A DNA stretch of 64,000 nucleotides, from positions 11,993 to 75,992 of the forward strand of contig JAGQLS010000006.1 in assembly GCA_020429045.1 (NCBI GenBank). Direction: 5' to 3'. The notes beneath the pieces were generated by a model. It saw only the letters and a program-made list of their open reading frames with translations. It was not told the origin of the DNA and made no database searches. Position 1 is the stretch's first letter. Each line of letters opens with the position of its first letter. Positions 1 through 64,000 of the stretch are shown here, piece after piece. Origin of the DNA: Candidatus Woesebacteria bacterium (GTDB lineage: Bacteria; Patescibacteriota; Microgenomatia; UBA1406; GWC2-37-13). A program made the translations under genes and the position numbers.

Positions 1-566
1 TTCGCACCGAGCGCCTCAATTTTGGCTTGGGTCATGGGGTCGATCTCATTTTTTAAAACGATGAGTCGATCGGCAATATATTCTTCATCGAGCGTGGTTG
101 GATCTTCAAGATAAAATACCGCGCCACCTGTTTGGTTGTTGAGTTGTTTTGCCGAAAATCGCTCTGCGCGTTGCACTTTGAGTTCAACATGGTCATCGTG
201 CACGGTATCGATTTCACCGTTAAAAAAACAGTATACAATGTTTTCGTTGTCGTCGACAATTTCTAATTTTATACCTCCGCCAACGTGGTCGATTTCCAAA
301 ATGGTTCCATCAAATTCAGAAAAATACTGGCGCGTCGATAGCGTTTTTTTATGTTCTGCCAAAAGATCGCCTTTTTTTACGGTATCGCCAACAAGTTTTT
401 TCAACGCATGAAAAATTTTCGTTGGCTCAAAATGAAGGAGCTCAGCAAGCGGGATGGTTACAGTTTTTGTTCCCTTGGCTTTGTAAAATGGAGTTTTTTG
501 ATCTACTTTTTGACCGGATTCGACCAAAATAGTATCAAAGTCTATCAGTTTAACCGGAATCTTCAT
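1..566 (-). CDS. hypothetical protein, C-terminus outside window (lipoyl/barrel-sandwich-like VGDTVKKGDLL motif)
   Basis: Absent from the ORF track because it runs off the left edge. The minus strand from ATG (complement of 564-566) reads uninterrupted: MKIPVKLIDFDTILVESGQKVDQ...LVGDTVKKGDLLAEHK...EIDPMTQAKIEALGA to position 1. Confidence 0.55.
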   Translation of the reverse strand, partial: MKIPVKLIDFDTILVESGQKVDQKTPFYKAKGTKTVTIPLAELLHFEPTKIFHALKKLVGDTVKKGDLLAEHKKTLSTRQYFSEFDGTILEIDHVGGGIKLEIVDDNENIVYCFFNGEIDTVHDDHVELKVQRAERFSAKQLNNQTGGAVFYLEDPTTLDEEYIADRLIVLKNEIDPMTQAKIEALGA

Positions 567-583
567 GTTCAAGAGTATAGCAG

Positions 584-790
584 TTATTTGACTCCTTGAT
601 AAGAGGTATACGGAAGAAATGCCAAATAACGTGCGTACTTGATGTTTTTCGAAAGCCCTCTTTGGTGTTTTGCACACACACCACTTTTCTCACGGCTTAC
701 TATTTTTTTACGCGAAGTCAAAAATTTCTCAAGATTTTCGACATCTTTGTAGTTTGGTGACGAATTGTATTTACAAAAAAAACAACGCAT
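584..790 (-). CDS. rpsR: 30S ribosomal protein S18
   Basis: MRCFFCKYN...NYKDVENLEKFLTSRKKIVSREKSGVCAKHQRGLSKNIKYARYLAFLPY matches the S18 consensus. Start trimmed to the internal ATG because the track ORF extends into an AT-rich repeat. rpsF-ssb-rpsR synteny supports the call. Confidence 0.9.
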   Translation of the reverse strand: MRCFFCKYNSSPNYKDVENLEKFLTSRKKIVSREKSGVCAKHQRGLSKNIKYARYLAFLPYTSYQGVK

Positions 791-792
791 AT

Positions 793-925
793 AATTAACT
801 AAAAAACTGACAATTAACAAGTAGCTAAAACTAAAAATTCAGAATTAATTAACAAATCACTATTTACAAGTAACTAAAAGCAACAATTAAAATGATAAAA
901 AATCAAAATTAACTAACAACTGGGC
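793..925 (-). repeat. degenerate copy of AT-rich 'taac/caattaac' intergenic repeat module
   Basis: Strings caattaacaagtagctaaaac, tttacaagtaactaaaagcaacaattaa and aattaactaacaac resemble the gtaacaattaac/caagtaacaggtaacaaaaac module seen at 21.3, 24.7 and 36.7 kb. Confidence 0.45.
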
Positions 926-1005
926 TCTCACGACAAATCAAAAACCGGAAATCAAAAAATCAATGACACCTTCCGAACAATTATTACACTCGTATCGTAT
1001 CAAGT

Positions 1006-1551
1006 TTAGAAGGGAATGTCGTCTGGGTTGACATCTTCTTCATCGTCCTTTTCTTTTTCTTGGTTATTTGATTCTTCTTCCTTTTCCTCTTCTTCGGATT
1101 CGTCGTCTGCTTTTCCTTCTGGAGCAGCAGTGTCTTCATCTTTTTCTTCCTCATCTTTTTTTCCTTTTTCAGTTGGTTTATCATCTTCACTTTCCTCTGT
1201 TTTTTGATACTTTTTGCTGCTTGAAAGCAGAATAAAATCGTCAAGAATGATTTCTGTGATGAACTTCTGTTGATTGTTCTTGTCCATGTAATCACGATAA
1301 GCAATCCGGCCTTCGAGATAGACTTTGCTTCCCTTGACGAGCAATTTTCCGCAGAGTTCTGCGAGTTTTTGCCATGCAACGACGCGGTGGTATTGTACAT
1401 CATCTTTGGTTTGACCGTCAGCGGTTGTCCACGAACGATTTGTTGCAAGACCAAATGTACAAACGGCAGTTCCGTTTGGTGTGTATTTGAGTTCAGGATC
1501 TCGTGTTAAGTTTCCGAGTAAAACGACTTTGTTTATTGATCTACTTGACAT
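1006..1551 (-). CDS. ssb: single-stranded DNA-binding protein
   Basis: OB-fold N-terminus (INKVVLLGNLTRDPELKYTPNGTAVCTFGLATNRSW), long acidic tail ending DDIPF, located between rpsF and rpsR. Confidence 0.92.
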   Translation of the reverse strand: MSSRSINKVVLLGNLTRDPELKYTPNGTAVCTFGLATNRSWTTADGQTKDDVQYHRVVAWQKLAELCGKLLVKGSKVYLEGRIAYRDYMDKNNQQKFITEIILDDFILLSSSKKYQKTEESEDDKPTEKGKKDEEEKDEDTAAPEGKADDESEEEEKEEESNNQEKEKDDEEDVNPDDIPF

Positions 1552-1584
1552 ATTTTTTATTAATAACTATTAACTGATAATTTA

Positions 1585-1875
1585 TTATTTGGCTTTTTCT
1601 TCTTTTTCTTCTTCCTCTGTTTTTAAAACAAGATAGCGCATAACTATGGGTTCAAGTTGCATCTTTTTCTTTAGTTCGTCAAGTGCTTCGTGGGGCATAT
1701 CTACGTTAATAGAATAGTAATGAGCTTTGGCTTCTTTGCCAATCGGATATGCAAGGAGGCGTTCGCCAATATACTCATCATTGGTTATCTTTCCTTTCAA
1801 TGCAGTGACAGCTTTTTTGAATGTATCCGCAGCTTTTTTGTCATTTACTAAGAATGTTATTTCGTATGTGTTCAT
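1585..1875 (-). CDS. rpsF: 30S ribosomal protein S6
   Basis: MNTYEITFLV...YPIGKEAKAHYYSINVDM...MRYLVLK is S6-like; first gene of the rpsF-ssb-rpsR cluster. Confidence 0.9.
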   Translation of the reverse strand: MNTYEITFLVNDKKAADTFKKAVTALKGKITNDEYIGERLLAYPIGKEAKAHYYSINVDMPHEALDELKKKMQLEPIVMRYLVLKTEEEEKEEKAK

Positions 1876-1991
1876 AACTTTATCTTGTTAGAATAAAAAG
1901 AAATAGTATGATTTATCTGTATATAATAGTATGACCTCAAGTAAAAATCAAGCATAAATAGGCGTATAGTGATAAAAAATACATATTCATT

Positions 1992-3770
1992 ATGAAAAAA
2001 TCTGTTATACCATTACTTATTTTACTCTTTATTCTTACTCTTTTTGGTACTCGTTTTGTTGGATTAAATTGGGGTTTACCCTATCCTATGCACCCCGATG
2101 AGCGTAATATCGCTATTGCGCTTATGCAGCTTACTTGCCACAAACTTGACGCTTCGTGTTTGAACCCACACTTTTTTGCGTATGGCCAATTCACAATATA
2201 TATAAGTTTTATTTTGATCAAACTTTATCACATTTTTACATTGCGCGGTTTTGGTCTGCAAATAAATCCTCAAGAAGCTTTTTTGGCGCTTCGAGTACTT
2301 TCTGCAGCAGCTTCAACTGCAACAGCGTTTGTTCTTTTCTTATCTCTAAACCATTTACAACAATCCCACAAAGTGTTTGTGCACAATTTTCTTCTTGCTC
2401 TTTTTTTTGTTTTTTCACCAGTTATGATACAAATGGCGCATTTTGGTACGACAGAATCTATTGTCATCTTATTCACCTCACTGCTTGTCTATTATTCGCT
2501 TGTTCTTTTTCGCGGGCGCATTTCGTTTCGACGGTACTCATTTATTTCGGGTTTGATTCTTGGCCTTGCCGTAGGTACGAAAGTGTCGTCGCTGTTGCTT
2601 GGTAGCATTCCGTTCATTGTCTACCTCATGGAGTTTAAAAAACATTCCCGCCGTTTTCCGGCACTATTTGTTCATGGTATTTTCTTTTGCGTTACTACCG
2701 CCTTTTTTGTTGTTTTTAGCTCTCCGCAATCGTTTATTTCTTTTCACGATTTTGTAGGTGCTATGCGCTATGAGTCCGATGTTGCGTTTGGTACCTATCG
2801 TGCCTTCTATACCAACCAGTTCACCAGTACGATTCCATTGGTGTTTCAAGCTTTAACCGTGTTTCCTTATTCTCTAGGTTTTATTGTTTTTATCTTGAGC
2901 ATCCTTGGTTTTATTATTCTTTCTTGGAAACGGAAGGAATATATTTTTTTACGGCTCGTATTTTTTGCATTTTTTATTCCAAGCGCAAGTATGTATGCAA
3001 AATGGACGCGCTTTCTTGCCCCGGTCTACCCCATCATGCTTCTTGTTGCTGCACAGACTCTTCATCAGTTCTACGTTTATATGTCGGCACATCATCACGC
3101 GTTGGCACGATGGGTACTTGGAGGGCTTATCTTCTTTGCTATCCTTCCTGGTGTCGCATATCTTGGTGTCTATACTCGTCCCGACGTCCGTTTTCAAGCT
3201 TCGGAGTGGGTGTTTGCGCATATGCCCGAACACGCACATGTGTTGTATGAAACGGCAAACGTGGTAGATATTCCAATACTCCCCCCCAACAGCAATGCTG
3301 AAACCAAGAAGTTCATAGGTACGTCGTTTGATTTTTATCATCTTGATGAAAATATGTCTTTAGCCGAAGATCTGCAACGTAGTATTGAGGAGGCGGATTA
3401 CATTATCGTGCCTTCACGCCGCGTATTTTACAATTATACGTGTATACGACCAACTAACGATCAATTACCAACGAACAATAATCAGCTATCAGTCGTCAAT
3501 CGCAAATTGTCAATCGCCAACGAACTGCTTGAAGGGAAATATCCCAATCATTGTCAGGAACTAAACGATCGGTATCCCCTGCTTTCCACCTATTTCACCG
3601 ATTTGTTTTCCGGAACGTTGGGTTTTAAGCAAGTGGCGGAATTCACTTCGTATCCACGCATTAGCCTTTTTGGCAAAACGATAGTTGAATTTCCCGATGA
3701 GCAAGCCGAAGAGACATGGACGGTTTTTGACCACCCGGTGATTAGGATATATGAGAGAATAAAAGATTAA
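1992..3770 (+). CDS. polytopic membrane glycosyltransferase, GT39/ArnT-PMT-like
   Basis: 592 aa with many hydrophobic helices, an early loop motif YPMHPDERN, and a C-terminal soluble domain. This is the typical ArnT/PMT_2 architecture. Confidence 0.65.
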   Translation: MKKSVIPLLILLFILTLFGTRFVGLNWGLPYPMHPDERNIAIALMQLTCHKLDASCLNPHFFAYGQFTIYISFILIKLYHIFTLRGFGLQINPQEAFLALRVLSAAASTATAFVLFLSLNHLQQSHKVFVHNFLLALFFVFSPVMIQMAHFGTTESIVILFTSLLVYYSLVLFRGRISFRRYSFISGLILGLAVGTKVSSLLLGSIPFIVYLMEFKKHSRRFPALFVHGIFFCVTTAFFVVFSSPQSFISFHDFVGAMRYESDVAFGTYRAFYTNQFTSTIPLVFQALTVFPYSLGFIVFILSILGFIILSWKRKEYIFLRLVFFAFFIPSASMYAKWTRFLAPVYPIMLLVAAQTLHQFYVYMSAHHHALARWVLGGLIFFAILPGVAYLGVYTRPDVRFQASEWVFAHMPEHAHVLYETANVVDIPILPPNSNAETKKFIGTSFDFYHLDENMSLAEDLQRSIEEADYIIVPSRRVFYNYTCIRPTNDQLPTNNNQLSVVNRKLSIANELLEGKYPNHCQELNDRYPLLSTYFTDLFSGTLGFKQVAEFTSYPRISLFGKTIVEFPDEQAEETWTVFDHPVIRIYERIKD

Positions 3771-3915
3771 AGTTTTGCATTAAGGAATAGGTAAAAAAAA
3801 TAGATAATAAATACTGCTAATAAAAAGAGTCAAATAAATTATTAAAAGCTTGTCTAAAGGGGTCATATTTTCTATTGTGTCTTGATTTATTTATGTTTTA
3901 ATTATAGGTATTGCT

Positions 3916-4782
3916 ATGGATACAGTAATTACGCAAGAACAACACGAATATCAGGCATTTGATACGTTACAAAAATATGTAACCAATATGTGGATGCATC
4001 CTCTTGTTGACGAAGCACTTATTCGACACAGAGAAAAAGGAAAAGAGAGGGTAGAAGAGCTTATTAAGGAAATGAATTTGCAAGGTGTTCCTTATGTGGC
4101 GTTTTTAGTGGGTAGTTCATTATGGTCGACAAATCTACCCGAAGAAGAAGAAAGCGATTATGATACTGTATTCTTTTTTCAACCGGACAAAGATAATCCT
4201 AGGGAAATTGCTCCGAAAAAGCACCTCACTCAATTGGCTATAAAACAACGTGAAAGATTTTATTATTATTCGATAGATGCGGTTTCTTCATCAACAATGA
4301 GTGATTTGAGCAACCTCGACGCATTACCAGTGGAAGATTTAAATTCTTTAGGTCTACTCTTATTTGTTCCAGATGAATTAGTTATTGGCTCAAAAGAATT
4401 AGCGGCTGATTTAAGAGTCCGCCTATGTCAATGTAATAAAGAAGGATATGCACCCCAACAACATCTAAGAGAAACAATGTTAAGTTGGCCAACAATTACG
4501 AAGACACTTCATACTTTGCCAACAAAAAAAAGGGAGAACCGATTCATTCAAAAACTAAAACAAAGAGTTGAAAGAGGAAAGGATGATAGAAAGGCACATA
4601 CAAAATATAGATTAAGATATATCAATAAATTTATAGAAAATTTTGAAAAAATGAAACAAGATATCCCCAGTATGGCATTCATAGCTCAAGCGATGAACGC
4701 TTCTAGAGGAAAACTTCCCCTAAAGACAGATTTTGGAAGTTATACAAGAGTTGATCTCAGATCGACTCTAGAGACCGGATGA
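3916..4782 (+). CDS. hypothetical protein with possible nucleotidyltransferase-fold motif
   Basis: 288-aa ORF, AT-richer than its neighbours. VGSSLWSTNLPEEEESDYDTVFFF fits the GS-x(n)-DxD minimal NTase pattern. No other recognisable domain. Confidence 0.5.
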   Translation: MDTVITQEQHEYQAFDTLQKYVTNMWMHPLVDEALIRHREKGKERVEELIKEMNLQGVPYVAFLVGSSLWSTNLPEEEESDYDTVFFFQPDKDNPREIAPKKHLTQLAIKQRERFYYYSIDAVSSSTMSDLSNLDALPVEDLNSLGLLLFVPDELVIGSKELAADLRVRLCQCNKEGYAPQQHLRETMLSWPTITKTLHTLPTKKRENRFIQKLKQRVERGKDDRKAHTKYRLRYINKFIENFEKMKQDIPSMAFIAQAMNASRGKLPLKTDFGSYTRVDLRSTLETG

Positions 4783-4841
4783 ATTTTTTGATAAAAGTAA
4801 GATTTTAAAAAATGAAAAGATGTGTGTTCGTCTTATTATAT

Positions 4842-5147
4842 TTATCTTTTTGAAAAAAGTACCATACTTTCATTGAGCGAAGAGCGAATAAAAATTGGCA
4901 AATCTTGTTCTGATAGCGCTCCATAGACATGAAAATCAATAGTGCGCGGGATGTCTGTGTACATATCGTATAGAACGCTTTCAGGAGAATTGCTACCAAA
5001 AGCACCGATCACTACCAAATCTAAATCATAAGGGTGCGTGCCTTTTTTTGCAGCAGAACCATACAAAATAATCTTTTTGACTCCAGGATATTTTTTTGCC
5101 CTTTTTACAAAAACATCTAATTGTTTTTTAATTTGCTTTTTATCCAT
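4842..5147 (-). CDS. minimal nucleotidyltransferase (MNT-type) domain protein
   Basis: 101 aa. KKIILYGSAAKKGTHPYDLDLVVI is the classic hGS-x9-12-DhDh NTase motif of MNT antitoxin-like proteins. Confidence 0.7.
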   Translation of the reverse strand: MDKKQIKKQLDVFVKRAKKYPGVKKIILYGSAAKKGTHPYDLDLVVIGAFGSNSPESVLYDMYTDIPRTIDFHVYGALSEQDLPIFIRSSLNESMVLFSKR

Positions 5148-5162
5148 GTAAATAAATCAGAT

Positions 5163-6122
5163 TTATTCCTCAAATTTTTTCTTTACAATATCCTCAATCG
5201 GTTCGTTTTCGATTGTCACATCAACATAATCAATTTTTGAAAGAATATTTTGAATCACATCCTCAACTTTATCCTTTGGTATGGTAAGCGAAAGTTGCGG
5301 ATGATGATATTCCACCTTTACATATGTAGGGAGCTGCATTTCGTTGAGCGTGAGTTGTTTTGTCACAACAACACGCACGATTTTTTGCGCAGAATATTTT
5401 GCGACAAGCGTATCGAGCTTGCCGTCAAACACAATACTTCCATGGTCTATCATGATGACCCGTTTTGCCAAGCGCTGAACGTCTTGCATATAGTGGGAGG
5501 TAAGCATGATTGTTGCCTTGAAGCGCTTTTGATATTCGCGGATAAAATTTACAATCGTAGTTTGAGCAAAAATATCGAGCCCAATGGTCGGCTCGTCCAG
5601 GAAAAGCACTTTGGGACTGTGCACCAGCGCCGCGATAAGTTCTGCGCGCATACGCTGTCCAAGCGACAAGGTTTTTACTGGTCGATCGAGAAACTCCTTA
5701 GCCTCGAGCAGGTCAATAAGCTCTGTGATTGTTTTTTTGTATTCTTCATCTGACACCTCGTATATTTCTTTGTTGAGTGTAAATGAATCGGTCGGCGGCA
5801 GTTCCCAGAGCAATTGATTTTTCTGTCCCATGACAAAGGCGATATCCTTAAGAAATGGAATTTTTTTGTCAAACGGTTTATAGCCTAGCACGTCAACCTT
5901 TCCAGATGTTGGGTACAAAATGCCCGCCAGAATTTTCATAGTTGTTGTTTTGCCAGCACCGTTTGGTCCTATGAATCCGACGAGTTCGCCTTCCCCAATG
6001 GCAAATGATATGTTTTTGAGGGCCTTATTTTCCTCATAGGTGCGATTAAAGAGATCTTTAAGAAAAATGCCAGATTTTTTTGGCGAACGATATATTTTGG
6101 TAAGATTCTGTACGTGTATCAT
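5163..6122 (-). CDS. ABC transporter ATP-binding protein (ABC-2 exporter type)
   Basis: Walker A GPNGAGKTTT, signature LSLGQRMR, Walker B LFLDEPTIGLD. Followed by two ~260-aa permease genes. Confidence 0.92.
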   Translation of the reverse strand: MIHVQNLTKIYRSPKKSGIFLKDLFNRTYEENKALKNISFAIGEGELVGFIGPNGAGKTTTMKILAGILYPTSGKVDVLGYKPFDKKIPFLKDIAFVMGQKNQLLWELPPTDSFTLNKEIYEVSDEEYKKTITELIDLLEAKEFLDRPVKTLSLGQRMRAELIAALVHSPKVLFLDEPTIGLDIFAQTTIVNFIREYQKRFKATIMLTSHYMQDVQRLAKRVIMIDHGSIVFDGKLDTLVAKYSAQKIVRVVVTKQLTLNEMQLPTYVKVEYHHPQLSLTIPKDKVEDVIQNILSKIDYVDVTIENEPIEDIVKKKFEE

Positions 6123-6206
6123 AGTGAATAAGATTATATAAAATTCGTAAAAATTAAAAGTAAAAATTTATTTGTTGCACTGACCATTTTTTATTTCTAA
6201 TGTCTG

Positions 6207-6994
6207 TCATCCTCCCCAACTTTGGTACTTGCGCAGTGCAAAACGCCACACCCTCATCGCAATAAATAACCCAACAATCCCCAACCCAAAACTTATGACA
6301 TACAACATGGGATTTAACAGTGAAAGCAAAGATTTGACCGGAAAGGTCATCATAATGCCAATCGGGATTATGAAGGTAAAAATAAATTGGATCGGCTGAA
6401 TGTAAATGTCGACAGGAAAGGTACCTAGCCTGGTGATATCTCTATAAATCATGATCGTGTGATCGACCTCGGTTGAGAGGATGCCGATTGCCAAGACGAC
6501 GATATGAAACGCGGTTGCAATGACGAGGGAATTGACAATCATGGCGATATAAAGGAGCACGCTGGTAGGTGTGATTCCTCCACTTTTTTGTATAAACACA
6601 ACAAGCAAACCAAGATAGAGAAAAATAGAAAAATCATACCGGCATCGAGAAAGTCAATTCCGCCCACCAGAATCCGCAGAAACGGGTGATACGGTTTCAC
6701 CAGAACGGTGTCGAGTTCGCCGCTTACTACGAGCTGTCGGAACCTATACACTTCCCGAAACATGAGTTGCGCGATACTATCGATAATATTATAGGTAAGA
6801 TAAAAGACGATAGTCTGCTCAAGGCTATAGCTTCCCAAAAATTTCGTGTTTGAAAGGAGGAAAAAAACAAACGCAAAAAACATCCCGAAGCGCAAGAGTT
6901 TGCCCACAGTAAAGAGTATGACACCAGTTTTGTGCGTGAATGTTGTCTTGAGGCTATATTTTGAAAACAGCCAAAATATTTTCAAACTTTTCAT
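6207..6994 (-). pseudogene. ABC-2 family permease interrupted by a 1-nt frameshift in a homopolymer
   Basis: Track ORFs 6539-6994 (151 aa) and 6207-6608 (133 aa, TTG start) overlap in different frames. Together they equal the 263-aa paralogous neighbour. Frames switch at T6 6584-6589 (A6 in the sense strand), and A7 would give ...CLLCLYKKSGGITPTSVLLYIAMIV... Confidence 0.7.
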
Positions 6995-7058
6995 ATATGA
7001 GTCATAAAGTCAAAAGTCAAAAAAAATGTGAAATCAAAAGATTATGAAATTACTATAA

Positions 7059-7850
7059 CTAACGCCCGTAAAAACTGTACTCCTGCATGCCTTTTCTCCA
7101 AATTGAAAGCGTCAGTTTGTAAAGCACCACAACCCACATAAGTGGCGTTATATATGCAACAAGCGGTATGCTTGCTGTTCCGAAAATAAGAATTTTTGCT
7201 GGAAGAAAAATAAAATACGGAAACGGCGTCAAAAGAAGCGCGTTAAATAGCGATTTTGGCAGTATATCAAGCGGAAAATAATTTCCCGCAAGCATAAATA
7301 TCAAAATAAAATAAATAAAACGCGGCGCCCAGATTTCAGGCGTCCAGAACGCAATAAGCGATATAGAAAACGAAATAAAAAATGACATGGCTATTCCGAC
7401 CAGCAAAAAATAAAGAAACGAAATCGCGTTCGGAAGCGAAAATGTTATCGTCAATTCTGGTTTTACCAACAAGATAAACACTGCAATAGTGACAATCGAG
7501 GAGACAATATTTATGGCTTTATCAGCAGCCTCCTTTACCCCGAGATACTTGAAAAACGGGATCGGTTTGAGAAGATGATTCACAATGTCTCCGTTTAAGA
7601 TTTGCGCGCCCACCTCGTGAATGCGGCTCGAAAGTACGATGTCAGAAAGGAGCGAAATAACAAGTACATACGTAAGCATGGCAGACTCTGTGTATCCCAA
7701 GACTTGCCTGTGTCCGGAAAAAACTGCGCTCCATAGAAAATAAATAAGCACCATATTGAGCAATACGCGGAAGCGCCACATACCGAAATTCAATCGGTAC
7801 ACAAAGTATTCCTCAACAGATAATTTGAAGGCAACAATATATTTTTTCAC
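7059..7850 (-). CDS. ABC-2 family transporter permease
   Basis: 263 aa with about 6 TM helices; first gene of the permease-permease-ATPase operon. Confidence 0.8.
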   Translation of the reverse strand: MKKYIVAFKLSVEEYFVYRLNFGMWRFRVLLNMVLIYFLWSAVFSGHRQVLGYTESAMLTYVLVISLLSDIVLSSRIHEVGAQILNGDIVNHLLKPIPFFKYLGVKEAADKAINIVSSIVTIAVFILLVKPELTITFSLPNAISFLYFLLVGIAMSFFISFSISLIAFWTPEIWAPRFIYFILIFMLAGNYFPLDILPKSLFNALLLTPFPYFIFLPAKILIFGTASIPLVAYITPLMWVVVLYKLTLSIWRKGMQEYSFYGR

Positions 7851-7888
7851 GTGTACATTGTAGCAACTTGTGCAAACATGTGGAGTGC

Positions 7889-8362
7889 TTATTTGTTGTG
7901 TTTAAGTTGCTCGAGAATGAGTTGTTGCAGCTTTTCGGGTTCATCAACTGCCCGTAAATCTCCTTCCGAACCGCCGGCACCGGTAGAAATTTGTCCGGCG
8001 AGCGTTTGTATTTGTAAACTCCCAAACCCAAACATATTTTCAAAAAATGTCCGCGAAATGATGACGTCTGAAACGCGATTTAAGGGCAGCGAACTTATTT
8101 TATATCCCAAAAATCCTCTGCGATAGACAATGCGTTTATTTGTCACCCAATAGTAACGTTTTTCGTATACCGCTTGTGCATATGGTATGCCAAGAATAAA
8201 AACAAATGGTATCAAAACGATGCCAACAAGCGTGAATAACAAAACAAATACCCATAGTAAGACGAAGCTCCAATACAGATATGACTGGAGTGCGGGTACC
8301 GGTTTTCCTTCCCACAGTATTTTCTCATCTTCCAAAAGGTTTATGGTGTATTGATGGTTCAT
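7889..8362 (-). CDS. bacterial PH domain (bPH_2/YdbS-like) membrane protein
   Basis: EDEKILWEGKP, two TM helices, then YWVTNKRIVYRRGFLGYKISSLPLNRVSDV, typical of the bPH_2 family. Confidence 0.75.
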   Translation of the reverse strand: MNHQYTINLLEDEKILWEGKPVPALQSYLYWSFVLLWVFVLLFTLVGIVLIPFVFILGIPYAQAVYEKRYYWVTNKRIVYRRGFLGYKISSLPLNRVSDVIISRTFFENMFGFGSLQIQTLAGQISTGAGGSEGDLRAVDEPEKLQQLILEQLKHNK

Positions 8363-8459
8363 ATTTCATAGTATATCATTATTATGGTCAATGGTTTCTA
8401 TTATAAAAAAATAGTATCGATATTGATTCTCATGTTTCGATACCGGTATACTGTTTTGT

Positions 8460-10553
8460 ATGTCGCTTAAAACGATTTGTTCTCCATCTTCTATCGCCAT
8501 TGTTGGCGTTTCACACAACAAAAAAAAGGTTGGTCACTTGGTTGCAAAGAATATTCTTGAGCAAGGGTTTAAAGGTGCCTTGTATTTCGTCAATCCTTCA
8601 GGAGAAACGATTTTAGGAAAAAGAACGTATAAAAATTTACAATCAATCAAAAAAAAGGTGGATCTTGCGATTTGTGCCGTTCCTGCAGACATTGTTCTTT
8701 CCTATCTCGACAAACTACAGTGCATTCATTGTAAAAATATTGTCATCCTTTCTGCAGGATTTAAAGAAGGCTCATCTCCAGAAAATGTTACACGAGAAGA
8801 GAAATTACAAAAGCTCATTGCCAAACATCGATTAACCGTTCTTGGCCCCAATTGCCTAGGATTCGTAAATACTAGTAAAAAGATAAATGCAACCTTTTTG
8901 CAACACGCGCTACCAAAAGGAAATATCAGTATTATTTCTCAATCGGGCGCTCTTGGCAGTGCGTTTGTTGACTATATTGCAACTAAGTCGCATTTAGGCA
9001 TTTCTCATTTTATTAGCCTTGGCAACAAATCAGTGATTGATGAATCAGATGCACTCGCCTATCTTGCGACCGATCCTTCAACGCATGTGATTGGGATGTA
9101 TTTAGAAGACATAGCCCGTAGCACATTGTTTGCCAAACTTTTGAAAGAACTATCACCAAAAAAACCCGTTGTTATTCTCAAAGGAGGAAAAACAAAACAA
9201 GGATCTGAAGCGGCACTTTCGCATACTGGCAGTTTGGCTGGCGACGATGCTACTGTTGAAGCGCTTATCACACAATCGTACGCCATTCGCGCTGACTCCT
9301 ATGCAGAGTTTGAGACACTACTTAAACTATTAAGCTATGGAGCCGCGCCAAAAAACGAAAACATACTCGTGCTTTCAAACGCGGGCGGCATGGGCGTTTT
9401 GCTCACCGACGACATCATTCAAAACAAACTTCGTCTCGTCACCATTTCTCAAAAGACAAAAAACGAACTGAAATCGCACATGAATCCTCACAAAAGCATT
9501 TCTATTCACAATCCAATAGACCTTCTGGGCGATGCAAGCGCCTTTGATTATGAACAGGCCGTTGCGGCAACCGAAAAAGAGACAAATATTGGCGCAGTCA
9601 TTGTTCTTCTTACGCCGCAGGCCAACACTCAAATTATGAAAACCGCACGCGTTTTGTATCACTATCAAAAGCGTATTCACTATCCCCTGCTTCCTGTTTT
9701 TATGGGGAAAGCTTCGGTATCAAGAGCGCATCGTTTTTTTGAGCAAAAGGGTATGCCGAGTTTTCGTTATTTTGCTTCTTTTTCCCGAGCATTGTACAAA
9801 CTTGTTGACTACAAAAAACGTTGCGGATTACGTTCGTCCCATCACAGCAATTTTTTTTCTATCCAAACCACAACCCACCAACCAGACATACACACCGTTT
9901 TATCACAGTACTCCGGCGAGTCGTTTCTCAATCAGTACGATAGCGCCCGTGTAATTGCTTGGTCTGGTATATCGGTTTCTCCTCTGTATCACGCAACCAC
10001 AAAGCAGGATTTGGCGCGAATCGTGCGTCGCGAAGGCTTTCCCCTGGTTGCAAAAATAGCCTCTGACAAAATTACCCATAAAACCGAAGTACACGGGGTG
10101 ATTACTCAGATTACGACACTCGAAGAATTACAGAACGCCTATCACACCTTCACATCAATTACTTCAAAAAAAGCAGGGTGCTATGTGCAAAAACAACATA
10201 ATGGTTATGAACTTCTTGTTGGTGCAAAGCGCGACAAGGAGCACGGCGTTGTTCTTTTGCTCGGGGTAGGTGGCGTATATGCGGAATTGTTCAAACAATC
10301 GCTGCAGGTTTTGTATCCTTGCTCGCTCGATATGTTCGCACATCTTTTGAAAACATCATTTTTTAGCCGCTATCTTATGCCATTTCGTGGGCTGCCAGCT
10401 ATCAATATCACCTCACTGCATGAAACAATGATGAAGTTGGGAAGCATTCTTGAGCAACACAAAGAAATTGACTCAATCGATATTAACCCTCTTATGATGC
10501 GCGGCACAGAATGTGTAGCAGTCGACGCGCGAGTCATTTTGGCAAAAAGATAA
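8460..10553 (+). CDS. acetyl-CoA synthetase (ADP-forming) / acetate--CoA ligase family protein
   Basis: 697 aa. N-terminal CoA-binding Rossmann (IAIVGVSHNKKKVGH), succinyl-CoA-ligase-like middle (ISQSGALGSAF), C-terminal ATP-grasp. Confidence 0.85.
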   Translation: MSLKTICSPSSIAIVGVSHNKKKVGHLVAKNILEQGFKGALYFVNPSGETILGKRTYKNLQSIKKKVDLAICAVPADIVLSYLDKLQCIHCKNIVILSAGFKEGSSPENVTREEKLQKLIAKHRLTVLGPNCLGFVNTSKKINATFLQHALPKGNISIISQSGALGSAFVDYIATKSHLGISHFISLGNKSVIDESDALAYLATDPSTHVIGMYLEDIARSTLFAKLLKELSPKKPVVILKGGKTKQGSEAALSHTGSLAGDDATVEALITQSYAIRADSYAEFETLLKLLSYGAAPKNENILVLSNAGGMGVLLTDDIIQNKLRLVTISQKTKNELKSHMNPHKSISIHNPIDLLGDASAFDYEQAVAATEKETNIGAVIVLLTPQANTQIMKTARVLYHYQKRIHYPLLPVFMGKASVSRAHRFFEQKGMPSFRYFASFSRALYKLVDYKKRCGLRSSHHSNFFSIQTTTHQPDIHTVLSQYSGESFLNQYDSARVIAWSGISVSPLYHATTKQDLARIVRREGFPLVAKIASDKITHKTEVHGVITQITTLEELQNAYHTFTSITSKKAGCYVQKQHNGYELLVGAKRDKEHGVVLLLGVGGVYAELFKQSLQVLYPCSLDMFAHLLKTSFFSRYLMPFRGLPAINITSLHETMMKLGSILEQHKEIDSIDINPLMMRGTECVAVDARVILAKR

Positions 10554-10578
10554 TACTCCGTTTATTTTTTTGCACGAT

Positions 10579-11328
10579 CTAATTTTTAAGCAACAGACTA
10601 ACATGTTTCCCTTTAACTTCTTCTTGAGACGAATGGATTGATATTACTAAACGAGACAGTTCCTTTATAAGTGACCCTGGCGCAGTTGTATTATTATGTC
10701 CGGGAAACAGCATAAGTTTTTGTTCATTCAAAGAGGACAATTTATTTATAGAAATTTGGTATTGTTGCCAAGAGGACTCAGGAAGCTGTAAGTAGATTGG
10801 TCCCGGATACACTGTGTCTCCAGTAAATAAATATGCAAATTTTGGCACATAATAACACACAGATCCAGGTGTATGACCAGGCGTGTGTAAAACATGGATA
10901 TCAAACTCGTTGCTCTTCACGGTTTGTCCATCTTTAAGAGAAATAAATTTTTTTACCCCAGGAACAATATACTGTTTAGGATAACTTGAATAAAAATATG
11001 AAGCATCTTGCAATTCGGAGATATCTTCGGAGTGAAATCCTTTTTTCAATAAGGATTTTTCAAACGCATCATCAAATAGAGAAACAGCATTATATCGATG
11101 TGCGCCGCCGATATGATCCCAATGAGCGTGCGTCAATAAGACTTTGACAGGAAGATGTGTAATTTTTTTGATTTCTTTATCAATGTTTCCATAGCCCATG
11201 CCTGTATCGATCAGGAAAGCTCGTCGAGAGTCAAGCAAAAGGTATGAAATAACCTTTTCCCAATGATTAAATTCAGCTATTGCATATACATATTTTGTGA
11301 GTTGTTTTGTTTTATACCACTGTTTCAT
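10579..11328 (-). CDS. MBL-fold metallo-hydrolase
   Basis: LTHAHWDHIGG (HxHxDH) and HTPGHTPGS motifs. Start trimmed to MKQWYK (ATG at 11328) to remove the overlap with the upstream gene. Confidence 0.8.
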   Translation of the reverse strand: MKQWYKTKQLTKYVYAIAEFNHWEKVISYLLLDSRRAFLIDTGMGYGNIDKEIKKITHLPVKVLLTHAHWDHIGGAHRYNAVSLFDDAFEKSLLKKGFHSEDISELQDASYFYSSYPKQYIVPGVKKFISLKDGQTVKSNEFDIHVLHTPGHTPGSVCYYVPKFAYLFTGDTVYPGPIYLQLPESSWQQYQISINKLSSLNEQKLMLFPGHNNTTAPGSLIKELSRLVISIHSSQEEVKGKHVSLLLKN

Positions 11329-11338
11329 ATATTTAAGA

Positions 11339-12169
11339 TTAATAAATAACACCCCAGAGATTCGATTCGGTGTAAGTTGCCGATCCATTTTCTGGATATA
11401 TAGTCCATAAACCAACTTCGCCACATTCCCAGACATTGGGCTGAATTTCGTTCCATTGATTAGGTTTATAATTCTGCTTATAACCTTGAAATTCAATCAA
11501 AGGAACAGAAACAACCATGGCACTTGTATCCTCCTTCAGTGGTTTTAGGCCCGCCCATGTAAGACTGCGCAACCAAGGATCAAAAGGAAGTTGTATCGTG
11601 CTGCCCGATTGACCAAATACTCCGTGTTTGTCTAAACGCGATACAGTCATTTGAGTACAATACTGCCAAAAGGGCAATTGGTAATTATGTTCTGCCTTGG
11701 CCACTCCATATCCAGTTGGCCTAAAAGAACCGATGAGATATTGCATATTAAGATCTGCGACAAGTTGCTTGGCATGATTAATGAGACGAGCCGGCAACTG
11801 CTTACCTTGCTGTTCTAATGCGACATTCATCGACATAAGAACAAGTGTATTACCTGCAGGATTATATGTACTGCTATAATCTGTTGGATCGCCCGCAACA
11901 TCGTCCCAACTTTTTAGCGACTGAGGATTGCCATCCCAGTAAATTCTATTCATCGAAAGGCTTGCAGCAGGTACAGTATCTATCTCCATCATCAGTTGGC
12001 CTTCTGGAAATACATTCGCACGTCCTTCCATTGATTGTGTGCTAGCAGCAAGCCATGGAGCCCAATTAGGCACTTCAAGAAGACGATGCATCTGAGGTAT
12101 GATTTCCTTGCTCCAATTTTTAACGGAAATAACATGCGGCGTTTTTTCATTTTCTGTTTTATTCAACAT
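11339..12169 (-). CDS. hypothetical protein, possible GNAT-like fold
   Basis: VLMSMNVALEQQGKQLPARLINHAKQLVADL resembles GNAT motif A. The track ORF start (12304) crosses an intrinsic terminator, so start is placed at MLNKTENEK (ATG 12169); ATG 12205 is also possible. Confidence 0.5.
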   Translation of the reverse strand: MLNKTENEKTPHVISVKNWSKEIIPQMHRLLEVPNWAPWLAASTQSMEGRANVFPEGQLMMEIDTVPAASLSMNRIYWDGNPQSLKSWDDVAGDPTDYSSTYNPAGNTLVLMSMNVALEQQGKQLPARLINHAKQLVADLNMQYLIGSFRPTGYGVAKAEHNYQLPFWQYCTQMTVSRLDKHGVFGQSGSTIQLPFDPWLRSLTWAGLKPLKEDTSAMVVSVPLIEFQGYKQNYKPNQWNEIQPNVWECGEVGLWTIYPENGSATYTESNLWGVIY

Positions 12170-12286
12170 ATTTAAAAAATAATAATAATAAAGTTTTTTT
12201 ATCATTGGTCGTAGACGTCGTCGTCGTCGAACTTGATGATGTTGTGTAAAAAACATAGATATAAAAATAATTTGCAATTTTAGACC

Positions 12287-12319
12287 AAAAAAAATCCCGC
12301 CCATATTTTTGGGCGGGAT
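12287..12319 (-). terminator. rho-independent terminator
   Basis: Minus strand reads cccgccc-aaaaatat-gggcggg followed by T8. The U-tail exists only on the minus strand. Confidence 0.65.
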
Positions 12320-12430
12320 AATATTTCAATTAAATGGCTATGATTAGATTTTAGCCACAAAACATACTATCCCGGTTGCTTCGTCGTACAGACTGCAATG
12401 TTTGAGATAGTATTTTTTCCATCGTGAAAA
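12320..12430 (-). ncRNA. candidate structured leader or small RNA (unclassified)
   Basis: ORF-free. On the minus-strand RNA, tactatctc pairs with gggatagta (9 bp including one G-U that would be C-A on the plus strand). A second hairpin ggcta-n11-tagcc follows, then the terminator. Confidence 0.3.
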
Positions 12431-12497
12431 TAATATCACAAATTGATTATTTTTTCAAATCAAAACGCGATGTCCTAAAAGATTTACAATATATTGA

Positions 12498-13736
12498 TTA
12501 TTTTATCGCTTTATCATACCCGCAATGATTGTACGGACAGACAACTTCTCTACAGCAGACCTCTTCTCCGTTCAAAAGGTGCACAATGCGCTTGTAGTTT
12601 CTAAGCAGCGAACCCTTGAGGTACCAAAGATCGCCAGGTTTAAGGAGGTTTTTGAGAATATCTGCCGCCTGAAACACGTCTGATGCATAAAAAATGTTCT
12701 CTTTCGGATAACCCATCGCCCACAGTCTCTCGATCGTATTTTTGCGCAATGGTCCGATGCAAACTAAATAATCAAGAGTAAGTCGTGCGATGACATTTCC
12801 AGTTTCAGCATGATCTTTTTTTGCATTAGCTAGTTCTCCCATTTCACCGATTACGGCTATTTTTCTCCCCTTTTTATAGTCAATTTTGTCTAACGTTTCG
12901 AGACCCGCCTCGGTGCTTGCTGGGTTGGCGCGCAGCGAATCGTTGAGCAAAATCGTGTTCATTGGACCTTTCTCAATACTCATACGGCCCCGTAGGGGTT
13001 TGAGATCTTTCACTACCTCTTGAAACAACCAGATACCATTTTTTTTGCGAATAAATAGGGAAAATGCTGCATAGCCCGCCAGTAGATTATAAAAATGATA
13101 GGCTCCCAAAAGCGGCGTAGAAATCGTGATGGTTGTGCCTTTCAGGTTCATGGTGCCCGTTGTTCCTTCAATGGTGAGCTTGATGGACTTTTTGTCAAAC
13201 GAAAAATCATATTTTTTGTCTGTCCCATAGGAAAGTACCTGCGCTAGCGTGTGTGATCGCATTGCTCGAACGTTTTGGTCGTCAAAATTCAAAATTGCAT
13301 GACCTTTTTTGGGAAGTACTTCAATGATCCTTCTTTTTTCCTTAATCACATTTGCAAGCGATTTGAGATGTTGTTCATCGGTATGCACCGAAGAGATGCC
13401 CGTCATGATAGAAACTTCGGGCTTAACGATCTCAAGATGCACGTTCATTTCTCCTATTTTGTCTATGCCAAGTTCCCAGATGACAAATTTAGTCCAAGGC
13501 AGAACTTTCATTGCGGTAATAGGCACATTGTATAAGGTGTCGAGATTAATATCAGTTCGTAGCGTGTTACCTAACTGCTTGAGAAGTTCATATAAAATGT
13601 ATGTCGCGTGAGTCTTGCCTTGACTGCCGGTTATGGCGATTTGATTAACATGAAGGAATGATAGCCATTTTCCAGCAGCAGCGCGACGTAAACGGTGAAA
13701 TAATTTTTTTATTCCAGTTGGTTGGTATGTTGACAC
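12498..13736 (-). CDS. Mur ligase family protein (MurF-like, lacks canonical N-terminal domain; Cys-rich tail)
   Basis: P-loop IAITGSQGKTHAT, Mur ligase middle and C-terminal domains (LNDSLRANPAS, IAVIGEMGELA). C-terminal CCREVVCPYNHCGY. Confidence 0.75.
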   Translation of the reverse strand: MSTYQPTGIKKLFHRLRRAAAGKWLSFLHVNQIAITGSQGKTHATYILYELLKQLGNTLRTDINLDTLYNVPITAMKVLPWTKFVIWELGIDKIGEMNVHLEIVKPEVSIMTGISSVHTDEQHLKSLANVIKEKRRIIEVLPKKGHAILNFDDQNVRAMRSHTLAQVLSYGTDKKYDFSFDKKSIKLTIEGTTGTMNLKGTTITISTPLLGAYHFYNLLAGYAAFSLFIRKKNGIWLFQEVVKDLKPLRGRMSIEKGPMNTILLNDSLRANPASTEAGLETLDKIDYKKGRKIAVIGEMGELANAKKDHAETGNVIARLTLDYLVCIGPLRKNTIERLWAMGYPKENIFYASDVFQAADILKNLLKPGDLWYLKGSLLRNYKRIVHLLNGEEVCCREVVCPYNHCGYDKAIK

Positions 13737-13771
13737 TTCATCAATTACTAATTAACAATTTTTGATAGTCA

Positions 13772-14101
13772 CTAGTCGTCGTGTATAAGCAACGCATTAT
13801 CTTTTTCTAACGTTGAAATTCGTTTTTCATGATTTTCCAGCATTTTTTCGTGCGACTCTACAACGACGTTTGTGTATTCAATGATTTGTTTTGAAAGCAT
13901 TACATGTCCTTCGACTATTTCGTTTCTAAGACTGCTTATTTCGTTACCTACTTTTTTTCTAAGGATTATAATTTCATTATGTATTTCTTTTCTAAGACTA
14001 TTGAATTTATTTTGTACTTCGATTCTAAAACTTGTTAGTTCATCGCGTACCTCAGTTCGTACGATGTCTTGGATGGAATTAAGATCTTGTTTAGTCAACA
14101 T
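13772..14101 (-). CDS. small coiled-coil protein (MLTKQDL family, paralog of 22145-22453)
   Basis: 109 aa with heptad-like repeats. Shares the N-terminal MLTKQDL and C-terminal HEKRIsTlE motifs with the 102-aa ORF at 22145-22453. Confidence 0.6.
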   Translation of the reverse strand: MLTKQDLNSIQDIVRTEVRDELTSFRIEVQNKFNSLRKEIHNEIIILRKKVGNEISSLRNEIVEGHVMLSKQIIEYTNVVVESHEKMLENHEKRISTLEKDNALLIHDD

Positions 14102-14150
14102 ATGTAATTACATACTATTTTGATTTTTTATAAAAGTCAAGAGGAAATAA

Positions 14151-15749
14151 TCAGTTTTTTTTGATAGTATAACCATCGAAAGTATCCTCAATGCTCCAAC
14201 CTTTTTTTTCAATTTTTTTTCTTAGTTCATCAGATGATTGAAAATCCTTGTTTCTTCGAGCTTCTAGTCTTTGATCTGCAAGTTTTAGTATTTCGTTTGG
14301 CCATTTTCGCGTGAAGTAATCATCAGAAAGTTGTTCAAAACCTAATCCAAATATTTTGTCAAATGAGTAAAATAATTTGAGTTTCTCATTTGCATTTAGC
14401 ATAGAATTTAATACATCCCACATTACACTGAGCGCTTTTGCGGTATTTAGATCATTTTCTAGAGCTTCTTTGAAATCTAGTAGATATTTTTGCACCAGTT
14501 GTGGATTTTTTTCTCTTTTAGAAGTTTTAGAAGGGTTTCGAAAAGAAATTATGTAACTATAAATTCGTTTCAAATTTACTTGCGCTCCATCAAGCGCCTC
14601 CCACGTGAAGTTCATCGATTTGCGATAGTGCGTCTGCAAGATGAGATAGCGCAGTGCAAGTGGATCAATGTCATGTTTTTTTACGTCGTCTAAAGTATAA
14701 AAGTTGTTTTTTGATTTACTCATTTTTTTTTTTTTTTTATTCAAAAAAGCATAGTGCATCCAGATTTTGACAAATGTTTGGCCGGTTGCTGCCTCATATT
14801 GGGCGATTTCGTTTTCGTGGTGCACAGGTATGTGGTCTATGCCACCGGTGTGGATGTCGATAATGGGAAAGTTGTCTTTTTCAATCATATCTGAACGAGC
14901 TTGAAACGATATTTTCTCGCGCCTTTCCCCCGGAGTACCGGGGCCGGTCGTCATCGAGAATATATTTCTTCGCTCGTTTACATTAGTTTTACTATCATTC
15001 TCATTATTATTTTGTTGATCTAAAATTTCCTTAAAACCAAACAGTGAGATCGCAGAACATTCTATATGCCAGCCCGGAAACCCTTTCCCCCACGGACTAT
15101 CCCATTGCATCGTATGGTTTGCAAAACGCCCCACACACTTAAACCAAAGCGAAAAATCGGTGGAGTGCTTTTTCTGCGGATCGACATAGACATCGTCACG
15201 TACTGCCTGCATTTTTTCCTTTAGATTCTGACCTGACAGTTTGCCATAGTTTGGGAATAATGTTGTATCAAAATACAGCGCTTCATCGGTTTCATACACA
15301 TACCCTTTTTGTTGCAAAAGCGAAACGAGTTCTATCATTTCTTCGACGTGGTCGGTTGCGTTCCATTCAAGATCGGGAGGTATAATATTGAGCGCCCGCA
15401 TGGTGCCATGAAAAAAATTAGTATAAAATTGAGCGACTTCCCAGACAGTTTTGCCGGTTTTTTGAGCTCCTTTTTCCAGCTTGTCGTCGCCAGTATCGTC
15501 ATCTCCCGACAAGTGGCCAACATCGGTTATGTTCATGACATGCCATACATCGTACCCTAAGTATTGCAAAGACCGTTTCAGTATGTCGTCCATGACGTAT
15601 TTGCGCGCGTGACCGATGTGTGTGTAGTCATATACCGTTGGTCCGCAGGTGTAGAGTTTGATAATTGGTTGATCTTGAGGAGTAGGAAGTGGTTGCTTTG
15701 TTTTGGTGTAAGTGTCATAAAGCTGCATACGCATCATTATATCATTCAC
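14151..15749 (-). CDS. cysS: cysteine--tRNA ligase
   Basis: HIGH (YTHIGHAR), WHIECSA, HHENEIAQ and KMSKS motifs. Start uncertain (MQLYDTY at 15728 is plausible). Contains an ~60-aa insertion and a KKKKK run encoded by A16. Confidence 0.9.
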   Translation of the reverse strand: MNDIMMRMQLYDTYTKTKQPLPTPQDQPIIKLYTCGPTVYDYTHIGHARKYVMDDILKRSLQYLGYDVWHVMNITDVGHLSGDDDTGDDKLEKGAQKTGKTVWEVAQFYTNFFHGTMRALNIIPPDLEWNATDHVEEMIELVSLLQQKGYVYETDEALYFDTTLFPNYGKLSGQNLKEKMQAVRDDVYVDPQKKHSTDFSLWFKCVGRFANHTMQWDSPWGKGFPGWHIECSAISLFGFKEILDQQNNNENDSKTNVNERRNIFSMTTGPGTPGERREKISFQARSDMIEKDNFPIIDIHTGGIDHIPVHHENEIAQYEAATGQTFVKIWMHYAFLNKKKKKMSKSKNNFYTLDDVKKHDIDPLALRYLILQTHYRKSMNFTWEALDGAQVNLKRIYSYIISFRNPSKTSKREKNPQLVQKYLLDFKEALENDLNTAKALSVMWDVLNSMLNANEKLKLFYSFDKIFGLGFEQLSDDYFTRKWPNEILKLADQRLEARRNKDFQSSDELRKKIEKKGWSIEDTFDGYTIKKN

Positions 15750-15785
15750 AGCACTATATCAGCAATTTAAATATTTAGGAATATA

Positions 15786-16751
15786 CTATCGCGAAAATTC
15801 AATCACCATAAAAACAATGTAAAGAAAAATGAGTATAGCGCCTTCCCAGCGTTCCAATCTCTGCCTCGTTCGTACATAAAAATAAAAGAATAAAAATAGG
15901 AGTAAAAAGAAAATCGTTGCAAATAGATATTCGTCAAACACTTGGATCGTGATCGGATGAATAAGCGTCGTAATACCTACGACCAAACTACCGTTTGCCA
16001 CAATCGAACCAAGCAAATCGCCTAAAAAGACTGCAACATCGTGCCTGCGAATAGCCTGAAATTCCACGACAAACTCCGGCAAGCTCGTTCCGATGGAAAC
16101 AAACAACAGTCCGATAAGAAGCGGCGGTACCTGTAGCGACGTCGATAAATCGATACCGAGCTTGACGATCATGTCGGCAGAAAACAAAATCACCGCAAGC
16201 GAAAGAAAGACATACATAAAATGTTTTTCCGTATGATTTTTACGGATTTTGCGGAATAAATAGACAAATGCATTCGTTTCTCGATGCGCCACTTCCTTTG
16301 TGCGCTTCAAGAGAATATCGTAATTATAAAAAAGATAAATCGCGATGAGAATGAGCGCGTCGACTCGGGAAAGTGAATTGTCAAGAAGTAAAAAAAGCGG
16401 CGCGAGTCCGACAAGAAACGCATGGAGTAAATCTCGAGAATAAGCTTTGTTACGTATATGTACGGTGCCGCCAAGGAGCGCAGCGCCGCCTGCAACAAGC
16501 GTGACATCCGCGATGTTTGAGCCTATCGCGTTACCAAGAGACAAGTTGGGTACACCGTCAAGCGCCGAGGTGATACCCACAAAAAGTTCTGGCAAACTCG
16601 TTGCAAGCCCCACAATGAGTGCGGTTATAAAAAACCCACCCATTTTTGTTTTGTTGGCAATTTTACGTAACCGTGTAGCAAGCACATCGGCCGCTTTTAT
16701 GAGCACGACCGAGAAGAAGATGATGCCCACAATTGGAATTACACTTTGCAT
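15786..16751 (-). CDS. Ca2+/Na+ antiporter (CaCA/YrbG family)
   Basis: Two alpha-repeats, GNAIGSNIADVTLV and GDLLGSIVANGSLV; about 10 TM helices. Confidence 0.85.
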   Translation of the reverse strand: MQSVIPIVGIIFFSVVLIKAADVLATRLRKIANKTKMGGFFITALIVGLATSLPELFVGITSALDGVPNLSLGNAIGSNIADVTLVAGGAALLGGTVHIRNKAYSRDLLHAFLVGLAPLFLLLDNSLSRVDALILIAIYLFYNYDILLKRTKEVAHRETNAFVYLFRKIRKNHTEKHFMYVFLSLAVILFSADMIVKLGIDLSTSLQVPPLLIGLLFVSIGTSLPEFVVEFQAIRRHDVAVFLGDLLGSIVANGSLVVGITTLIHPITIQVFDEYLFATIFFLLLFLFFYFYVRTRQRLERWEGAILIFLYIVFMVIEFSR

Positions 16752-16771
16752 AGATTTTAGTATATGTAAGT

Positions 16772-17722
16772 TTATGAACCTTTACAAGCAGACATATGCC
16801 ATATAGTAACCTTCGATGTTGGTTTTATGTCTTGGGATTGTATTCTATTGGTTGGCGTCATGGAGACAATCCTGTTTTGACAAGGAATATTGAGTTGAAT
16901 AGGATGTAATTGAAAATTACAAAATCCAACATTGGTTATTACCTCTTGCATCATTGAAAAATATACTCTACTTGCTGGACGGACAACATAACCCAAAGAA
17001 AAAAAATAATTTATTTCCTCGGCAAAGTGTTGGAACATCCGATTCCCAAGACTTACACATTCAAGAATACCATATTCATTTCCTCCTTGACATAAAGCTC
17101 TATATTCAATAATATCTTTGGATGTATAACCGCACTCAATTAAAAGATTTTCGTCAATTGTAGCTATTGATTGTTGGTCAACAATGTGTTCATTAGTAAA
17201 GGATCGTTCCCTAAAGAAGATTGCGGTTTCAGATTGTTGAGCAACGTGTTGAATAAGGGGAATCGGAGATGGGGGCAGATCTCTTAGTATTTGAAGGCTT
17301 CCCCCTGGTACAAGTACATGATGCACTTCTTGTAACGATTGCAGGATGTCTGGTTTGGATTGGGCATCTATACCACAGAGAGAAACAACATGTGGTACAG
17401 TATTGTCGGGTATCTGATGAAGGTTTTTTGCATCGCTTTGGAGAAACAACAGCCCTGCACCTCCATCTGTAATCCTTGATTTATACTCTTCACGCAGCTG
17501 TTCTATATTTTTATCGAGATTGATCCAGTTGATCGGTCGCATATATGCTCTTTCTGCAATTTTTTGCAACAAGCCACCGCCAGCACCTATTTCTAAAAGC
17601 GGAGATAAAACGTTATCGCGATCTGTAATGAGTCCTAGTGATTGAAATCGAGAAAATAATTTTCGTGAAAATAAATGCACATAGTTGGGAGTACGCCTGA
17701 GGTCGTAAATATTTTCGGGCAT
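16772..17722 (-). CDS. class I SAM-dependent methyltransferase with uncharacterised C-terminal half
   Basis: Motif I LLEIGAGGGLL and post-I/II pattern ...VLVPGGSLQI. The C-terminal ~150 aa are unassigned. Confidence 0.65.
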   Translation of the reverse strand: MPENIYDLRRTPNYVHLFSRKLFSRFQSLGLITDRDNVLSPLLEIGAGGGLLQKIAERAYMRPINWINLDKNIEQLREEYKSRITDGGAGLLFLQSDAKNLHQIPDNTVPHVVSLCGIDAQSKPDILQSLQEVHHVLVPGGSLQILRDLPPSPIPLIQHVAQQSETAIFFRERSFTNEHIVDQQSIATIDENLLIECGYTSKDIIEYRALCQGGNEYGILECVSLGNRMFQHFAEEINYFFSLGYVVRPASRVYFSMMQEVITNVGFCNFQLHPIQLNIPCQNRIVSMTPTNRIQSQDIKPTSKVTIWHMSACKGS

Positions 17723-17765
17723 AAGATATTTTATACCCTATAATAATATTTATCAATATTAATTT

Positions 17766-18386
17766 TCATCTATTGTCGAGGCTGTGCCAAAGAGCGATAC
17801 TGCCATACGATCGGTAAGGCTTCCAATTCTTGATAACCGTTTCGATATTTTGTTGTGTTGGATTTTCAACACCATATACTTTGGTAAATCCTTTCTTAAG
17901 ACCTAAATCGCCAAACGAAAACACATCCTCGCGATGGAGGTGAAATATCAAAAACATCTCTGCAGTCCAGGGACCGACACCCTTGACCTTTGTCAACTCT
18001 TCAACAACCGCATCATCATCAAATTGTTCAAGACTCATCAGATCAATCACGTTATCTTTCACTTTTTTGGCAAGATCCTGCACATATTTTGTTTTTGCCC
18101 ACGACATACCGATATCTCTTAACTGTTGAGCCTCGAGTTTGAGTATGGCGTCAGGATTCACTCCCCCATCAAACAGATCCTCAAAGCGTTTGATTATGGC
18201 GTTTGCTGCTTTGCCTGATAATTGTTGGGAAATGATTTCCCTACATAACGCAACGAAATAGTCTTCATGTTGTTTATTCACTTCGCGTTCTTCGAGCCAC
18301 TTGCTAAAGTCAAGCGTTTCCATCACGATATATATTTTATTATCAGCCTGTTTAAAAAATTGTTTTATGTAGTTATAGTCTTTCAT
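17766..18386 (-). CDS. DNA-3-methyladenine glycosylase II (HhH-GPD, AlkA-like)
   Basis: HhH motif VKGVGPWTAEMFLIF followed by the catalytic-Asp region FSFGDLGLKKG. Confidence 0.8.
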   Translation of the reverse strand: MKDYNYIKQFFKQADNKIYIVMETLDFSKWLEEREVNKQHEDYFVALCREIISQQLSGKAANAIIKRFEDLFDGGVNPDAILKLEAQQLRDIGMSWAKTKYVQDLAKKVKDNVIDLMSLEQFDDDAVVEELTKVKGVGPWTAEMFLIFHLHREDVFSFGDLGLKKGFTKVYGVENPTQQNIETVIKNWKPYRSYGSIALWHSLDNR

Positions 18387-19491
18387 AAAGGAGCGCAGCT
18401 ATGCCAGCTATAATAAGTATCGATTTTGGTCCAAACAGAGGAAACAGTATCACAGTAAGAGCAAATGGCATGAGTGCAACGATGTTCCGGTAAAATTCAC
18501 GGATCACCACCAAACTATGAAAATGAGAGCTTGAGACTTTTTTGGAAATCAAAATAAAGTCAAGCGTGGCAACAGACGTACGGTATCCGGCATTTATTAT
18601 TTGAAAAATACCATTGAACAAGAGGTAAGAAGTGACGTTGAATATGGCTGCGCGCAGGAGCCAGCCCATGGCATAGACAACCGATCCGACATGGACGAAT
18701 CGTAACTTATTTTTTGTTGCGTCAAGAAATGTTCCTACTTTACTGGTTACTACAATACGAATCAAGACCGAGGCAGCAAGCAACAGACCGATTTCATTCA
18801 AAGAAGCTTTTTTCAAAACGAGATACGTCACCAATGGCCAGATAAACGCGTTGAGCACCACAAAGAAACTATCGAGTCCCGAAAGAAGCGTCTCGCGATC
18901 GGTACGCTTGAGTTTGTAGGTTTTCTTGAGTTCGCCAAAGTCCAAATTGACATTGGGAATGCTTCGAATAAAAATAAGCGAGGTTGCGTGGCATACGGCA
19001 ACGTACAAAGCCAAGCCCGGCATGCCAAATTTCCACGAGATATATCCACCGATTGCAGGTCCTATGGCTCGTGTTATATTGGTGACATTCATAAGTTGTG
19101 CCGTTGCATGACCAAGCGTATGTTCGTCAGTTATTTCGCCGATAAAAAACACTTTTGGTAAAAAATAAAATCCTCTCCCTACACCATAGAGCAGGATCCA
19201 AATATTCAAGACATTTTGTGTCAAAGGTAAGGTCAGTAGGAGGCTACTCACGATCATGAGGCCGATACCGGCGTAGTAAAGATGTTTAATTTTGATGTAT
19301 GAAGAAATAAAGGGAACTGTCAAATTGCTCAATGCCTGCAAAGCAAAGATCATCATGTACAAAAGCGCGGTGTGCTCGATAGAGCTTCGAAAGAGTTGGT
19401 AAAAAAGTAAGATGCCAAACGGGAGGAAAGCCATATGCCCAGCAAATCCCAAGGCTTCGTGCAAGAGATAGGATTTGAATCTGGAACGCAT
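18373..19491 (-). CDS. MFS transporter
   Basis: 372 aa, about 12 TM helices, with a GRGFYF-type loop between TM2 and TM3. Confidence 0.7.
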   Translation of the reverse strand: MRSRFKSYLLHEALGFAGHMAFLPFGILLFYQLFRSSIEHTALLYMMIFALQALSNLTVPFISSYIKIKHLYYAGIGLMIVSSLLLTLPLTQNVLNIWILLYGVGRGFYFLPKVFFIGEITDEHTLGHATAQLMNVTNITRAIGPAIGGYISWKFGMPGLALYVAVCHATSLIFIRSIPNVNLDFGELKKTYKLKRTDRETLLSGLDSFFVVLNAFIWPLVTYLVLKKASLNEIGLLLAASVLIRIVVTSKVGTFLDATKNKLRFVHVGSVVYAMGWLLRAAIFNVTSYLLFNGIFQIINAGYRTSVATLDFILISKKVSSSHFHSLVVIREFYRNIVALMPFALTVILFPLFGPKSILIIAGIAALLYERL

Positions 19492-19539
19492 AATTTAATG
19501 GTACCATTCTTTCCATAAATATAGTATGATTTCGTAATC

Positions 19540-20352
19540 ATGCGGTGTGTAAACGCTATCATTACTTGTCCTCCCACCTACTTTTCTATCGCCTACGAAA
19601 TAAATCCATGGATGCATAAAGACGTGTGCGTAGATAAAAACAAAGCCCGTCAAGAATACAAAGCTTTGCAAAAGGTGTATCGTAACTTAAGCGTTCCTCT
19701 TTACGAACTGGCACCTGTCGACGGTCTACCCGACATGGTCTATGCCTCAGATTGGGGGTTTTCCATAGACGATATGTTCATCCGTGCAAATCATAAAAAT
19801 AAAGAGCGGCGACAAGAAGTTGAACATGCCGCGCGATTTGCACAAGAAACGTTAAAAATGAACATTGTTTCTCTTCCTTCGACAATTTATTTCGAGGGTG
19901 AAGGCGATCTACTTCGCGAGAACGGAACATTTTTTTATGGCTATGGTCAACGGTCTCAACAAGAAGCAAAACCGTATTTAGAAAAACTTCTCAATAGCAA
20001 CATTATCGATCTTGAACTCATTAATCCTTCACATTTTCATCTGGATACGGCGCTTGGGATCCTCTCTCATGATACAGCAGTGTGTGTGTATGAAGCATTT
20101 TCTCGGTCATCTCTTCAAAAGTTACAAGACACCTTTTCCGACCTCGTGCCATTACCCAAGCACGATATTCCCTATTTTGGCACTAATTTTATTATCATTG
20201 ACAATCAGATTATCGTTTCAAAAGGAATTTCGCAAGAATTGAAGAAGGTATTTCAATCGTGTGGCTATCATATTATTGAAATTGAAACGAGTGAGTACCT
20301 CAAAGGTGGCGGAAGCATAAGTTGTATGAGTCACCTCATCTACAACTCATAA
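19540..20352 (+). CDS. guanidino-group-modifying enzyme fold protein (amidinotransferase/DDAH-like)
   Basis: CPPTYFSIAYEINPWM N-terminus and C-terminal GGGSISCMS (catalytic Cys motif of the GME superfamily). Confidence 0.7.
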   Translation: MRCVNAIITCPPTYFSIAYEINPWMHKDVCVDKNKARQEYKALQKVYRNLSVPLYELAPVDGLPDMVYASDWGFSIDDMFIRANHKNKERRQEVEHAARFAQETLKMNIVSLPSTIYFEGEGDLLRENGTFFYGYGQRSQQEAKPYLEKLLNSNIIDLELINPSHFHLDTALGILSHDTAVCVYEAFSRSSLQKLQDTFSDLVPLPKHDIPYFGTNFIIIDNQIIVSKGISQELKKVFQSCGYHIIEIETSEYLKGGGSISCMSHLIYNS

Positions 20353-20385
20353 AAATTATATGTTCATGATACAAACAATACGATT

Positions 20386-21129
20386 ATGAAGGAAGCTGAC
20401 CAAAGAACAACAGCGCTTGAGCAAGGGCTAGAGGCTTTAAGAATTCCAAACATATTTAAACTATCGAGAGCGGCAGTTTTTAGTCGTTTTCAAAGCATGT
20501 CGCAATCACTTTCGCCTTTTGCACCTGTTTCGTTTGCCGACGCGGTACAAACCATAGGCGCGGTAATGGAAGTGCTTGATGGAGAAATTGATCATTTAGA
20601 AGAACAAAGTAGAGGTTTGAGAGTTCTTGATCTAGGTTGTGGTTCTCCGGAAGAAGGATGGTATCCATGGCTCTCTGTGGGGCTAGGCTCGTGTGGATCA
20701 GAGGTGGTGGGTATAGACATAGGCAAACAGTACGAGGAAACAGAATCATATTATACACACGTACAATTTGACTTATTAAATCTTTTAGAAGAAGGTGGAC
20801 AAGATAGATTCATTGCACAATTACCAGATGGTTACAGGCAGTTTGATGTGCTCACTGTGACCAATCTCTTTTCAAGTGGGACATCAGGAGCACTAAAAAA
20901 TATTGCACGAGAGAGCAACATGCAGTATTACCAGTTACCTAATGCAATAGGTATTCTTGCTCGAAAGATTCTTGTCCAGGGCGGACTACTTGTCATCGAA
21001 ACGTTTTCTGATAGACGCTTAGTGTTGATGAAATATGAGGACGATTTATTTTTTCTTACTAAAGATGAGGAATTAGATAGAGAGCATTGGAGTACAGCGG
21101 AAGAGCCTTTTAATTTCGAGGATTTTTAA
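20386..21129 (+). CDS. hypothetical protein, SAM-methyltransferase-like
   Basis: RVLDLGCGSPEEG (motif I-like) and LVQGGLLVIE. Starts 33 nt after the amidinotransferase-fold gene. Confidence 0.5.
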   Translation: MKEADQRTTALEQGLEALRIPNIFKLSRAAVFSRFQSMSQSLSPFAPVSFADAVQTIGAVMEVLDGEIDHLEEQSRGLRVLDLGCGSPEEGWYPWLSVGLGSCGSEVVGIDIGKQYEETESYYTHVQFDLLNLLEEGGQDRFIAQLPDGYRQFDVLTVTNLFSSGTSGALKNIARESNMQYYQLPNAIGILARKILVQGGLLVIETFSDRRLVLMKYEDDLFFLTKDEELDREHWSTAEEPFNFEDF

Positions 21130-21143
21130 GTTCATTGCATTTT

Positions 21144-21220
21144 TGGTCGGAGTGGCCGGACTCGAACCGGCGACCTCTACGTCCCGAACGTAGCGCTCTA
21201 GCCATCTGAGCCACACTCCG
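21144..21220 (-). tRNA. tRNA-Pro (anticodon CGG), CCA encoded
   Basis: Manual cloverleaf: acceptor CGGAGTG/CACTCCG, D stem GCTC/GAGC, anticodon stem CTACG/CGTAG with loop TTCGGGA, T arm GCCGG-TTCGAGT-CCGGC, 3' ACCA. Confidence 0.9.
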
Positions 21221-21290
21221 TTTCCGTTTGTTAGATATAGTACGCCATTACTCGCTGGTTACAGATCCTATTATAACGCAAAGCGTATAA

Positions 21291-21450
21291 CTGAGGGTAA
21301 AGAGTAAATAAAAAATAGTAAAAAATTAACAAAAAACAAATAAAAAGAGAAACGAAAAATTCACAACTAACAAGTAACAGGTAACAAAAACATTTATCTT
21401 GAAGCTGGTAAATCAAAACCTTTAGCTTGTAATCCAAAGCTCACAACTTA
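21291..21450 (-). repeat. intergenic repeat element, short form
   Basis: ctgagggtaaagagtaaataaaaaatagtaaaaaa...caagtaacaggtaacaaaaaca. The 22-nt core is identical to 36746-36767, and the head matches 24683 onward. Confidence 0.65.
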
Positions 21451-21572
21451 AACAACTTAAAACTAATTATTTTCGACTCGCTTATGCTCACTTGAACATA
21501 ACCCTCTTTTTTTCGACCGAAACATCTCAAAGTTGGTTCAAAAAACACTGGTTTCATCTCTCCTACTCTCGC

Positions 21573-22139
21573 TTAGTGTTTAAATCCTCCGGGCTTAACT
21601 TCTGCCGGCAGCTCTGAAGTGGCTTTCCGTTTTCCTCTTCCACCGAAAATACTACGTCTTACTTTGCCTTTTGGAGTGGATTGTTGTTGCTGATTTTTTA
21701 TACGTTCTTCCTCTTCCTGTTGACGTTTTTGTTGCTCGGCAATAGCTTCTTGTCTTTTTTTCTCCTCTTCCTCTTGTCGTTCTTCCATGACGATACGTTC
21801 TTCCTCCCGTTTATATTCTTTGTGCCGGCGTATTTTTTCTTGCTGTTCTTGTTGCTCTTCGTATTGTTCAGGATAGAGCTGTTTTTGAATTTCGCGTATT
21901 GCCTCTTGGTCTTGCTGCTCGTATGCGCGTGTGAGTTTTTCCTGGTCAAGCGGCGAATGGTTTGTAGAAGGAGTGGTTTCGTTCTTACCCGATGTTTCAA
22001 ACATATGGGCGAAGGGGTTAAAGACCTCTGCAACTTGGCTCGCGGTATCTTTGGCAAACTCAACGCCGTGTTCAAACGTTTTGTTTACTCCCCAGGGGTC
22101 TCGTTTTTTTTGCTGTGTTTTTTTCTTGTTTTGCGACAT
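21573..22139 (-). CDS. hypothetical E/K/Q-rich charged protein
   Basis: MSQNKKKTQQKKRDPWGV... then a long EEQQEQQEKIRRHKEYKREEERI low-complexity helix. ATG at 22139 lies 5 nt after the upstream stop. Confidence 0.55.
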   Translation of the reverse strand: MSQNKKKTQQKKRDPWGVNKTFEHGVEFAKDTASQVAEVFNPFAHMFETSGKNETTPSTNHSPLDQEKLTRAYEQQDQEAIREIQKQLYPEQYEEQQEQQEKIRRHKEYKREEERIVMEERQEEEEKKRQEAIAEQQKRQQEEEERIKNQQQQSTPKGKVRRSIFGGRGKRKATSELPAEVKPGGFKH

Positions 22140-22144
22140 TATTC

Positions 22145-22453
22145 TCAAGTATACAGTTGTCTTTCCATAGTTCCAATACGTTTTTCATGGTCGTCGAGTT
22201 GTATTTGATCTTTTTGAAGTTCAGCAAGTAGTTCTTGGTGGTTTCCGTCGGTGGTCTTTTGGAGATATTTTATGTCATCCTGATTTTTTTGCACAATTTC
22301 GTGCAATGAAAGAATTTCCTCCTTAACTTCAATAGTAAGATGAACAAGCTTTTTTTCTAACAAATCGATTCTTTTGTCTAATTGATTGATATGTGGAGCA
22401 ATAATGCCGGTCACAACATCGCCGATTCGTTGCAGATCTTGTTTTGTAAGCAT
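22145..22453 (-). CDS. small coiled-coil protein (MLTKQDL family)
   Basis: 102 aa: MLTKQDLQRIGDVV...DDHEKRIGTMERQ. Paralogous pattern to 13772-14101. Confidence 0.6.
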   Translation of the reverse strand: MLTKQDLQRIGDVVTGIIAPHINQLDKRIDLLEKKLVHLTIEVKEEILSLHEIVQKNQDDIKYLQKTTDGNHQELLAELQKDQIQLDDHEKRIGTMERQLYT

Positions 22454-22527
22454 AGCAAAATATTAGGATATTATGGCAGGAAAGTCAATAAGAAAATATA
22501 TGTTTCTACATAACATGCCTGTAGTTT

Positions 22528-22830
22528 TTATATCCCAATTATTGCTTTTCCACGCTCGGTCATGCGATCCATAGACCATGGCGGATCAAACGTCAGTTCA
22601 ATGTCTATACACTCCCCCTCCACTCCGCACTCCTCCAGTGCGTCGCGTATGTCTTTTTCGATAGTGTCAAACAGCGGACACCCCAACGTTGTCAAAGTCA
22701 TGCGTATGCGCACATTTGCGCCATTGATTTGCACATCATTAATCAGCCCAAGATCAAAAATTGAAATATGTAGCTCTGGATCCATCACTTCCATGAGTTT
22801 TTCTTCGATCTGCTGTTTTGTTATTTTCAT
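22528..22830 (-). CDS. DUF59/SufT-like Fe-S cluster assembly protein
   Basis: VMDPELHISIFDLGLI...MTLTTLGCPL is the hallmark of the MIP18/SufT family. Confidence 0.8.
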   Translation of the reverse strand: MKITKQQIEEKLMEVMDPELHISIFDLGLINDVQINGANVRIRMTLTTLGCPLFDTIEKDIRDALEECGVEGECIDIELTFDPPWSMDRMTERGKAIIGI

Positions 22831-22969
22831 GATGATATAATGAAATACAAATAGTGTATATCGTTGCTTATATTAGTTAGCCATAGTAACCAGTAGACTT
22901 CGCAATAGCAACTTCACTTTTGATTATATTTTTTGAACAATTTGTTCCATTATTTTATATTATAAATCT

Positions 22970-24652
22970 ATGAACTTTTTTAACAACACCTACAAACTGC
23001 GATTTGTCCCCCTTGGAGGGGTGGTCGGCGTGACCAAAAACATGTATCTTTATGAATTATATAAAGGAGAAACGCTCCAGGACATCGTGATTGTCGATTG
23101 CGGTATGGGGTTCCCCGACGCCAAAGAGTTTGGTATCGACCTCATCATCCCCGATATTTCGTATCTTGCCGACAAAACCGACAAAATTCGCGCCATACTC
23201 CTGACCCACGGACACGAAGACCATATTGGCGCACTCCCCTTTCACTATCAAAAACTTGGTTCACCGCCGATGTATGCGAGCAAACTGACGAAAATGTTTG
23301 TTTCCAATAAATTCAAGGAATTTGGCGCCAAGATCAATCTGACAGAAATAGAATATCGCAAATGGTACGCGTTTGGCGATATACAGGCACGATTCATTCA
23401 TCTTACCCATTCGATTCCCGACACGACACACATCCTCATCAAATCTCCGGTCGGTACGTTGTATCATGGTTCTGATTTCAAGTTCGACCTTACTCCGCCC
23501 TACACGACCCCACCCGATTTTTACGAAATCACCCGAGCCGGTGAAGAAGGCATCATGTGTCTTTTATCCGATTCGCTCGGCTGTGAACGCGAAGGATTGA
23601 CGCTTTCTGAGTCTATTGTCGGCCAAACCTTTGAAGACGAGATGCGCAAAACAAGAGGGAAATTTTTTATGACAACGTTTTCTTCAAACATTTCCCGTAT
23701 CCGTCAGTGCGTGGATGCGGCGATTAAGTTCAATCGGAAAGTTGTTTTTATGGGCAGGTCGATGCGGCAAAATAGTGAAGCTGCAAAAAATCTGCAATAT
23801 CTCCCGATCCCGAGATCGTTGCAGGCGAAGGAACATGATGTTGCAAAACTTCCACCAAACAAGTTATGTCTTATTGTTGCCGGCTCGCAAGGTCAGTTTG
23901 ATTCTGCTTTATCCAAAATCGCGCGTAAACAGAACAAATATGTCAAGATTACCGCAGGCGACAAAGTGATTTTTTCCTCCGACCCGATCCCGGGTAACGA
24001 GCAGGAAGTATATGCGCTCATCGAAAATTTATCGCTGCAAGGGGCGGACGTCGTATATTCCGACATCCAGGAACAACTCCATGCTTCTGGCCACGGCAAT
24101 CAGGAAGATATGAAATTTTTGGCACGATTTACCAATCCAAAATATTTTATTCCCATCGGGGGTACGATCCGCCACCAGCGTCAGTACCAGCGCCTGATGA
24201 CCGACATGGGTTACAAAGAGCAGACGATTCTCACGCTCATGGAAGGCGACACAGTGGTTTTTGAAAAAGGAACCGCGCGACGAGGGGGGGCGGTCGAGAC
24301 CAAGAACGTGTATGTTGACGCCTATGGTATCGGCGACATCGGCAATGTCGTACTGCGCGATCGACAAACGCTCTCCTCAGACGGGATGGTCGTGTGTGTA
24401 CTGGTTATCGACACGTACGGACAGCTTACCACCACGCCTCGTTTTTTCTCACGCGGGTTTGTGTTTGAGAAAAAAGAGGATCAATTGTTTGACGAAGGAG
24501 CGCGACTTATTGAAAAACGACTGAAAGGTGCGCAAGGTCGCGTGACGGATGTAAACGGTATGAAAAAGTCGGTGGGTACCGATCTTGAAGATTTTTTCTA
24601 CAAACAACGTGGCAGAAAACCATTGATTCTTGTGGATATTATTGAAATATAA
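22970..24652 (+). CDS. rnj: ribonuclease J
   Basis: 560 aa. Beta-lactamase motif LTHGHEDHIGALP, beta-CASP region, HASGHG near the C-terminal catalytic region. Confidence 0.9.
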   Translation: MNFFNNTYKLRFVPLGGVVGVTKNMYLYELYKGETLQDIVIVDCGMGFPDAKEFGIDLIIPDISYLADKTDKIRAILLTHGHEDHIGALPFHYQKLGSPPMYASKLTKMFVSNKFKEFGAKINLTEIEYRKWYAFGDIQARFIHLTHSIPDTTHILIKSPVGTLYHGSDFKFDLTPPYTTPPDFYEITRAGEEGIMCLLSDSLGCEREGLTLSESIVGQTFEDEMRKTRGKFFMTTFSSNISRIRQCVDAAIKFNRKVVFMGRSMRQNSEAAKNLQYLPIPRSLQAKEHDVAKLPPNKLCLIVAGSQGQFDSALSKIARKQNKYVKITAGDKVIFSSDPIPGNEQEVYALIENLSLQGADVVYSDIQEQLHASGHGNQEDMKFLARFTNPKYFIPIGGTIRHQRQYQRLMTDMGYKEQTILTLMEGDTVVFEKGTARRGGAVETKNVYVDAYGIGDIGNVVLRDRQTLSSDGMVVCVLVIDTYGQLTTTPRFFSRGFVFEKKEDQLFDEGARLIEKRLKGAQGRVTDVNGMKKSVGTDLEDFFYKQRGRKPLILVDIIEI

Positions 24653-24682
24653 AACGTGTAACTCGTAGCTCAAAATTTACAT

Positions 24683-24871
24683 CTGAGGGTAAAAAGTAAA
24701 GAGAAAATAGTAAAAAAATGAATAAGTAACAACGAAAAACTTATGACTAACAATTAACAAATAACAGGTAACAAAAACGTATACCTTGTAGTTTGAAACC
24801 TGAAGGTGTATGACGTAGGGACAAGTCGGAGGGGAATGACGGTACTTTAATGATTTCATGATATATTGATT
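24683..24871 (-). repeat. intergenic repeat element, intermediate form (left copy of inverted pair)
   Basis: 24762-24828 is the exact reverse complement of 28308-28374 (67/67). The tail tgatttcatgatatattgatt is the reverse complement of 42295-42316. Confidence 0.85.
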
Positions 24872-24936
24872 TAATGTTTTCTTGATTTTTTCCTAATATC
24901 TAATACCTAACCAACTAATATCTATTTAACTAAACC

Positions 24937-25569
24937 ATGGCGAAATTACCAGCACAACTACAAAACGTAGCACTTTTTTTCGAACGCTTACCTGGCATTG
25001 GCGCAAAAACTGCAAACCGACTGGCGTTTTACCTGCTTCGCATGCCGGAGCAGGATCTTAAGTTGTTTGCTGAAAGCATCGCACAACTAAAAAGCAGCAC
25101 GAAAAAATGTAAGATATGTCTCAATTTAACCGAAACTGACACGTGTAACATTTGCGCCGATCTTCAGCGAGACAAAACGCGAGTCACGGTCGTTGAGGAC
25201 GTACTTGATCTTTTGTCTTTTGAACAGGGAAATATTTATGACGGTATCTATCATGTTTTACACGGCAAGATTGATCCCCTCAATCACGTGGGACCTGACG
25301 ATATCTATATTTCCCCGCTTATCGAGCGGATTCGCGCCAAGTCCACAAACGGTTCGGCTGTTCGAGAGGTGATTTTGGCTACGAACCCCGACATGGAAGG
25401 CGAAGCTACCGCTATGTACATACGCAATCAACTACAGGAACTGAAGGAGAAACACAATCTTACCTTTACTATAACACGCTTGGCCTATGGTCTGCCAATG
25501 GGCGCGAATTTGGAGTATGCAGATTACATGACTCTCGGCAAGGCCCTTGAAAATAGAAACGCTTTCTAA
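24937..25569 (+). CDS. recR: recombination protein RecR
   Basis: HhH LPGIGAKTANRLAFYLL, C4 zinc finger CKICLNLTETDTCNIC, Toprim domain. Confidence 0.92.
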   Translation: MAKLPAQLQNVALFFERLPGIGAKTANRLAFYLLRMPEQDLKLFAESIAQLKSSTKKCKICLNLTETDTCNICADLQRDKTRVTVVEDVLDLLSFEQGNIYDGIYHVLHGKIDPLNHVGPDDIYISPLIERIRAKSTNGSAVREVILATNPDMEGEATAMYIRNQLQELKEKHNLTFTITRLAYGLPMGANLEYADYMTLGKALENRNAF

Positions 25570-25651
25570 ATCCCCTTCACAAACGAGGGCCTGTAGTATA
25601 TAATCAAAAAAATTAGATACACATGTTGTGTGTATATTTTGATTAACTTAA

Positions 25652-26986
25652 ATGGAAAGAGAACAAACAACCTGCCTCCCCGCACCTATTTATAAAGAAA
25701 TGTTTTTGTCTCCCGCTTTTACTGACTCTGATGACGCTTTATTTGAAGCCTATTTTGGTACAAAAAGAGAAGAAATAGAGAAAATTTTTTTAAGTGGAAA
25801 CCAACAACAAAGAGAAGCACTTATGGAAGCTTTAGATAACCGTTTTTATACGAAATTTAAAGCTAGAAACAGGATTAAAATCAGAGCAGAGGCAGAAATG
25901 AGATATGAACAATTAGTTCAGCAGGCAAACTCAATACCTCAATACATAACTGCTTGTTGTTTGCCCGGCCCAGATTGCAATCCAGAAGGATTAGGTAAAA
26001 GTATTCAGAGTGAAACAGATTATACAAAATTATTGGATCCAAGAAATGACGTTTTATTTATGGGTAATTCTCCTGCAGAAATTTTAGCATTACATTACGA
26101 CTCATTAGCCCAAAATGATGTTATAACTGCTTACGAAGCAAAAAGGCTTTTATTGTTAACGTCTTTATTAGAACCGTTTCAGTCAGAAAGTATTGATCAG
26201 GACTTGAAAGGGCTTTTGAATAAAATACAAAGATATGTCACAACAAACGTTTTCACTTCTTTTCCAAACTCAGATGGTCTTTTTGTTGGTTATCAAAGTT
26301 ACACGATTGTTCAGGATAGAATTGATCAAAGTTTTTCTGGTTTATATGATCCTCAAAAAAGATACGACAATAGATATCATAGATTAGTTCAAACAACCCA
26401 ACCAGTTAGATATGCACATAAAATTGGAAACGTGTACATCTTTCCCCGAGAAAAGAGACCCGCGACCGCGGTTTTAAAAGCAATAACCAAGGCAAAAGAT
26501 AGAGCCCCAATTAACCCTCACGATGTTGAAGATCGTTTGGGGATAATGTTTGCCGTACTTGGTGATCCAAATATAAATACAGATACTAAAAATCAAAGAG
26601 ATGAACTTGCAGGAAATGTCTTTAGTGCTTTGATGAAAAAATTTGAAGATAGGATTTCAATTGAACAGGATGACAATTTAGGCCAGAGATCCTCTTCAGA
26701 CAAAATAGATTGGTTGCGTTACCAAGTAAAGATATTAGGCGGTCATCCACTCCATAGACTTGAGCTTATTTATTTTGATAGAAAAGGATTTTTTGATTAT
26801 TATTACAGAACAGGAAGAAAAGGAAATGGAGCCGTTGGGCATCCATTATATGAGATTGATAGAGTTGTGGGGGCCTTCCCATTGTTATTTCCACAAGATA
26901 TTTATTGGAATTTTTATCAAACCTTTAATGTTGAGGGGTTGATTCGAGAAAGAAGAGACCAAGTGTTAAGAAGATTAACAAGTTAA
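25652..26986 (+). CDS. hypothetical protein; C-terminal region weakly RelA/SpoT-like nucleotidyltransferase
   Basis: 444-aa ORF, AT-rich. aa ~265-405: REKRPATAVLKAITK / DVEDRLGIMFAV / DWLRYQVKI / RLELIYFD / GHPLYEIDR follow the order of RSH synthetase motifs. Confidence 0.6.
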   Translation: MEREQTTCLPAPIYKEMFLSPAFTDSDDALFEAYFGTKREEIEKIFLSGNQQQREALMEALDNRFYTKFKARNRIKIRAEAEMRYEQLVQQANSIPQYITACCLPGPDCNPEGLGKSIQSETDYTKLLDPRNDVLFMGNSPAEILALHYDSLAQNDVITAYEAKRLLLLTSLLEPFQSESIDQDLKGLLNKIQRYVTTNVFTSFPNSDGLFVGYQSYTIVQDRIDQSFSGLYDPQKRYDNRYHRLVQTTQPVRYAHKIGNVYIFPREKRPATAVLKAITKAKDRAPINPHDVEDRLGIMFAVLGDPNINTDTKNQRDELAGNVFSALMKKFEDRISIEQDDNLGQRSSSDKIDWLRYQVKILGGHPLHRLELIYFDRKGFFDYYYRTGRKGNGAVGHPLYEIDRVVGAFPLLFPQDIYWNFYQTFNVEGLIRERRDQVLRRLTS

Positions 26987-27023
26987 TTATATGATATCGA
27001 CTACTAGTTGAACGCTTGGGCGG

Positions 27024-27962
27024 TTAGTATGAAGTTAAAGTTTCTGCGATTGTTTGTCCTACGCTTATTTCCTTCATCTTTTCAAACGAATAATATTCCT
27101 TCATCGCTATGGTGTCGGTGGTGAAGAACGCTTCTATCGAACTCTCCTGAATTTTTTTTGCCGTATCTTTGGCAAAATCACGGTGCACGACTACTGCAAT
27201 TGCACTTTTTGCACCCTGCTGAACACAATGTTCTGCCGCGTGTATGAGCGTGCGGCCAGATGTAGCAACATCGTCGACGACAATCGCAACTTTCCCCTTC
27301 ACGTCGCCATAGAGCGCAAGAGCTGTGCTTTCGTGTATGTGTGCAAGGTCACGTCTTTTTTCGATCAATGCAAGGTCGAATTCGCGTGTACCAAACATGG
27401 CCTCGCCAAATTTACGCGCTCGTTCGATCCCCCCTTGGTCGGGAGAAACGATCGCGACACTCTTTTGATCTACCGTTATTCCTTGTTTTTGCAGATAGGT
27501 CGTTACTTCTTTTGCAAGAAGCGGCAACGCAGATAAGTTTTTAAATGGAATGGTGAAGACTCCTTCTGTCGCCTCGTCGTGCAAATCAAACGTATACACT
27601 TTGTGAAATCCAATTGATTCGATGAATTTGACGATGACACTTGCTGATATACATTCTCCTGGTCGGTGCTGAATATCTTGCCTGGCATAGCCAAAGTATG
27701 GTATAACGCCGATGACTTTTTTTGCTTCTTGTCTGCGCAGTGCATCGCAAATCAAAAAAAGTTCCATGAGGTTCGTGTCGGTGGGGTTTGCAGTTGATTG
27801 AATGATGACGCACACATCGTTGCGCACGTCTTCTCCGATGCGTACACGCACTTCAGAATTTTCAAAGCGAACGACTTCCATTTTTCCTAGGGTTAAGTTT
27901 GCAGATTCTGCAACTTTTTTGCTGAGGTTTGGGTTCGAGGTGCCTGAAAATAGTTTAAGCAT
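27024..27962 (-). CDS. prs: ribose-phosphate pyrophosphokinase
   Basis: MLKLFSGTSNPNLSKKVAE, YFGYARQD, and PRPP-binding loop VVDDVATSGRT. Confidence 0.92.
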   Translation of the reverse strand: MLKLFSGTSNPNLSKKVAESANLTLGKMEVVRFENSEVRVRIGEDVRNDVCVIIQSTANPTDTNLMELFLICDALRRQEAKKVIGVIPYFGYARQDIQHRPGECISASVIVKFIESIGFHKVYTFDLHDEATEGVFTIPFKNLSALPLLAKEVTTYLQKQGITVDQKSVAIVSPDQGGIERARKFGEAMFGTREFDLALIEKRRDLAHIHESTALALYGDVKGKVAIVVDDVATSGRTLIHAAEHCVQQGAKSAIAVVVHRDFAKDTAKKIQESSIEAFFTTDTIAMKEYYSFEKMKEISVGQTIAETLTSY

Positions 27963-27965
27963 GGA

Positions 27966-28420
27966 TTATTAAGTTTGAAAGTTTATAAAGTTAATAAAGC
28001 ACTGTCATTCCCCGTCGATTCGCCCTCCGACTTGGCGGGGAACCTCTCATATTCTTAAGCTTTATACGTTCGTTCAATGTGTTTTCTTTGCAAACCAACA
28101 CCTTACAAAAAAAGGACGCTCATCGTATCGCTTTATTATTATCATTGCATATCATCCATTATTCGCTTGATGAAAGCGTTTTGATACAAACATTATTATA
28201 GTTATTCATCACGTTCCTTATAAACACGCTTTCAACACCTTTTTTTATGCAAGCTATTGGTTTGCGTAATTCGTGTACGGACAATTCGCTTGCCCGCCGC
28301 AGGCAGGCGACTTGTCCCTACGTCATACACCTTCAGGTTTCAAACTACAAGGTATACGTTTTTGTTACCTGTTACTTTATAGTTGTAAGTTTTTCGTTGC
28401 TACTTGTGAGTTTACTTATC
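27966..28420 (+). repeat. intergenic repeat element, long form (right copy of inverted pair)
   Basis: Shares ordered blocks with 42295-42660: tcattcccc-GC hairpin, ctcatattct, atgaaagcgttttgatacaaaca (23 nt), ataaacacgctttcaacaccttttttt (27 nt), aagctattggtttgc, then the gtttttgttacctgttac tail. Confidence 0.85.
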
Positions 28421-28676
28421 CCTGCTGATTCATCGATATTAGTTTTCGCGCTGCGAGTTCTTGTGTTTTTTTAACTGCTTCATTCACAACTTCAGCAACT
28501 CTGTTTTCGAGCACGCCGTCGATTTCTACTTCCAACAGTTGCTGATCACCACGAATAGTTATTTTCACGCCGTTTTTTTCAACGACAACGGTTTCTTGTT
28601 GCAGTTGTTGCTGCATTTGCTTGGCTTGTTGCTGTAATTGCTGGAGATTGCCAAGGCCTTTGAGTGGATTGAACAT
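28416..28676 (-). CDS. ybaB: YbaB/EbfC family nucleoid-associated protein
   Basis: 86 aa: Q-rich N-terminus, VVVEKNGVKITIRGDQQLLEVEIDG, immediately downstream of dnaX. Confidence 0.85.
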   Translation of the reverse strand: MFNPLKGLGNLQQLQQQAKQMQQQLQQETVVVEKNGVKITIRGDQQLLEVEIDGVLENRVAEVVNEAVKKTQELAARKLISMNQQG

Positions 28677-28853
28677 ATGGTATTACGTACGAAATTAGTA
28701 ATGAAAAAAAATCAAAAAATTATGCTATGCTTGAGTTCCCAATTTTCTCATCTGGAAACTCGTCACTATCGTTCCTCAATCAAATGAAGATTCAAAAATT
28801 ACGAACTCTTCGCATATTCAATTATCCTTCGTCTTCATTTTAAATATACTTTT

Positions 28854-29894
28854 TTACCTATTTGCATTATTATAGAATTCGGCAACCACGATCTCAAGCG
28901 GAATCGCGGGTATCGGTGCAATGCGCAACATTTCGAGCGCATCGTGTAATTCTTTCATCAGAAACACGATATCTTTTTGCGTAAATCCCAAGTCTTTTTC
29001 ATCGGTGGAAATGTTGCTTTTTAAAAGCAACTGGTTCTTGAGGCTTTGCAACATAGACTCCATCTCATAACGTACATTGCCGCCGTTTGCAGTAAAATCT
29101 TCGATCCACTGCATACACGTTTGCATATCTTCTTTTCCCATCACTTCGAGCAAACTCTTGCGCCCGTGGATGCCGATGTATTGTTTTGCTTCATCAATCG
29201 TTAGTTTATTTTGTACCACCAGCTCCTCAAATAGTTTTGCAGCATCGCGGAAGGCGTAGTCGCTTGATTGGGCAATAAGTTCGGCAACTTCATCTGGAAG
29301 CTTAATTTTTTCCTCTTTTGCGATACGGGCAAGCATATGCAAAATATCTTTCTTTTCTGCTCTGCCAAACGGAATGCGTACACATCGGGAAATGATAGTG
29401 CGCGGGAGTTTTTCCTCATTGGTCGTTGCCAAAATAAACACCACGTGCTCGGGTGGCTCCTCAAGTGTTTTGAGAAGCGCGTTGAACGCGTCGCTCGTGA
29501 TCATGTGGGCCTCGTCGATGATATAAATTCGGCGCTTGCTGGTCATAGGGGCAAACCCGACTTCCTTAATTAGTTTTCTCACCTCGTCAATACCCCTGTT
29601 TGACGCTGCATCCTGTTCGATCACGTCTGGTGAGTATCCTTTGGTTATGGCAACACAATTCTCGCACTCATTGCAAGGTTCGTAGGACTTCCCCACTCCG
29701 GCAAATGCGTTTTGAAGACAATTGAGGGCTTTGGCGACAATGCGGGCGGTCGATGTTTTACCCATGCCTTTTTGACCAACGAAAAGCAACGCATGAGGAA
29801 TATCTTTGGATTGCAAGAGATGTTGTATTTTTTCCCGCACATGAGAGTTGTCTAGATCGGTGAGCGTTTGCGGTCGATATTTGAGATAGTACAC
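28854..29894 (-). CDS. dnaX: DNA polymerase III subunit gamma/tau (short form)
   Basis: KYRPQTLTDL, Walker A GQKGMGKTS, zinc module CNECENC, IIDEAHM, SRC motif. Start set at GTG 29894 (VYYLKYRPQ); the longer track ORF adds a hydrophobic, AT-run-derived leader. Confidence 0.85.
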   Translation of the reverse strand: MYYLKYRPQTLTDLDNSHVREKIQHLLQSKDIPHALLFVGQKGMGKTSTARIVAKALNCLQNAFAGVGKSYEPCNECENCVAITKGYSPDVIEQDAASNRGIDEVRKLIKEVGFAPMTSKRRIYIIDEAHMITSDAFNALLKTLEEPPEHVVFILATTNEEKLPRTIISRCVRIPFGRAEKKDILHMLARIAKEEKIKLPDEVAELIAQSSDYAFRDAAKLFEELVVQNKLTIDEAKQYIGIHGRKSLLEVMGKEDMQTCMQWIEDFTANGGNVRYEMESMLQSLKNQLLLKSNISTDEKDLGFTQKDIVFLMKELHDALEMLRIAPIPAIPLEIVVAEFYNNANR

Positions 29895-29986
29895 AATAAA
29901 TCTAAAATGTAAAAAATAAAATAAAAAAACAAACACAAAGAACGTTATCGTTTGGTCCTACTCATAAGCTTTCCACTACCATTTTA

Positions 29987-30361
29987 TCATGAATAGCGAA
30001 AAATATTTCGGATGCCGTGCTCGATGAGTTGCTTCATCATGGTATCGACCGTTTTTGTGCGCTCTGCAGCAAGAAGGATGGCCTGGGGATAACAAATGAC
30101 CACTTCGCCAATGATCCGCTCACCATCTGCCTGTTCGCCTTGTTTGTAAGGAAAGGCAAGCACCGGCAAGGCGACATTTTCTTGTTTATACGTTTTTGCA
30201 ATTTGCTTCATTTTTCGTTTTCCCACAAATACAATATTGATACTGTTTGACTTGGAAATATGAAACGACGCAAGAATATTCTCAGCAAATGCAGCAATAT
30301 ATTTCTTATTTACTTTGTAACGGCTAGGGGTAAAAATATGAACCACAGAATCAATGGACAA
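29987..30361 (-). CDS. YbeY-like protein lacking the canonical HxxxHxxxxxH metal site
   Basis: INIVFVGKRKMKQIAKTYKQENVALPVLAFPY and GEVVICYPQA match the YbeY N-terminal and middle regions. The C-terminus reads LIEHGIRNIFRYS instead of HGxLHLxGYDH. Adjacent to rpsU. Confidence 0.55.
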   Translation of the reverse strand: MSIDSVVHIFTPSRYKVNKKYIAAFAENILASFHISKSNSINIVFVGKRKMKQIAKTYKQENVALPVLAFPYKQGEQADGERIIGEVVICYPQAILLAAERTKTVDTMMKQLIEHGIRNIFRYS

Positions 30362-30371
30362 TTAGTAATGC

Positions 30372-30545
30372 TTATCGTTTGCGTTTTCCCCGTTCTTTTT
30401 CTTTCTCTTTTCGTTCAAGAGAAGGTTTTTTGTAGAAAAGCCTCGAACGCACTTCACCGACAATATCTTCGTTAATGAAGTCTCTGGTGAAATCGCGAAA
30501 CATTTTTTCCTTTGAATCGCCTTTTTTCATATTGACGACAACCAT
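30372..30545 (-). CDS. rpsU: 30S ribosomal protein S21
   Basis: MVVVNMKKGDSKEKMFRDFTRDFINEDIVGEVRSRLFYKKPSLERKEKEKERGKRKR. ATG preceded by agaggaggtgtcagt (a strong Shine-Dalgarno sequence); the track N-terminal extension is discarded. Confidence 0.85.
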   Translation of the reverse strand: MVVVNMKKGDSKEKMFRDFTRDFINEDIVGEVRSRLFYKKPSLERKEKEKERGKRKR

Positions 30546-30726
30546 ACTGACACCTCCTCTTAAAAACAAAAATGGTAAATATAAAATGCAAAAATGGATA
30601 CAACTATTTTCTGATCTGTTGGCAAACGGAGAAAATGACCAACCAAAAATCATGAATTTTGACTACAGGGAAATCATTGATTTTAAAAAATATGTTATTT
30701 TCTCAATAAGCCAACTCCCTATTGTA

Positions 30727-31566
30727 TTACATGGCCTTGAATATTGCAACGAGGTCTTTGACCGTGAGCTTGGAAGGCACGGAATCCGGGTTTTTGGAAG
30801 AGCCGTTGAGGAGCATATTGTTTGATGCGTGCAGAAACCAGGTCGCTTTAGGGTCGATTTTGCGGATTTTATCGTAAAGCGGTGCGAGATTATATTTTTT
30901 ACTCGGCTGGGTTTTGATGCGCACGTGATTTGTCTCGGGATCTTTGCGTACAACAAGCTCGTAGCCATCCTTAAGAGCGTGTTTGACCGTCACTTCGTTT
31001 TGTGTCTCAAGCACAAGTGTTTTTCCCCACGAGGTTTTCATGATGAGCCCTTGTTGGATTTCTTGCTCGGCTTTGATTTCGCTTTTAAGGTTGACGAGTA
31101 TCGCGTCGAGCATGAGCATAACCAAGTTCATAAGTTCCACGTCGCTTGTGAGCTGCCCGCGCAGAGGGTAGATCATCTCGTGCAGACAAAAGGAGTAGCG
31201 TATGTCGGTCGGATCGGGAAAATTGACTTCGCCGAAGTTGTCGATTTCTGTTATAAAGCTAACCATGCGCTCAACGGCTTCGAAATCTTTCTCTCTGATG
31301 TGTCCCTCTTCTGATAAGTATTCAAACACACGCTTGGTCGCCGAAAGTCGCTGACTAAACTGGTGGTGGTCAAACATCCCAAGTCCGGTATCGACGTGAA
31401 TGATGTTTTTGTCGCTGTCGGCTTTCATGTTGTCGAGCGTGTTCCCGGCAGGCACGAAAGCGTGGTCGGCGCTTTCCCACCCCGGCAGGTAGCGTTTGAT
31501 GAGCCAGGAGCTTGCGATGGCATCAAGATCGGGCGATATGTGCGTGACGATAGTTTTATTTTTCAT
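30727..31566 (-). CDS. DHH-superfamily phosphoesterase-like protein
   Basis: HISPDLDAIAS (motif I/II-like) and DTGLGMFDHH (DHH motif). 279 aa with no obvious DHHA1 GGGH. Confidence 0.55.
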   Translation of the reverse strand: MKNKTIVTHISPDLDAIASSWLIKRYLPGWESADHAFVPAGNTLDNMKADSDKNIIHVDTGLGMFDHHQFSQRLSATKRVFEYLSEEGHIREKDFEAVERMVSFITEIDNFGEVNFPDPTDIRYSFCLHEMIYPLRGQLTSDVELMNLVMLMLDAILVNLKSEIKAEQEIQQGLIMKTSWGKTLVLETQNEVTVKHALKDGYELVVRKDPETNHVRIKTQPSKKYNLAPLYDKIRKIDPKATWFLHASNNMLLNGSSKNPDSVPSKLTVKDLVAIFKAM

Positions 31567-31665
31567 TATGCATATTATACTTAATAACTCGCAACTTACT
31601 TAGTACAAATACCACATAACCCATAATATTGTATAATCAGCATTTATAATTTTAATCAACTATTC

Positions 31666-32373
31666 ATGCATTCTTCTGAAATAAGAAGATATCAAAAAGG
31701 GATGTGGGAAGACGTTACGACGGAAGCCACCGCGAGAGAATTGATGGGATTTTTATTGCGAGAAGGAATAATCCCAAATAATAAAGGAATTATTAGAGTA
31801 TTAGATGCTTCTGCAAACAGATATAGTCCTTTTTTAGCATTACCCAAGCAGTTGTCACCATCAATAACCATGCAATTAACAATGCTAGATATTGCATACG
31901 TTGATAAAAAAGGTAGATATACAGATTTATTTTGCCATGCACGAGATGCACAAATAAATAGTGAGGTCGATAATGTCACGATAATTGGAGGAGATTTTCT
32001 TGAGACATGGTTTACGAATCCATTTGATATCATTTGGGATCGACTTGGAGCAGGATATTACAACGCTCGAAATAAAAGAACAATAATAAAATACTTACAA
32101 CATGCCCATTGCCTATTGTCTCCAGGTGGAGTTTTACTTATTGACGCCTTTTATATGGAAGATATAAACGATCGTGGTTTTTGGAATGGTTTCTATAATA
32201 TGTCTTCAACAGCAAAAAAATTTATAGATCAATTTGATCATAACGTTGATACATTCTGTGCATTCGCTTGCCAACAAGACTTTAGCTTTTCTTTCGCACG
32301 TAGTAATTTAGGTTTTCCTCAGGAAGCAATTGACGGCAGATTGGGTGTTTTGAGAAAAGTCTCTGAGTATTAA
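31666..32373 (+). CDS. hypothetical protein, methyltransferase-like
   Basis: 235 aa, AT-rich. IRVLDASAN and LLSPGGVLLIDAF resemble class I MTase motifs I and post-III. Lone plus-strand gene between minus-strand operons. Confidence 0.5.
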   Translation: MHSSEIRRYQKGMWEDVTTEATARELMGFLLREGIIPNNKGIIRVLDASANRYSPFLALPKQLSPSITMQLTMLDIAYVDKKGRYTDLFCHARDAQINSEVDNVTIIGGDFLETWFTNPFDIIWDRLGAGYYNARNKRTIIKYLQHAHCLLSPGGVLLIDAFYMEDINDRGFWNGFYNMSSTAKKFIDQFDHNVDTFCAFACQQDFSFSFARSNLGFPQEAIDGRLGVLRKVSEY

Positions 32374-32449
32374 TTTTGAGACAAGATGAGATCCAGAAGA
32401 AACGGAAATTTTGTATACGTGTCCCCCATCGTTTCAATACTAAAAAGCT

Positions 32450-34183
32450 TTATTCTATTTGTTCACTCATGTCCATACATCCCTTGACCACTTCATCAAT
32501 ATCCATTTGTTTAGATTCCTTTTCTGTTCTTTTTTTATATTCTATGTTGTCTCCGTTGCGCTTGGAAACGACGAGGCGTATCGGACAGCCGATAAGGTCG
32601 GCGTCTGCGAATTTGACTCCTGCAGATACATCGTCACGATTGTCAAACAAAACCTCTAGCCCCTCTTTTTGCAACTTTTCATACATTGTGAAAGCGTGCT
32701 TTTTCACTTCCTCATTTGTCAGATCGAGTCCGATCAGATGTACGAGATATGGGGCGACTTGTTTTGGCCAGCACATACCACGATCGTCATGGTGCACTTC
32801 GACAATCGCAGCCATAGTGCGGCCGATGCCGATGCCATAGCACCCCATGTAATATTTCAGTTCCTCTCCCTGCGACCCTGCAAACGTTGCCCCTTGCATC
32901 TTGTTTGAATAATGATACCCGAGCTGGAAAATATTACCCACCTCTATCCCTCGTTTCATAACGAGTTTCTGTTTGCCGTCCGGTGCTGTGTATCCTTCAC
33001 GAGCCATGGCGATATCGGCTTCGATATCAAGCGTATAGTCTCGATCGATATTCATATTCATACTGTCGAGGTGTTTCTTGTTAGCCCCACCGTAGGCATT
33101 ACGAATAGTTCGCAACGAATCGTCACCCACAATCGCAAGCTCACTATTTTTGCCAAGATTATCCTTTATACCTACGGGCGAGATAAATCCTGGCTCAGAA
33201 TGCAATATATTTCGGATTTCCTCATCTTTGGCGTGTCTCAGCTCCAACGCACCAGTCGCATGTTTGAGCTTCGCTTCATTGACATCATAATCTCCGCGAA
33301 TTACGGCAAGGATAAATCGGCCGCGTTCGTCAACGTACATCACGTCTTTGATCTGTTGCCAAAGCGGGAGCTTGTGCAGCTTCACTCCATCTTCCATCGT
33401 GTTGCCTCGCTTTGCCTCCACCGTTTCAAGAGGTTTCATTTCTTCATCAAGATTTTTTTTGTCTTTTGTAAATCGAGCAACATCTTCATGCGCTGCATAC
33501 GAACCATCGGGGGTAGTAAGAAAAACACTTTCTCCTATGGGCGATTCGACAACAAACTCGTGGCAATAATCACCACCGATATAACCATTGTCCGACTCGA
33601 CAACAATCGTCTCGAGGCCAAGGTTGTTGAATATCCGCGTGTAGGTTTCCCACATATTTTTATACTCTTTTTTGAAATCTTCCTCGTCGGCATGGAAAGA
33701 ATACGCGTCTTTCATGATAAATTCGCGCACCCTCAACAATCCTCCTCGCGCGCGCAATTCATCGCGGAATTTATTGGAAAATTGGTACACATTGAACGGT
33801 AAGTCTCGATAACTCAACTGAAACTTTCGCACTAAGTCGACAAACATTTCTTCTGCAGTGCCGCCGGGGACAAACTCTTTACCTCTCCTATCTTTTAAAA
33901 TGGTGAGTTCAAATTTTGCTTCTTTGTTTCTGTTTGTTTCTTCCCACAGGTCAAGCGGGTGGAAAATGGGCGTTACCATCTCTTGTGCTCCGGCACGATC
34001 CATTTCTTGTTTGACAATAGCCATGATTTTTTGCTGGACCTTCATGCCCAACGGGAGAAAATAATATCTGCCGGATGTAGATTCTCGGACAAAACCTGCT
34101 TGATACAATAGTTTTGCAGACACAATTTTTTCATCTTGCGAAATGGTTTTTGTGGTTTTGCCAAAAAGGTTTGAATACAGCAT
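32450..34183 (-). CDS. proS: proline--tRNA ligase (bacterial type with INS domain)
   Basis: LLYQAGFVRESTSGRYYFLPLGMKV, class II motifs (FRDELRARGGLLRVREF, GCYGIGIGR). Start trimmed to MLYSNLFGKT (ATG 34183) to remove the overlap with the upstream kinase gene. Confidence 0.92.
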   Translation of the reverse strand: MLYSNLFGKTTKTISQDEKIVSAKLLYQAGFVRESTSGRYYFLPLGMKVQQKIMAIVKQEMDRAGAQEMVTPIFHPLDLWEETNRNKEAKFELTILKDRRGKEFVPGGTAEEMFVDLVRKFQLSYRDLPFNVYQFSNKFRDELRARGGLLRVREFIMKDAYSFHADEEDFKKEYKNMWETYTRIFNNLGLETIVVESDNGYIGGDYCHEFVVESPIGESVFLTTPDGSYAAHEDVARFTKDKKNLDEEMKPLETVEAKRGNTMEDGVKLHKLPLWQQIKDVMYVDERGRFILAVIRGDYDVNEAKLKHATGALELRHAKDEEIRNILHSEPGFISPVGIKDNLGKNSELAIVGDDSLRTIRNAYGGANKKHLDSMNMNIDRDYTLDIEADIAMAREGYTAPDGKQKLVMKRGIEVGNIFQLGYHYSNKMQGATFAGSQGEELKYYMGCYGIGIGRTMAAIVEVHHDDRGMCWPKQVAPYLVHLIGLDLTNEEVKKHAFTMYEKLQKEGLEVLFDNRDDVSAGVKFADADLIGCPIRLVVSKRNGDNIEYKKRTEKESKQMDIDEVVKGCMDMSEQIE

Positions 34184-34223
34184 ACAAATTGCAGTGTTCA
34201 ACTTATAGTTTGTAGATATTGTA

Positions 34224-34790
34224 CTATGATTTTTGCGGATGATGGTATCCGTTTCGATAACCCAGTCTGTCCAATACTTTTCCAACGGTTTCGTTTGGGC
34301 CTGAAGAATAGGTATCAATAACCAGATGAAAATAGTCTGGATTGAAAAAATCATAGTCACCGTAGATCCGCTTCCATTCTTTCATGTTTACTTCTTCGCG
34401 TTCTCTGATAAATTCCTTGGCTTTTTCGATGGAAACCTTGTCGCGGTTTGCCACGCGGTCTACGCGCACGGCGTCCTCGGAGCACACAAGTAAGATGCGA
34501 AGTACGTCGGGCATGTCGCGGGCCATGAAACCGGCAAGCCACGCTTCAATGACGCAGTTTCCTTTTTTGAGAAGTTCTATGGTGCGATCATCAAGTTTGT
34601 GGTGAAACGTATCGTCTGCAAGACTTGCGATGGGATTTTTGTATTCTTTTGCAAAATCTCTGAGGAGTTTGCCGCCAGAGGTTATATGCCAACCCAGTGG
34701 TTCAAGATAGGTTTTAAGGTTGGCAAGGAGTGTTCCTTTGCCAACTGCGATGCCTCCGGAGATTGCGATACTTTTATATTTTAAATCCAT
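34224..34790 (-). CDS. cytidylate-kinase-like P-loop kinase
   Basis: IAISGGIAVGKGT Walker A, about 190 aa, with an NMP-kinase-like layout. Confidence 0.6.
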   Translation of the reverse strand: MDLKYKSIAISGGIAVGKGTLLANLKTYLEPLGWHITSGGKLLRDFAKEYKNPIASLADDTFHHKLDDRTIELLKKGNCVIEAWLAGFMARDMPDVLRILLVCSEDAVRVDRVANRDKVSIEKAKEFIREREEVNMKEWKRIYGDYDFFNPDYFHLVIDTYSSGPNETVGKVLDRLGYRNGYHHPQKS

Positions 34791-34983
34791 GAAAGTGAAA
34801 AAGTCATAAAGTCTATAAAGTCCGTAAAGTCAAAAGTCTACAATTCGTGTACGGATAAATCGGGACTTGTCCCTAGGTCACACATCTTCAAACTTCACAC
34901 GGTAAGTTTCAAGCTACAAGGGACACGTTTTTCGTTCTTCGTTTTTAACTGTTACTTGTTATTTGTTCATTGTCAATTTCTTT
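34791..34983 (+). repeat. intergenic repeat element, diverged copy
   Basis: (cataaagt)n head, aattcgtgtacgga (as at 28268), gacttgtccctaggtcacac...caagctacaagggacacgtttttcg, and a ctgttacttgtta tail. Fills the whole rseP/kinase spacer. Confidence 0.65.
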
Positions 34984-36066
34984 TTACTTCACCAGCCGCA
35001 CAATATCGTTTATCGTGATGAGCACTGTCAGCAAAAGCAAAAAAGTGATCCCTGCTGTGTTGAGGTGCTGTTCAAGTTTTTCGTTTGGTTTTTTTCCGGT
35101 TATCCATTCGTACAAAATGAATACAAGCCGTCCACCGTCGAGTGCAGGCAGCGGCAAAATATTGACAACCGCCAAATTGAGGGACAAGAGTGCAACAATT
35201 TGCAAAAGTGCGTTGAGGCCAAATGCCCGCGCTTCTCCCACAACCTGGGCAATGCCAACTGGCCCTGCAAAATCGACTTTTGTTTTTTGCTGCGCGATTA
35301 GTTGTGCGGGGATTTTGACAATCTCAACAACGATTCGCCTGGTCATAGAGGCAGCTTCGGCAAGTCCGTAAAAAGGTGCCTGGTACCAAGGATATTTTTT
35401 AACTACGCTGTCTTGCGTGATGACAACACCAAGCGCCCCCTCCCCTTTTGGCGGCTGCGCCCGAGGAATGATCTGCACCTGCGAAGTTTCTCCATCGCGC
35501 TCAAACCCAAGCATTACTTCTTGATCGCCGTATGTGCCTGAAAGTTCTACAAGATCGTTTGTTGTTTGTATTTCATTTTTTTCATTTCCCTGTTGTAGGT
35601 ACAAGACATGATCGCCTTTCATAAGGTGTGCGTCTTCGGCAGGAGAATTTTTTTGTACCTCAACGATTTTGATACCATTGGGCACCGGGGTCCCTACCGT
35701 GAAAAGATACGAAATAAGCACCCATCCAAGGATAAAATTCATAATCACCCCACCGACGATGACAATGGTTTTTTGCCAGGGCTTTTTATTCACAAACGCA
35801 CGGCTTGCAGGTATGGTTTTCCCTTTATGTTTCAGTTCTTTGTGCGATTCGTGGTATTCTTCACCGTACAATTTCACAAAACCACCAATCGGCAGAAGGT
35901 TCAAACTATAAAGCGTCTCCCCCCTTTTTTTTCCAAAAAGACGTGGGGGAAATCCAAACCCGAACTCTTCAACGTAGATACCTTGTTTTTTCGCAGCAAA
36001 GAAGTGGCCGAATTCGTGGACAAGAACAAGGACAAGAAGAATGATGATGAAAATGATGATAGTCAT
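34984..36066 (-). CDS. rseP: RIP metalloprotease RseP (site-2 protease, M50)
   Basis: HEFGHFFAAKK, PDZ domain, and NILPLPALDGG motifs. Confidence 0.92.
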   Translation of the reverse strand: MTIIIFIIILLVLVLVHEFGHFFAAKKQGIYVEEFGFGFPPRLFGKKRGETLYSLNLLPIGGFVKLYGEEYHESHKELKHKGKTIPASRAFVNKKPWQKTIVIVGGVIMNFILGWVLISYLFTVGTPVPNGIKIVEVQKNSPAEDAHLMKGDHVLYLQQGNEKNEIQTTNDLVELSGTYGDQEVMLGFERDGETSQVQIIPRAQPPKGEGALGVVITQDSVVKKYPWYQAPFYGLAEAASMTRRIVVEIVKIPAQLIAQQKTKVDFAGPVGIAQVVGEARAFGLNALLQIVALLSLNLAVVNILPLPALDGGRLVFILYEWITGKKPNEKLEQHLNTAGITFLLLLTVLITINDIVRLVK

Positions 36067-36127
36067 AGGTAAGTATATGGTTAATTTTCTTGCATTACAA
36101 GGTCTGATTGCACGATATACGGCTCAT

Positions 36128-36688
36128 TTACACACTCATGATTTCTTTTTGTTTTGCATCTTTTAGTTGTTGCAGCTGATTATTTACCTGCGTTGCTGTG
36201 TCGTCAATCATTTTTTCGGCTCGAAACAAATCATCTTTGGAAATTTCTTTGTTTTCTTCCATGTTTTTGAGCTTTTTGCGGGCATCGTTGCGGAAATCTC
36301 GCATAATTTGCTTCGTTTCCTCTACTTTTTGCGCGACTATTTTGGAATATTTCTGTCGCTGTTCCTCGGTGAGTGCAGGAACTTTGATATACATGGTAGA
36401 GCCCTGTACTTTTGGGGTGAATCCGATGTCGGAATTGAGTATGCCCCTGTTTATATCTTCGGTTGTGGAAGGATCAAATGGTACGACAACGAGCGTATCA
36501 GCTCCTTCGGTAGTTATGGAAGCAAGTTCCTTGACTTTGAGTTTTGTTGAACCGCCGTACGCTTCAACGACGATGGTTTCCAGCATGCCGGGGTTTGCTC
36601 TGCCGGTGCGTATGCCTTTGAGCGCTTCTTTGAGTTCATCAACCGCCATGGCTATGCTTGTTTTATACTCTTCGACAATTTCTATCAT
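36128..36688 (-). CDS. frr: ribosome recycling factor
   Basis: KGIRTGRANPGMLETIVVEAYG...VVPFDPS...LTEEQRQK. Start trimmed to MIEIVEEY (ATG 36688); the extension overlaps a repeat. Confidence 0.9.
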   Translation of the reverse strand: MIEIVEEYKTSIAMAVDELKEALKGIRTGRANPGMLETIVVEAYGGSTKLKVKELASITTEGADTLVVVPFDPSTTEDINRGILNSDIGFTPKVQGSTMYIKVPALTEEQRQKYSKIVAQKVEETKQIMRDFRNDARKKLKNMEENKEISKDDLFRAEKMIDDTATQVNNQLQQLKDAKQKEIMSV

Positions 36689-36707
36689 GTTCCAAGTATA
36701 CAATACG

Positions 36708-36800
36708 TAGGAAAAAGTAACAATTAACGAAAAAATTACAACTAGCAAGTAACAGGTAACAAAAACATATAGTTTGTTGTTGCTTATAGCTTAAAACGAA
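36708..36800 (-). repeat. intergenic repeat element, short form
   Basis: gtaacaattaacgaaaaaattacaactagcaagtaacaggtaacaaaaaca. The 22-nt core equals 21371-21392. Confidence 0.65.
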
Positions 36801-36820
36801 ATGAGGAAAGATAAAGAAGA

Positions 36821-37285
36821 TTACTTTTCTTCGCCGAGTTCCCAGCGGACAAGACGAGAAATTTGGATATTTTCGCCAAACTTGAGGATTGCTTCCTTCA
36901 CCAGTTGCTCAATCGTTTTGCCTGGTTCGCGGATATAAGGTTGCTTAAGAAATTCCTCCACAGACTCGGCAGGTACCGAGGCGACTTGCATAGCCAGCTC
37001 TTGACCAAGTGAGCGAAATTCATCATTTCCTGAAACAAAGTCTGTCTCAGAGCGCATTTCAAGGAGTGAAGCGATTTTTTTATTGTGATGGATGTAAGAA
37101 AACAGCGCTCCATCGGCAGTTTGTCGATCGGCTTTCTTTTCTGCTTTCTCTACTCCCCACTCATTGAGAAGGTTTTGTGCTTTTTTGTAGGCATTATCGG
37201 TTTCTTCAAGTGCTTTTTTACACAAAGCAAATGAAACGCCGGTTTCTTTTCGTAATTTTTTTAATACGTTATAGTCAACAGACAT
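36821..37285 (-). CDS. tsf: elongation factor Ts (short form)
   Basis: UBA-like N-terminus LKKLRKETGVSFALCKKALEE. Positioned between rpsB and frr. Confidence 0.8.
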   Translation of the reverse strand: MSVDYNVLKKLRKETGVSFALCKKALEETDNAYKKAQNLLNEWGVEKAEKKADRQTADGALFSYIHHNKKIASLLEMRSETDFVSGNDEFRSLGQELAMQVASVPAESVEEFLKQPYIREPGKTIEQLVKEAILKFGENIQISRLVRWELGEEK

Positions 37286-37320
37286 ATCTTACATTGTACA
37301 AAATGCTAATAAAATCAGGT

Positions 37321-38013
37321 TTATTTTTTTCCAGCTGCGTAGGCTCCAAGCAGTTCTTTCACGACATATTCTACCACTTCTGACGAATCGTCGTTGGCGA
37401 CAATCGGGTATTGTATACGTTCAGGATTTGCATTGGTATCGGCTATGGCAACAATCGGAATATCAAACGATTGGGCTTCTTTGACCGCATTTTTTTCCTT
37501 TTTCATATCTACGACAAGCAGTATGTCTGGGTGTTTTTCGAGTTGTTCGATACCTTCGTATAGTCTATTGAGTTTAGACATGATGCGTTTTTGCTCGATC
37601 TGTTCGTGTTTTGGCAGTTCATTCCATGCACCTTCCTCTTCTTGTTTTTTTATCTCGGAGAGCTTTTTGACGTTCTCCATAATGGTTTTGAAGTTGGTAA
37701 GTAAGCCTGGAAGCCATTTATTTGAGATAAATGGGAGTTTGTGTGCAGTAGCGTGCTCTTTGACAATGGCTGCCGCTGTGCGCTTGGTGCCAACAACGAG
37801 CATGGTTTTTCCCTCTTTTGCTGCGTTTTGAAGGTATTTTTTAGCATCTTCAAGTTGTTGTGCAGTTTTGGTGAGGTCAATAACCGATATGCCATTGATC
37901 ATTTGATAAACATTTTTTTTGGCTTTTGGGTGGGTTCGGTTTTTCCTATGCCCCATATGCGCCTTGAGATCAAAGAGTTCTTTGACAATGCTATCTTGTT
38001 TTGTTGCTGACAT
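37321..38013 (-). CDS. rpsB: 30S ribosomal protein S2
   Basis: LFDLKAHMGHRKNRTHPKAKKNVY, GKTMLVVGTKR, and PIVAIADTNANP motifs. Confidence 0.92.
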   Translation of the reverse strand: MSATKQDSIVKELFDLKAHMGHRKNRTHPKAKKNVYQMINGISVIDLTKTAQQLEDAKKYLQNAAKEGKTMLVVGTKRTAAAIVKEHATAHKLPFISNKWLPGLLTNFKTIMENVKKLSEIKKQEEEGAWNELPKHEQIEQKRIMSKLNRLYEGIEQLEKHPDILLVVDMKKEKNAVKEAQSFDIPIVAIADTNANPERIQYPIVANDDSSEVVEYVVKELLGAYAAGKK

Positions 38014-38150
38014 AAGCCTTTATTGTAACAGATGCCGCCAAAATTGCAACGATGGTTTAAAGTTTTTTCGTACGAAAAGTATTTCGACTTGAAATATTAT
38101 AGGATAAATGATATAATTACGCATTTGGTGTGTAAATTACTCAAATCTTT

Positions 38151-40055
38151 ATGGAATCACCCCAAACCATAGTTGTAAATCCTACCTCTGTACTAATTGT
38201 TTGCCACGCCACACAAAGAAAAGACGATCGACACGATTGTGGTGAACGTGGAACGATTAGAACATTTCCTTTACGTGAATTATTTTTGCCAGAGAACCAG
38301 GTTGGGCACGAATCAAGAACAATTATTTTTCCTTGTAATACTCCTTCAGAGGGGATTTCAAATGAGCAAGCTTTGATGATAAATCGAATCTATGATCTTA
38401 TAGAAGCCTTTCACCCCGGATTTGACATAGAACATATACTTCTTCACTACAACGGAAAAGTTCAAATAGCTATGACTGACGCTACCTGTAACCCACTCTA
38501 TTTACACGACGCACTCATGACCCCAGAAGTAGAAAAAGAAATTGCCGATCTTTTTCCAACAGTCAACCGTCAAACATTGACTCAATCAAATATTGAAAGC
38601 GCTTTAGATGTTATTTTTGGCACAAAATTGGGTAGTAGCGAACATGATGGTGCAATAGTAAAATTGCGAACTCATATGCTTTCAACATTTTCTCATAACG
38701 TTATGAAAACAAAAATAGTACAAGCAATAAGAAATTGCGAAGATAAAGAATTACCACAGGAAATTCTTATCCATTATATGCGTCGAGAAATGCGTTGTTA
38801 TTGTGAAAAGAACAATCTTTTTAATCCCGATGCAACGGTGAAAGAAGTTACGCACGGTTATATGAATCAAATAAAGCTACTTATTCAAGGAGTGTTAGAT
38901 AATAGAATTTCTACTGAACAATTTAATAACCAACTTAATATAATAGTCCAAGGTCAATTACGTCAATCTGGACCAGTACTATTGGGCGGGTTAGTGCAAA
39001 AAGCAATCCGCGATTCTGGATCATTACTCCAAGAAAGTGAATATATACAGATTGATGACGCTGCGTATAGTTATCCAGTTGTGGATAGTATTATTCTTTC
39101 GCGCTTAACCATGGTTCTCAACGACCGACTACTTAATTTATTTCGGTATGTTATCGGGACAATTGGACTAAATGTTAATCTTCGTTGGATGACAGAGATG
39201 GATCCTATTCATACTTCAGATCATTATGATACAAAAGTAAAATACGAATGGGGAAAAATACTGCAGGATCAAATATTACAAAGGGTGTTGGCATTGCCTG
39301 TTTGTCGACCTATTGCAGAAGAAACTACCGAGCCGTTAGTTGATCCCGATGTCGACCCCCTTTACCAGCACGGATTATTTCTTAATGATGAGGATGATAC
39401 CTACGTTTGTTTTCCAGTAGGGAAAACAGACGGATTTTCAATATCGGTGAAAAAAGACGATCCTGATTCCAATCATAGACATCGATTGGCTAACAAATTT
39501 CTCAAAAATAAATCTATAAAGCCAGATGAAGCAGAATACTTGTTGGGTGAGATTCTCAACGGCAATATTGCAATTTCTATACTTGAAGTTAAAACAAGAT
39601 TTTTTAATGAAAATGGCGATGGAATAGATTATAAATCAAAAGTCGCATCAGAAATAAGCCACTATATACTGATGATTTTTAGAATGCTTTTCAATCACGG
39701 TTTAATAAGTTTAAATCCAGAAGACACTATTGGGTATCCGCGACTCAATCAATTATTAAGCAAGTTATATTTATACGGAACAATTATTGATTGGCCGGTA
39801 TTATTGGAAAAAAGTGATACTATTCCAATGGAAAAAAGTGATACTATTCCAATTAATTTTGAAATTTTGAGTAAACACATGAATGGAATATCTGCCGATT
39901 TTTTTTGCTTAAACGATGATCGGTGTGGTTTGCTAGCGGCATTAACGCAAAGATATAATAAATATTGTGAAAGAGCAAAACAACAAATGGAAAATGGCGA
40001 AGTGTATATTGCGACCGTCAATGGAAACGGTAATGGTAATAAAGATACGGCTTAA
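38151..40055 (+). CDS. large orphan protein, no recognisable domain
   Basis: 634-aa uninterrupted ORF, AT-rich, with no signal peptide or TM helix. Internal 24-bp tandem duplication (EKSDTIPM/EKSDTIPI) and an NGNGNGN tail. Confidence 0.6.
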   Translation: MESPQTIVVNPTSVLIVCHATQRKDDRHDCGERGTIRTFPLRELFLPENQVGHESRTIIFPCNTPSEGISNEQALMINRIYDLIEAFHPGFDIEHILLHYNGKVQIAMTDATCNPLYLHDALMTPEVEKEIADLFPTVNRQTLTQSNIESALDVIFGTKLGSSEHDGAIVKLRTHMLSTFSHNVMKTKIVQAIRNCEDKELPQEILIHYMRREMRCYCEKNNLFNPDATVKEVTHGYMNQIKLLIQGVLDNRISTEQFNNQLNIIVQGQLRQSGPVLLGGLVQKAIRDSGSLLQESEYIQIDDAAYSYPVVDSIILSRLTMVLNDRLLNLFRYVIGTIGLNVNLRWMTEMDPIHTSDHYDTKVKYEWGKILQDQILQRVLALPVCRPIAEETTEPLVDPDVDPLYQHGLFLNDEDDTYVCFPVGKTDGFSISVKKDDPDSNHRHRLANKFLKNKSIKPDEAEYLLGEILNGNIAISILEVKTRFFNENGDGIDYKSKVASEISHYILMIFRMLFNHGLISLNPEDTIGYPRLNQLLSKLYLYGTIIDWPVLLEKSDTIPMEKSDTIPINFEILSKHMNGISADFFCLNDDRCGLLAALTQRYNKYCERAKQQMENGEVYIATVNGNGNGNKDTA

Positions 40056-40088
40056 CGTGAATCAGTAATATCTTAGATTTAGGTTATA

Positions 40089-40979
40089 TCAGAGGTTTAA
40101 CCCCTTCAGATACTCAATGAACTTTCCATTCAAATCGGGGTGGCGAAGCGCATAATCTACCACCGTTTTCAAATACTCCAGCTTATTACCGGTATCATAA
40201 TACCTTCCATCCTCAATCACGCAGGCCAAGATGTCTCTCCCCTGCTCACGGAGTTGGTCGATCGCTTCAGGTAAATAATACTCTCCCCCAGTACCTCGCT
40301 CTTGTGCGTTTAAAATGGGAAAAATATCAGGAGTCAAAATATAACAGCCGTGGGTGGCAATTTGACTGGGCGCTTCATCTGGACTAGGCTTTTCTATAAT
40401 TTTTTTTATCTTGAAGACACGATCCTCTCCTTGCATGGGTTCTATGTCGGCAATACCATATTTTGTCAAACGTCTACGATCTTCGATTTTGATCCCCGAA
40501 ATAACCGGCTGTTCGTATCGTTCATACACGTCAATACACTGTTTGAGGCGCGGTGGGTTAGAGGAAATGAACTCATCACCCCACAACACCGCGAAAGGTT
40601 CATTGCCGATCACATGCTGGGCGTTTTTTACAGGCGTTGCATTGCCATACCCACCTTTTTGTCGAATATAGATGAAGTTAGCCAGATTAGAAATCCGCTC
40701 GACTTCTTCGAGCAACGGTTTTTTGCTCTCTCCACCTTCTTCAAGAAGGCTTACCAAATCGTGAGAAGGGGCGTCAAAATGATCTTCGATACTGCGCTTG
40801 TGGTAACCGGTTACAATGATAATATCTTCAATACCGCTTGCAACGCATTCTTCGACAACATATTGAATAACCGGCTTATCGACAATCGGGAGCATCTCTT
40901 TGGGCATGGCCTTGGTCTGGGGCAAAAATCGGGTGCCAAATCCGGCTGCCGGTATAATTGCTTTACGAATTTTTTTCAT
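40089..40979 (-). CDS. galU: UTP--glucose-1-phosphate uridylyltransferase
   Basis: KAIIPAAGFGTRFLPQTKAMPKEMLPIVDKP is the signature N-terminus. Confidence 0.92.
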   Translation of the reverse strand: MKKIRKAIIPAAGFGTRFLPQTKAMPKEMLPIVDKPVIQYVVEECVASGIEDIIIVTGYHKRSIEDHFDAPSHDLVSLLEEGGESKKPLLEEVERISNLANFIYIRQKGGYGNATPVKNAQHVIGNEPFAVLWGDEFISSNPPRLKQCIDVYERYEQPVISGIKIEDRRRLTKYGIADIEPMQGEDRVFKIKKIIEKPSPDEAPSQIATHGCYILTPDIFPILNAQERGTGGEYYLPEAIDQLREQGRDILACVIEDGRYYDTGNKLEYLKTVVDYALRHPDLNGKFIEYLKGLNL

Positions 40980-41102
40980 AAATATCTGTTTGTACGTATA
41001 AAAAAAGCGTTATCCGTTTTATTGAAATAGAAAACCCAACAAATCGTGATCACGCTTCGCAATTACTCTGTGAAAAGCTATATTATAGCGCTTTTTGGCT
41101 TA

Positions 41103-41519
41103 TTATTCAAACTTCACTGTCACCGAACGGTCAAACTGCGTACCCTCGGAAACGACCGTGATCGCAGCTACGCCAGGCTGGTCCGAAACCAAACCAAACT
41201 CCGCCTGACCTTTGTCGTCGGTGATGACGTTGTCTTGTTTGACCGTGCCGATACTCGTGAGAACCCGCACGTTTTTGCCGGGAATCCCCTGCCCTGCTGT
41301 GTTACGTACAAAGACCGTGACTTTGCTCTCGGTCGTGTTGTCGGCAGGTACCGTCAATGGCCACGCAAACACCAACGAGTTGTTTGCAGAGATGGTAGCA
41401 TCGATATTGGTTGCCCGCGCAACCGAATTGGTCGAGCGATTATTGAGATACACGTAGCCGGTAAATGCAACAAACGCAAGAAAAAAAAGAATCGACAAAC
41501 CGACAAGATTTCTGTCCAT
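41103..41519 (-). CDS. membrane-anchored Ig-like (Big-type) domain protein
   Basis: N-terminal TM anchor, then a beta-rich domain: VTVFVRNTAGQGIPGKNVRVLTSIGTV...TDDKGQAEFGLVSDQPGVAAITV. Confidence 0.55.
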   Translation of the reverse strand: MDRNLVGLSILFFLAFVAFTGYVYLNNRSTNSVARATNIDATISANNSLVFAWPLTVPADNTTESKVTVFVRNTAGQGIPGKNVRVLTSIGTVKQDNVITDDKGQAEFGLVSDQPGVAAITVVSEGTQFDRSVTVKFE

Positions 41520-41561
41520 AGTAGGTAATGCTTAATTAATAATGCACAATGGGTAATAAAA

Positions 41562-42257
41562 TCAAATACTAATATATTTCTTTTCCTTCAAAATCGCGAT
41601 TATCTCTTCTAAAATTTCTTCTTTACTACGTATTGTACCATTTTTCGTACACTCAATTTTTTCCCAATGGTCATAGCGTTTATAGAGCTTCTCGTAGAGC
41701 TTATTTACACTGTCTCGATAGGTATGGCTTTTTTCGTGAATATCTTCTTTTTTGCCATTCAAATAGCTCCTCCCGTTTTTCTTGAGTGTCAATTGTTTGG
41801 CAATTGTCGGGTCAACGTGGAGGTATACGACTAAATTTTCTTTGGGAAGCTGAAGAAAGCGGTATTCGAGTTCTTCGATCCAGGCGATGAGGTGCTCTTG
41901 ATCTTTGGCTTCCTCGGGTTTGTCAAAGCGTGCAGCCTGGTATGCGATGTTGGAGGTCACATACCGATTCGCGATAACAAGCTTTCCGGCATCGATCTCG
42001 CGTTGAATAGCTTTTCTTTGGGAAAAACGGTCGAGCGCAAAGGGAAGGGCAGCAAGATAGGGAGAAACGGCTTTGAGTTCGCCGAGTTCCCCACGTAGGT
42101 AGGTGCCGACGAGTTTGCCAAAGAATTTGTCGTATTGCGGGAAGTCGAGGTAGGCAAACGGAACGATATGTTTTTTGCAGTAGTCGAGGAGCATACGGGC
42201 CTGTGTTGCTTTGCCAGATCCGTCTCCTCCGTCGATTACTATGAGTGCACCTTTCAT
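41562..42257 (-). CDS. tmk: thymidylate kinase
   Basis: ALIVIDGGDGSGKATQ P-loop and the NRY(V)TSN motif. Confidence 0.9.
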   Translation of the reverse strand: MKGALIVIDGGDGSGKATQARMLLDYCKKHIVPFAYLDFPQYDKFFGKLVGTYLRGELGELKAVSPYLAALPFALDRFSQRKAIQREIDAGKLVIANRYVTSNIAYQAARFDKPEEAKDQEHLIAWIEELEYRFLQLPKENLVVYLHVDPTIAKQLTLKKNGRSYLNGKKEDIHEKSHTYRDSVNKLYEKLYKRYDHWEKIECTKNGTIRSKEEILEEIIAILKEKKYISI

Positions 42258-42294
42258 AAGGCTAGATAATTAGAAAAAAGTCAATAAATCATAA

Positions 42295-42660
42295 AATCAA
42301 TATATCATGAAATCATTAAAGCAAAAAATCATTAAAACACTATCATTCCCCTCCAACTCGCCCGCCGATTCGCCCGCCGATTCGGCGGGGGGGGAATCTC
42401 ATATTCTAAGTTTTCTCGTTCGCTTGATTAATGAAAGCGTTTTGATACAAACACTAAACACTTATATTTCTTTAGAGATAAACACGCTTTCAACACCTTT
42501 TTTTGAGGGTAAGCTATTGGTTTGCATATGATGTTTCAAGCTATAAGTTTCAAGAGACAAGCTATACGTTCTTCGTTGTTACCTGTTACTTGTTAATTGT
42601 TAGTTGTAAGTTTTTCGTTGTTACTTATTCATTTTTTTACTATTTTCTCTTTACCCTTAG
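42295..42660 (+). repeat. intergenic repeat element, long form
   Basis: Co-linear with 27966-28420 (shared blocks listed there). Contains the tandem cgcccgccgatt x2 and the hairpin cccgccgattcggcggg. The tail is the reverse complement of 24683-24790 at roughly 90 percent identity by eye. Confidence 0.85.
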
Positions 42661-42667
42661 CATTCAA

Positions 42668-43882
42668 TTACACGTTGGTAGTTTCAAGCTCTCCCAGAAC
42701 CAGATCAATGACTTTGCGCGCTTCTTCTTTGGAAATATTTGTGGGCAAGTTGAGCGTTTTGGTTGCCATCATCTCGGCGACTGGACACGTACCATGGATA
42801 TAGTGCACTTTTTTGAGCTCAAGCGATTTTGGACCAACGACTTGATCATACCATGACCCGAGATATACGTTGTTCTTTTTGGCTTGATATATTATTCTGT
42901 CGCGTTTTTCTGTCACAAATGGATATCGAATGAGGGCATCGGTGCGCAAATACGTGTGCGGGAGTTCGGTTTGATACTGAGCCATAATATGAATTTTGCG
43001 TTTCATAAGGTCTTGAGACCTTTTGAGTTGTTCGAGGATAAATAAAGCGCTACAGTTGGGCATAGATTTTGAAAGTCCGTAGTTGTATTGTCCCCTTTTC
43101 TCCCCCTTAGTAATTTCAGGAATGAGTAGCGATAGTTGTTGCGAAATGCGGTGCAGCACTTTTCCAAAGCCAATATCATATGTCGATTTTATAACATGAG
43201 CAAAAATTTTGTACAAAATTATTTTTATACAGAACGTTGGATACGGTGCAGGGACTGTTGTTTCAATGCTTTTGAGCACTTTTGTTTCCTGAGCTTTGTG
43301 AGTAACAATGACCCCTCCAAATACTCCAGAAAAAACTTTTGAGCGACCAAAAGACAAAAGTAGTGTAGAACTCGTACGTTTTTTGAATAAACTCGGATTG
43401 AAGCCATGGGCCACATCTTCTATAACAATAATATTCCGTTCCTTAGCAAAAGAGAGAATTTCCTTCCTATGCGTTGGCGTGATGCCGAACGTATGCTGCA
43501 AAACGAGCACGGCACTTTTTTCTGTCGTTTTCTTTTTCAGATCTGCAAGATTCATAGAGAAATCTTCTTCGTTGATATCAACATATATGGGTTTGTATTT
43601 TAGCGCAATAATAGGCAAAACGACAGCTTCGCACGTAAATCCCTGGATCAAAATTTCAGCTTCGTTTGGAAGGTTGAGGGACTTAAGATAATAATATAGC
43701 GCGCTTCTCCCCGAAAGAAAGAGAAACAAAGAAGCACGTGAGCCAAAAAAAAGACGTTTGAGCTTTCTTTTGAGTCGAGCATTAGCTCTCCCCTTTCCCC
43801 ACCGCCATGGTTGGGTGAGAATTTTTAGCGCTAGAAGAGCGTCTTGTTTAGTTTCGTTTGGTGCAAAATCGGTGCTAATCAT
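42668..43882 (-). CDS. DegT/DnrJ/EryC1/StrS family PLP-dependent aminotransferase
   Basis: GFTCEAVVLPI, VLQHTFG, and SFGRSKVFSGVFGG (PLP lysine region). ATG 43882 overlaps the upstream stop by 8 nt (ATGATTAG). Confidence 0.8.
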   Translation of the reverse strand: MISTDFAPNETKQDALLALKILTQPWRWGKGRANARLKRKLKRLFFGSRASLFLFLSGRSALYYYLKSLNLPNEAEILIQGFTCEAVVLPIIALKYKPIYVDINEEDFSMNLADLKKKTTEKSAVLVLQHTFGITPTHRKEILSFAKERNIIVIEDVAHGFNPSLFKKRTSSTLLLSFGRSKVFSGVFGGVIVTHKAQETKVLKSIETTVPAPYPTFCIKIILYKIFAHVIKSTYDIGFGKVLHRISQQLSLLIPEITKGEKRGQYNYGLSKSMPNCSALFILEQLKRSQDLMKRKIHIMAQYQTELPHTYLRTDALIRYPFVTEKRDRIIYQAKKNNVYLGSWYDQVVGPKSLELKKVHYIHGTCPVAEMMATKTLNLPTNISKEEARKVIDLVLGELETTNV

Positions 43883-45335
43883 GCAAAGGTTGTAATAAAA
43901 CTGTTGAAATAATCGATTGAGAAAATTTACCCTCAAGTCCTATAACTGTCTGTTTGTCAGCATGTTCTTTTATGACACTCATCATTGTTTTAGGGCTTGT
44001 AAAGTGTTCCACGTGTATTTTTTTTGGATTGCATAATTTTTTAAACAGCGAATCTGTAGTATACATCGTAATACCGGTGTTTGCGAGTTTGTTCAAGATC
44101 GCTTCATAAGACGAGCACTTCTCTACTCCAAGTTCGATAATGCCCTGAGTAGCAAGTATTTTTCGTGTCATGTGTTTAAACGATGATAAAACGTCAATCA
44201 TGGCCTTGAACCCTTCGACATTGCTATTTATTGCATCGTGTACAACGATTGCACCACGCGGTCCACCGTGCAACGAAAGTTTTCCTGGTAGGGGTTCTAT
44301 CGCCTCGATCTTTTTTTTAATTTCATATGCTTTCATTCCTAAGTCGTATGCTAACGATATCGCCGGCAACAGGTTGAGCGCATTATGTTCTCCCAGTAAT
44401 TGTATTTTGCATGTCAGGTCAAGTTCTTTGTATGTTATATGGATTTTCGTTCCTTGTTGATCGGATTGAAGAAGTTTATACCGAGCATCTGCTCTATCGG
44501 ATATTCCAAAAACAACAACGTGCGTATGAAGATTCCTTTTTAACTGTTGTAGGTTGGGCACAGTTTCGTTGATATATACCGCACCGTTTTTTTTCACTCG
44601 AAATAACAAAGAAGATTCTTCTTCGATCAGCGCTTCTCTACTCTTGTATAGATCAAGGTGCTGATTTCCCAAGCCAGTTAGTACGGCAAAGGAAAATGGA
44701 ATATAGGCAGTGGCCTTTCTTATTTCTCCCCTTTTGTAGGCACCTGCTTCGACAATAAACAAATCGGTGTTGTCTGCAAGATTGCGGTTTATGGATTGTG
44801 CTATACCCACATCGGTATTCATGTTGAGTGGCGTTTTGGCAACCGTATAGTTTTCTTCAAGTACTGCTGCCAGATATTCTTTCACCGAAGTCTTGCCGTA
44901 CGATCCAGTGATGCCAACAAATTGTGCATGTGTTTTTTTTACCTTTTTCTGAGCTTGCATGATGATACTTTCACGAAAAAGTTTGACCGGCAAACTCGTG
45001 ATGTATACAAAAAAACTGATCAAAAGAAAAGCAAAAAATGGTGCAATAACAATGCCATAGAAGAAAAGCCCATATACAAACGGGATATCAAACGATGCGA
45101 GAAACGCTATCAAAAGTAGACAAGAAAAACACAACATAATAATACTGTTGCGAGGCGACTTTGCTGGAACATTAATTTTTACACTATAAAGCTGTTGAAA
45201 AATACCAATCTCATTGAGAGCAGAATTGACTCTGTCAAAACGATATTCTTTTATTTGAAAGAAGTAAAGAACATCTACTCCTTTGAGAAAAATAAGAAGC
45301 GCGGAAAGTGGCACGACAAATAATGAGATCACCAT
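43875..45335 (-). CDS. membrane-anchored Mur ligase family protein (MurF-like)
   Basis: About 130-aa N-terminal region with 3-4 TM helices, then P-loop VGITGSYGKTS and Mur middle and C-terminal domains (AINSNVEGF, ILATQGIIELG). Confidence 0.75.
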   Translation of the reverse strand: MVISLFVVPLSALLIFLKGVDVLYFFQIKEYRFDRVNSALNEIGIFQQLYSVKINVPAKSPRNSIIMLCFSCLLLIAFLASFDIPFVYGLFFYGIVIAPFFAFLLISFFVYITSLPVKLFRESIIMQAQKKVKKTHAQFVGITGSYGKTSVKEYLAAVLEENYTVAKTPLNMNTDVGIAQSINRNLADNTDLFIVEAGAYKRGEIRKATAYIPFSFAVLTGLGNQHLDLYKSREALIEEESSLLFRVKKNGAVYINETVPNLQQLKRNLHTHVVVFGISDRADARYKLLQSDQQGTKIHITYKELDLTCKIQLLGEHNALNLLPAISLAYDLGMKAYEIKKKIEAIEPLPGKLSLHGGPRGAIVVHDAINSNVEGFKAMIDVLSSFKHMTRKILATQGIIELGVEKCSSYEAILNKLANTGITMYTTDSLFKKLCNPKKIHVEHFTSPKTMMSVIKEHADKQTVIGLEGKFSQSIISTVLLQPLHD

Positions 45336-45338
45336 GGT

Positions 45339-46082
45339 TTATGAAATAAATGACGCTAATTCTTTCCAAACAATCGCTGGTTGTGTAATCGGTAAGTTGT
45401 GCGTAGCTTTTGGAACTACTACAATTTTTGATCGTGGTATGTTGCGGTGAAGTTCCCACGCCCACAAGACAGGAGTAATCGTATCGTTTTCCCCCCACAA
45501 TATCAATGTTGGTTTTTTTATAATTTTTGTTGTTTCGGTCAGATCTTCAAAAATGATAGTGCGGAAATTTGATTCCAAAGCCGGGTATTTGAGTAAATCA
45601 GAGCCCCGATGAAATAGTGAATAATATATTTTTTTTGCAAAAGGATAAATTTTTTTGATGAGCGCGTAAGAATTTACATTCAATTGTGAAGCAAGCGAGG
45701 CAGTTCGCGATATTTTTCTTGAACGCTTGAACGAACTGTTGCAAAGAATGAGAGAGCGTATCGACGCTGGATGATGAGCGGCAATATATATACCAAGCTC
45801 TCCTCCAAATGAATGACCGAAATAATGCGGAACAATCTTTTGCTGTTTCATAAATTGCAATATACATTGAGCGTATTCTTTGACTCCCCAGTGCTTGGGA
45901 GGATTTTCGCTCTTTCCAAACCCAGGAAGGTCGATAGTAAAACATTGGAATCGCCTTGCCGCATGTTTTGCAAGCGAGTGCATACTGCATCGCGATCCTC
46001 CCCAACCATGAATAAAAAGAATAGGAGCACCTTTGCCAAATACATTGTAATGAAGCCTTAAGCCATCTATTTCTCTATACAT
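45339..46082 (-). CDS. alpha/beta hydrolase
   Basis: HGWGGS oxyanion region and GHSFGG nucleophile elbow. Stop lies 3 nt before the MurF-like start. Confidence 0.8.
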   Translation of the reverse strand: MYREIDGLRLHYNVFGKGAPILFIHGWGGSRCSMHSLAKHAARRFQCFTIDLPGFGKSENPPKHWGVKEYAQCILQFMKQQKIVPHYFGHSFGGELGIYIAAHHPASIRSLILCNSSFKRSRKISRTASLASQLNVNSYALIKKIYPFAKKIYYSLFHRGSDLLKYPALESNFRTIIFEDLTETTKIIKKPTLILWGENDTITPVLWAWELHRNIPRSKIVVVPKATHNLPITQPAIVWKELASFIS

Positions 46083-46216
46083 ACGATGTCAAATAAAATC
46101 TCACATATCCATGCGGTACCGGTGGTGAGAAACAACATTCATATTGTAACAAAAAATAAACATACAAGGGTAGACAAATAACGAATGCGCATTATTGTAA
46201 GGCGTCAAGGAGGATA

Positions 46217-46879
46217 TTATTGCGCGTTAAGCTCATCAAGAATAATCGCTTTGAGTTGTTCTGCGGTCTGAAAGTTTATTACTTTTTTTCCATTCAAAAA
46301 AAATGTAGGCGTAGCTTGAACACCAAATTGGTCTGCGCTCGCAACATCGTTGTCTATTTTTTTATCGATTGTTTTGTCTTGCATATCGGCTGTAAATTGG
46401 TCAATATCGAGGTTTAGCTCTTGAGCATATTTTTTGAACAATTCTATATGATCGGCATTATTTGACCATTCAGATTGATTCGTAAAAAGTAGGTCGTGCA
46501 TACCAAAAAAAGCATTTTGTTTGCCGGCGGCCTCAGCTGCTCGTGCAGCATCGCGTGCGTTGTGGTGAATCGACTCTAGGGGGAGTTCTCGATAGACAAA
46601 TGTCACCTCTTTTTTTAGGTGCGGACCGAGTTCCGGATCGTTTTCTATTTGTTTAATAAGCGGAAAATACTGTCCGCAAGCCGGACATTGAAAATCGCTG
46701 TATTCAACCATCGTGATCTTTCCATCGCTTGCCCATTTGACATGATCGGTATCAGATGGCTTCTGTAGTTCAGCAAAAAAGGTAGTTTGAGGCTTACTGG
46801 TAAGTAAATAAGCAACAACTAAAAAAACGATGATACCAACAATCGAGCCAGCAGCGGTAATAAGTGTTTTTTTATCCAT
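46217..46879 (-). CDS. DsbA-family thiol:disulfide oxidoreductase, membrane-anchored
   Basis: TM anchor and CPACGQY active site. Start trimmed to MDKKTLIT (ATG 46879). Confidence 0.75.
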   Translation of the reverse strand: MDKKTLITAAGSIVGIIVFLVVAYLLTSKPQTTFFAELQKPSDTDHVKWASDGKITMVEYSDFQCPACGQYFPLIKQIENDPELGPHLKKEVTFVYRELPLESIHHNARDAARAAEAAGKQNAFFGMHDLLFTNQSEWSNNADHIELFKKYAQELNLDIDQFTADMQDKTIDKKIDNDVASADQFGVQATPTFFLNGKKVINFQTAEQLKAIILDELNAQ

Positions 46880-47060
46880 CAGTTCGTTTTTGAATAAAAA
46901 GAAAAATAACAACAGCAACGAGTACAAACAATAAAAAAAATGAAGCTGCAGGTACGATCAAGGTTAAAATAACCAAGACTAAACTTATTGCAAGAAAAAT
47001 ACGCAGCACGATGTTATTGCTGTCTTGCATTCCTTCAAATATTTTTTTCAGTTCATCCAT
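46872..47060 (-). CDS. small membrane protein
   Basis: 62 aa with two hydrophobic helices. Stop overlaps the DsbA start by 8 nt (ATGGATAA), suggesting coupling. Confidence 0.45.
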   Translation of the reverse strand: MDELKKIFEGMQDSNNIVLRIFLAISLVLVILTLIVPAASFFLLFVLVAVVIFLFIQKRTDG

Positions 47061-47106
47061 AAGAATATTATTATCATACCATTTGTTTTATTTTTTTGAT
47101 ACGGTT

Positions 47107-48216
47107 TTATTTCTGCAACATTATCGTTATGGTCGTTTTTAGCCCTCCTATACCCTCTCCAGTTTGTGCTGATATAAAAACGCTCGTGCGATGATCGTTA
47201 TAGTCAACAATCTTTTCAAGATTTTTGCGCTGATAAGGTTCAAGCTCGTCAATTTTATTTAACAGAAGTATGGTTGGTTTGGTTTTTTCAACACCGATAT
47301 CGTGCAAAATATCGTTCACAACCATGATTTTTTCATGTAGTTGTGGATCGCTTGCATCGACTACGTGCAGGAGCAAATCAGCGTGGATGGATTCCAGAAG
47401 CGTCGATTTAAACGCCATAATGAGATTTGGCGGAAGCGATTGGATAAACCCGATCGTATCTGCAACAAGCAGTGTCCTTTGCAACTTTGGAGCATACATC
47501 TTACCGGTTGTGGTATCAAGCGTAACAAAAAGTTCGTCTTTTTCTATTTTTTCTTTGTTGGTGAGAAGGTTGAAAAGCGTTGTCTTGCCTGCGTTGGTAT
47601 AACCGACAATCGATATGGTTTGTAACCCGTGTTTTTTCCGATTTTGCAGTTGTTTTGTCCGTTGTTGTTCCTGTTTTTTGAGTTTTTCAGTTGTTTTTTT
47701 TATTGCATCGCGCCAGTGGCGCTTCATCAGTTCGACATTGGTCTCCCCTATCCCTCTGGTGCCGATGCCGCCGGCTTGTCTGCCGAGTTGTTGGGCCAAT
47801 CCATAGACGCGCGGTCCCATGTGGCGCATACGCGCGAGCTCGATTTGCAGTTTTGCTTCAGCAGAAACGGCGTGTTTATCGAAAATGTGTAAAATCAAAT
47901 CGATTCGGTCCCACACCTGAATTTTTGGATTGATTTCCCAATACATTTTTGTAAGTTTATAAAGTTGCGTCGGCTTAACCTGCGCGTTTATGATGACAAC
48001 GTCTATGTTGTTTTTTTGTATAAGCGCGGCGATCTCTGCTGCTTTGCCCGTGCCGATGTATGTTGCCGGATGAGGATTGCCCCGGCGCTGGATAATTTGT
48101 ATCACTTTGCCAGATCTGAGGGTTTTAATAAGCGACATAGCTTCTTTAAGCTCTATTTTTGCTTGTTCGGGTTTTGTTGTGGGAGGAACGATATGAACCA
48201 AGATATATTTTTGCAT
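47107..48216 (-). CDS. hflX: GTPase HflX
   Basis: HflX N-domain, G1 VGYTNAGKTT, G3 DTIGF, G4 NKID. Confidence 0.9.
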   Translation of the reverse strand: MQKYILVHIVPPTTKPEQAKIELKEAMSLIKTLRSGKVIQIIQRRGNPHPATYIGTGKAAEIAALIQKNNIDVVIINAQVKPTQLYKLTKMYWEINPKIQVWDRIDLILHIFDKHAVSAEAKLQIELARMRHMGPRVYGLAQQLGRQAGGIGTRGIGETNVELMKRHWRDAIKKTTEKLKKQEQQRTKQLQNRKKHGLQTISIVGYTNAGKTTLFNLLTNKEKIEKDELFVTLDTTTGKMYAPKLQRTLLVADTIGFIQSLPPNLIMAFKSTLLESIHADLLLHVVDASDPQLHEKIMVVNDILHDIGVEKTKPTILLLNKIDELEPYQRKNLEKIVDYNDHRTSVFISAQTGEGIGGLKTTITIMLQK

Positions 48217-48694
48217 GAGATATTATAATATGCTTTATATGCACGACAACCTGCTCATTTTATATAGAAAACAAGTCAACAAACACATGCTTGCGATGAA
48301 GCGGGCTGTGAGAGCGGGCAATACCCAAAAACAGCAGCATCATAGTATGCTCGCGATCATTTTTCTTCATCTTTTTATGGAAACGTTTATTTCCGAGGCG
48401 ATTCATTCCTCTCCAAAATTGGCAGAGCTTAAAAAAGAAGAACAAGAACTCAATAAGATCTACAAAAGTCTTTCATTTAAAAATAAATGGAAGAAGACAT
48501 TTGATCTCCTTCATATCAAACCCCAGTCCGAGCTTGATGATTTTCTTGCATTCGACGAACGGTTTCGGGCGCCGCTCGTACATCCAAAAGGTGCGTTTAT
48601 CAATGCAGATTTGTATTCTCAAGACACAAGCTTGTCAATACAGACAGCGCTTCAGTTGGTGCGATTGGTAAATCGTATTGTATTGGTTATGTAG
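48215..48694 (+). CDS. hypothetical protein (start uncertain)
   Basis: 159-aa ORF. Its first ATG overlaps the hflX ATG on the other strand, so ATG 48230 or a later one is more likely. Confidence 0.4.
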   Translation: MRYYNMLYMHDNLLILYRKQVNKHMLAMKRAVRAGNTQKQQHHSMLAIIFLHLFMETFISEAIHSSPKLAELKKEEQELNKIYKSLSFKNKWKKTFDLLHIKPQSELDDFLAFDERFRAPLVHPKGAFINADLYSQDTSLSIQTALQLVRLVNRIVLVM

Positions 48695-48724
48695 CTAGAA
48701 CATTATTCCTCTATAATACATTGT

Positions 48725-50632
48725 ATGAAACAAAGAGGTGAAATAGCAACGCTATTGGTGTTGGGAAGTTTGGTGGTGATTGGAATTTCGACATTTGTTA
48801 CTTCAAGCCTCAACCGCCAAACGCAAGACGTATCGACCCACGCCAGTGGTCCCAAAGTTGGAGGTGGGTGCAATAATTCAGCTATAAAACGAAGTGGTGA
48901 GCCTTGTTGTGCCTACGAAACCGATGGTATCGTGAGTTCCATAAGCGATGCTGCACAAGGGGGTTGCGATGGTCCCGGGCCACTTGCCTGCGTGGATGTG
49001 AAGGAAAATGATAATTATATTTGCGCGTATCCATCCGGGGATAACGATGGGAAATATTTGGTGGGAGGCGGATGTAAGCCGAGCGCTATAAATAGAAAAT
49101 GCGGTGATCCCTGCTGTGCCTATGCTGGGGATGGTACTGTAAGCTCGATAAGCTTACCCGAATTTGGCGGATGCGATGGTGGCGGAGATCTTGCATGTGT
49201 CGATATTAGCAACAACGGAAATTATACGTGTGTCTACCCCCAAGCTGGTAATACCTATTTTTGTCCAGACGGCACGGCTACCTCTGTTCCTCAACCAACC
49301 GCAGTTCAGCAACAGTCCCCCGCCCCAACCCGAATCCCGACATCGGCTACCTGTCAACAATATTGCGCATGTCCAGACGAATCAAATAGAACGTGTGTAA
49401 CAAATGGAACCGTATGTGCAGATTGGCAAGCTGCAAACTGCTTACAAGTTGTACCACCCACGACGTTGCCGCCAACAACTGGTAGCTCAAGTCCATCTAT
49501 TGCACCCACGACACCCACACAAAATACAGGAATTCCTTTGGTTTTGCCGAGCAATACACCTGTTCAAAATTCTGCAGCCCCAACAATAGCTCCAACATTA
49601 CCCCTGCCAACAACCAATCCCAACACAGGATCGTTCGTACAACAGACAAGCACGGTGTCTATTGATGTGCAATATAGTAATTTAATAGATGGAAAGTGTT
49701 TTGCAGATGGCGTTCCACACACTTTCCAAACGGTTTTGCTTAGTAAAATTAATTCGCTCGGTTCAGGCAACAGTAATGAAATTATTGTTGAAAGTAGTCG
49801 TATTCAAATAAACGATTATAGTACAGAATTACAATTGAGTGATGCAGATACCGACCCCTTTATTATTTCGATGCACGTGATACTTGAAAATGAAGATCAA
49901 ACTCAAAAAGTCATTATTGATGAACAAACACCTAAGCAATTTGCAAACGACGGCACAAACCAGCAAGCGGTATTTACTATCAACTGTCAAGAGGAGTCGA
50001 GTCCAACACCTACAACACAACTATTGCAACCTGGTGAAGTACCACCAAGACCAGATGGTATATCGGATGGCACGTGGAACACGTACCTCGTGATGAGAGA
50101 TGTGCTAGATGGCACACCGCACCTATTATCCGATGGTAGATTTTCAGATAAGATGTTGTTGTATATGCTTATGCGTACAGAACTTCAAACAACAACCGGA
50201 GACGTTCGACGAAATGCACTAGAAGCTATTGCCAATCAATACAACGGTTATGGATGTAGTGGCAAATGCACGAGTTTAGCACAACAGCTTTCATGGTTAA
50301 ATAATATGAGCGGATGGTTTGGACGAACAAGCCTTACCCCTATCCCTCTTGACGATTGTGATTATTGCATGAATGATGTAGATTTGATACTTAATAATCA
50401 AATCAATGTTGATGATGATCAAGCTGCCTGGTGGTGGGGCAACTGCAAGATCAATTCTCCTATGTGCCAATATATTTCTGAACATCCTAATTGTGATGTT
50501 TCTCCACCCTGGAACAACCTTCTTCCTCGAGGCTGTATTATTCAAACTCCAATAACAGGCAGCGCAAATTATGCTCATTTTGTTGTTGTTACTTACGAAC
50601 AAAATTTATGTAGTGGCTGTATGGGTTTTTAA
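48725..50632 (+). CDS. secreted/anchored Cys-rich repeat protein with P/T-rich linker
   Basis: N-terminal hydrophobic anchor, two 68-aa six-Cys repeats (GGGC..PCCAY..DG.VSSIS..GGCDG...LACVD...NY.C.YP), a PT-rich stretch, and a Cys/Trp-rich C-terminal domain. Confidence 0.65.
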   Translation: MKQRGEIATLLVLGSLVVIGISTFVTSSLNRQTQDVSTHASGPKVGGGCNNSAIKRSGEPCCAYETDGIVSSISDAAQGGCDGPGPLACVDVKENDNYICAYPSGDNDGKYLVGGGCKPSAINRKCGDPCCAYAGDGTVSSISLPEFGGCDGGGDLACVDISNNGNYTCVYPQAGNTYFCPDGTATSVPQPTAVQQQSPAPTRIPTSATCQQYCACPDESNRTCVTNGTVCADWQAANCLQVVPPTTLPPTTGSSSPSIAPTTPTQNTGIPLVLPSNTPVQNSAAPTIAPTLPLPTTNPNTGSFVQQTSTVSIDVQYSNLIDGKCFADGVPHTFQTVLLSKINSLGSGNSNEIIVESSRIQINDYSTELQLSDADTDPFIISMHVILENEDQTQKVIIDEQTPKQFANDGTNQQAVFTINCQEESSPTPTTQLLQPGEVPPRPDGISDGTWNTYLVMRDVLDGTPHLLSDGRFSDKMLLYMLMRTELQTTTGDVRRNALEAIANQYNGYGCSGKCTSLAQQLSWLNNMSGWFGRTSLTPIPLDDCDYCMNDVDLILNNQINVDDDQAAWWWGNCKINSPMCQYISEHPNCDVSPPWNNLLPRGCIIQTPITGSANYAHFVVVTYEQNLCSGCMGF

Positions 50633-50649
50633 TATACATTCAATATTAT

Positions 50650-51024
50650 ATGAAAAAAACACGATTTCGGATAAAAATAGTACTCGCCATTTTTGTAAGT
50701 TTTTTTGTCTCCTCTGTTGTCGTCAAAGACGTTTTTATCGCCTCCTCCTCCACCCTTAATCCTTCGTGGAAGCAAAATCTGGTTGCGCGCATCAATCCTT
50801 TGCATTGGGTGCAGCAATACCAATTTGCGCAAATAACCAAAGAGCTTGAGAAAGTACCACTTCAAAATATAAGCCAAGGAGTGTATGGGCGCGAAACACA
50901 AAACGCAAGCGAAACCGTCATCAAACTGGGAGAAGTAGATTTTATCGAATACCCCATTGAGGTTGACGGCAAGACTGTGTACGTCAAAGTCCCCAAAGAT
51001 CAGTTTTCCCAGCTTGCTCGGTAA
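50650..51024 (+). CDS. small membrane-anchored hypothetical protein
   Basis: 124 aa with an N-terminal TM helix. Starts 17 nt after the Cys-rich protein gene. Confidence 0.5.
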   Translation: MKKTRFRIKIVLAIFVSFFVSSVVVKDVFIASSSTLNPSWKQNLVARINPLHWVQQYQFAQITKELEKVPLQNISQGVYGRETQNASETVIKLGEVDFIEYPIEVDGKTVYVKVPKDQFSQLAR

Positions 51025-51957
51025 TCAAATCGTTCCTTTTCTATTCTCCCCACTAATAAGCAGAATCGAACCGATTAGGAGCACAATCCCCACCATATTC
51101 TCTACGCTCAACATTTGTGGTGCACCATACGGATTCAGAGGCGTCACGGCAATGAAAATGCTCACTACCGGAAACATGAGTTCAGCAAACGTCGACACCT
51201 TGGCTTGTGTTTTTTGCAACCCTTTATAGTATAAAAATAAGGCTCCTGCTCCACCAGTGATACCTGCGATCACGATAAACCTCCAGAGCTCTTGAAATCC
51301 TAATTGATCAAGCGTAACAGTTTGATGAAACAGGTAACTTGCCACAAAGGCGACAGGTATGGCACACAAGAAACGCAACGCAGTTGCGAAAGGAAAAGAT
51401 ACTTTTTCAAGCAGCGTTTTGCTCAAAATGGTTCCACTACCCCATGCTACTGCTGCACCCAGGGCAAGCAAGAAAACGATCTCCTTGTTTTGCAAAGTGA
51501 ATGGTACAATCGTTGTGCCAAAGCTGATCATATAACTTCCGATAAGCGCAAGTACACTCAACACAAAAAATTTCATATCAATACGTTCCTTGAGAAAAAG
51601 AGCTGAAAGACCGACTACAAACACGGGCTGTAGCTTTTGTAACAAAATGGGCGTGACAAAATCTTGTTCTGCAAAACTCATACTTAGCGCCTGGGTAAAC
51701 ATGAGCGTTCCTGCAACGCTGCTTACGATCGTCATGGCAAGAAGCACCACCCACGTGTGTGCAGTGAATTTTTTGATCTCTTGTACGTGTTTTACAAAAA
51801 CTGGGCTTAAAATAATAAACCCAATCAGATGTTCGATAAAAATGATTGATGCAGGCGCAATGCTAAACGTAAGTTGCGTGCGAAACAACGCGTCAATAGC
51901 CCACAGACTTGACGCTGCCATGATTAAAAAGGGGCCCACAGAAGTTTTGTTTTTCAT
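51025..51957 (-). CDS. EamA/DMT family transporter
   Basis: About 10 TM helices with two EamA-like halves. Start trimmed to MKNKTSVGPF (ATG 51957). Confidence 0.8.
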   Translation of the reverse strand: MKNKTSVGPFLIMAASSLWAIDALFRTQLTFSIAPASIIFIEHLIGFIILSPVFVKHVQEIKKFTAHTWVVLLAMTIVSSVAGTLMFTQALSMSFAEQDFVTPILLQKLQPVFVVGLSALFLKERIDMKFFVLSVLALIGSYMISFGTTIVPFTLQNKEIVFLLALGAAVAWGSGTILSKTLLEKVSFPFATALRFLCAIPVAFVASYLFHQTVTLDQLGFQELWRFIVIAGITGGAGALFLYYKGLQKTQAKVSTFAELMFPVVSIFIAVTPLNPYGAPQMLSVENMVGIVLLIGSILLISGENRKGTI

Positions 51958-52089
51958 ACAAAAAAGAAAATTAATAATAATTTTTTGGGGGCACAAAAAG
52001 AAGACACAGTACAATAACTTCTTATTCGTTTTTATCCGTTAAGAAGCAATGCATTCCTTCTTTTAATCTCGATTTTTCCATGCAAGACA

Positions 52090-52350
52090 ATTTTAAAAAG
52101 CCTGCGCATGTTTAATCGGAGATTCGATCACATCGTGATCGTCCGGACTATACCGTCGGCTTCGAAATAGTGCTGCGAGCGAAACTTATGCGAGTGCACA
52201 AGTTCACTCTAGCAGCGTTCATCGAATCATCCTCAGTTCATCCTACACACGCTATGCGAAGACGATAGAGGTCGTGGGCTTTTACCACCGATCGGGAATT
52301 TTGCTCGCCATTTTCATAACTCAAGCAATCACCCTGCCCCGAGGAACAAA
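52090..52350. other. ORF-free, comparatively GC-rich, palindrome-dense spacer; candidate structured RNA (class and strand unresolved)
   Basis: No credible ORF in six frames. Hairpin cgatcac-atc-gtgatcg; palindromes gtccggac, ttcgaa, ccgatcgg. On the minus strand, ggggcagggtg and cccacgacc resemble RNase P RNA strings, but the P4 motifs were not found. Confidence 0.3.
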
Positions 52351-52446
52351 AACATTCTACCAAATGTTAAAAATCATTACCACACAAAAGCCCAAGCAAC
52401 AAACAAGCTACGTTTTCCATCATGAAAAACAAGTATTCCTCTTTTG

Positions 52447-53907
52447 TTATTTCATAATTTCATCAAGAAGCACATTGTCGCCTACAAGCGACTTGTAGAG
52501 TTTGCGTTTGAGGGTTCCTTTTTTTGAGATGAGTTTTTCGGCCATTTTGTCGATCGCAATAACTGCCATGACGGTTTGTATATAGCCGCTTATGAGATCG
52601 TCTAAACTCAATCCTAACTTATTGAAATCACGGCGATCCATAAGCATGAGTCTGCTTGTGTCAGTCCCCCACTCTCCGTTATCGTCTTTATAAGATAAAT
52701 TCGTGATGAGTATGTCATCGGGCGTAATGCGGTGCACGGTTTTATCACTTAGCCCGTTTGTTCGGTTTGTAAGTTTTGATACGAGTGGCGCACGTGTTCT
52801 GCGCGAATAGGTTGCAATTGGCGAAAATCCACCCGTAGTATTTGCGACCATGAGCCGTACATCAAATACATAAATTTCGTCACGTTTGTTGGGAACAGTT
52901 CCAACCTGAAAATACATTTTGCGTTTGTAGCTTGTGCTCCATTTGGGGTGTCCGATAAGCTGCTGGATGATAAATTGTTCGTATTCAAACTCGCGCTCCA
53001 TAAATTTGTCGAGTTCACGCTTATTGGTTATGACATAGACTCCTTGCCCTGCGTTGCTGTACGGCATCTTCACCACAGCTTTGTAGCGAAACTGTTCAAG
53101 CCACAGCGGAATTTCTTTTTTACTCACATTCCAGATGGTGGTTGGGGTGCGTATAGCCAAGCTTGATTCCAGAAGCTCGGCATTAAACATATCATACGCT
53201 TTTGCGGCAAGTAGTTTATTCCTTCCGCCGGCAAGGCAACAGATGATAGGGTTTAGAAGCAGCGTTTTGGTGTAGATCGGTATGCGGTTCCATGGTTTTT
53301 GCGTGACATAGCGGAAAGCGGCCCGTACTGGCAGCCAATTTCCTGCAACATTGATATGAAACTTTTGGTCTTTGGTACGGATATGATCGTGCGCTTCGTT
53401 GTAATCTGGCACTAAATATATCTCTTCACCGGTCAGATCGGCAAGAACACCCGCATACCCGGCATTTTCCATATAGTTTTTGTCATAGAACACTGCCAAA
53501 ACACCACTTGCTCGGTGTTTCTTCAGTTGAGGGAAAAAGACATCGGTGAGCAACCGGTAATAACCTCCCTGCTCTTCGTGGTCGTCCAGAAGTGGAAACG
53601 ATTTTTGCCCCGAAGGACACGAATTGGTCTCAATAACCACCATACGATCCTGACCGCGCGGAGTGGTTGCATGCATGAGGTCGGTACCTGCCCAACGGAA
53701 ATAGCGCGTTTTGTAGGTTAATAAACTCTTGAGTACGTGTTTGTCAACGCGCGGGTTGAGGTAACAATAGCGGGTGATGATTTGGTCGTGGCTCATGTTC
53801 ATGAAAAAGTTGACCAATGGATGTATTTGGGCGTTGAGCGCCTTTGGGTACCAGTGGTCAGATGGTACAAATGAACCAGGAGAAATTTTCTCTATAGCCT
53901 TTTGCAT
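52447..53907 (-). CDS. ATP-grasp-like amide ligase, GspS-like/circularly permuted motif order
   Basis: MVVIETNSCPSG (E-x-N...P Mg site) lies upstream of AVVKMPYSNAGQGVYVI (KP..G.G nucleotide loop), as in the glutathionylspermidine-synthase-like/CP-ATP-grasp families. Start trimmed to MQKAIEK (ATG 53907). Confidence 0.55.
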   Translation of the reverse strand: MQKAIEKISPGSFVPSDHWYPKALNAQIHPLVNFFMNMSHDQIITRYCYLNPRVDKHVLKSLLTYKTRYFRWAGTDLMHATTPRGQDRMVVIETNSCPSGQKSFPLLDDHEEQGGYYRLLTDVFFPQLKKHRASGVLAVFYDKNYMENAGYAGVLADLTGEEIYLVPDYNEAHDHIRTKDQKFHINVAGNWLPVRAAFRYVTQKPWNRIPIYTKTLLLNPIICCLAGGRNKLLAAKAYDMFNAELLESSLAIRTPTTIWNVSKKEIPLWLEQFRYKAVVKMPYSNAGQGVYVITNKRELDKFMEREFEYEQFIIQQLIGHPKWSTSYKRKMYFQVGTVPNKRDEIYVFDVRLMVANTTGGFSPIATYSRRTRAPLVSKLTNRTNGLSDKTVHRITPDDILITNLSYKDDNGEWGTDTSRLMLMDRRDFNKLGLSLDDLISGYIQTVMAVIAIDKMAEKLISKKGTLKRKLYKSLVGDNVLLDEIMK

Positions 53908-53979
53908 AAGGGAAATTATACTATATTTGTTTAAAAAACGAGAAATAATTTTACGTATTTTAAGTATAATAGGGGCTGT

Positions 53980-54657
53980 ATGAAACTGCTCATTGTCGAA
54001 GACGACGCGAAAATCGCCCGCACGCTCAAACAAGGACTCGAACAAGAACACATCATCGTCGACCTTGCCGAAGATGGCGAAGCTGGGCTTGACCTGGCCT
54101 CAACAGAAGAATACGATGTCATTGTTCTCGACTGGATGCTGCCCAAAAAAGATGGCCCGACCGTCAGTACTCACCTGCGCAACGAGCACATCACAACTCC
54201 TATCCTTATGCTCACCGCCAAAGGGCAGCTTGACGATAAACTTGATGGATTTGATGCTGGCGCTGACGATTATCTTGTCAAACCCTTTGCTTTTGAAGAA
54301 CTCCTCGCCCGAATCAAAGCGCTTGCACGCAGACCAAAAGAACGATCCTCAGCTATTTTTCAGGTTGGCGATGTAATATTAAACGTTGATACATTTCAAG
54401 TAACACGCGAGGGACAGGAAATAGGGCTTTCTGCTAAAGAGTTTCAGCTTTTGTCGTATCTTATGCAACATGCGGGGACAACAGTTGACAAAGACCACAT
54501 TATCGAGAACGTGTGGCCGTTTGAGTCCGACATCCTTCCCAATACCGTGGAGCAATATATCGGTTATTTAAGAAAAAAGCTTGAAAAACCGTTTCCCAAA
54601 AAATCACGAATCATAGAAACAGTGCGTGGATTTGGGTATAAAATGATAAAAACGTAA
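53980..54657 (+). CDS. OmpR-family response regulator
   Basis: MKLLIVEDD...VIVLDWMLPKKDG receiver domain and a winged-helix C-terminus (ETVRGFGYKM). Confidence 0.92.
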   Translation: MKLLIVEDDAKIARTLKQGLEQEHIIVDLAEDGEAGLDLASTEEYDVIVLDWMLPKKDGPTVSTHLRNEHITTPILMLTAKGQLDDKLDGFDAGADDYLVKPFAFEELLARIKALARRPKERSSAIFQVGDVILNVDTFQVTREGQEIGLSAKEFQLLSYLMQHAGTTVDKDHIIENVWPFESDILPNTVEQYIGYLRKKLEKPFPKKSRIIETVRGFGYKMIKT

Positions 54658-54674
54658 TTATTTCTTAATCACCT

Positions 54675-55697
54675 ATGTTTCATATCGCGCGCGTCAGACT
54701 CACGCTTTGGTATACGGCCATCATCTCGGTGGTTATGATTATGATGAGTGCAATTATTTATGAGAATACCATTTCCGCGATCCAGCGCAACTATGTCGCG
54801 ATTGAAGAACGCATAAACAATATGCAGGATACAGGGCTTAACAATGGACCTGTTCGTCGTGCGCTCGTTCAAAATCCACAGCTTCTCAAGGAACAATACG
54901 AAGCGGTACGCGATATTATTCTGCTGCGTATTATCCTCGTCAATAGCGGCGTCATCGTGTGTGTGGCAATCCTTTCCTACATATTTGCCGGTCGAACTCT
55001 TGAACCTATTGAAGCTTCGCATGCAGCGCAAAAGCGTTTCGTGTCCGATGCTTCACATGAGTTGCGGACTCCCCTTACTTCGCTTATGCTTTCTATCGAG
55101 GTGGCATTGCGCAGCAAAAAACTGTCTCTGGCTCGTGCTCGCGACATCCTCAAAAGCAATTATGAAGATCTGCACAATTTACACAACCTCATCGAACAAC
55201 TCCTTGCCCTTGCGTCAACGAGTAAAAATATAAAAAAAGAATTTGTCAAGATCGCAGTTAAAGATTCGCTTTCCAAAGCAATCAAACATACCAAGCCCTT
55301 GGCGAAAGAAAAAAATATCACCATTGAAAAAGCGATGACAGAAAGTTTTACCAAAGGAAACGAAACCATGCTGTACGATACCTTTGTGATCTTGCTTGAT
55401 AATGCAATCAAATACACGCCAGAAAAAGGCACGATCCGTACGACTATGACCCAATCTCGTACAAAGGTACGGGTTGCGATACAAGACACTGGCATCGGCA
55501 TACCCAAAGACGATATCCCTCATATTTTTGACCGTTTTTATCGCGTAGACACTGCACGTACCAGCGGGCAAAAACAAGGATTCGGCATCGGTCTTTCGCT
55601 TGCACAAAAAATCGTTAATCTTCACGACGGATCAATCGCGGTAGAGAGTAAACAGGGGCACGGTTCAACCTTCACCGTAACCCTCCCCCGTTGTTAA
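54675..55697 (+). CDS. sensor histidine kinase (HisKA + HATPase_c)
   Basis: Two TM helices, H-box FVSDASHELRTPLTS, N box LLDNAIKYT, G boxes DTGIGI and GFGIGLSLA. Confidence 0.92.
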   Translation: MFHIARVRLTLWYTAIISVVMIMMSAIIYENTISAIQRNYVAIEERINNMQDTGLNNGPVRRALVQNPQLLKEQYEAVRDIILLRIILVNSGVIVCVAILSYIFAGRTLEPIEASHAAQKRFVSDASHELRTPLTSLMLSIEVALRSKKLSLARARDILKSNYEDLHNLHNLIEQLLALASTSKNIKKEFVKIAVKDSLSKAIKHTKPLAKEKNITIEKAMTESFTKGNETMLYDTFVILLDNAIKYTPEKGTIRTTMTQSRTKVRVAIQDTGIGIPKDDIPHIFDRFYRVDTARTSGQKQGFGIGLSLAQKIVNLHDGSIAVESKQGHGSTFTVTLPRC

Positions 55698-55725
55698 CAT
55701 ATCCTTTCCCAACGAGCTTTTTTTC

Positions 55726-55743
55726 TTCTCAGGAGTTTCTCAG
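55726..55743 (+). promoter_or_regulatory. direct repeat TTCTCAG-n4-TTCTCAG, candidate response-regulator site
   Basis: Two identical heptamers 11 bp apart (55726-55732 and 55737-55743), 10 bp upstream of TATACT (55754-55759). Located between the kinase gene and the secreted-protein gene. Confidence 0.3.
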
Positions 55744-55851
55744 AAACACATTTTATACTCGTTTTTGTTATCAATTATCAATATTCTCGCTGAATAAGGT
55801 TTATACACCTGTTGAGGCGGCGAGAAAAAAAGAGTAAGGGGGTGAAACCAT

Positions 55852-56397
55852 ATGACATACAAACATATCGTGGCAGGAGCACTGGTTCTTGGAGCCACAA
55901 CACTTCTTGTCAGCGGTCCGGTATCTGCTCACGGTCCAGGTTTTGGGATGAATCATGACACGCTCGTCCAACGTCTCGCTTCGGCTTTTGGGAAATCCAC
56001 AGACGAAGTACAGACGGTATTTGACCAGCTTCACGAAGAGCATCAAGCAGAAATGCAGCAACAACTGCAAACAAAACTCGATGAACTCGTTGCAAATGGC
56101 AGCTTAACGGCTGAACAAAAGCAACTCGTCCTTGACAAACAAAAGGAAAATCAGACCGAACGTGAAGCCATGAAAGACCAATGGCAAACCATGACTCCGG
56201 AAGAGCGTAAAGCTCAGATGGAGAAACAACGCGAAGAAATGAAGACATGGGCTCAAGAAAATGGAATTGACCTATCGCTCGTATTTATGGGGGGACGACG
56301 TGGGCCAGGTCCACGAACTGATACAAGCCCGACTCCGCAGGCGCAAGATACGCAAAATCCATCGCTGCTTGATCAGGTGACCAACCTATTCAAATAG
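55852..56397 (+). CDS. secreted helical Q/E/K-rich protein
   Basis: Strong Shine-Dalgarno aagggggtg, signal peptide ...LLVSGPVSA/HG, and helical repeats (LTAEQKQLVLDKQKENQTEREAMKDQWQTMTPEERKAQMEKQREEM). Confidence 0.65.
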   Translation: MTYKHIVAGALVLGATTLLVSGPVSAHGPGFGMNHDTLVQRLASAFGKSTDEVQTVFDQLHEEHQAEMQQQLQTKLDELVANGSLTAEQKQLVLDKQKENQTEREAMKDQWQTMTPEERKAQMEKQREEMKTWAQENGIDLSLVFMGGRRGPGPRTDTSPTPQAQDTQNPSLLDQVTNLFK

Positions 56398-56455
56398 CGA
56401 CTTCATCAATCATCATGGATGATCCGCTTGCTGCAAAAAATTAAGCGGAAAATGG

Positions 56456-56500
56456 CCGCCCTCTAGCTTACCCGCCGAATCGGCGGGCAAAGAGGGCGGC
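56456..56500. terminator. nested GC hairpin between convergent genes (probable bidirectional terminator)
   Basis: Outer stem gccgccctct/agagggcggc (10 bp) and inner stem cccgccg-aat-cggcggg (7 bp), with T-rich flanks on both strands. Confidence 0.55.
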
Positions 56501-56537
56501 GAATCGTTTATTACCAATGAATTTTTTAAGCTATCCT

Positions 56538-56885
56538 CTATCCGTCAAGCGAGTATTTGATATACAATGTTTCCTTATCTTTTTCCAGTTGTCTAATTTG
56601 TTTCATAACATTATCCATAGCTTTGGCCATGTATGGTTTTTTGCTCAAATTGAGTACATTATTAAGCTCTGCGTAATGCGTTATCAATTGTTTATGTCTA
56701 ATTTCGATAGCCTTGCGGATGAGCTGCCATCGGATATGATTGCTAAGCCTTTGCCACTCAGGAAAGGCGCTAAGATATTCTTCTTTGTATTCGCCCATGT
56801 CAATCGCTTGCTTGAGCGTCATAGTGGGCGACGAGCTGGGGTCAGACGATGAAGTATTTGTTTCGAGTGCTTCGAGATCTTCCAT
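56538..56885 (-). CDS. hypothetical protein
   Basis: 115-aa ORF with an acidic/Ser-rich N-terminus and a helical remainder. Confidence 0.5.
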   Translation of the reverse strand: MEDLEALETNTSSSDPSSSPTMTLKQAIDMGEYKEEYLSAFPEWQRLSNHIRWQLIRKAIEIRHKQLITHYAELNNVLNLSKKPYMAKAMDNVMKQIRQLEKDKETLYIKYSLDG

Positions 56886-56956
56886 AATGAGTATAACAAC
56901 AGATATCTCGACTCAATTATACAACCAATTTATCAGAAGATCAGACAAAACGATCA

Positions 56957-58465
56957 TCAATTATTCCTGGAAGACAGTTGGATAATTTCCTTGGTTACCC
57001 GTTTGAGCGATTCTTTAAACATCCGATGTATTTTTTTTCTCCATTGTACCGGCGTAATCGTTTCATCATGTACACCATAATACTCTTCCAACAGACTGTG
57101 AAAACGGGACTTTGTCGATCTGAAAAGTGCAGAATCGTGAAACAGATTAACAAGGTGCGAGCGATTTCCCCGCAGATAGGCAATGTAGAAGGCAAGCGAC
57201 TGCTCGTCGAGGTTCAAACCAAACGCGTCCCAGCCGGTGCCGGTTGCTTTTTTACCGAACACATTAAATAAGTGCATGTTCGATTTTGTCAACATATTGC
57301 TAGTAAACCCTGCATCTTTTATTGGATCTACCCCATTTGCCACAAGGTAAATGAAAAGTCGCGCGCATTTGGAACAATCGCCACACCAGCGTTTATCTTT
57401 CCCCTCTTCGCTTTCCGACCAGCACGACATAAGATATGGAAATGTATTGTCAAAATATCTATCTTTGAGGATGCCGATAATCCCCAGATCATGTACACCT
57501 TGCAGAAACGTTGTGGTGAAGACTTCGCCCTCGGTAAGCGCTTGGGTTAAAAGCGATATTTCTTCTGTTGCCTGACCGCACTGTTCGTAATCTGGCACAA
57601 CACGATACCCGTCGTCATCGTAGAAAAACGCATTCGTGCTTTTTTCATTTCCCAGTAGGATATATCCAGATTTGTGGGCAAAAGCAAACGGTATAGAAAG
57701 CACAATCCACGAAGTGATAGCCAGTTCCCAACCAAACGATCCCTCGCCCTTTTCCCTCAGGCTTCCGAGAGGATTATCTATGACATATATTCGATCTGTA
57801 CTTTTGCGAAAAAAAAGATCAAACAACTTTTTTTTATGTTTTCCTTCGTATCCTTCGTCAAGAGGATCATTAAACCAGATAAGCGTCGGCTTCAATCCAA
57901 GGTCTTTTGCGATATGGTAGCTTAGAAAACTATCTTTCCCAAAAGTAAAAGGAATAAGCACATTTTCATCAAGAGTTTCGGGAAAGGTAATATGGAGGTC
58001 TTTCGTCGCGGCAAACACCGAACGAGAATTCAAAATAGTCTTAAGTAGCGGTGAAACGCTTTTGCCGCGCTGTCTGTTGTACAAATACCAGTACGCCGGC
58101 AAATGTCTGACAAAACTTTGATTCGCCCACAAAAACGAATGCGGATAGCCCGTATTGTATTCCAAGCGGATATTCCCCTTAAGAAGGAGTGGAAGATGCG
58201 CAGTAAAGATGCATGCGATATTGTCAAGAAGCACGTGTTTGTTGTTTTTGGGAAAACGTTTCCAAATAGTTTCAGGATAGTTTAAGCTGAGATCCTGATT
58301 GAGTTGTTTTGAAGTTATTATGATCCTTACACCATTATTTTGTACCGTGCTTTTGATTTGTACAGGCACTTCGCGTTCGTGCCACTGGCGCCACTTGTGT
58401 CCATTGGTGTGGTTTTTTTGAAGGTCGTCAGGAGGCTTTTTCTTTTTTTTCTTTGCAGTATTCAT
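56957..58465 (-). CDS. PP-loop (adenine nucleotide alpha-hydrolase) superfamily protein, QueC/Dph6-like core with ~190-aa N-terminal extension
   Basis: IPFTFGKDSFLSYHIAKDLG resembles the SGGxDS PP-loop. C-terminal CWSES...WCGDCSKCARLF resembles the QueC-type Cys cluster. Start trimmed to MNTAKKKKKK (ATG 58465). Confidence 0.55.
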   Translation of the reverse strand: MNTAKKKKKKPPDDLQKNHTNGHKWRQWHEREVPVQIKSTVQNNGVRIIITSKQLNQDLSLNYPETIWKRFPKNNKHVLLDNIACIFTAHLPLLLKGNIRLEYNTGYPHSFLWANQSFVRHLPAYWYLYNRQRGKSVSPLLKTILNSRSVFAATKDLHITFPETLDENVLIPFTFGKDSFLSYHIAKDLGLKPTLIWFNDPLDEGYEGKHKKKLFDLFFRKSTDRIYVIDNPLGSLREKGEGSFGWELAITSWIVLSIPFAFAHKSGYILLGNEKSTNAFFYDDDGYRVVPDYEQCGQATEEISLLTQALTEGEVFTTTFLQGVHDLGIIGILKDRYFDNTFPYLMSCWSESEEGKDKRWCGDCSKCARLFIYLVANGVDPIKDAGFTSNMLTKSNMHLFNVFGKKATGTGWDAFGLNLDEQSLAFYIAYLRGNRSHLVNLFHDSALFRSTKSRFHSLLEEYYGVHDETITPVQWRKKIHRMFKESLKRVTKEIIQLSSRNN

Positions 58466-58550
58466 GGAAATGAATTTGTTGCTACATACTATAGATAAAT
58501 TAAAAGAAAAAAACAAGAACAAGAATCGTTTTGATTATGATAAAAAGAAT

Positions 58551-58955
58551 TTATTGGTGTTCGTTTAAGCCATATTCTTTTTCGACGCTGCCATCATTTT
58601 TTGAATTGAGACCGTGGTAATTATGCACTAACTCTTCGTCTTTTCGAATAGCTCTTAACGCGTAAAATATTTTTGTTTGATTTTCTACATCATCATACCA
58701 ATGGATATTGGGTTCGAACGAGTGATTATATATACTTCCGTAACCCAAAACAACACATTCCCTATCTTCTCCAAAATCAAAAATATATCGATCTAAAATA
58801 GTTGGTTCTAACAGTTTTTCGTCTTTTTTTGGCAAAACAATGACAGGGCATATCTCGATAATAGACCCTTTTGATATATTTTTTTTGGCAAACATACCGC
58901 GATTGAGTACATTATTTTTTGCAACATGAGAAGTTGCCAAATACACATTTGACAT
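58551..58955 (-). CDS. SET domain protein (putative protein-lysine methyltransferase)
   Basis: NRGMFAKKNISKGSIIEICPVIVL...LGYGSIYNHSFEPN...FYALRAIRKDEELVHNY is the canonical SET pattern. Confidence 0.85.
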   Translation of the reverse strand: MSNVYLATSHVAKNNVLNRGMFAKKNISKGSIIEICPVIVLPKKDEKLLEPTILDRYIFDFGEDRECVVLGYGSIYNHSFEPNIHWYDDVENQTKIFYALRAIRKDEELVHNYHGLNSKNDGSVEKEYGLNEHQ

Positions 58956-59020
58956 ATATAACTAATCAATATACACAAAAAAATTCTAATGAAAGGAGAT
59001 AACGATCATTGCGATAAGAT

Positions 59021-59476
59021 TTATATGTTTTGCAGTCGATATGGGATGTCGAAAAAGGTCTCTCCGCCAATTATATGTTCAATCTTTATTCTGTCATCGT
59101 GGCTTTTGTATTGAATGAGCATATCACCTCTCCCCTTTTCTTGACATTCAGGTGCAGGACCCCACGAAACAGCGATATGCCACATTTTTCCGTCTGCGGC
59201 CATGCTTCTATCCCAGTAAGGCGTTATCTGTACTTCCTCATCGTTTGCTACCCCAACGATGCGTTCTACGATATCTTTGTGTGCGAGGACGGTTTGGTCG
59301 ACTTGTTCAACGGTTGGCAATTGGTCGCAGGAAAGGTAATGGTTTTTGTTGTCTGCAAGCTCGTCAAAAAGCTTACTGATGGAGTGAGTTTTGGATTCAC
59401 TGACGAAAAGAAGTATTGCGCCAGCAATCAAAAGTATCGTCAACATTACGACGATGGTTTTGAGTTGTGAAGACAT
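59021..59476 (-). CDS. membrane-anchored hypothetical protein
   Basis: 151 aa: N-terminal TM helix, then a soluble domain with 2 Cys. Confidence 0.5.
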   Translation of the reverse strand: MSSQLKTIVVMLTILLIAGAILLFVSESKTHSISKLFDELADNKNHYLSCDQLPTVEQVDQTVLAHKDIVERIVGVANDEEVQITPYWDRSMAADGKMWHIAVSWGPAPECQEKGRGDMLIQYKSHDDRIKIEHIIGGETFFDIPYRLQNI

Positions 59477-59831
59477 GTTGAAATTATTGTAGCAAGTAAG
59501 AAGACTCTTATCTATAAATAATGATTATTTTTGCGGTCTTCCATCCATTTATATGCTGCGGTACCTTTTGATTAAAATCCGAACTTTTTTTGACGAAAAT
59601 CTGGACTGCGAACTTTGACGCTCCACCTCGTAGCCGCTTGCTTCGCTCGCTGTTCCGCAAAAAAGTTTTCTTTCCTTTTAGAAGAAAAATCGGGCGCGCC
59701 CAAAATCTTAATTCTGAAAATTGGCGGTGTGCTTTCGTTAAAATCTTACTGAATTTTAACTCCGGCGGCAAATTCTTTTATATTTTCCTACTATCATAAG
59801 CCCAATGCAATACGGCTTGCCTTTGACGACT

Positions 59832-60283
59832 TCAACAACCCCAATCTCCGGGAAAACAATTATTTTTTATCTGAGATATATGTCTTCTGATTGCTCGCCA
59901 TCTACTTATTTGCCTTTGGTCGTCTTCGTGTCTTCTCCCCAAAAAATGCCGACAATACCACTGGAACCACCCTCTCGGATCATCTGGATGAATCCATCCT
60001 TTTTTCGCCATACCGATAAAGGCTGGCTGGCGTTTACGCCGAAAAAATTTAATTCTGGGTTATGTTTTTCCGGGCATAATTTTGTTTTTTTATACCAATC
60101 TTTTGGAAATTCTTCTTCACAATCAGTCATATACTTCCCGCCAAATACACCAAGCCGAAGCATTTCTTTTGGAGTTAAATCAGGTTTAAAATTTGGATCA
60201 AAATTTTTGCCGATTGGTTGAGTTAAAGTATATACATACTTTTTTTGCATTTTGTCGCTAACTATGACTATTTTTGTTTTCAT
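59832..60283 (-). pseudogene. conserved-looking hypothetical protein interrupted by a 1-nt frameshift in a homopolymer
   Basis: The track ORF 59906-60283 ends in ...SVWRKKDGFIQMIREGGSS*. After T6 60000-60005 (A6 in sense), the adjacent frame reads GWIHPDDPRGWFQWYCRHFLGRRHEDDQRQISRWRAIRRH... for 59 codons to TGA at 59832-59834. Confidence 0.65.
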
Positions 60284-61050
60284 AGTTTTTTTGGTGGTAG
60301 CGGTAAGAAAATACTGACTCTTTTTTTATATTCTTCAAAGTCTGGTCTTCCTTCATATTTTTTTTCTAAAAGTGGAATGCCCGAAACAAAAAGAATCAAG
60401 ATTGTAATGGTGATTGGACCAACAATCGAATAAGTAAACGGACTGCTTCCAAGTGAGATGATAAAAATACCCCACCAGAGCGTGACTTCGCCAAAATAAT
60501 TTGGGTGGCGGGTATATGCCCACAAACCACTCTGCATCAGCTTGCCTTTGTTTGCGGGATTTTTTATAAATTGCGCCAGCTGGGAGTCGCCGATCACTTC
60601 AAAAAAGAAACCGAGAAGCCAAACCGCAGTACCGACAAGATCAAGCCATCCCAGTGAAGAAGCCATACTGTTATTGATAGAAAGCACCGGAAAAGCGATG
60701 AGATAGAGTAAAAATCCTTGCAAAAGATACACCTGAGCGTAGGAACGCGGATAAAACCACTTGCCCCACTTTTTGCGCCACTCCAGATACCGGTAATCTT
60801 CTGTCTTGCCTTTGTTCCGCGCATGGATATGCCATGCCAAGCGCAAACCCCAAATGCTGACCAAACTATTTACTATGAGCCCTCGCACACCAAAATCTTC
60901 GGCAAGAACAAAAGAAGTCCACGCCATGAGTACAAACCCCAACCCCCACGCCACATCGGCCACATCGTTTCTCTTTTTTACCAAAGAAACCACAAACCAA
61001 AAGTTCATGTAAAAAAAAAGAATTAAAGATAAAATAAGGTAATAGCTCAT
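60280..61050 (-). CDS. DUF1295 / steroid 5-alpha-reductase-like membrane protein
   Basis: [21 protein letters not shown], and [15 protein letters not shown] motifs. Stop overlaps the downstream ATG (ATGA). Confidence 0.8.
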
Positions 61051-61168
61051 AGTGACTGAATGATACTAAATATTATATAATAAAGACGTATGATTATTCG
61101 TCAAAGCCATATCGTCTTGATTTTTAGACTTATTGGGGTAGAAATTTTACTGGCCTTTATCTATTTGA

Positions 61169-61597
61169 TTGTTAGAATACCAAAAACGGTATTTTTTATC
61201 TTCTTTATTGGATGCCTCTTTCAATTCGTCTTTGAACTATATCGGTCTTGGATATTTTATGGTGTTATCTCTGATCGAGCTCGTAATTGTTCTAAAGGTA
61301 ACCTTGGGTTGGGCTAACAATGTTTATGAGATACGGGATGATTCAATTATTCACCGCCAGGGTATTTTCACGCTTAAGGAAGATGTATACACACTAAGAA
61401 ATCTAGGTTCTGCCACAATACAACAAGGTTTTTGGGGGAAGTTACTAAACTACGGGACGATTACCCTATCGAGCCCCATACTCAAACACGAATTTTATCT
61501 ACTCGATGTTCATAATCCAGAGAATGTCGCTCAATCTTTTGATAATAATATCGATGACAAAACAAAAAAAGCTGATACTATCAGAAATAGAAGCTAA
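61169..61597 (+). CDS. bacterial PH domain (bPH_2) protein, N-terminus uncertain
   Basis: YEIRDDSIIHRQGIFTLKEDVYTLRNLGSATIQQGFWGKLLNYGTITL. The track start is TTG and the first ATG gives MVLSLIEL. The overlapping ORF 61090-61317 encodes two TM helices in another frame. Confidence 0.55.
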   Translation: MLEYQKRYFLSSLLDASFNSSLNYIGLGYFMVLSLIELVIVLKVTLGWANNVYEIRDDSIIHRQGIFTLKEDVYTLRNLGSATIQQGFWGKLLNYGTITLSSPILKHEFYLLDVHNPENVAQSFDNNIDDKTKKADTIRNRS

Positions 61598-61995
61598 TGA
61601 TTATTCCGAATTGCCTCTTTACTGTTTGGGTCTTGGTTTATTAAATAGCGGTTTGCAAAAAGTAGTGCCACAAATGAAATAATTCCCAATACAATATCGA
61701 CCGTAGTAATATCGGGCTTTAGCATCTTTCTCGCGACGACAAAAGCGAGTAATTCCAAAATCGACATAAAGTTATGGGTTACCAACATCCGTGCTAATTC
61801 TAATCCAATGGTGGTTAATAATACCCGATAGATAAAGTCGTAAAAAGTCTCCCTGCTTTGCCAATCTGCTGTTATAAAAAAACCCATATTTGAAAAAATA
61901 TAGAGACAGACTGAAATTATTACAATCGCTGCCAAAATCGTCTCTATCAATCTCACTGATTTATGAATGGTATCTTTAACATCAATTTTGTTCAT
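61594..61995 (-). CDS. PsiE-like small membrane protein
   Basis: 133 aa, 4 TM helices, with LLTTIGLELARML and ELLAFVVARK resembling the PsiE family. Confidence 0.5.
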   Translation of the reverse strand: MNKIDVKDTIHKSVRLIETILAAIVIISVCLYIFSNMGFFITADWQSRETFYDFIYRVLLTTIGLELARMLVTHNFMSILELLAFVVARKMLKPDITTVDIVLGIISFVALLFANRYLINQDPNSKEAIRNNH

Positions 61996-62390
61996 AATCC
62001 TAGTTTGTGAGCGATTAAAAAGCTAATAACAGAAACAGAAGCCGCTAGCACAGCACCCCAAATCAAGTCAATGATTGTAACCAAAAGCGGCCAATCTTTG
62101 GCAACCGCCAAGCTCGTCAGATCATAAGTGGCATAGCAAACTAAGCCAAAGAGCGCGCCAAAAATGAGAGCGTGCGCCCATGAACCTTTTTCAATAGCCG
62201 GAGCAATCACAAAAACCACCAATCCAGCGATAAAAATCAGGTAAAAGATAATCGCGGCTATCCAATTCACATCCGCCTTCATAAGGTGGCCGATCTGCTT
62301 TGCGTAAAAATTTTTGGCTACAAGTCCAAGCCAGACCATATCTATGGCAAAAAATACTGGAAGAGCAATAAGGTAAAGTTTAGTAAACAT
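61992..62390 (-). CDS. DUF2177 family membrane protein
   Basis: MFTKLYLIALPVFFAIDMVWLGLVAKNFY... and YATYDLT are typical of DUF2177. Confidence 0.7.
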   Translation of the reverse strand: MFTKLYLIALPVFFAIDMVWLGLVAKNFYAKQIGHLMKADVNWIAAIIFYLIFIAGLVVFVIAPAIEKGSWAHALIFGALFGLVCYATYDLTSLAVAKDWPLLVTIIDLIWGAVLAASVSVISFLIAHKLGL

Positions 62391-62392
62391 AA

Positions 62393-63154
62393 TTATTTAT
62401 TCTTGTTCTTAATACTTATAAATACAATTACCCCTAAAAATACAAACAGACACACAGCCACAGTCCAAATTACGCTTTGGTATTGACCATTAAAGCCTCT
62501 TGCCGAAAGATGTTTGGCAAGTATCGCGCCGTACGCCCAAATAAGTACGAGTCCATAGGGAATAAAGCGGTCACGAAGCATCCGCCATGAGCCAATAAGC
62601 GCCCCAACTAAAAGCACTAGAACAGCCCAAAAACTTTCCGGCAACCCAAATCCGTTCCAACCAAGGTAAACGAGGAATACGGTAATATTGGCAATGGTGG
62701 CAACAGTAATCCAGCCAAAATAGACGCTGAAGGGCAACCGCACTAGCCATGTCTCTTTTGAAGTAATGGCGCGACCTCGAAATATATCGGCTATCCGAAT
62801 CAGTGTCACCAATAGACTGGCCATGATAAGCACCGAGAGCCAAATCAGGTCATAATGCCACGCAAACATCCATGAAGCGTTCAGGAGCGAATTTACTATG
62901 AATATGTGATTGATCTTCGCCACCAGTTCATCATTTTTGCGACTGAACTGATAGATGACATAGATGCCCAGAAGCGTGTAGATGAGTCCCCAGATGGAAA
63001 ACGCGTAACCGGCCGGAGCAAAAAGATTAGGATAACTATCCGAAATCGCGCCGGTGTCCCGGCCCGCAAGCGGCAACGCTACCGCCAAGTAGTTCACGCC
63101 GACCATCACCATATATGCGACCAGTGTTGAGATTTTTAAAATAAGTGTATTCAT
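62393..63154 (-). CDS. TspO/MBR-related tryptophan-rich membrane protein (long form)
   Basis: NYLAVALPLAGRDTGAISDSYPNLFAPAGYAFSIWGLIY N-terminal signature; 253 aa, multi-TM, Trp-rich. Confidence 0.6.
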   Translation of the reverse strand: MNTLILKISTLVAYMVMVGVNYLAVALPLAGRDTGAISDSYPNLFAPAGYAFSIWGLIYTLLGIYVIYQFSRKNDELVAKINHIFIVNSLLNASWMFAWHYDLIWLSVLIMASLLVTLIRIADIFRGRAITSKETWLVRLPFSVYFGWITVATIANITVFLVYLGWNGFGLPESFWAVLVLLVGALIGSWRMLRDRFIPYGLVLIWAYGAILAKHLSARGFNGQYQSVIWTVAVCLFVFLGVIVFISIKNKNK

Positions 63155-63158
63155 AAAT

Positions 63159-63374
63159 TTATTTTATTAACCTATCAATAGTTATGTTTAACCCACTAGC
63201 TATTTTCATGACTGTTTGAATAGTTGGTTTGGTTATCACATTGCTTTCAATTTTGGTAAGCGTTGCATAGGGAAGATCGGATTTTCTCGCCAATTCATCC
63301 TGCGTTAACCCTTGCTTATTTCTAAGCAGTTTTATTTTATCCCCAATGGTTTCATTATTATTTTGACTTTTCAT
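63159..63374 (-). CDS. XRE-family helix-turn-helix transcriptional regulator
   Basis: IKLLRNKQGLTQDELARKSDLPYATLTKIESN is a classic HTH_3 motif. Confidence 0.85.
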   Translation of the reverse strand: MKSQNNNETIGDKIKLLRNKQGLTQDELARKSDLPYATLTKIESNVITKPTIQTVMKIASGLNITIDRLIK

Positions 63375-63568
63375 AGTTTCCTAAGTATGATACTATTAGT
63401 ATAGCTGCTTATTTCACCCTTCATAAATATGATAACAAATAAAATGAAAACAGCCCAATTAAAAATAAGGGAAACCCACTTTTGACCTGCCCCGTAGTAG
63501 CGGGGCAAAGATAAAAAATTCCAATTTGCGCCGAGGCAACCTCTTACGATTTCGCACAAAGTACAATT

Positions 63569-63658
63569 TGGCGGAAGGGGCGGGATTCGAACCCGCGGTG
63601 AAGTCTCCTCCACACACGCTTTCCAGGCGTGCCCGATCGGCCACTCCGGCACCCTTCC
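63569..63658 (-). tRNA. tRNA-Ser (anticodon GGA), long variable arm, CCA encoded
   Basis: Acceptor GGAAGGG/CCCTTCC, anticodon stem CACGC/GCGTG with loop CTGGAAA, long variable arm TGTGGAGGAGACTTCACC, T arm GCGGG-TTCGAAT-CCCGC, 3' GCCA. Confidence 0.9.
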
Positions 63659-63965
63659 TTATAAACATGTACAATGCGCTAATGTTCCAATTGTATCAAA
63701 CTTTCCACTTCGCCGATAATGAATATATTTGTAGGTGCAAATATGTTTTAATACAACTTAATTGCAATAACAATTATTTTTAGAACAGAAAATTAGATAC
63801 TAATGCAACTAAGTATATTTAAGACAAAGAATAAACACATACATTCCTGGCACATCAAAGCATAAAGGTGTACGCACAAACATATTTACACTGTTTACAT
63901 TCTCTATGCAAAGTCAATTAACGCACAACCACATGATATAATTGGAGTTACAAGTTATATGCAAT

Positions 63966-64000
63966 GCCGCGGTGGCGGAACTGGCAGACGCGCACGGCTT
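63966..64000 (+). tRNA. 5' part of a type-II tRNA (Leu-like), truncated by the window edge
   Basis: GCCGCGGTGGCGGAACTGGCAGACGCGCACGGCTT matches the GTGGCGGAAxTGGxAGACGCGC D-arm pattern of tRNA-Leu. The anticodon lies outside the window. Confidence 0.55.

Follow-up and report, generated by a model that had tools for sequence, protein, structure and literature searches.

Two long intergenic spacers of the window, by which we mean the whole stretch of 64,000 nucleotides analyzed here (C55:11993-75992), most probably represent the longest two members of a lineage-specific, non-coding, mosaic family of dispersed intergenic repeats, a reading to which we assign a probability of roughly 0.6. Copy A (27963-28415) and copy B (42258-42667) are co-linear mosaics built from an identical set of modules. 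The genome to which they belong comprises 1.19 Mb in 58 contigs and is 95% complete. When all module-bearing spacers were used as a search library, the family amounted to about 40 loci and about 6 kb, while copy B as a query matched 42 places genome-wide and A and B together gave 80 HSPs in blastn. The original prediction, which knew of two copies and expected a genome-wide search to reveal more, is borne out on this point, with some 40 loci for the family as a whole and five copies of the central hairpin module. What it had called a long form is better described as an ordinary family member carrying one additional nested module, module C.

The two spacers had been predicted to share the same ordered blocks, and reading of the sequence together with pairwise alignment located all of them, in the same order: an AT-rich head, tcattcccc with a GC hairpin, ctcatattct, a 23-nt block and a 27-nt block, followed by aagctattggtttgc and the tail ttgttacctgttac...gtaagtttttcgttg. 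As described, the head abuts the ATG of a minus-strand gene, prs in A and tmk in B. The repeat finder recovered both the 23-nt identity (28170-28192 and 42431-42453) and the 27-nt identity (28220-28246 and 42478-42504); by our own arithmetic, exact 23- to 27-mers are expected to be shared within 64 kb by chance about 3e-5 times or less. The two blocks are indeed complementary to each other, with arms at 28168-28186/28219-28237 in A (84%) and at 42432-42446/42478-42492 in B (87%). It also proved correct that each element fills the whole spacer between co-directional genes: the neighbors, identified with Pfam, all lie on the minus strand and are prs and ybaB for A and tmk and the gene of a DegT-type aminotransferase for B. 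The ORFs inside both spacers matched no Pfam family and were taken as spurious.

In copy B, the head (42258-42352, minus strand) combines module H with a CTAA-type end. It is made of TTGAYTT/ATGATTT-like units with an 8-nt period (period 8/16/24 at 42275-42336 according to TRF) and ends in ...TTATCTAGCCTT directly 5' of the tmk ATG. Adjacent to it lies the GC module G (42353-42397, no strand assigned), a 12-nt-period array of 2.2 units of TCGCCCGCCGAT with a 7- to 8-bp hairpin (CCCGCCGA/TCGGCGGG), and then linker X (42398-42427, minus strand; ctcatattctaag...ttcgcttga), which is common to copy A and to C58:24040-24060. Module C is present in B in a short version (42428-42526, no strand assigned) composed of the left block (42431-42453), a loop (42454-42477), the right block (42478-42504) and aagctattggtttgc (42511-42525). 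The tail of B (42527-42667, minus strand) consists of T2, which is of the AGCTTG type (42527-42575), and of T (42576-42626), an array of 7.3 TTGTTAC units with a 7-nt period, and it finishes in an A-rich end, S, which extends up to the DegT stop codon.

Copy A follows the same plan. Its head (27963-28042, minus strand) is diverged, with a 9-nt period at 27966-27999, abuts the prs ATG and includes tcattcccc and the GC hairpin (arms 28008-28022/28028-28042). Linker X (28043-28089, minus strand), placed by alignment with B, is followed by module C in its full 176-bp form (28090-28265, no strand assigned), in which an outer imperfect inverted repeat (28090-28115/28238-28265, GCAAACCAA...) encloses the stem arms and the two blocks whose coordinates are given above. 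Copy A further contains P, a GC-rich palindrome (28275-28321, no strand assigned) with 23-nt arms, which begin GTAGGGAC and GTACGGAC, and a 1-nt loop; this palindrome forms a family of about five to six copies. The tail, T2 plus the 7-nt-period T array (28322-28415, minus strand), runs up to the ybaB stop codon.

The same modules recur throughout the genome, H in about 19 to 23 copies, T in about 14 to 23, G in about 11 and C in 5. Since nhmmer profiles of very short modules under-count copies, BLAST-based counts were added. Locus maps revealed further shared modules, namely, the AGCTTG-type T2, the palindrome P, a "gtgagcgaagataccgtattttcgaagg" module, a "gaaaaggaaaagtattgttcattg" module and a CTAA-type array that ends in ...TATCTAGCCTT-ATG. 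As analyzed with TRF, the modules are short-period arrays, with periods of 8 nt for H, 12 nt for G and 7 nt for T, and the number of units varies from copy to copy. The arrays are dense in stop codons, with 7 to 19 per frame on the gene-sense strand and 4 to 9 antisense. Apart from A and B, the window holds a T-type short-form member detected by the repeat finder (21303-21414, plus strand; C55:33295-33406), a T-T2-(half P)-H-CTAA array upstream of recR (24695-24924, plus strand; C55:36687-36916), a short-form member whose T tail follows a stop codon (34906-34979, minus strand) and another short-form member with a T tail that is inverted relative to both flanking genes (36711-36797, plus strand).

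Each member of the family is a subset of the modules arranged in one fixed order, which, in the direction of the genes, reads stop codon, (S) T, T2, (P or E), (X) G, H, CTAA array, ATG. H was located 5' of a same-strand gene start at 16 of 19 loci (binomial p = 0.004), and T followed a same-strand stop codon in 11 of 14 cases by script, or in 12 of 14 once the DegT gene call had been corrected. Exceptions to this polarity are two whole cassettes inverted between co-directional genes (C55:81584-81917 and C58:23993-24170) and one H end that is directed into the 3' end of a convergent gene. According to their translations, the genes behind H include tmk, recR, atpC, metG, aspS, guaB, rpsP, secG, pilT and glycosyltransferase genes, among others, and prs is also found downstream of a family member. 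As these genes are functionally unrelated, a regulon is unlikely. A function would likewise be compatible with the orientation bias and with the 23 nt that are unchanged in all five copies; if the family consists of dispersed repeats, the bias could have arisen by selection against copies that disturb the expression of neighboring genes.

The reading as a mobile or dispersed repeat fits best because the elements are insertions relative to related genomes. The atpD-atpC junction measures 229 nt here and consists wholly of T, E, G, H and CTAA modules, with 9 of 13 relatives falling between -4 and 25 nt. Similarly, the ybaB-prs junction, which harbors copy A, measures 453 nt here, whereas at least 6 of the 13 loci displayed for relatives have a stop-to-start gap of about 2 to 25 nt as judged by eye. 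On the strength of these genome comparisons, members of the family are insertions into junctions that are roughly 0 to 25 nt long in related genera. Four relatives carry unrelated inserts of 65 to 189 nt between atpD and atpC. One of these, a palindromic repeat in genome G013, has about 48 further matching places in that genome, and another, in genome G009, has one further copy there, thus indicating that different repeat families colonized one operon junction in different genera. The present family appears confined to its own lineage: in 40 relatives, all from other genera, we found only marginal short matches (best E of about 1e-4, 19 to 48 nt, mostly AT-rich arrays), and a 20-mer from the C block, searched for exactly in genome and metagenome contig collections, matched only twice, by chance and in unrelated coding sequence.

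Within the genome, copies occur in runs, 3 to 7 kb apart, on contigs C55, C11, C58, C2 and C1, and about 535 kb of contigs are without any family member. Such family-free contigs are not what a freely transposing element predicts, and the runs fit either short-range transposition or recombination and gene conversion. We considered a chimeric bin as the cause of the family-free contigs, but this was not supported, since the two contig sets overlap in a tetranucleotide PCA; proteins of both sets also have the same nearest relative, G014 (AtpD 81%, Prs 69%, Rho 78%). Non-autonomous transposition may have spread the family, as may recombination and gene conversion among its copies, alone or in combination and mostly at short range; the hairpins G, P and C would be what is recognized or tolerated, either as DNA or as RNA.

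The sole transposase found is an IS200/IS605-type TnpA, an element type devoid of TIRs (C22:2-346), which is present in at least two copies according to the assembly graph. IS200 was discarded as the parent element, its right end being unlike every module and matching only a contig overlap. Searches of the genome for rve-type and TnpB-type genes were negative. The earlier suggestion of a MITE-like mobile element therefore fits with regard to the dispersed insertions but not with regard to a classical MITE, as no target-site duplication at any module boundary and no matching transposase were found.

Module C, which sets A and B apart from ordinary members, is non-coding and 99 to 176 bp long, the 176-bp length being that of A and C56. 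Its five copies are those in A and B, C1:18958-19059, C56:66243-66338 and the core-only copy C11:118629-118714. Their alignment shows two near-invariant blocks flanking a variable loop: among A, B, C1 and C56, pairwise identity is 96 to 100% in the left block, 86 to 96% in the right block and 33 to 79% in the loop, whereas the C11 copy retains 96 to 100% in the left block and only 64 to 71% in the right one. The loops had been described as completely different, which is true of B (33 to 46% identity to the others) but not of A, C1 and C56, which are 64 to 79% alike. RNAalifold predicted a stem of 11 bp, UGAAAGCGU.UU / AA.ACGCUUUCA, closing a fast-evolving loop of 41 to 47 nt. All 55 of 55 cells of this stem are paired, with nine invariant pairs, two pairs with one-sided G-U/U-G changes and no compensatory change, a count for which five sequences give no power. 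Conservation reaches past the paired bases, into UUUUGAUACAAACA and AACACCUUUUUUU, so that C shows primary-sequence constraint or recent homogenization, which alone does not prove a selected structure. Hence, the "conserved stem with free loop" of the original prediction stands as rate heterogeneity, given an invariant run of 23 columns (permutation p <= 5e-5), and does not by itself demonstrate a selected RNA structure; compensatory changes, by which the stem was to be judged, were seen in none of the 11 pairs.

In its full form (A and C56), module C is bounded by an imperfect inverted repeat of 24 to 26 nt (83%; GCAAACCAA.../...TTGGTTTGC), the right arm of which is missing in B and C1; the C11 copy has the inner stem only. 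Copy A and C56:66240-66454 are 83% identical over about 215 nt, and B corresponds to an A-like copy minus about 90 to 95 nt between short direct repeats. The left end, GCAAACCAA, starts at the same nucleotide beside three different neighbors, P in A, a T2 variant in B and another T2 variant in C1 and C56. A possible 9-nt remnant of this left end was noticed at C58:23916. In both A and C56, full C is flanked as ..TAC/GCAAACC...GGTTTGC/AAAG.. (slashes marking its ends), without a direct repeat, and the right flanks of the two copies are homologous to each other. Because both full copies thus have like flanks, the copied unit may exceed the element bounded by the inverted repeat. Relative to its neighbors, C is antisense in A, B and C56, lies between convergent genes in C1 and is sense in C11, and with this mixed orientation it has the behavior of a nested accessory, which sets it apart from the polar T/G/H backbone. 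It would then be a MITE-like accessory insertion and no RNA gene. Two kinds of candidate signals within C were set aside. A promoter, TTTATA-18-TATAAT, exists in A only, the spacing in the other copies being 14 to 19 nt by inspection and not conserved, and mini-ORFs (MKAF followed by a stop, and MKACL... on the other strand) are conserved over 4 to 5 codons at most and mostly lack the promoter geometry of this genome.

Several other explanations were weighed against that of a dispersed repeat family. It seems quite improbable to us that module C encodes a small regulatory RNA present in multiple copies, or an antisense attenuator, which would be read on the plus strand of the window (the strand antisense to the neighboring genes in A, B and C56) and would end at the stem followed by seven U residues. 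The two blocks that hardly vary across five copies, while the loop between them does, are consistent with such an RNA, as are the occurrence of the stem in the RNAalifold consensus and in the single-sequence MFE structure of every copy (on both strands), the two stem substitutions, which are G-U/U-G on the plus strand and A-C mismatches on the other, and the U7 run found 5 to 6 nt after the stem in four copies, which in A and B lies on the strand opposite to the genes. However, two wobbles on the same strand would arise by chance about half the time by our own estimate, no compensatory change accompanies them, the fold z-scores are only -0.9 to -3.3, with the plus strand no better, and the U run is absent from the C11 copy. 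The conservation well past the paired bases and the inconsistent orientation (antisense in three copies, convergent in one, sense in one) also argue against an RNA gene. In line with this, Rfam 15 at gathering score returned two tRNAs only in the window, neither spacer gave anything credible against Rfam even at E <= 10, and no conserved -10/-35 was seen upstream of the C blocks on either strand by inspection or with a scanner. Very improbable, in our view, is a decayed REP/BIME system. Here the GC palindromes G and P (the latter with its GTAGGGAC head) would represent REP-like sequences, formerly mobilized by a RAYT that has since been lost, and inter-REP motifs would survive as the AT-rich arrays. 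Such an origin would account for GC-rich imperfect palindromes in a mosaic with fixed extra motifs, and RAYT-like Y1 proteins of 215 to 250 amino acids do occur in most of the 40 relatives searched, their best NCBIfam match being the model of the REP-associated tyrosine transposase, below cut-off; the palindromic repeat of G013, with its copy in the atpD-atpC spacer, points the same way. Yet no RAYT-like gene was detected in this 95%-complete genome, either by a Pfam Y1_Tnp search or by tblastn with three RAYT-like proteins from relatives (E > 0.7), G and P are minor components, outnumbered by the AT-rich arrays T and H, which exceed all other modules in copy number and are also found in members lacking G or P, and inverted REP doublets are lacking. 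An assembly artifact or a simple local duplication, finally, is hardly credible. The repeats do break contigs, in the present assembly and in others, in a foreign scaffold (L013) the atpD spacer is connected with tmk via a 37-nt common stretch of H, and the join across the G array of B is seen in the present assembly only, the contigs L014, L016 and L018 of other assemblies breaking in this GC 12-mer array. Nevertheless, those three assemblies agree with ours on either side of the array: the head 5' of tmk is identical in an independent assembly of the same population (L014), and the tail, module C and the start of the GC hairpin are identical in independent assemblies 3' of DegT (L016) and 3' of ybaB (L018). 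Moreover, the genes that flank A and B are unrelated, which disposes of the local duplication with coding flanks that had been envisaged at the outset, and between copies there are substitutions and indels of the kind seen in genuine paralogous repeats.

The remaining alternatives give a function to the mosaic as a whole. A minor but real possibility is that it constitutes portable punctuation, that is, functional boundary DNA copied to many genes because it works, with an unstructured, A-rich, stop-rich 3' trailer, GC hairpins that end or stabilize the transcript, a TTGAYT array resembling -35 promoter boxes and an A-rich leader devoid of a Shine-Dalgarno (SD) sequence that carries the ATG. 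The fixed module order and the orientation bias relative to genes speak for it, and so does the insert within the atp operon, as atpC must be expressed through or from it. The terminal motif of the family, ...TAGCCTTATGA, includes the start codon of tmk, pilT and other genes, and at two genes (C2:44795-45709 and C11:2063-4126) GACTTT-type units form a canonical TAGACT-17-TATACT-6/7-ATG, a leaderless promoter drawn from the same vocabulary. A leader without SD would be normal here, since SD motifs are scarce (GGAG, GAGG or AGGA at -20 to -4 in 5% of genes). TATAAT-like hexamers peak sharply at position -12 relative to the ATG, where 92 genes have one (about 270 genes do in the interval -15 to -11), and they are accompanied by a TGn extension and, 17 nt upstream, by a weak TTG, so that many mRNAs are leaderless. 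The H-linked genes, however, mostly lack a TATAAT at -12, and the distance from TTGAC to the ATG varies from about 10 to 40 nt across H copies. A terminator scan found no site in B and three weak 5-pair sites in A, none of them at the GC hairpin (one at 28164-28178, at the edge of C, and two just outside the spacer), and the G hairpin is not followed by a U tract. Although Rho is present in the genome, T was rejected as a Rho-utilization (rut) site on the basis of its composition (A 53%, C 15%, G 13%), which is neither C-rich nor G-poor. CTAA was likewise rejected as a general translation signal, showing no enrichment upstream of non-cassette genes (74 versus 56 counts, the same as TTAG). The two inverted cassettes and the H end pointing into a convergent gene are also at odds with punctuation. 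Taken at the level of sequence motifs, some copies may contribute expression signals, but inconsistently across the family. We regard as unlikely the bolder version of this idea, a self-propagating "gene-boundary cassette" suited to an SD-less, mostly leaderless genome, which would insert after stop codons. It would bring along a stop-dense trailer, hairpins that stabilize RNA or block, an array of -35 boxes and an SD-less leader with its own ATG, and could thereby create new transcription and translation starts, for example, those of atpC and tmk. Analogous but unrelated cassettes would have arisen in related genera and settled in the same operon junctions, and the C hairpin would serve as an optional element for regulation or insulation.

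The present small genome lacks the ribosomal proteins L30 and L9, a pattern that fits lineages of the candidate phyla radiation. Streamlining is commonly ascribed to small-genome uncultivated bacteria of this type, yet the present genome gives up about 6 kb to a repeat family that has expanded recently and interrupts ancestral operon junctions. Such repeats break metagenome assemblies and can make chimeric joins, as seen here, they give rise to spurious ORFs, and recombination between them could alter the order of genes. Should the cassettes supply promoters or start codons, they would offer a simple route to rewired expression without Shine-Dalgarno initiation.

Among known systems, the enterobacterial BIMEs (REP/PU) resemble the dispersed repeat family described here in being strictly extragenic mosaics of GC-rich imperfect palindromes and a few further motifs in a defined order, in having many incomplete combinations and in residing in 3' trailers and between co-transcribed genes. 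As in REP/BIME, palindromes occupy fixed positions of the mosaic, here the G hairpin (7 to 8 bp) and P (23-nt arms). In contrast to BIMEs, palindromes are a minority here, AT-rich short-period arrays dominate, REP orientations do not alternate, a RAYT was not found, and the sequences, which have no relationship to those of BIMEs, occur in a single genus-level lineage. The pneumococcal BOX element (boxA-boxB(n)-boxC) shares the ordered modules, the variable number of internal units, the terminal modules that also occur alone, the predicted secondary structure and a copy number in the range of 10^1 to 10^2 intergenic copies, but the present family has at least seven module types, units of 7 to 12 nt instead of the roughly 45-nt boxB, and a strong orientation bias toward the gene direction. 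Module C in its full form recalls the MITEs with TIRs of about 25 bp (Correia/NEMIS, ERIC/IRU and RUP), as it is 176 bp long and non-coding, has imperfect TIRs of 24 to 26 nt and an internal hairpin, and is nested in other repeats, with truncated copies; unlike them, it shows no target-site duplication, has only two full copies and corresponds to no IS with matching ends. The mycobacterial MIRUs, like the present family, consist of tandem units in operon spacers that are oriented with the flanking transcription, and the atpD-atpC and ybaB-prs junctions are of just this kind. MIRU units are 46 to 101 bp long with small ORFs that overlap the stop and start codons of their neighbors, whereas the units here measure 7 to 12 nt and are filled with stops. 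Combining traits of BIME, BOX, MITE-like and MIRU-like elements, the family belongs most naturally, as a new lineage-specific representative, in the known class of mosaic or modular dispersed intergenic repeats.

Most relatives of the source genome (L047 and others) encode Tmk as an in-frame fusion with a nucleoside 2-deoxyribosyltransferase domain (PF05014) of about 146 aa at its N terminus. In contrast to these fusions, the tmk gene of the window (41562-42257) stands alone, and its start coincides exactly with the domain boundary, the ATG lying within the terminal motif of the repeat, TAGCCTTATGA. A paralogue of the nucleoside 2-deoxyribosyltransferase domain, 28% identical, is encoded elsewhere in the source genome (C57:51524-51946). 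Also in the window, a 634-aa orphan open reading frame contains a 24-bp perfect tandem duplication (39805-39852).

The atpD-atpC junction, occupied in the source genome by 229 nt of repeat modules, harbors unrelated inserts of 65 to 189 nt in four related genera (loci L027, L028, L029, and L038 in genomes G013, G009, G011, and G010, respectively). The insert of G013 matches about 48 more places in its own genome, often in both orientations, that of G009 has one additional copy in its genome, and that of G011 is an array of GTTAACnn 8-mers. In a scaffold from another assembly (L013; ENA ERZ28655585 scaffold_1888, 2778-3000), atpD and the spacer behind it are joined straight to tmk and atpC is skipped. 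The crossover lies inside a 37-nt stretch common to two copies of the 8-nt-period head module, and the join is due either to a chimeric assembly or to recombination between copies of the repeat.

The repeat loci turned out to be unevenly distributed over the source genome. None of the 40 lies on contigs C22, C33, C44, C54, C4, C5, C8, and C9, which make up about 535 kb, while all of them are found on the remaining ~620 kb, frequently only 3 to 7 kb apart. A chimeric bin was considered as the cause of this pattern. Tetranucleotide composition did not separate the repeat-bearing from the repeat-free contigs, however, and the nearest relative was G014 for the proteins of both sets, so that this explanation was not supported.

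Shine-Dalgarno motifs are nearly missing from the source genome, with GGAG, GAGG, or AGGA present at positions -20 to -4 in 5% of the genes. The start positions of TATAAT-like hexamers peak sharply at -12 relative to the ATG (92 genes), and about 270 genes carry one at -15 to -11; these hexamers display a TGn extension and a weak TTG 17 nt upstream. Judged from these two signals, a large fraction of the mRNAs look leaderless. Rho is encoded at C44:49058-50374, and ribosomal proteins L30 and L9 had no match in this 95%-complete genome.

At C58:23901-23950, the source genome contains cttgaaagacactac followed directly by GCAAACCAA and aggagtg..., resembling the left neighbor and the first 9 nt of the hairpin-bearing central module, with the remainder missing. 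The site may represent a deletion or an excision remnant.

In the region C22:2-430 (L019), an IS200/IS605-type TnpA gene is cut off by the contig start and followed by the hairpin CCACCACC-TTT-GGTGGTGG. The next 77 nt also constitute the start of contig C56, and the element is thus present in at least two copies. Y1 proteins of 215 to 250 aa, none of which was detectable in the source genome, are encoded by most of the 40 relatives, with one to five in each (for example, L042, L043, and L044). They carry HxH... RYIHLNP motifs, and their best NCBIfam match, with a score below the cutoff, is the model for REP-associated tyrosine transposases.
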